Positions 1-20,000 of a stretch of DNA of 20,000 bases are shown piece after piece. Positions within the stretch are counted from its first letter, which is position 1, and each line of letters begins with the position of its first letter. This DNA is from an uncultured virus (IMG/VR IMGVR_UViG_3300006169_000035). Taxonomy: Duplodnaviria; Heunggongvirae; Uroviricota; Caudoviricetes. Where the stretch lies: the IMG/VR virus record IMGVR_UViG_3300006169_000035. The stretch is one strand, 5' to 3'. The position numbers and the translations under genes are program-made. The notes under the pieces were generated by a model. The model was not told where the DNA came from and made no database searches. It saw nothing but the letters and a program-made list of their open reading frames with translations.

Positions 1-617
1 CCCTTCTTCTTCCCACTCTTCTTCTTCACGCTCTGCCTCTTCTTTCCGCGCCAGCCAGGTTCGATCCGATCGGCGATCGCGGCACAGTAGGCACCGGGAT
101 CGGAAACCTTCTTCTTCCCGCGGCGCTTGCTGACCTTCTTGATGCAGCCGCTGACGCTGCCGCCGGGCATCTCCTTCATCGGGTTGCCCTTGCGACCTCG
201 CTTCTTGCGACGCGGGTTGTCCTCGGAGTACGCCGCGCTCACCAGCGCCTCTTCGAGCATCGCGTAGGGCTCTTCGAGCTCCTTGCGGAGGCACGACGAT
301 ATCTTCTGCCAACGGCGCTCGGTGGCATCGGGGTAGAACTCGTCCCATCTGCCATCCCAGATCCCGACGCCTTCGCCGGCGAGTGTCGCGTAGACGTCGT
401 ACGCGGTCCCCGGATCGTTGAAGAGCCGCGACGTGTTTCCCTTCGGAGGGAACTTCTTGAAGCAGGACTTGAGCGCTTCCTGGACGCTCTCCTCGAAGTA
501 GACCGATGCGTCCCGTACCTCGTCAGGCATGCTGACCCGCTTGTCCGCGAGACCGTCGAGGACGAACTGCGCCCAGTCTTCAGGCGCATACTCCGGGTTC
601 TTCTTCTTGCGTGCCAT
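1..617 (-). CDS. Basic hypothetical protein with NP motifs, running off the window edge (missing from the ORF track)
   Basis: ATG at 617, 2 nt after the upstream stop, and the frame stays open to base 1: MARKKKNPEYAPEDWAQFVLDG...SEDNPRRKKRGRKGNPMKEMPGGSVSGCIKKVSKRRGKKKVSDPGAYCAAIADRIEPGWRGKK. Confidence 0.85.
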   Translation of the reverse strand, partial: MARKKKNPEYAPEDWAQFVLDGLADKRVSMPDEVRDASVYFEESVQEALKSCFKKFPPKGNTSRLFNDPGTAYDVYATLAGEGVGIWDGRWDEFYPDATERRWQKISSCLRKELEEPYAMLEEALVSAAYSEDNPRRKKRGRKGNPMKEMPGGSVSGCIKKVSKRRGKKKVSDPGAYCAAIADRIEPGWRGKKRQSVKKKSGKKK

Positions 618-619
618 CC

Positions 620-925
620 TCATTTCCCTTCGGCGTAGTCGCGAGCTTCTTGCAGGGATCCTACAACAAGAGGCCTGCCCGACGACGGCTCGAGCTGCCA
701 GCGTCCGTCTTCGAGTTCGTAGGTGACCCACGTGGTCCCGTTGATCCTGACGGTTAGCGCGTGGCCAAGCGGAGCCTGAGCGTGATCGATCCTCGACCAC
801 TGCAGACGCCTGGGGTTCCGCTGTCGTTGCTCCGGTCGCCGCACGAGCCTGTAGATCCCGTAGCTCACAGCTGCAACGCCGAGAGCTGCGCCTCCTGCAA
901 CGAGGATCTTCGTGGTGCGCGTCAT
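620..925 (-). CDS. Small membrane-anchored protein
   Basis: N-terminal hydrophobic helix ending SYGIYRLVRRP, then RQRNP and a short beta-rich domain; fits the operon packing. Confidence 0.85.
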   Translation of the reverse strand: MTRTTKILVAGGAALGVAAVSYGIYRLVRRPEQRQRNPRRLQWSRIDHAQAPLGHALTVRINGTTWVTYELEDGRWQLEPSSGRPLVVGSLQEARDYAEGK

Positions 926-929
926 GGGA

Positions 930-1313
930 TCAGATCGGTGGCAGCACTTGGCTAGGTGTGACGCGACCGGGACATCCTGAGAGGCAGACCGCTGCGCCCA
1001 TCTGCGCAGCGATCCACTTGCGAGCCTTGTCGCTCGCCTTCTCGGCGGTCTTCGCTGAGAAGACGCGGATCATCGCGCCGTCGAGATAGACGAGCGCCCA
1101 GTACGGCCTGCCGAACGGCATGCGCTGCACTCGGTACTCGTAGGTCGCTCCGGGCAGCCCGAGTCCGCCCTCGGGCGTGTCGCTCGCGGCCGTGGGTCGC
1201 GTGAGGCGGTAGATCCCGTAGCCGATGAGGCCCGCTCCTGCGAGCCCCCCGATCGTCAGCACAGCGATCTGTGCTCCGCTCGGGTTCTTCTTCCTTCGTC
1301 GTCTGCGTGCCAT
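930..1313 (-). CDS. Small membrane protein with polybasic-NP leader (127 aa)
   Basis: Start revised to ATG 1313 (upstream GAAGGGAG RBS). MARRRRRKKNPSG, then a TM helix ending GYGIYRLTRP. Confidence 0.85.
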   Translation of the reverse strand: MARRRRRKKNPSGAQIAVLTIGGLAGAGLIGYGIYRLTRPTAASDTPEGGLGLPGATYEYRVQRMPFGRPYWALVYLDGAMIRVFSAKTAEKASDKARKWIAAQMGAAVCLSGCPGRVTPSQVLPPI

Positions 1314-1326
1314 GGTGCTTCTCCCT

Positions 1327-1542
1327 TCAGGTCCCGATGACATCTTCGGGACCGGCCCAGTTCTCGCCGGGGATGAGGACTCCGGTCTCGATCGCCTTGT
1401 TGAAGAGACGGTTGCATCCCCAGCCGGCGAGGACGAAGCCTCCGACTCCGCCGACGAGTACCGCTGCGCCCATCAGCAGACCCGTTTCGAGTCCGGTGGG
1501 ATTTCTGCGACGTCGACCGCCGCGTCTGTTTCGCTTGGCCAT
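1327..1542 (-). CDS. Small membrane protein with polybasic-NP leader (71 aa)
   Basis: MAKRNRRGGRRRRNPTG followed by a Gly-rich TM helix; GAAGGGAG RBS upstream. Confidence 0.85.
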   Translation of the reverse strand: MAKRNRRGGRRRRNPTGLETGLLMGAAVLVGGVGGFVLAGWGCNRLFNKAIETGVLIPGENWAGPEDVIGT

Positions 1543-1564
1543 GTTCGTGTCTCCCTTCTTCGCT

Positions 1565-1795
1565 TCAGCTCCACGTGTCCGGAACGCCGTAGTCGGGCTC
1601 CATCGGGAAGTCGTCGGTGCGTTCGTCGAAGCGCTTCTGCGCGTCGTCGACCATCTTCGTCCCCTTCTTGATCCCGTAGATCATGACGCCTCCCACGATG
1701 AGCGCTGGGACCACGACGCCGAGGGTGACCCCGATCGCGACCCATGCTCCCGTGCTGAGGTTCTTCTTGCGCTTGCGTCTTCGTTTGCCTGCCAT
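1565..1795 (-). CDS. Small membrane protein with polybasic-NL leader (76 aa)
   Basis: Start revised to ATG 1795 (TGATG overlap with the upstream stop). MAGKRRRKRKKNLSTG followed by a long TM helix. Confidence 0.85.
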   Translation of the reverse strand: MAGKRRRKRKKNLSTGAWVAIGVTLGVVVPALIVGGVMIYGIKKGTKMVDDAQKRFDERTDDFPMEPDYGVPDTWS

Positions 1796-2319
1796 CACTG
1801 CAACTCCTCGATGGACACGCCCTGGCCTTGCGCCCACCGTTGCATCATCGCGTACCAGGTCGCGACGTCGTCTTCGGTCAGCATGCTGTCCTGCTGCATC
1901 ACCGTGATCAGCTCGGAGAACACGACCGCGAACAGCTTGGCTTCGCCCGGGAGATTGGTCCGGGCCGGATAGGTCGCGCAGCTCGGAGCCAGGCTTCGCA
2001 CGTAGCGAGCTGCAATCGCGAACGGATCGACGGGTCCCGACGCCGAAGCAGACCGGATGCGCTGACGAAGTTCGTCGCGCAGTCGTGGCTGATCGACGAG
2101 ATCGAACGACGCGCAACCGGGAGCGACTACGATCGGACGACTCAGCAGATCGTCGTCCGTGGCTGCCCACGCGATGGTGGCGATGGTAGCGATCGCGATG
2201 ACGCTGCCGCCTACGCCGAGCGCGATCTTCTCGGCGCGCGAGAGATTTCGCAGCGGGTTCCTGATGCGCCGCAGCGGGTTACCGATCCGCCGAAGCGGAT
2301 TGCGAGGGCTGACCCTCAT
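1795..2319 (-). CDS. Membrane-anchored protein with a tandemly repeated NPLRRI leader
   Basis: MRVSPRNPLRRIGNPLRRIRNPLRNLS, a TM helix and a helical C-terminal domain; GAAGGGGAG RBS. Confidence 0.85.
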   Translation of the reverse strand: MRVSPRNPLRRIGNPLRRIRNPLRNLSRAEKIALGVGGSVIAIATIATIAWAATDDDLLSRPIVVAPGCASFDLVDQPRLRDELRQRIRSASASGPVDPFAIAARYVRSLAPSCATYPARTNLPGEAKLFAVVFSELITVMQQDSMLTEDDVATWYAMMQRWAQGQGVSIEELQ

Positions 2320-2322
2320 CGG

Positions 2323-2820
2323 TCAGCACTCCCCTTCTGGCGGACACGGCATCCACGAGTAGTACCAGCTTGGGGGATAGAAGGCCGTCGGACGCGGGGC
2401 AGCCAACGGCCGCGCCGCCATCTGCTGGGCGATTTGCATCGCCGAAAACGGGTTCGCGATCGGCAAGCCGCCGCGACTGGCGATGTAAGCCGAGGCGACC
2501 GTCTGCGCGACCTCGGGCGACTCGTAGGGGCCGGGAAAGAGCACCGGCCCACCGGGGCCATGACCGACCGTCGTCGAATAGCCTGCCGGCGTCTGCTGGA
2601 CCGAGTAGGGCTGCGTCGGAGCGACCCACGGCCTGCCGTATGGGTAGTACGACGAGTAGCCCCACGGCCATCCGTATGGGTTGCGCTGTCCGGAGCTCGC
2701 GAGGAAGGTGTTGCTGCCTCCTCCGTAGCTGCGGAAGCGCGGGTTCGCCGAAGGATTGGAAAGCCCGAGCGCCTGACGGCGGGCTTCCATGATCGGGCCA
2801 CTGCTTCTTCGTCGTCTCAT
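2323..2820 (-). CDS. Pro/Tyr/Gly-rich low-complexity protein with several NP motifs (165 aa)
   Basis: Start revised to ATG 2820 (ATGA overlap, GGAGGT RBS). MRRRRSSG...SNPSANPRF...QRNPYGWPWGY...ANPF. Confidence 0.8.
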   Translation of the reverse strand: MRRRRSSGPIMEARRQALGLSNPSANPRFRSYGGGSNTFLASSGQRNPYGWPWGYSSYYPYGRPWVAPTQPYSVQQTPAGYSTTVGHGPGGPVLFPGPYESPEVAQTVASAYIASRGGLPIANPFSAMQIAQQMAARPLAAPRPTAFYPPSWYYSWMPCPPEGEC

Positions 2821-3818
2821 GCTGCACCTCCAAGCGTTCGCTTGTTGTAGTAGCTCTGATTGGCGACGGTCCCGAGGAGCTGCACGGCCGTCCAAGCCTT
2901 CCACTCGGCGCCCCCGTACGCGTACGGCGAGAGCCCCTGCGACCAGTCCGAGCTCGGCACGAGCTGCGTCAGGATCCGACCGATGGCCGCGTCTCGATCC
3001 GCTGCCTTCGACCAGTCCACGCCGTTGCCGATCTGCACGAGCGCAAGCTCGTACACGGCTCGAGTATGCTCGGGCGTGAGGCCGGTGATCAGCGTGGAGA
3101 TCGCCTTGGGATCGACGTTGGTCGACAGCGAGTAGGTGCCGCCTTCGTCGACGAGCACCACATGCGTGTCGTCGAGCAGGCCGTCCGAGCCAACAACTCC
3201 GAACATCGCGCCGGCGGGCGACTCGACTTGTCCGGCGACGAGGACGTTGAGCACCGGCACGGTCTCGTACTCTTCGAAGTTCGCCTCCGGTGTCTGGACC
3301 ATGATCGGCTGTTGGATGTCGAGCATGACGTACGGCACGTCGCCGATCGTGGTCGAAGCGCCAAGGATGCTCGCGACACCTTCCCCGCCTCCAGGAAGCT
3401 GAGCTCGCCGACGCTGCACGAGACGATAGGCGCCGTAGCCTGTCGCGGCCGCAAGAACGCCTCCTCCGAGCGCGAGCAAGATCGTCGAGCCCGCAGGGTT
3501 CATGCGGGGGTTGCTCTTCTTGCTGTCGGGGCTGAAGCCAGCGAGGTAGCCACCGAGTGCCGCGCCGATCGGACCGAGGAACACGCCGCCGAGGCCACCG
3601 CCGATCGCACCTCTGCGCTTCCTGTCGTCCTTGGCTCCGTAGTAGCCGCCGAGCGCTGCTCCGCCTGCCCAGCCGACCCACGTCACGACGGCTCCGAAGC
3701 CCTTGGCTCCGAGCGCCATCAGCAGGTGACCTGGGATCCCGCCGATGATGCTGCCGATGAACGCTCCGAGGCCGGAGTGGTTGTTGACGGGGTTCTTCCT
3801 CTTGCGTCTGCGGCTCAT
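2817..3818 (-). CDS. Multi-module membrane protein: glycine-zipper region, second NP/TM module, soluble domain
   Basis: MSRRRKRKNP, GxxxG-rich hydrophobic helices, KKSNPRMNP, then a TM helix ending GYGAYRLVQRRR; ATGA overlaps at both ends. Confidence 0.88.
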   Translation of the reverse strand: MSRRRKRKNPVNNHSGLGAFIGSIIGGIPGHLLMALGAKGFGAVVTWVGWAGGAALGGYYGAKDDRKRRGAIGGGLGGVFLGPIGAALGGYLAGFSPDSKKSNPRMNPAGSTILLALGGGVLAAATGYGAYRLVQRRRAQLPGGGEGVASILGASTTIGDVPYVMLDIQQPIMVQTPEANFEEYETVPVLNVLVAGQVESPAGAMFGVVGSDGLLDDTHVVLVDEGGTYSLSTNVDPKAISTLITGLTPEHTRAVYELALVQIGNGVDWSKAADRDAAIGRILTQLVPSSDWSQGLSPYAYGGAEWKAWTAVQLLGTVANQSYYNKRTLGGAA

Positions 3819-3973
3819 GCTCCACCTCCGAGCGCTGCGCTCTTCTTCTTGCGGGACTTGTAGGCCAGGATCCCGCCGGCGACGACGAGCCCAACCGTGA
3901 GACTCACGGGTAGCAGCCAGGGGCTGACCCCGAGCTTGTAGTTCTTGCGTCTGCGTTTGCGCTTGCCTGCCAT
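3815..3973 (-). CDS. Small membrane protein with polybasic-NY leader (52 aa)
   Basis: Start revised to ATG 3973 (TGATG overlap). MAGKRKRRRKNYKLG, a TM helix and a basic tail. Confidence 0.8.
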   Translation of the reverse strand: MAGKRKRRRKNYKLGVSPWLLPVSLTVGLVVAGGILAYKSRKKKSAALGGGA

Positions 3974-4392
3974 CACGTCACCTGATCGTATTTGTCGACG
4001 AGGATCGCGAGCGCTTGCTCGCGGGTGGCCGTAGGCCAGAAGCCATCGACCACGAGACCTTTGAGGTTGCTTCCGGTTGCGACCACGACGTAGTTGCACG
4101 GCGGATCACAGACGTCGGAAGGTGAGCGGAGCTTGAGGATCCGCCACGCGAACTTGAACCCTTGCGGCCCTTCGACGTCGTAGAAGCCGACGTCGTCGAG
4201 ATCCCATCCCATGGGGAACGAGCTCACCTCGGGCATCGTTCCCTCGAGCCGTTCTTCCCACCACTGCTTGGGCTGCTCGATCGCCTTGGGGCGGCTCAGC
4301 ACACGCACGAGCAGGACGGCCGCCGACGCAGCGACGACGCCGGTGCCGATGAGCGCGGGGATGAACCAGGTCGGGTTACGTCGCCGAGTCAT
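3973..4392 (-). CDS. Membrane-anchored protein with RRRNP leader
   Basis: MTRRRNPTWFIPALIG... TM helix, then a soluble domain; TGATG overlaps. Confidence 0.85.
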   Translation of the reverse strand: MTRRRNPTWFIPALIGTGVVAASAAVLLVRVLSRPKAIEQPKQWWEERLEGTMPEVSSFPMGWDLDDVGFYDVEGPQGFKFAWRILKLRSPSDVCDPPCNYVVVATGSNLKGLVVDGFWPTATREQALAILVDKYDQVT

Positions 4393-5147
4393 CAGTGGAT
4401 GAGCCCCCTCGGATGCAAGTCGAGCTCGCCTCCGTGAATGATGATGATGTTCGGGACGGTGCGGTCGGTGTCCTGCCAGATCCAGACGTCGTACCAGTGG
4501 TTGTGGATGTACTCCTGCGCTTCGAGCTTCGCGGGATCGGGATCAGCGTCGTTCCACTTGTCCGACGCGTAGCTCAGACTGTCGGCTGCGCCGATCGCCT
4601 TCACGCTGACGTCTGGGATCCCGACGGTCAGCAGGCACTGCGGGTCGCGCTGATGCCAGCTGCGGTAGAGCTCGACGCTCTCCCACATGGAGTCCGGGAT
4701 CGGGTTGCACTCCTGCGGGTAGGGCTGGTTCGGCATCGCGTAGAGCATCTTGCGGCCGTTGTCCCACCACAGCAGAGGCGGATGGTTGCGATCGAGCTCA
4801 CGAACCTGCAGACGACCTCGCCGATCGAGGAACACGTACTCCACGAGGACACCGAGATCGATGAGCGGCTTCTTCGGCATGGGCGCCTTGCCGCCGCCGG
4901 GCCAGTGGCACACGCCGTCGCTACAGCGCTTCCAGGTCTGCTTGCCGGTCTGGTTCCACCGAAGCGTGATCTCTCGCCACGCTGCCCGACGAGCCAGATC
5001 CTTCTTCCCGTAGACGTCGAGGCCCTCCTCGTACGCCTCGTCCCACTCCTCGCGCACCGCATCTGGCAGCGTTCGAGGGGATGGATCCGGGGGATCGTGG
5101 ATCGACGGCAGCGCGTTGCGGCGTCGCTTTGGGACCTTCGAAGGCAT
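4392..5147 (-). CDS. ChaB-like N-terminal domain fused to an unknown beta-rich domain
   Basis: Residues about 27-74, LPDAVREEWDEAYEEGLDVYGKKDLARRAAWREITLRWNQTGKQTWKR, match the ChaB pattern LP..A..++..AFN.A...Y.....A...AW..V...Y......W. Leader is KRRRNA. Confidence 0.7.
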   Translation of the reverse strand: MPSKVPKRRRNALPSIHDPPDPSPRTLPDAVREEWDEAYEEGLDVYGKKDLARRAAWREITLRWNQTGKQTWKRCSDGVCHWPGGGKAPMPKKPLIDLGVLVEYVFLDRRGRLQVRELDRNHPPLLWWDNGRKMLYAMPNQPYPQECNPIPDSMWESVELYRSWHQRDPQCLLTVGIPDVSVKAIGAADSLSYASDKWNDADPDPAKLEAQEYIHNHWYDVWIWQDTDRTVPNIIIIHGGELDLHPRGLIH

Positions 5148-5644
5148 CAGTCGTCGTCTTCCTCTTCCTCGTCGTCCTCGTAGAACTCCTCGATCCTCCG
5201 TTCGAGCTTGCGGAAGTGCTCTTCCTGCTTGGCGTCCTGTCGTGCCTCGAACTCCGAGAGCATCCGACGCAGATCGTCGGACGTCGTGCGCTGATCTGCA
5301 GCCGCAGCCGCCGTGGCCGCCGCTGTCGCACGACGCCTGCGTCCCGTCGAGCGCAGTCGTGGGCTGTACGTGAGCGACTCCGGCATCGTGTCGTCGTACT
5401 GCGCTTCGGGCGGACCGTAGTCGCCTTCGAACCGAGGTGGCGGAGCAGGCGGAGCATCCTTGCGCTTCACCGCGCGACGAATGAGGTTGATGAGCCCATA
5501 GCCTCCGGCGACCGCGAAGACGCCGATGAAAGCACTGACCGCGGACGTCAAGATCGTCGTCTTGATGAGCTCGACTCGCTGATCGCGGACCTGATCGTCT
5601 GTGGGCGGGTTGGGCACGGCACGGATGTTGGGATTGTCGACCAT
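5147..5644 (-). CDS. Membrane protein with C-terminal coiled coil and acidic tail (165 aa)
   Basis: Start revised to ATG 5644. MVDNPNIRAVPNPP, a TM helix ending GYGLINLIRR, a Pro-rich linker, a coiled coil and an EDDEEEEDDD end. Confidence 0.82.
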   Translation of the reverse strand: MVDNPNIRAVPNPPTDDQVRDQRVELIKTTILTSAVSAFIGVFAVAGGYGLINLIRRAVKRKDAPPAPPPRFEGDYGPPEAQYDDTMPESLTYSPRLRSTGRRRRATAAATAAAAADQRTTSDDLRRMLSEFEARQDAKQEEHFRKLERRIEEFYEDDEEEEDDD

Positions 5645-5648
5645 GGTG

Positions 5649-6278
5649 TCACGCGTACGCAGCCGAGCGACCGACGGCGGCAAGAACCGCATCGATGCCC
5701 GGCCAGTGGTAGTTGCTGCGGATTGCCCTCTTGAACATGAAGTTCGGATCGATGCCAGCGCATTCGAGACCGCGTGCGAGTTGCGATCGGTAGCCGGGAT
5801 GATCGACATCGTCGGTGTCGGTCGGGTAGCCCCAGCAGCGGCGGAAGGCGAGCCAGTCGAGCTCCTGGCCCTCGTCGCCAAATGGGATGCACCGATGGAT
5901 GTACCACGCCGCGAGAGCGGTCGCGGTCCACGGATCCTTGAGCGCTGACGCAGGCAGCCCAAGATCGTAGACCCGAGCAGACTCGGGCCGCATGCCGTAG
6001 AGGCCACGGGCCGCGTTGCCGGAGTCCGATCCCGCGTTCGGATTGCCGCGGCTCTCGATCCAGGCGACGCCGGAGAGGAAGTCGCCGAGGCCGTCGAGGT
6101 TCGTGATCCGCTCGATCGGCTTGGCCATCTCGTGGATGAGCGCGGGCGCACCCGGATCGACCCATCCTCGGCAGAGCTGCGGAGCAGCATCGGGCAACAG
6201 GGCGTATACGCCGGTGCCCACGAGCGCCGCGACGCCAACGCCCAGAGCTCCGTACGCCGCCCACTGCGGGATCTTCAA
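5649..6278 (-). CDS. Membrane-anchored lytic transglycosylase (SLT/lysozyme-like fold)
   Basis: N-terminal TM. Catalytic motif WIESRGNPNA (Glu75), ARGLYGM (GLMQ-like), LKDP and AAWY motifs. TTG start with GGGAGG RBS and TTGA overlap. Confidence 0.85.
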   Translation of the reverse strand: MKIPQWAAYGALGVGVAALVGTGVYALLPDAAPQLCRGWVDPGAPALIHEMAKPIERITNLDGLGDFLSGVAWIESRGNPNAGSDSGNAARGLYGMRPESARVYDLGLPASALKDPWTATALAAWYIHRCIPFGDEGQELDWLAFRRCWGYPTDTDDVDHPGYRSQLARGLECAGIDPNFMFKRAIRSNYHWPGIDAVLAAVGRSAAYA

Positions 6279-6601
6279 CGCCGCCCTCCCGCGCTGGCTC
6301 GCTTGCCGCGCTTCTTCTTGTATGCGAGGGCTTTCTCGGTGACGACGTGCACCATCGGCTCGGCGACGTCGAGCAGGTCTCGATGCTCTGGAAGAACGCG
6401 ACGGCCAACGCGAGCCATGAGCGTCACCAGGTCGTTCTTCTTTTCGAGCCGGAACCGCGGGAGGTCTTCGTCGACCAGGAGTTCGGCGATGAGCTTGCCG
6501 AGTTCCTCTTCGTTCCTCGCGGAGTGGACACGTTCGAGCGCATCGGTGACCAGGTAGTGGTCGTCGACGCGACGGATGCTGAGCAAGATCGGATCGTTCA
6601 T
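6275..6601 (-). CDS. Hypothetical helical protein with basic C-terminus (108 aa)
   Basis: Start revised to ATG 6601 (ATGA overlap with the upstream gene). Confidence 0.75.
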   Translation of the reverse strand: MNDPILLSIRRVDDHYLVTDALERVHSARNEEELGKLIAELLVDEDLPRFRLEKKNDLVTLMARVGRRVLPEHRDLLDVAEPMVHVVTEKALAYKKKRGKRASAGGRR

Positions 6602-7014
6602 CGCAGCCACCCCGTCAGTAGAGCACGGTACCAAGCCGGACCGGGAGGCATGTGTCGCGGCCGGGGCGTACGTGGCGGAGGCGGGTACGATGCGGGGATT
6701 CCCGTGGTGTTGAGCAGGGCGGCTACGCTGCTCGCAACGCGGCGCGTGAACTCCATCTCGGGACCGGTACGCGGGGCTCCGATCGGGATCGAAGGTGCAA
6801 GACTGGAAACGATCTCGGACGTGATCGCGTCAGCGTTGTCGCCCCAGGCCACGCGAGCTCGACCGTAGGTAGGCAAGAAGCACGACGAGATCCAAGAAGG
6901 CGTCACCCGGAGCCGGCCAGCGGCGAACGGAGACGAGCACGGACGAGGATGCGCCGGCGCGAGTACGACGTAGCCGTGGCGGCTGCGACGAGGGTATGTG
7001 CTCGCGGCGACCAT
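6598..7014 (-). CDS. Hypothetical Pro-rich protein
   Basis: Exactly fills the gap in the operon (TGAATG junction at 7012-7017, ATGA at 6598-6601). Confidence 0.65.
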   Translation of the reverse strand: MVAASTYPRRSRHGYVVLAPAHPRPCSSPFAAGRLRVTPSWISSCFLPTYGRARVAWGDNADAITSEIVSSLAPSIPIGAPRTGPEMEFTRRVASSVAALLNTTGIPASYPPPPRTPRPRHMPPGPAWYRALLTGWLR

Positions 7015-7917
7015 TCAGACCCCTGGCAGCTCCACTCCCGACATGTCGATGCCGAGTCTCATGATCGCAGGCGGGGGATGAAGCGTGCTCGAGCCGTCGC
7101 TCCACGCCCCGAAGCGGATCGAAGGCATCGGGTTGTTCGGTGACAACGCGGCGAGGTCGAAGGCAGGCATCCACACCAGCATCTGCCGGCTGCCGCGGGA
7201 GCCCGGCAGCGAGCGTCCTGCCACGCTCGTCGTCCTCCTGAGCGAGCGTCCCGACTGGATCCGATCGAGGTTGTCGGCGTGTCGCGGCAGCCAGTTGAGC
7301 CCGCGACCCTCCGCGTTGAGCACGTAGGCGCCGGAGAGTGGTCGCGCCGGATCGCCGCCGGGCTTGTTCGGATCGTTGCCGCCGGCGAGGTTGAGGTTGC
7401 TCTGTCCGTAGAGCAGATCGTTGATGCCACCGACGACCATGATCGCATCGCGGGTCTCTCGTCGCAGACGTCGCCCAAGGGACGCGTTTGCTTGCTGACC
7501 CTCAGCGGCCGCGATCGATGGATCGTTGCCCGCCATCGCAAGCGCAGATCCGAGAAGGGCCCGCACCATGCGGTCATACCCCCACGATGGCTTGAAGGGT
7601 CCGCTCGCGTCGCCGGCGTTGAACCACGTCGATGGCGTCGGGTAGTTCTCGTAGTGCAGCGCCGGGAACTCCCACGGGTATCCCGGGTCGTCAGGCGTGA
7701 CGATCTCCCACGCTGTCGACTCGTCGGAAGGCTCGTCGTCCTCCTCGTCGCTCTCGCCATCGTCGACGTCAGGCAACCGCGGGCCGAGCGGCTCTTCGGC
7801 AGTCGCCCTCCTGCGACGCGATGCAGCGTACGCAGCTCCGCCTAGACCGAGTACGAGCGCTCCCGATCCGATCATGAGCACCCACTGCGTGGGCGTCGGA
7901 TTTCGTCTACGCCTCAC
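7015..7917 (-). CDS. Membrane-anchored protein with RRRRNP leader (300 aa)
   Basis: Start revised to GTG 7917 (GTGA overlap, GGAGGT RBS). MRRRRNPTPTQWVLMIG..., TM helix, acidic linker, soluble domain. Confidence 0.85.
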   Translation of the reverse strand: MRRRRNPTPTQWVLMIGSGALVLGLGGAAYAASRRRRATAEEPLGPRLPDVDDGESDEEDDEPSDESTAWEIVTPDDPGYPWEFPALHYENYPTPSTWFNAGDASGPFKPSWGYDRMVRALLGSALAMAGNDPSIAAAEGQQANASLGRRLRRETRDAIMVVGGINDLLYGQSNLNLAGGNDPNKPGGDPARPLSGAYVLNAEGRGLNWLPRHADNLDRIQSGRSLRRTTSVAGRSLPGSRGSRQMLVWMPAFDLAALSPNNPMPSIRFGAWSDGSSTLHPPPAIMRLGIDMSGVELPGV

Positions 7918-8675
7918 TCCACCTCCCAGAAGTTGTTCCAAGCGTACCAGCCGTCCTCGAAGTCGTAGATCCCGATCCCGAGACGCACCATGAGGTAGTC
8001 CCACCAGAGCTTGAAGTTCGGGTTCTGCTTGAGCGCCTGCTTGTTGAGCGGGTCGGGACACCGAGGCATGCGTGCCTGCATCTCGGCGAGCTCGGCGTAG
8101 ATCCGTGATCCGATCTCGCGAATCGAGTCCTCTTCGAGAGGAACGTCGTCACGCGCGTAACGAGCGACGAGGCGCGCGACGTAGCCCCAGGCGGTTCCGG
8201 TCTGACCGGTTGGGCTGACGTATCGCAGCGCGTCGGCCAGCGTGGCCTGTGCAGACGGCCCTCCGTTGACCGGCATCCACCAGTTGCCCCACTCCTGGTA
8301 GCCGGGCACCGGCAAGAAGAGACGACCTTCCGCGATCACCTTGCAGTCCGGACTGATGTAGACGAGGTTGCCGTTCCAGTCGAAGTCGCGCGGGATCCCA
8401 CCAGCTCCGTACTGTCCGCCTCCCCATCCCTTCTTGCGCGGCGGAGGACCTTGGTTGTCCGGGCCCGGGATGATCTCGCCCGATCCAGGGATGTCCGGAT
8501 CGATGTCGGGCTCTCGCTCGCCAGGTGGCAGCACGGGACCGATCGGCTCTTCGCCGGCACTCTTCTTCCGGCGGCGCATCGCGTACGCTCCGCCGGCAAT
8601 GCCGAGTCCGAGCGTGCCAGCGGCAACGAGGATGGCCCACTGAGTGGGCGACGGGTTTGGCAGACGCAGTCTCAT
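7914..8675 (-). CDS. Membrane-anchored protein whose N-terminal anchor is paralogous to 7015..7917
   Basis: MRLRLPNPSPTQWAILV..., TM helix, Pro/Gly linker, aromatic-rich domain; ATGA overlap. Confidence 0.85.
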   Translation of the reverse strand: MRLRLPNPSPTQWAILVAAGTLGLGIAGGAYAMRRRKKSAGEEPIGPVLPPGEREPDIDPDIPGSGEIIPGPDNQGPPPRKKGWGGGQYGAGGIPRDFDWNGNLVYISPDCKVIAEGRLFLPVPGYQEWGNWWMPVNGGPSAQATLADALRYVSPTGQTGTAWGYVARLVARYARDDVPLEEDSIREIGSRIYAELAEMQARMPRCPDPLNKQALKQNPNFKLWWDYLMVRLGIGIYDFEDGWYAWNNFWEVE

Positions 8676-9109
8676 GCTGGACCTCTGTCGTTGATGGGGC
8701 AGATCTCGGTGCTGATGAGCGCCTTGCGAGCCACGAATCCGAGTTCGGAGAAGAGCTGCGAGGCGGTGGGGTGATCACCCGTCACGGGCGGCCAATCGAA
8801 GTCAGGGTATAGCTCGCGAGCCATGCACAGACGGATCTCGTTGGTGAGTTCGTCGATCGTGGTCGTTTCGCTTGCCGCCTTCACGAGAGGGGCTCCGCAC
8901 TCGCAGACGAGTTCGTCGAGGACCTCGAACTGCTCCTCGCTGTAGGGCATCTCGACGGCGTACGATGGATCGGGAAGGCGGTAACCCTCCTTGTCGATCG
9001 CGGCGAACGCCTTGCGACCGATCCTGCTACCGGCGACCAGGTATCCGACAGCTCCGCCGATGACGACGCCAGCTCCGATCCCGAGTGCGAGCTTGAGCTT
9101 TGGGTTCAT
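8672..9109 (-). CDS. Membrane-anchored protein starting MNP
   Basis: MNPKLKLALGIGAGVVIGGAVGYLVAG, then a helical domain; ATGA overlaps and GAGGAG RBS. Confidence 0.85.
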   Translation of the reverse strand: MNPKLKLALGIGAGVVIGGAVGYLVAGSRIGRKAFAAIDKEGYRLPDPSYAVEMPYSEEQFEVLDELVCECGAPLVKAASETTTIDELTNEIRLCMARELYPDFDWPPVTGDHPTASQLFSELGFVARKALISTEICPINDRGPA

Positions 9110-9765
9110 CGATCTCTCCTCACCGGCACGACCACGCCTTCAGAAGTGCGTGCCCACGCGCTGCCGTTGCTCGAACGCTGGATCTGGCTGACGAGCACTC
9201 GCCGGCCGTGGAGGCCCGGAATCGGAGCGCAGCGCCACACTCCGTGCTCGTCGACCGCACAGATGTCGTCCTCCTCGCACACGACGCGTCCATCCTCTAT
9301 GTGGCAAGCGGATCCCTCGACCGGGTTGCTCGCCACCGGGATCGGACTGCGTCGTCCTTCGAGGAAGTTGGCCGTCGGGTCGATGGCATCGGTCTCGGTT
9401 ACGAATACGCCGTGAAGATCGTCGTCTCCTTGCGAGACTGCGACGCACAGCGTCCGCACGCCATACTTCTCCTCGACGACCGCTGCTTCGAACGCCGCCG
9501 CATCGCCACATGAGAAGGTGCGGCGCTGGACCATCTCTCGGTAGCCGTAGATGTTCATGATCGGCTGCCCGTACTCGTCGAGGCGATGCTGCTCGGGGAG
9601 GTAGCGCAGGTCGAGCTCGCCGACGGTGTCGGGTACGTGAAGGCCCTCGGCGAGCATCGCAGCGATCACGGCGCGGTTGTCTCGCTTGACGATCTCCATG
9701 AGTTCGCCGAAGCGATTTCTCATCGCGTCGCCCTCGGGCATGCACATGTGGAGCGTGATCTTCAT
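9106..9765 (-). CDS. Transglutaminase-like (papain-fold) Cys-His-Asp enzyme, putative maturation protease, with a C-terminal Cys-containing repeat
   Basis: TFSCGDAAAFEAA (Cys86 at a helix start), DLHGVFV (His118) and AIDPT (Asp129) have the order and spacing of the transglutaminase-like catalytic triad. Confidence 0.72.
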   Translation of the reverse strand: MKITLHMCMPEGDAMRNRFGELMEIVKRDNRAVIAAMLAEGLHVPDTVGELDLRYLPEQHRLDEYGQPIMNIYGYREMVQRRTFSCGDAAAFEAAVVEEKYGVRTLCVAVSQGDDDLHGVFVTETDAIDPTANFLEGRRSPIPVASNPVEGSACHIEDGRVVCEEDDICAVDEHGVWRCAPIPGLHGRRVLVSQIQRSSNGSAWARTSEGVVVPVRRDR

Positions 9766-9771
9766 CGGTGA

Positions 9772-10713
9772 CTAGACGTTGAGGATCTGAACGACGCTGA
9801 CGTACGTGTCGTCGCTTTCGATGGTGCGCCTGACGAGGAAGGCGTTGGCGTTGCCTGGGATCGTCGTGCGTGGGAAACGGCTCGAGCCTGTCGGAACCAC
9901 CACGGTGTCGAGCACGAAGAACGGAGGGAACGGGGGACCAAAGAGCACCTCGGCCACCCCGTTGGGAGCCGTGGCCCAATCCGGCACGTAGACGAAGTCG
10001 AGCATGACAGTCGCTCCGTCCGCTGCAATGGCATCGATCCCGCCGGTGACATCGACGCTGTCAGCGACTCTCGGGATCAGCCACGACGCTTGCGCCTCAC
10101 CTGCGAGGATGACGGGCACCGTGTACGTGAGCGGGTTGTGCTGCCTCGCCGATCCGAGCGTGAAGTAGACCGACGATCGCAGGAGCGTTTCGAGCTGCAG
10201 CGGTCCGGGATCGTCGCCGATAGGATCTGGTTCGTTCGGAATGTCGACCCGTGGATCGGGCACGAGCACTTCGATCTTCTGAACCGAGTACGCGGCTACG
10301 TCGAACTCGACGCCCGCGCTGACGTCGAAGTCGATGTAGCGAACGCGCGACGTTCCCATCGCGAGCGTGAGTCGAGCCTTGAGCAAAGAGCTGCGACTAC
10401 CTCGCGTACGGATCGCTGACGGAGACAGCACGGATTCGTCGACGGGATGTGCGACCTCGCCGTCGACACTCATGCTGATGTGCTGCCACTTGCCGAAGGG
10501 AGAGTTCTGGGCGACGCGCTCGTCGCCCATGTGCAAGATCGACGCGTTGCCCGAGTGCGGAGCGCTCGGACTGCTGTCCTTGACGAACGTGAGCGACCCG
10601 AGCTCAGGCGTCCTCGGCTCCTGCAGCACCCACCGGAACGCGTACGGACTCACGAGCGGCACCCGTACGAGGTACAGGTACGAGTCGGGCGAGAGTGGAT
10701 TGCAGATCCCCAT
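9772..10713 (-). CDS. Beta-strand-rich protein, candidate capsid/vertex protein (possibly two jelly-roll-like domains)
   Basis: 313 aa with no TM helix and alternating hydrophobic strands in two blocks separated by a Pro/Asp linker. The CDS is clear; the fold is an inference. Confidence 0.55.
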   Translation of the reverse strand: MGICNPLSPDSYLYLVRVPLVSPYAFRWVLQEPRTPELGSLTFVKDSSPSAPHSGNASILHMGDERVAQNSPFGKWQHISMSVDGEVAHPVDESVLSPSAIRTRGSRSSLLKARLTLAMGTSRVRYIDFDVSAGVEFDVAAYSVQKIEVLVPDPRVDIPNEPDPIGDDPGPLQLETLLRSSVYFTLGSARQHNPLTYTVPVILAGEAQASWLIPRVADSVDVTGGIDAIAADGATVMLDFVYVPDWATAPNGVAEVLFGPPFPPFFVLDTVVVPTGSSRFPRTTIPGNANAFLVRRTIESDDTYVSVVQILNV

Positions 10714-12155
10714 CAGCGATTCCCGGAGAAGAGCTTGCGCTTGCGTGCGCTCTGGTATCGATTCCGAAGATCAGGGTTTCGCATAGGACCCGCGTGGCGA
10801 ACTCGCAGAGCTCCTCCGCTTGCCCCTCGACGGCCCTCGTCGCAGCCGCTGCACGGATGCCCGTGCGCACAGTCGTCGCAGCACGGCTCCTTCGGAGGGC
10901 AGTTGCACTGAACGCACTGCATCGTGCTCGTGTCGAGCAGTGTGCCCGGCGGACACTTCGGACACGTCGGCGGGGGCACGCAGGCTCCGTTCGGATCGCG
11001 CCACATGCCGGGCGGGCACGGATCGAGTTCGGGCGGACACTCGGGCGGCTCGTGGCACGTCCCGTCAGGACTGAGGAACTGCCCCGGAGGACACGTCGGA
11101 CAGTCGGGGCATAGCTGCGGAGGCGGGCACCGCTGACCGCACGTCGGGATCCGCGTCCCGTCGGCGTAGACGCCCCACGTGTAGCCGTCTTCCATGACGA
11201 AGTCGGTGACCTCGGCCGGCGTTCCGTTGAGCTCGGGCTTGCCCGGACAGACGAGCGTCAGAGTCTGCAGGTTCACGCAGCAGAAGACCGGAGGACACTC
11301 GTCGGTCCCCGGGCAAAGCGGCATGCGAGCGCCGCCGCCTTGCCACACGGCCCAGACGTAGATCTGCCCGTCTGCGCTGACCCACGAGGCGACGATACCA
11401 GCCGCCGCGCCGTCGAGCTCGTTGCCGGGACACACGATCGTCTCCGTCGTCGGGTCGTAGCAGCAGTCGACGACCGGATCGTCGCAGATCGGAAACGCCA
11501 TCGTGCTGTTCTCCGGAGCGAAGTCCGGGCTCATCACGATCGCCAGGATCGATCCATCGGCCTGGGGCTGCATCGCGAGCAAGCTGACCTTGAGGCCGTT
11601 CCACTCGCCATCGCAACGCAGTGTGCCCGACGCGACGTCGTAGCAGCACTGCTGCGGAGTTCCAGGCGGGGGGATCAGATCGGGCGGCTGAGGACAGCTC
11701 AGGAAGAGGAACTCGTTGTCGCCGGTGTGGACCTCACACCAGCGATTTTGCTCAGCAGTGTCGTCGGTGTAACAGGTGATCGTTTCGAGCGGCACCGTGC
11801 GACCGTGCATGTACGAGTCGGCAGCGCCTTGCGGACACGTCACCAGGCCCGTTCTCTCGTCGACGCAGCACGTGGGCGGCAGATCGGTTCCCGTCGGCGT
11901 GGTCAGCCACGGATCGTCGTCGGCGCACAGGGGGAAATAGGCCTCCTGGTTTGGCAGAGACGGATGACGCACCAGCGCTCGACCAGTCGCAGCATCGATG
12001 CCGATCAGCTGCACGGCGACTCCGTTGAGCGGGTCGGATGGATCGCCTACGAGCGTGCCGCTGACTGCGTCGTAGCAGAGCTCGGGATTGCTGGCGCGAG
12101 CTCGCATCGCGTCGTACCAATGCTCCAACTCGGACTGGGTTCGTCGTCTTGCCAT
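10713..12155 (-). CDS. Cys-rich repeat protein (five ~60-aa repeats plus a CPPG-repeat tail), candidate spike/surface protein (480 aa)
   Basis: Start revised to ATG 12155 because the longer start lies inside the terminator. Repeats begin LCYD, CCVD, CCYD, CCYD and CCVN. NP motifs sit near both ends. Confidence 0.8.
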   Translation of the reverse strand: MARRRTQSELEHWYDAMRARASNPELCYDAVSGTLVGDPSDPLNGVAVQLIGIDAATGRALVRHPSLPNQEAYFPLCADDDPWLTTPTGTDLPPTCCVDERTGLVTCPQGAADSYMHGRTVPLETITCYTDDTAEQNRWCEVHTGDNEFLFLSCPQPPDLIPPPGTPQQCCYDVASGTLRCDGEWNGLKVSLLAMQPQADGSILAIVMSPDFAPENSTMAFPICDDPVVDCCYDPTTETIVCPGNELDGAAAGIVASWVSADGQIYVWAVWQGGGARMPLCPGTDECPPVFCCVNLQTLTLVCPGKPELNGTPAEVTDFVMEDGYTWGVYADGTRIPTCGQRCPPPQLCPDCPTCPPGQFLSPDGTCHEPPECPPELDPCPPGMWRDPNGACVPPPTCPKCPPGTLLDTSTMQCVQCNCPPKEPCCDDCAHGHPCSGCDEGRRGASGGALRVRHAGPMRNPDLRNRYQSARKRKLFSGNR

Positions 12156-12191
12156 GGGTCGATTTCCTGAATCGGGAGAAGTTGCTGCGAG

Positions 12192-12227
12192 AAAACAAAA
12201 AAGGGGCGAGGCCATGAGCCCCGCCCC
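12192..12227 (-). terminator. Rho-independent terminator downstream of 12267..13100
   Basis: The minus strand reads GGGGCGGGGC-TCATG-GCCTCGCCCC followed by TTTTTTGTTTT. Confidence 0.88.
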
Positions 12228-12266
12228 TTTTCTCATCGCGAGGCGAGATGAGCTAAGCCGAGGGGC

Positions 12267-13100
12267 TTAGTACATCCCCCGCTGACGACGACCCCACGGC
12301 GACCCGTAGAACGGGTTGTTCACCGCTCCGTTCGCCGCCGACATCACCGGAGCCGGCATCGGAGGCGCGACCTGGGGACCGTAGCCGGGAATCGGCTGCG
12401 GGAACCCGGGCACCCACTGGGCGCTCGGGATCACCGACGGCTGCGGGATCAGTCCGGGCGGCCACGGGAAGCAGCCGTCGAACTCGAGCCGATCACCGAC
12501 GATGATCATGTTGAACAGCGGGATCGTGCTGAGCGTATCGACCGGGTCGAACGTCAGCAGGAGCGGCGCCAGGTTGGAGAAGCAGCCGAAGTCGAACGGG
12601 CAGTAGCAGTCGGTCGTGTCGAAGAACGCCACGTCGATGCCGGACCCGGGACACAGCTGATCCCGCGTATCGAACCCGCTCACGATGCTCGTGAGGATGA
12701 ACGTGTTCGGAGGGCTGAACGTCCTCGCGCCACAACCGTTGAAGAACGTGTTCCCGCAGCTGATCTCCAGCGTGACGGGAGACAGCGTCTCCGGCTGCAC
12801 GACGACGCCGAGCAGCGCGTTGGGCTGCAGATAGGGCGCCTGCGTGTTGTAGGGCAGACCTGCGAAGGGGCTCGGAACGAACCCGGACGCACATCCACCC
12901 CAATCGGGCCCGCAACCAGCCATCGCACCCGCCTCGGCACCCTGGGGCACCGCGGGGGCCTGCTGCTGCTGCTGCTGCATCGCCGCCGGCTGACCCGCGA
13001 GCGCGCCATACTGCGCACCGCGGGGGATCTGACCCTGCACCAGGCGACGCTGGGCGACCTGAAGCTGCTGGGCCACGGAAGGAACTCTGCTGCGATTCAT
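12267..13100 (-). CDS. Candidate major capsid protein with one central jelly-roll-like beta domain, a Gln-rich N-arm and a Pro-rich C-arm
   Basis: Central ~115 aa beta-strand pattern (VTLEISC...FILTSIVSG...QL...IDVAFF...LLLTF...FNMIIVG). It is the second gene of the operon and is followed by a strong terminator, as is typical of abundant structural genes. The function is an inference. Confidence 0.5.
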   Translation of the reverse strand: MNRSRVPSVAQQLQVAQRRLVQGQIPRGAQYGALAGQPAAMQQQQQQAPAVPQGAEAGAMAGCGPDWGGCASGFVPSPFAGLPYNTQAPYLQPNALLGVVVQPETLSPVTLEISCGNTFFNGCGARTFSPPNTFILTSIVSGFDTRDQLCPGSGIDVAFFDTTDCYCPFDFGCFSNLAPLLLTFDPVDTLSTIPLFNMIIVGDRLEFDGCFPWPPGLIPQPSVIPSAQWVPGFPQPIPGYGPQVAPPMPAPVMSAANGAVNNPFYGSPWGRRQRGMY

Positions 13101-13225
13101 GATCTTGAATCCTTGTTCGTTTGGTTGCTGACTCCCGGAGTTGTTCTCGCGGTGTTACCCGCTCGTCCCTGAGCCTTTGCCTTCCTTCGTAGACGTCGGA
13201 GGCGCGGCTCGCCGGTTGAAGGAAA

Positions 13226-13840
13226 CTATGCGACGGCTGGCACGACCGACACGACGGAGTTCGGATCGGCCAGCATCTTCTTGCGCTTGCGCTCGTAGGC
13301 GAAACGACCGACGACCTTGGCGAGCATGAGACCGAAGCTGCTGATCGCCGTGATCGTGAAGCCGCGCTCCCATGTGCCGGGATCGCTGCCTTTGGGTCTC
13401 GACGCCGAGATGATCCCGGCGATCGCACCCGACACGACCGGAACGACGAGGAGCTTCGGCACGAAGAAGAACGTCGTCGGATCGGCCACGCCGCGCTCGT
13501 GGTCCCACGGGTAGGGCGTCTCTTGGAGATTCGCACCGACGTCGGCGGCTCCTTCGAGTTCCCAGTCGGCCACGAGCAAGTCGCGCTTGGCCTCCATGGA
13601 TCCGAGCCACCAGCCCGTAGCGGAGAGCAGCGCGAAGCTGATCACCGCGGCTCCGAGGTCGCGTGTGCTGTTGTCGGCTTCTGCGACCTGATTCTCGGCG
13701 CGGACCTTGCGACCGGCGAGCTTCGTCATGCTGTCGGCAGCGAGCTCGGGGTTGGTCTTGATCAGATCCATCGCCTCGGACCGGTAGTCCTTCGCGTTGA
13801 ACCGCGGGCGTCGACGCAGTGCGGTTGAGGTGCGTGCCAT
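13226..13840 (-). CDS. Multi-pass (about 3 TM) membrane protein, first gene of the structural operon
   Basis: Three hydrophobic segments, basic termini and a GGTGGGG RBS-like element upstream. Confidence 0.82.
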   Translation of the reverse strand: MARTSTALRRRPRFNAKDYRSEAMDLIKTNPELAADSMTKLAGRKVRAENQVAEADNSTRDLGAAVISFALLSATGWWLGSMEAKRDLLVADWELEGAADVGANLQETPYPWDHERGVADPTTFFFVPKLLVVPVVSGAIAGIISASRPKGSDPGTWERGFTITAISSFGLMLAKVVGRFAYERKRKKMLADPNSVVSVVPAVA

Positions 13841-13960
13841 CGTTTCGACCCCACCAAAAAAAACTCGCGACCGTCAAGGCGCACACGAGAACGGCTCGAG
13901 GAGACCCGTTGGCAACGCGTCCACGCGTCCTCGGGAACCTCGGCGCCGGCGGTGACGGCT

Positions 13961-14020
13961 GAAAGTCACACGAAGTGCCAAGAAGTCACATCTCCCAAGC
14001 GCAAGTACCACGAAGTCACA
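13961..14020. promoter_or_regulatory. 10-bp phased direct-repeat array (consensus xGAAGTxxCA) in the divergent intergenic region
   Basis: gaAAGTcaca cgAAGTgcca agAAGTcaca tctcccaagc gcAAGTacca cgAAGTcaca; further AAGTCACA copies at 14130 and 14452. Confidence 0.65.
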
Positions 14021-14140
14021 GCGCAACATGTCCTCTGCGCGCACGCACGAGCATGTTCTTCGGACGACACAACCGCCGCAGACAGGTGATCCGGTGCGGT
14101 TTCTTGAGCCGTTGGCCTGTTCTTCGAAAAAGTCACACAC

Positions 14141-15784
14141 GTGAGGTACCGTTGCGACGTGGCCGACGACGACGAACTCAAGATCACCGCGGAACCCCAC
14201 TGGCCCATCCCGAGCAGAGAGCGACTGCGGATGGCGAATCCAGGCCATCGCCTGCGTTCGCAGTTCCGCCGTCATCACCGAGGCCTTCGCGAGATTCGAC
14301 TCACCGTGTTCTCGATGACAACACGAGACGGCACCGAGCACGGAGGCGAGATCCAGAAGTTCACGCTCGACACAGGAGAAGGAGAAGTGCCCGAGGTCGA
14401 GTACACCGAACTCGCTCAGCTGACGTGGCTTCGGGGCGAGCGATACGTACGAAGTCACAAGGCCAAGACTCAGTTCCGCGTGCTCTTCATCAAGCGCGAC
14501 GCCAAGGGTGCCCGCGATCAGAAAGAGTGCCGATTCATGATCAAGCCGACACAGGTCCTCGAAGACGACCTCGAAGCTGATGACGACGGTGACGGCACGG
14601 ACGACGACGAGGAGGAGTACGAAGAAGAAGAGGACGGCGAGTACGAGGACGACGACGGCGATGACGAGGACGTCGAGGACAACGAGTACGAGGACGACGA
14701 TGAGGACGACGACGACAGTCCGAGCGCGTTGGTTCCGCTCAAGGAGCGGGAGACCAAAGATGGCATGCAGCTAGTCCCGCAGCAGATCAACCCAGCGTTC
14801 ATCACCGCAGTTCAGAGAGACACGCTCAAGCTTGCCCATCGTGCTTACACGAGCCCGATGAAGGAGAACCGAATCCTCGTCCGTCAGATGCGGCGCGAGA
14901 CCGGGAAGATGGTCGACAAGGTCCAGAACATGGCCGAGATGCTGCTGACGCAGCAAATGGAGATGGCAGCACGCAGCGAGGCACGACAGGACAAGATCAT
15001 CGAGCACCTCTACGACAGGCTCGAAGTGATGGAGGGCACCGTTACCCGTTTGACCGAGCTGTCTGTCAAGGATCGAGAGAACCTCAAAGAGCTCGCTCGC
15101 GAGGGGTGGAGAGCATTCCACGATGCGATGCGCATGAAGGAGGAAGTCGTCAACGATCGGGTCGCGTGGGCTCGATGGGTCATGGAGGACAACGAGCGCC
15201 GCGAACCTCCACCGCCTCCTCCAGCGTCAACAGGCGGCGGCTTCATGGATCTGATCACCAAGGCACAGGAGTCTCCGATGGTGGTTGCGATGGCTTCGAT
15301 TGCTCTTCGCAAGATGGGCAACGATCGCGAGGCCGATCTACTCGAAAAGATCGCGGTGAACATGTCGGGCGCCGATGAGGAAGAGGACGCCGCTGATAAG
15401 GATCCCGTCGATGTCGACGCCACCGAGCGTCCCAACGGTCACGCACGCCACGCTCGACAAGCCGGTCCGCTGGGCGTCAGGATACGAGCGTTTCGCGACA
15501 GCGTCGGAGACGAACGGCTCGAGAAGCTCAAGTCGATCATGCCAAAGGAAGCGTGGTCCTCCTTCGAGCTGGCGTGCCGAGCTCCAGACGACAAGATCGT
15601 CGTGCAAGCCCTGACCGCGATGGCGACCCCTCTCGACGACATGGGGATCAAGATGAAGATCGCTGGCGTGCTGACGCCCGACCAGATCACCGAGCTGTTG
15701 TCGATCGTCGATGCCGTGAAGCAGTCCGGTGCTCGCCGAGAGCCGCCGCGACGACCTCCTCCACGTCCCGATCCGCAGCCGTAG
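14141..15784 (+). CDS. Large hypothetical protein with a long Asp/Glu tract, coiled coil and helical C-terminal domain
   Basis: 547-aa open frame with protein-like composition. The start is uncertain (GTG 14141 or ATG 14231). Confidence 0.82.
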   Translation: MRYRCDVADDDELKITAEPHWPIPSRERLRMANPGHRLRSQFRRHHRGLREIRLTVFSMTTRDGTEHGGEIQKFTLDTGEGEVPEVEYTELAQLTWLRGERYVRSHKAKTQFRVLFIKRDAKGARDQKECRFMIKPTQVLEDDLEADDDGDGTDDDEEEYEEEEDGEYEDDDGDDEDVEDNEYEDDDEDDDDSPSALVPLKERETKDGMQLVPQQINPAFITAVQRDTLKLAHRAYTSPMKENRILVRQMRRETGKMVDKVQNMAEMLLTQQMEMAARSEARQDKIIEHLYDRLEVMEGTVTRLTELSVKDRENLKELAREGWRAFHDAMRMKEEVVNDRVAWARWVMEDNERREPPPPPPASTGGGFMDLITKAQESPMVVAMASIALRKMGNDREADLLEKIAVNMSGADEEEDAADKDPVDVDATERPNGHARHARQAGPLGVRIRAFRDSVGDERLEKLKSIMPKEAWSSFELACRAPDDKIVVQALTAMATPLDDMGIKMKIAGVLTPDQITELLSIVDAVKQSGARREPPRRPPPRPDPQP

Positions 15785-15964
15785 ATCTCCCTGCAGATTT
15801 ACAAACAGCCGGATCGATCGCGCGAACTTGTTCGCAGAACGTGATCAACGTCTCGCATCACGGACGCCGCTATCCGATCTTCGGAACGACGCGCGCATGA
15901 TGCGTGTAGCGTCTCGCAACACAGCATCATCTGTGCCGGCGCATGCGACGGCGAGAAAATCCTT

Positions 15965-16160
15965 TGGCCCCCGGTGGCCCCCAGTGAGGAAACACGTAGT
16001 TGTACAGCAACCGATGAAGCGCCGCGTGAGCCATTTCCAATTAGGAGATGATCTTCGCGATACCGGGGGCCAACGCCACAAGTGCATGAGATCGTTCAGT
16101 ACCTACAGGGGGCAACTACCGGGGGCCAACCGGGGGCCAACCGGGGGCCACCGGGTCCAA
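15965..16160. repeat. Cluster of direct and inverted 11-bp repeats ACCGGGGGCCA
   Basis: Tandem copies at 16118, 16129 and 16140, a single copy at 16062, degenerate copies near 16105 and 16150, and inverted copies at 15965-15975 (perfect) and 15975-15985 (1 mismatch). Confidence 0.9.
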
Positions 16161-16466
16161 CAACGTTCTTGAGGATCTAGATGGGTCTCCAGAATCATGC
16201 CAAGTATTTTCTTCACAGTGGAGTAGTCCAGCTAACTGAGCTTCCTCCGGAGAGTTCACTTGACGAGTCTCGGCATTGAGATTTCTGTGAGGTCCCCAGC
16301 AAAACTCGATCAAAAACGCCGTTAGCCTCGTACGGCGAAGTTCCGTGGAATCGATTCTGACAACACTAACAGCTGTCGAATCGACCATGGAGCTCCAGAG
16401 GTGCACGGGACTCCGGAGCGCCAAGCATGGCCATCGCGGCGCTCGACCGATCCACTAGGCCACCGC

Positions 16467-16658
16467 TCACCGCTGCGACGCGGCTGCTGCGATCCTGTCG
16501 CTCTCGGCTTCGAGTTCGCGCCACCAACCGTCGAGCCAGGCGCGCTGGCGCCACCCGGCGTAGGGACACGTCGCTCGCCCGAGACGGTGGTGATACGCGG
16601 TCTCGCCCTCGCCTTCGAGTTGTCGACGCTCGTCCTCAGATCGCACGGGTTCCATCAT
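16467..16658 (-). CDS. Rmf/CrpP-like small protein (ribosome modulation factor fold)
   Basis: EGETAYHHRLGRATCPYAGWRQRAWLDGW matches the G..A........CPY......WL.GW signature of the Rmf family; GGAGG RBS upstream. Confidence 0.7.
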   Translation of the reverse strand: MMEPVRSEDERRQLEGEGETAYHHRLGRATCPYAGWRQRAWLDGWWRELEAESDRIAAAASQR

Positions 16659-16685
16659 CTCGCGTTTTGCCTCCGCCTGCGACGG

Positions 16686-16730
16686 CTTGTCGTTTGGGCT
16701 CGAGCTCGAGCTGCCAACCCAAGCGACAAG
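16686..16730. other. Intergenic inverted repeat/hairpin
   Basis: CTTGTCGTTTGGG ... CCCAAGCGACAAG (12 of 13 Watson-Crick pairs) enclosing the palindrome CTCGAGCTCGAG. Confidence 0.6.
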
Positions 16731-16754
16731 GCGTTGAAGCCGTGTCGCGATCCG

Positions 16755-17213
16755 TTACCCAGCCAGACGACGTTCGAGTTCGTCGGCGGAGAGGTTCGTC
16801 TTCACGTAGAGGCGCAGGCGCTTGGTGCCGTTTCCTCCACCCTTGGCGTCCGGAACTCGCCCGGCGCGAGCGGCTGCGGTGTGCAGCATGGCCCGGATCC
16901 TGTCGGCCTCCGCGTCGACGCGGGCCACGACCGCAAGCGGGTACGCGTGCGGAGCCGGCAGCGGCAGGCGTCGCTCGTCACGGCTGAGAGCGGCGGTCGT
17001 CTTGGTCTCGATGCACGCGTCGGTGAGCGTGGCGGAGACCTCCGAGAGCCGGCGAAGAAGGAGCACCATGCCGCGGCGGTACGCGATCGTGCCGGCCGTG
17101 GTGCCGCGGCTGTCGTAGCGGATCGTGGTGGCTCCTCCGACGCGCTCGACGGCGAAGGTGGCACCGGTCGGGGTGCCCGAGGGTTCTAGGATCTGAACGT
17201 AGCGAGTCGTCAT
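16755..17213 (-). CDS. Hypothetical protein (152 aa)
   Basis: ATG start, globular-looking sequence ending GGGNGTKRLRLYV, co-oriented with the methyltransferase. Confidence 0.75.
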   Translation of the reverse strand: MTTRYVQILEPSGTPTGATFAVERVGGATTIRYDSRGTTAGTIAYRRGMVLLLRRLSEVSATLTDACIETKTTAALSRDERRLPLPAPHAYPLAVVARVDAEADRIRAMLHTAAARAGRVPDAKGGGNGTKRLRLYVKTNLSADELERRLAG

Positions 17214-17299
17214 TGTTTCGTCTTTCTGCGGGCAGCATCCCGCTCACAGCCACGATCGAGAAGCGATCGGGCTGGACAGCGGAGTGAGGCCGGAGGAGT

Positions 17300-18256
17300 T
17301 CAGGACACCGCGGACACGACCTCGATGAGCCGCTTGGCGAGCCGCGGGCCCACGGAGTTGCCGATCCCCTTGATCGTGTTCTTGCGCGTCGCCTTGGGCC
17401 AGAAGTAGTCGTCGCGGAAGCCCATCGCTCGCGCGTTCTCGCGGATCGTCAGCGGCCGGTACTCGTCGTCGCGGCAGACAAACCACTGATCCTTGGTGGT
17501 GATCGTCCGGATCGGCTCGTCGAGCGGAACGAGGCCGCCGCCGTCGCCGACGTGCTGCCCGATGAAGCGGCGCCCGAGCTTCGCGCGACCGCGAGCGATC
17601 CGATCCTTCACGGCCGGCGTCGCGTTGCGCACGGCGGTCCAGGGGACGTCGGCGTCCCAGTCGATGCACGGTCCGAACGCGGGCTCGATCGAGAGCACGC
17701 GACGGCGGTTGCTGGCGTCGACCACGGGCAGACCAAGCTCGACGGGCTTGCGGGTCGCGACTACGAACAGGCGATCGCGGCGCTGCGGCGTGTCGAAGTG
17801 CGACAGGCGCAGCACGAGCTCCTGCACGTGGTACCCGAGATCTTCGAGGCAGCCGCGCCAGCGCGGGTAGAGCCGCCAGTTCCGGAAGTCCTCGACGTTC
17901 TCGACGATGATCGACTTGGGCAGACACGTGTCCGCGCAGCCGACCACGGCCCACGCGGTCGCGCGGAGCTCGTCGTGGTGGACGCGCACGCGATCCGTGT
18001 TCGCACGGCTCGGGTGAGCCGCACGCGAGTGTCCTTGGCACGCCGGGCTCGCGAGCAGCAGATCGAAGTCCGGCAGGCGGCTGTAGTTCGTGTCGCCGCC
18101 GAGTTCCTGGCAGGAGTGCTTCGTGCCCGGATGGTTGACTGCATGGGCGTCGACGGCGAGCTGCCAGTGGTTGGCTGCCCACACGACCTCGACGCCTGCC
18201 ATGCGTGCGCCCTCGGAGAACCCTCCCCAGCCCGCGAACAGATCGACGGCTTTCAT
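17300..18256 (-). CDS. DNA (cytosine-5) methyltransferase (318 aa)
   Basis: Motif I DLFAGWGG, IV SPACQ, VI ENV, VIII QRRDRLF, IX RPLTIRENARAMGF, X GIGNSV. Start revised to ATG 18256 (ATGA overlap). Confidence 0.95.
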   Translation of the reverse strand: MKAVDLFAGWGGFSEGARMAGVEVVWAANHWQLAVDAHAVNHPGTKHSCQELGGDTNYSRLPDFDLLLASPACQGHSRAAHPSRANTDRVRVHHDELRATAWAVVGCADTCLPKSIIVENVEDFRNWRLYPRWRGCLEDLGYHVQELVLRLSHFDTPQRRDRLFVVATRKPVELGLPVVDASNRRRVLSIEPAFGPCIDWDADVPWTAVRNATPAVKDRIARGRAKLGRRFIGQHVGDGGGLVPLDEPIRTITTKDQWFVCRDDEYRPLTIRENARAMGFRDDYFWPKATRKNTIKGIGNSVGPRLAKRLIEVVSAVS

Positions 18257-18498
18257 CGCGTCACCGCCTTCTCGCCTTCGAGGCAAGCGCGGAAGATCTC
18301 GTTCATCTCGTCTTCGCCGAGGCTGAGTTCGACCTCGCGCGGCGCGTAGGTGGCGAGCTTGAAGCTGCAGTGCGCTCGCACGAGCCAACGCTTGCCACCC
18401 ATCGGATACGGATCCGTTCCGCGAGGGAACTCCAGCAGCTTCCACACGCATGCGTCGTTCTCGACGAGCATTTCACCTGAGCGAGCAGTGACCAGCAT
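18253..18498 (-). CDS. Small hypothetical protein
   Basis: Its stop overlaps the methyltransferase start (ATGA); the start could be 18498 or 18471. Confidence 0.65.
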   Translation of the reverse strand: MLVTARSGEMLVENDACVWKLLEFPRGTDPYPMGGKRWLVRAHCSFKLATYAPREVELSLGEDEMNEIFRACLEGEKAVTR

Positions 18499-18499
18499 T

Positions 18500-18800
18500 C
18501 TTCGATCCTCTCTTGGCCCGGGTCCTCCCCGGGGCGGGCCGGAAGCAACCTCCCGGCACTCTGATCGACGCCCGCGACGATCTTACTATTCGCGCTCGTG
18601 GTCGTTTGTCCCAGAACGAAAATGTGCTCGTTTTGGCCTCTAAATGGCCTATATCGTGCGTTTTACGAAAAGAGGCTCGAGCCTGGTACAAAAGAAGTCT
18701 GACGCGAAATACCCCGCCGGCGGGGCGCGTCTCACCAAGCGACTGGAGAGTTCTTCTTCGGTCCCTCCCGCGGCGAGGAGCTGCGGTCACCCCCTGGAGA
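18500..18800. promoter_or_regulatory. Probable divergent promoter region with palindromes
   Basis: Locally AT-richer (about 18580-18710) between divergent gene blocks. Perfect palindromes AGGCTCGAGCCT (18673-18684) and CCCCGCCGGCGGGG (18712-18725). Confidence 0.5.
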
Positions 18801-18805
18801 GTTCG

Positions 18806-19063
18806 ATGGCTGTCAATCGCCACCCCGCTGCGTGCCACTACTGCCGCGCCACTGTCCCCGCCAACGGCGGCCGCCTCTGGAGCTGGAAGGGCCGCTGGTA
18901 CGTCGCCCACGAGGCTTGCTCCGCCGAAGCGAAGGCCGCGAAGAAGGGCCGCCGTGCTGCTGAGCCCGCGGTGACGCAGTTCGTGATCGGCGGCCGCGAG
19001 TACATCCAGAACTCTCGCGGACGCTGCGAGGACGCCCCCTGCTGCGGCTGCTGCACGATCTGA
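18806..19063 (+). CDS. Small Cys-rich putative metal-binding phage protein (85 aa)
   Basis: Start revised to ATG 18806 (GGAGAG RBS). Contains CHYC...HEAC and a C-terminal GRCEDAPCCGCC, a motif I recall from small uncharacterised phage proteins. Confidence 0.8.
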   Translation: MAVNRHPAACHYCRATVPANGGRLWSWKGRWYVAHEACSAEAKAAKKGRRAAEPAVTQFVIGGREYIQNSRGRCEDAPCCGCCTI

Positions 19064-19071
19064 GGACGGCC

Positions 19072-19257
19072 ATGAACATGAACGTCGCCACTCTCGACCA
19101 CGTCCTGCGCGCTCTCGGCTGCGCCCACAACATCGTAGACGTCGAAGACGCCTACCCACACCTTGACGACGAAACGCGCACCGATCCCGCTGCCGAGGCG
19201 GTGACCGAAGCCTGCGCGTTCTGGCGGGCGTGCATCGCCCGAGGAGGATCGCTGTGA
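19072..19257 (+). CDS. Small hypothetical protein
   Basis: GAGGA RBS; GTGA overlap with the next gene. Confidence 0.72.
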   Translation: MNMNVATLDHVLRALGCAHNIVDVEDAYPHLDDETRTDPAAEAVTEACAFWRACIARGGSL

Positions 19258-19730
19258 AGACCACCAAGCTCCGCCGCTTTTCCATGACCGAGGTCCTGCG
19301 CCAGGCATGCATGCCCGGCCGACGCGCTGACCGACACGACGGTCACACGCTGTGTCGCGAGATCATGCGCAACACAGCGGCTGCTCCCGAGCTCGACGTC
19401 GTTGCCTACACGCTCCTGTGGCTCGATTGCAGCGGACGCCGTCTCGGCTGCACGCCGGCGACCGCTCGCGAGGCCGCCAAGTTCATCGCCGAGGTTGCGA
19501 GCGCCATGGGCCACGCAAGCGTCGACGCCGTCGCTGCAGACATCCGCCTGCGGCTCGACACCGCGGCCGAGCTCGCGAAGACCGAAGCGTCGAACGATCG
19601 CGACAGCAAGGCCGAAGCGATCCGACTGCGGCGCACGGCCCGACAACACGAGCGCACGGCTGTCAAGCTGCGCGAAGAAGCTCGTGAACTCGAACGCAAC
19701 GATCCCAACTCCAACGGAGCAAACCTGTGA
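19254..19730 (+). CDS. Hypothetical helical/coiled-coil protein (158 aa)
   Basis: Start revised to GTG 19254 (GAGGAGG RBS, GTGA overlap). Confidence 0.78.
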   Translation: MKTTKLRRFSMTEVLRQACMPGRRADRHDGHTLCREIMRNTAAAPELDVVAYTLLWLDCSGRRLGCTPATAREAAKFIAEVASAMGHASVDAVAADIRLRLDTAAELAKTEASNDRDSKAEAIRLRRTARQHERTAVKLREEARELERNDPNSNGANL

Positions 19731-20000
19731 AGAAGAACGAAGTTGAACTCGGTGGCCTCTACGTGGCCAAGGTCTCGGGCCGCACTGCCGTGGTCCGCCT
19801 CGACAGCGTCTCGGTTCACGGCGGCTGGAACGCCACCAACACGTCGACGGGGCGCCGGATCCACATCCGCACGGCCGCTCGCCTGCGCAAGACAGCGAGC
19901 CCGGAGTTCCGCAAGCTGCTCGCGGATCGCCGCAAGACAGGCGCTGCCTTCGAGAAGGTCGCGCGCGAGACGACTGCAACGATCACCGTCGAGCCGGCGA
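19727..20000 (+). CDS. Hypothetical protein with small beta-barrel (SH3-like) N-terminal domain, truncated by the window edge (missing from the ORF track)
   Basis: GTG at 19727 with GTGA overlap and GGAG RBS: MKKNEVELGGLYVAKVSGRTAVVRLDSVSVHGGWNATNTSTGRRIHIRTAARLRK..., open to 20000. Confidence 0.8.
   Translation, partial: MKKNEVELGGLYVAKVSGRTAVVRLDSVSVHGGWNATNTSTGRRIHIRTAARLRKTASPEFRKLLADRRKTGAAFEKVARETTATITVEPA

Follow-up and report, generated by a model that had tools for sequence, protein, structure and literature searches.

The gene under study lies on the minus strand at positions 9106..9765 of the window, i.e. the whole 20,000-nt stretch of uncultured virus DNA that was analysed. The open reading frame, its homologs and an AF2 model describe a 219-aa, predicted cytoplasmic enzyme of two domains that represents a new sequence family. 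Its ATG start codon is found 6 nt past the stop codon of an upstream gene encoding a 313-aa protein, and its own stop codon shares the sequence ATGA with the start codon of the gene that follows; the product of this downstream gene begins with MNPKLKL. Translational coupling, proposed in a first-pass annotation made from the sequence alone, is thus borne out. The same annotation described the enzyme as having no polybasic-NP leader of its own, and the translated reading frame agrees, as the N-terminus displays no such leader, no hydrophobic stretch and no signal peptide.

Neighbouring genes and the virion-type module

The upstream gene (9772..10713, minus strand) encodes the 313-aa protein, which has the N-terminus MGICNPLSPD. 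Its AF2 model (pLDDT 83.3) contains about 19 strands in two blocks. PRD1 P3 is the sole full-length structural match (residues 2–313, with 210–215 aligned, Z 6.8–7.0, rmsd 6.1–6.4), and single-barrel matches score equal or higher. The STIV MCP is matched by Foldseek with E 7.1e-4 and 1.1e-3 at a TM of about 0.2–0.25. An atlas look-up of this protein gave no informative match. Sixteen of the 21 homologs aligned carry the motif M-x(1-3)-CNPL[ST]PD. Based on the model and the structure searches, the 313-aa protein is likely a capsid protein with two jelly rolls like those of PRD1 P3.

Next to the capsid-like gene is a variable member of the module (10713..12155, minus strand), encoding a spike-like Cys-rich repeat protein of about 480 aa counted from MARRRTQSE. 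Its repeats are of the CC.D..TG.L.C type, and homologs are found in three of the related loci (L007, L008 and L009). A 277-aa protein encoded at 12267–13100 has a Gln-rich N-terminal arm that includes QQQQQQ. Downstream of the enzyme and coupled to it by the ATGA overlap is the gene for a 145-aa membrane protein (8672..9109, minus strand), in which MNPKLKL is combined with a Gly-rich TM segment. This is the most constant neighbour of the enzyme, with orthologs downstream of it in L001–L005 and L007–L009. The second conserved neighbour (7015..7917, minus strand) encodes a membrane-anchored protein of 300 aa that starts with (GTG)RRRRNPTPTQW; orthologs occur in L001, L003, L005 and L007, and there is no sequence match in the PDB. 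The same operon also encodes an SLT-domain protein, a transglycosylase with an N-terminal TM segment (5649–6278, Pfam E 8e-7). A conserved poly-acidic (poly-D/E) protein of 547 aa is encoded beside the operon.

The gene order capsid-like protein, enzyme, 145-aa membrane protein is fixed wherever a locus reaches far enough (upstream in seven of nine loci, downstream in all nine), and it spans enzyme identities down to 32%. Relative to L001 and L003 the enzyme shows 50–51% identity, compared with 32% for the capsid-like protein; by this measure the enzyme appears to be conserved equally well as the capsid-like protein or better. The conserved module consists of the spike-like protein, the capsid-like protein, the enzyme and two membrane proteins. 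The initial assignment of the enzyme to a structural operon therefore holds, in that the gene belongs to a virion-type module beside a probable two-jelly-roll protein similar to PRD1 P3 and STIV. A Walker-A scan of the window and L001–L005 found no packaging ATPase, the sole P-loops being those of primase-helicases. A conjugation/T4SS operon was considered and rejected, as a Pfam search of the large ORFs in these loci yielded no VirB4- or VirD4-type ATPase.

A new sequence family with a transglutaminase-like fold

Thirty-five homologs of the enzyme were collected at E<=0.01, none of which has a Pfam domain, and a search of 1.84 billion proteins yielded 20 representatives of the family at E<=1e-3. 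Short-form homologs (141–184 aa) consist of the catalytic domain alone. The family is absent from Pfam, PHROGs and sequenced phages and plasmids. No Pfam family, Transglut_core (PF01841) included, matches the 219-aa enzyme at E<=0.1, and 18 distant homologs likewise gave nothing relevant at E<=1. There is no PHROGs match; a sequence profile search of the PDB produced no match (best E 0.34), and tblastn searches of 50,697 phage records and 72,556 plasmid records gave no informative one. Given these negative results for Pfam, PHROGs and the PDB, we consider this a new sequence family of known fold. A family-profile search of 5.8 billion proteins returned family members alone, and none of the 38 proteins so obtained has a precomputed Pfam domain. 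Scans of IMG/VR with the alignment of long forms and with that of short forms gave no relative. The first of two reference-genome scans gave none, and the second, for which a closer alignment of short forms was used, gave three loci. The enzyme-bearing module has been seen only in metagenomes and in two Gemmatimonadota MAGs. The family counts at least 55 proteins, on contigs that include four of 167–176 kb.

The catalytic domain comprises residues 1–145 (9331..9765, minus strand), and structural matches together with conservation of the triad indicate that it is transglutaminase-like (papain-like). The triad, also on the minus strand, consists of Cys86 in FSCGD (codon 9508–9510), His118 in LHGVF (codon 9412–9414) and Asp129 in IDPT (codon 9379–9381). 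These three residues, as well as S85 and P130, do not vary in any of the 35 homologs (45–74% identity), so that the triad motifs read from the single sequence at the outset are confirmed. In a deeper set, with identities down to 25%, C86 and H118 are present in 32 of 32 homologs and D129 in 31 of 32. Judged from these alignments, conservation of the triad exceeds chance.

The AF2 model of the enzyme has a pLDDT of 93.0 and a pTM of 0.86. DSSP analysis of the model shows that Cys86 opens a helix (86–101), His118 is inside a strand (117–122) and Asp129 is directly past the short strand that follows. The model therefore displays the superfamily trait of a Cys at a helix N-terminus, followed by His and Asp on or past successive strands. 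The N-terminus of the enzyme is a single helix packed against the core, and structural matches cover residues ~28–141. These include PeiP (8z4f; Z 5.6, rmsd 3.8, 101 residues aligned), TglA (9crn; Z 5.6), PeiW (8jx4; Z 5.4), LapG (Z 4.5–4.9), the TGase 4xz7 (Z 4.6), TgpA (Z 4.5) and the cores of factor XIII and TG2/TG3 (Z 3.4–3.9). The structure 3kd4 was matched with Z 5.5, and in a second fold search with Z 5.9, the best overall. Arylamine N-acetyltransferases, Legionella effectors of the same fold and PNGase are also among the matches.

It should be pointed out that the structural scores are modest. Seven of the 48,161 chains searched reach Z>=5 and none Z>=8, and the best PDB row in Foldseek is the TGase 4xz7 at E 0.062, with none at E<=0.001. 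Support comes from the consistency of the match list, which consists almost exclusively of transglutaminase-like/papain-like cores. In an independent atlas look-up, the look-alikes of the enzyme carry PF01841, PF04473 or PF06035. Two aligners and the atlas look-up thus agree with the transglutaminase-like Cys-His-Asp fold first suggested, and membership in the transglutaminase-like/papain-like superfamily is supported at the level of the predicted fold. Adenain-type or other clan CE folds are not among the structural rows listed, a finding that is not exclusionary. The catalytic domain is acidic, with a median net charge of −7. An argument from this acidity was discarded, as charge does not track leader abundance (the enzymes of L005 and L009 are acidic although leaders are scarce or absent there).

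The small beta-rich C-terminal module (residues 150–219; 9109..9318, minus strand), delineated by conservation and the AF2 model, has four near-invariant Cys residues (154, 163, 169 and 179) and is missing in the short-form homologs. A profile of this module matches residues 42–118 of the L005 spike-like Cys-rich protein (E 2.7e-6 in a small database), and BLAST finds the same protein at 1e-4. The match to the Cys-rich protein of the window itself is weak (profile E 0.08, hhalign E 0.022). Structural rows for the module are also weak and are SH3/Tudor-like, with some SH3b/SlpA-like (Z 2.3–3.0). Its recurrence at the N-terminus of the L005 spike-like protein suggests a shared particle-attachment element.

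Basic leaders of the operon proteins

The enzyme was originally proposed to be surrounded by NP-tagged proteins, and these leaders are real. In six frames of the window, [RK]3+N occurs 11 times compared with 3.3 +/- 1.8 in 200 dinucleotide shuffles, and [RK]3+NP six times compared with 0.26 (maximum 3) in the same number of shuffles. Nine of the 11 [RK]3+N sites are at the N-termini of minus-strand operon genes. An NP is present within the first 20 residues of 11 of 21 operon proteins, where ~9% is expected per gene (binomial 5.7e-7).

All the leaders described here are on the minus strand. VRRRRNP (7897..7917) belongs to the 300-aa protein. Leaders that precede a TM segment are MTRRRNP (4372..4392), MAGKRKRRRKN (3941..3973), MSRRRKRKNP (3789..3818), MAGKRRRKRKKN (1760..1795), MAKRNRRGGRRRRNP (1498..1542) and MARRRRRKKNP (1281..1313). 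MRMARKKKNP (594..623) starts a soluble protein, and MPSKVPKRRRN (5115..5147) is followed by ALP, with no TM segment. Several leaders of the window read NPT. The sole feature that is constant across lineages is [RK]n-N; the P that follows is common but not fixed. Many leaders are pure Arg, especially those of L003, and several are Lys-rich with a fixed Asn. A twin-arginine signal was ruled out, as the leaders have no hydrophobic residues behind the RR. The cytoplasmic side of the membrane is where the basic leaders should lie, and the signal-less enzyme would be located there too.

Among orthologs of both conserved neighbours (145 aa and 300 aa) the leader is present, altered or lost. For the 145-aa protein it reads MTRRHKYRRNP in L001, MRKRRRNVINP in L003 and MTRQRN in L002, and the orthologs of L004, L005, L007 and L008 have none. 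L001 and L003 contain arginine blocks with NP at both borders, e.g. a tandem NP-R7-NP, and by their sequence these blocks resemble excision sites. The co-occurrence of the enzyme family with NP-tagged proteins, raised earlier as a check on the link, turns out to be loose, since short-form enzymes persist with one leader or none. The 20-kb locus L005 has one [RK]3N leader ahead of a hydrophobic stretch and zero with NP, and in L007–L009 (3–8 kb) zero leaders were found; the enzyme triad is intact in all of these. From these loci, the leaders appear to be lineage-specific and the enzyme not. It is doubtful that the enzyme cleaves NP leaders specifically. An X-Pro bond is an unusual and poor site for most endopeptidases, and self-cleavage at Asn-Pro, or no cleavage, would account for the motif equally well.

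Possible functions and relation to known systems

We tentatively favour a maturation-type peptidase or isopeptidase that works on the virus's own virion proteins during assembly. In this reading the protein is a two-part cytoplasmic thiol enzyme, composed of a catalytic domain and a four-Cys beta module common to the neighbouring spike-like protein. Its gene belongs to the core of the module that builds the particle in an uncultured group of viruses with a likely PRD1-P3-like capsid protein. It would hydrolyse particle proteins during assembly, and the C-terminal module may carry it onto or into the particle. The prime candidate substrates would be the [R/K]n-N(P) leaders of membrane proteins and the CNP N-terminal motif of the capsid-like protein. 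We infer here that the enzyme is a hydrolase and not a transferase, that it associates with the particle and that it acts on the leaders. This reading is supported by the triad, the fold matches, the fixed capsid-side position, the lack of a signal peptide and the leader enrichment. It is weakened by the modest scores, by leaders that are not tied to the enzyme and by sequence-profile comparisons, in which no known peptidase family could be linked to this one. In addition, the best-matching solved enzymes of known substrate include wall isopeptidases.

A somewhat unlikely alternative is a particle-associated or lytic cell-wall peptidase similar to PeiW/PeiP. It would sever peptide or isopeptide cross-links in the host wall, either during entry or during lysis, and would work alongside the operon's own membrane-anchored SLT transglycosylase. 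The SLT gene is consistent with this, as are the places of PeiP (Z 5.6) and PeiW (Z 5.4) among the top structural matches, but non-lysin relatives are within 1 Z unit of them. Comparison with Pei profiles is not significant: hhalign gives E 0.24 against a four-sequence Pei alignment, over a different region, and E 0.019 at a probability of 2.5% against PeiP alone, where C86 is paired with Cys213, a position invariant among the aligned Pei sequences. The spike-like kinship of the C-terminal module and its weak SH3b/SlpA-like rows would fit surface or wall binding, although the enzyme has no wall-binding repeat and no Pfam match, and its catalytic domain is acidic. A wall peptidase needs no leaders, and this fits their absence in the short-form loci; on the other hand, a fixed place by the capsid-like gene and high conservation are probably atypical of lysis cassettes. 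Covalent cross-linking of the particle by a true transglutaminase or transpeptidase, via Gln/Asn-Lys or protein-lipid amine bonds, is highly unlikely. A TGase is the best Foldseek row and the factor XIII and TG2/TG3 cores are matched, the 277-aa protein has its Gln-rich arm, and there are Lys-rich leaders with a fixed Asn. Nothing here distinguishes a transferase from a hydrolase, however; the many pure-Arg leaders, especially in L003, offer no acyl acceptor, and, by the background given in the first-pass annotation and the solved examples (LapG, CPR-C4, Pei), most bacterial transglutaminase-like proteins of known function are hydrolases.

Perhaps the leaders are not substrates at all and the enzyme has an unrelated role, e.g. 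as a host-protein deamidase or acyl-transferase of the same fold, which we consider rather unlikely. The leaders would then undergo Asn-Pro self-cleavage, or persist uncleaved as basic arms, with DNA, acidic lipids or the poly-acidic 547-aa protein as their binding partners. Such a role is in keeping with the lineage-specific leaders, with [RK]n-N as their sole constant feature, with a poly-D/E protein encoded beside the operon and with the arylamine N-acetyltransferases and Legionella effectors among the matches. Asn-Pro autocleavage is itself documented for reovirus/aquareovirus outer-capsid proteins (PMC9148132). However, the known cases need a folded context and the leaders are short and probably disordered, and the location of the enzyme gene, with the capsid-like gene on one side and particle membrane genes on the other, points to a role in the particle.

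The maturation reading can be extended, with little confidence, to a lineage of uncultured phages that have a membrane and a PRD1-like two-jelly-roll capsid protein, may be very large (contigs reach 176 kb) and evolved an Asn-Pro maturation system of their own. The module borrowed from the spike would dock the enzyme, which would cut at Asn-Pro boundaries; Arg-rich peptides would be removed or excised from a dozen membrane proteins, and the CNP N-terminus of the capsid protein trimmed. Such a system would be a non-homologous counterpart of the adenovirus protease and its protamine-like mu peptide. We know of no maturation protease in prokaryotic members of that branch of the virus realm, and to our knowledge the particle maturation step has so far been documented only for eukaryotic relatives of double-jelly-roll viruses. 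If maturation is correct, the prokaryotic members would gain this step built from a different fold, and the NP-bounded arginine blocks would represent a novel type of viral propeptide or DNA-condensing peptide. If the enzyme is instead a wall isopeptidase, transglutaminase-fold lysins of the PeiW/PeiP type would extend from archaeal to bacterial viruses. Under either reading the family marks a conserved virion-type module known from metagenomes and two Gemmatimonadota MAGs. A literature search found nothing joining double jelly-roll viruses, transglutaminase and metagenomes, and nothing on the TglA transglutaminase of Streptococcus pyogenes.

PeiW and PeiP are described as phage-encoded Cys-His-Asp endoisopeptidases (PMC2989375, PMC4592898). 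These pseudomurein endoisopeptidases of methanogen phages (peptidase family C71, PF12386) are like the enzyme in being phage-encoded, in the Cys-His-Asp residues, in the transglutaminase-like core and in a two-part build of catalytic domain and second module, and they are among its best structural matches (Z 5.4–5.6 over 99–101 residues). There is no significant sequence or profile similarity, however. PeiW/PeiP have N-terminal pseudomurein-binding repeats (PMBR, PF09373), which the enzyme does not have (no Pfam match); its extra module is C-terminal and Cys-rich, and its gene is beside a capsid-like gene and not in a lysis locus. The host wall would be murein and not pseudomurein, because of the SLT gene in the operon. 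LapG/Peptidase_C93, CPR-C4, the BDI_1141-type 3kd4 and the TgpA periplasmic domain share the fold class and triad order of the enzyme. These are small stand-alone catalytic domains with structural Z of 3.6–5.9 to the enzyme, but proteases of this type are periplasmic, whereas the enzyme is predicted to be cytoplasmic, is virus-encoded and has no Pfam match.

The comparison with adenovirus, also made in the first-pass annotation, stands as an analogy only. The catalytic order of adenain is His-Glu-Cys; that of the enzyme is Cys86-His118-Asp129, different from the His-Glu/Asp-Cys order on the Ulp1/adenain fold of clan CE, and as both fold and catalytic order differ, the two would not be homologous. 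A functional analogy with adenain systems (adenovirus AVP, polinton/virophage PRO) is possible, as a cysteine enzyme in the morphogenetic module of a two-jelly-roll virus, and the Arg-rich peptide of adenovirus pre-mu is a comparison for the motif-flanked Arg peptides found here. PMC4405056 names a protease among the genes common to polintoviruses, virophages, adenoviruses and Megavirales, and lists tectiviruses with only two capsid proteins, ATPase and pPolB.

Cleavage at Asn-Pro has been described for reovirus mu1 and aquareovirus VP5, where autocleavage at Asn42-Pro43 frees a short N-terminal peptide (PMC9148132). These self-cleavers act with no enzyme and depend on a folded domain, whereas the NP here trails a disordered poly-basic run and its cleavage is hypothetical. 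YscU/FlhB autocleave at NPTH. With the staphylococcal phage 80alpha, the host Prp cysteine protease removes from the capsid and scaffold proteins an N-terminal motif that they have in common. Prp differs from the enzyme in being host-encoded and in having another fold and another motif, but it may be likened to the proposed system in that one cysteine protease acts on short leaders with a common motif in several particle proteins.

Enzyme gene and predicted fold

The gene at 9106–9765(-) is a 219-aa open reading frame with Cys86 in the motif FSCGD, His118 in LHGVF and Asp129 in IDPT. The first-pass annotation took these residues for a catalytic triad, and the presence of this putative triad is confirmed: none of the three varies, nor does S85 or P130, in any of the 35 homologs (45–74% identity, E<=0.01) found among 5.8 billion clustered proteins. 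In a deeper set of 32 sequences, down to 25% identity, C86 and H118 are again invariant and D129 is present in 31. The ATG lies 6 nt 3′ of the stop codon of the 313-aa gene, and the enzyme stop codon overlaps the ATG of the next gene (ATGA), whose product begins MNPKLKL, as expected from the translational coupling proposed earlier. The open reading frame also bears out the claim that the enzyme has no polybasic leader ending in Asn-Pro (NP), and it has no hydrophobic N-terminus.

None of the 35 homologs carries a Pfam domain. Nearly all are from metagenomes, on contigs that reach 176 kb. Four enzyme-bearing contigs are alike in size (167,478, 168,729, 172,068 and 176,152 bases), a hint of complete genomes of ~170 kb; among viruses whose capsid protein is PRD1-like, such a genome would be very large. 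An exhaustive HMMER search of 1.84 billion representatives yielded no more than 20 proteins at E<=1e-3, including short forms of 141–184 aa made up solely of the N-terminal domain. Pfam and PHROGs searches gave no match, the best E in a PDB profile search was 0.34, the family profile recovered only the family itself, and the sequenced phages and plasmids searched contained no relative.

In the AlphaFold2 model (35-sequence alignment; pLDDT 93.0, pTM 0.86), Cys86 opens helix 86–101, His118 is within strand 117–122 and Asp129 directly follows the next short strand. Foldseek against the PDB gave nothing at E<=0.001; the best row is the transglutaminase (TGase) 4xz7 (E 0.062), and LapG and CPR-C4 rank below it. 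In an all-against-all structural comparison covering 48,161 chains, seven reached Z>=5 and none Z>=8. The highest rows that name an enzyme are PeiP (Z 5.6, rmsd 3.8, 101 aligned), TglA (Z 5.6), the putative protease 3kd4 (Z 5.5, and 5.9 when Foldseek candidates were re-examined), PeiW (Z 5.4), TGase 4xz7 (Z 4.6), and LapG and TgpA (both Z 4.5). Arylamine N-acetyltransferases, factor XIII, TG3, PNGase and Rad4/XPC are found lower, and unnamed chains of axonemal maps make up 4 of the 11 top rows. An ESM Atlas look-up with a different model returned clusters with PF01841, PF04473 or PF06035, plus small viral proteins (TM 0.40–0.53 by query). The structural matches cover residues ~28–141, triad included, and nearly all are transglutaminase-like/papain-like cores. 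Because the lists are almost purely of this type, the transglutaminase-like fold claimed at first is accepted as the predicted fold at the superfamily level, despite modest scores. Profile comparisons with PeiP and with a four-member Pei alignment were not significant, and therefore the enzyme is assigned to no sequence family. It represents a known fold in a new sequence family, confined to uncultured elements.

The module around the enzyme

The upstream order is 204-aa membrane protein, 277-aa protein, variable Cys-rich protein, 313-aa protein (9772–10713(-)) and enzyme. After the enzyme come a 145-aa transmembrane (TM) protein (8672–9109(-)), a ~300-aa TM protein (7015–7917(-)), a 119-aa protein and, further on, the 251-aa and 333-aa proteins. 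The window shares this order, from the 204-aa to the 333-aa protein, with the metagenome loci L001 and L003. Distant loci with the short enzyme form (L005, L007–L009) retain a core of spike-like protein, 313-aa type protein, enzyme, and homologs of the 145-aa and 300-aa proteins. L007–L009 are contigs of two Gemmatimonadota MAGs, a possible host clue; they are 3–8 kb long and have the same gene order. One close enzyme homolog, unlike these, is labelled as originating from a Gammaproteobacteria MAG.

In its model (pLDDT 83.3), the 313-aa protein folds into two beta-sandwiches. Over the full length it matches only one solved structure type, the PRD1 coat protein P3 (Z 6.8–7.0, 210–215 residues, rmsd 6.1–6.4), and Foldseek matches it to the STIV MCP (E 7.1e-4 and 1.1e-3); the model is consistent with a double-jelly-roll capsid protein. 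Its N-terminus (10696–10713(-)) follows the pattern M-x(1-3)-C-N-P-L-[ST]-P-D, shared by 16 of the 21 homologs aligned, and Pro6 and Pro9 do not vary in the alignment. Inside the operon, an SLT lytic transglycosylase (5649–6278(-); Pfam E 8e-7) carries a TM anchor at its N-terminus, and downstream there is a gene for a C5 cytosine DNA methylase (17300–18451(-); Pfam 2e-36; PHROG 116, 6.5e-63). L001 and L003 encode a DUF927 primase-helicase and a UvrD-like helicase, and about a dozen small TM proteins are Gly-rich. These genes fit a virus with an internal membrane. No packaging ATPase was found within the 20-kb stretches.

The N-terminal arm of the 277-aa protein (12267–13100(-)) is Gln-rich (QQQQQQ), and its C-terminal part is Cys-rich and of beta type; the protein is kept in L001, L003, L005 and L009, and is a candidate for a penton or a second capsid protein. 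The soluble 251-aa protein (4392–5147(-)), whose leader is MPSKVPKRRRN, shares 46–50% identity with its orthologs in L001 and L003; one stretch of it weakly resembles ChaB (Pfam E 0.029, short of the cut-off).

Enzyme residues 150–219 make up a module that is rich in beta structure, has four near-invariant cysteines (154, 163, 169 and 179) and is missing from the short forms. A profile of this module matches residues 42–118 of the large, Cys-rich spike-like protein of L005, a locus with a short-form enzyme (E 2.7e-6 in a small database; 1e-4 by BLAST). It weakly matches the window's own Cys-rich repeat protein (E 0.08; hhalign E 0.022), and the L007 spike-like protein opens with a C.I..DGRV.C hairpin also found in the module. 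We infer that enzyme and spike-like protein have a module in common, which may serve particle attachment or surface binding. The window's Cys-rich protein (10713–12155(-)) has four ~50-residue repeats of the type CC.D..TG.L.C...G..W...G..[IV]P.C and a CPPG-rich tail. Nine stretches of P0053, a 3214-aa metagenomic protein with HYR, beta-helix and Ig-like domains, match enzyme residues 130–185.

Basic leaders and the function of the enzyme

The motif [RK]3+N occurs 11 times in six frames, relative to 3.3 +/- 1.8 in 200 dinucleotide shuffles, and [RK]3+NP six times relative to 0.26; nine of the 11 lie at N-termini of operon genes. [RK]3+N is within the first 25 residues of 9 of 21 operon proteins, mostly before a TM helix. 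With starts set by hand, NP is within the first 20 residues of 11 of the 21 (binomial 5.7e-7), whereas the NP rate across the remainder of these proteins predicts ~9% per gene. K and R interchange, which indicates selection at the peptide level. Leaders of this kind are also present in L001 and L003, with the arginine block often NP-bounded on both sides. A 128-aa protein of L003 (14048–14434(+)) has three such blocks in tandem (NP-R7-NP, NP-R7-NP, NP-R5GKR5-NNP-RKKN), then one TM helix; a 22-residue non-basic start precedes them, and thus the blocks are not strictly N-terminal. Divergent from the operon, a 547-aa protein (14141–15784(+)) has a ~50-residue Asp/Glu run, and its orthologs in L001 (4323–6068(-)) and L003 (2865–4793(-)) likewise have an acidic run. 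Towards the poly-arginine leaders, this protein might act as counter-ion, chaperone or scaffold.

Does the enzyme process these leaders? In favour are its location within a morphogenetic module, its cytoplasmic nature, i.e. the side expected for basic leaders, the sharp and at times double bounding of the arginine blocks, and the existence of proteases with a transglutaminase-like fold. The supposed co-occurrence of enzyme and NP leaders is loose, however. Per ~20-kb locus, the window has 7 leaders with a hydrophobic stretch after them, L001 has 5, L003 has 11 and L005 has 1, without NP; the 3–8 kb of L007–L009 have none, yet all these loci retain the enzyme and its triad. The leaders are lineage-specific and the enzyme is not. 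Also against processing, orthologs of the 145-aa and 300-aa neighbours have, vary or lose the leader, its sole constant element is [RK]n-N, the bond N-terminal to proline is a poor endopeptidase site, and the acidic charge of the catalytic domain, considered as a link to the leaders and rejected, does not follow leader abundance. Action specifically on NP leaders is rather unlikely. Self-cleavage at Asn-Pro, described for viral outer-capsid proteins (PMC9148132), counts against it as well; that the leaders self-cleave or stay uncleaved and the enzyme has an unrelated role is itself rather unlikely.

We regard the enzyme as most likely a thiol hydrolase of the particle module. Tentatively placed first is a maturation-type hydrolase, whose substrates would be the virus's own particle proteins, NP leaders included. 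Its gene is fixed beside the capsid-like gene across deep divergence, and the enzyme is conserved as well as or better than the capsid-like protein (50–51% versus 32% identity to L001 and L003). Host wall cross-links are a possible though not favoured substrate, for which accounts of PeiW and PeiP provide the precedent (PMC2989375, PMC4592898); the choice between wall and maturation is near-even, close to a toss-up. A transglutaminase that forms cross-links is improbable.

Relation to known viruses

The analysis establishes that a new variant of transglutaminase-fold enzyme belongs to a conserved virion-type module that otherwise lacks annotation. The shared morphogenetic module of eukaryotic double-jelly-roll viruses includes a cysteine protease for maturation. 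The shared genes that PMC4405056 gives for tectiviruses are two capsid proteins, the ATPase and pPolB alone. Since that set includes no protease, one beside a capsid-like gene would be a notable parallel. If the maturation reading is true, the window would hold at its capsid-like gene a counterpart of the eukaryotic virus protease, to which its enzyme is non-homologous.
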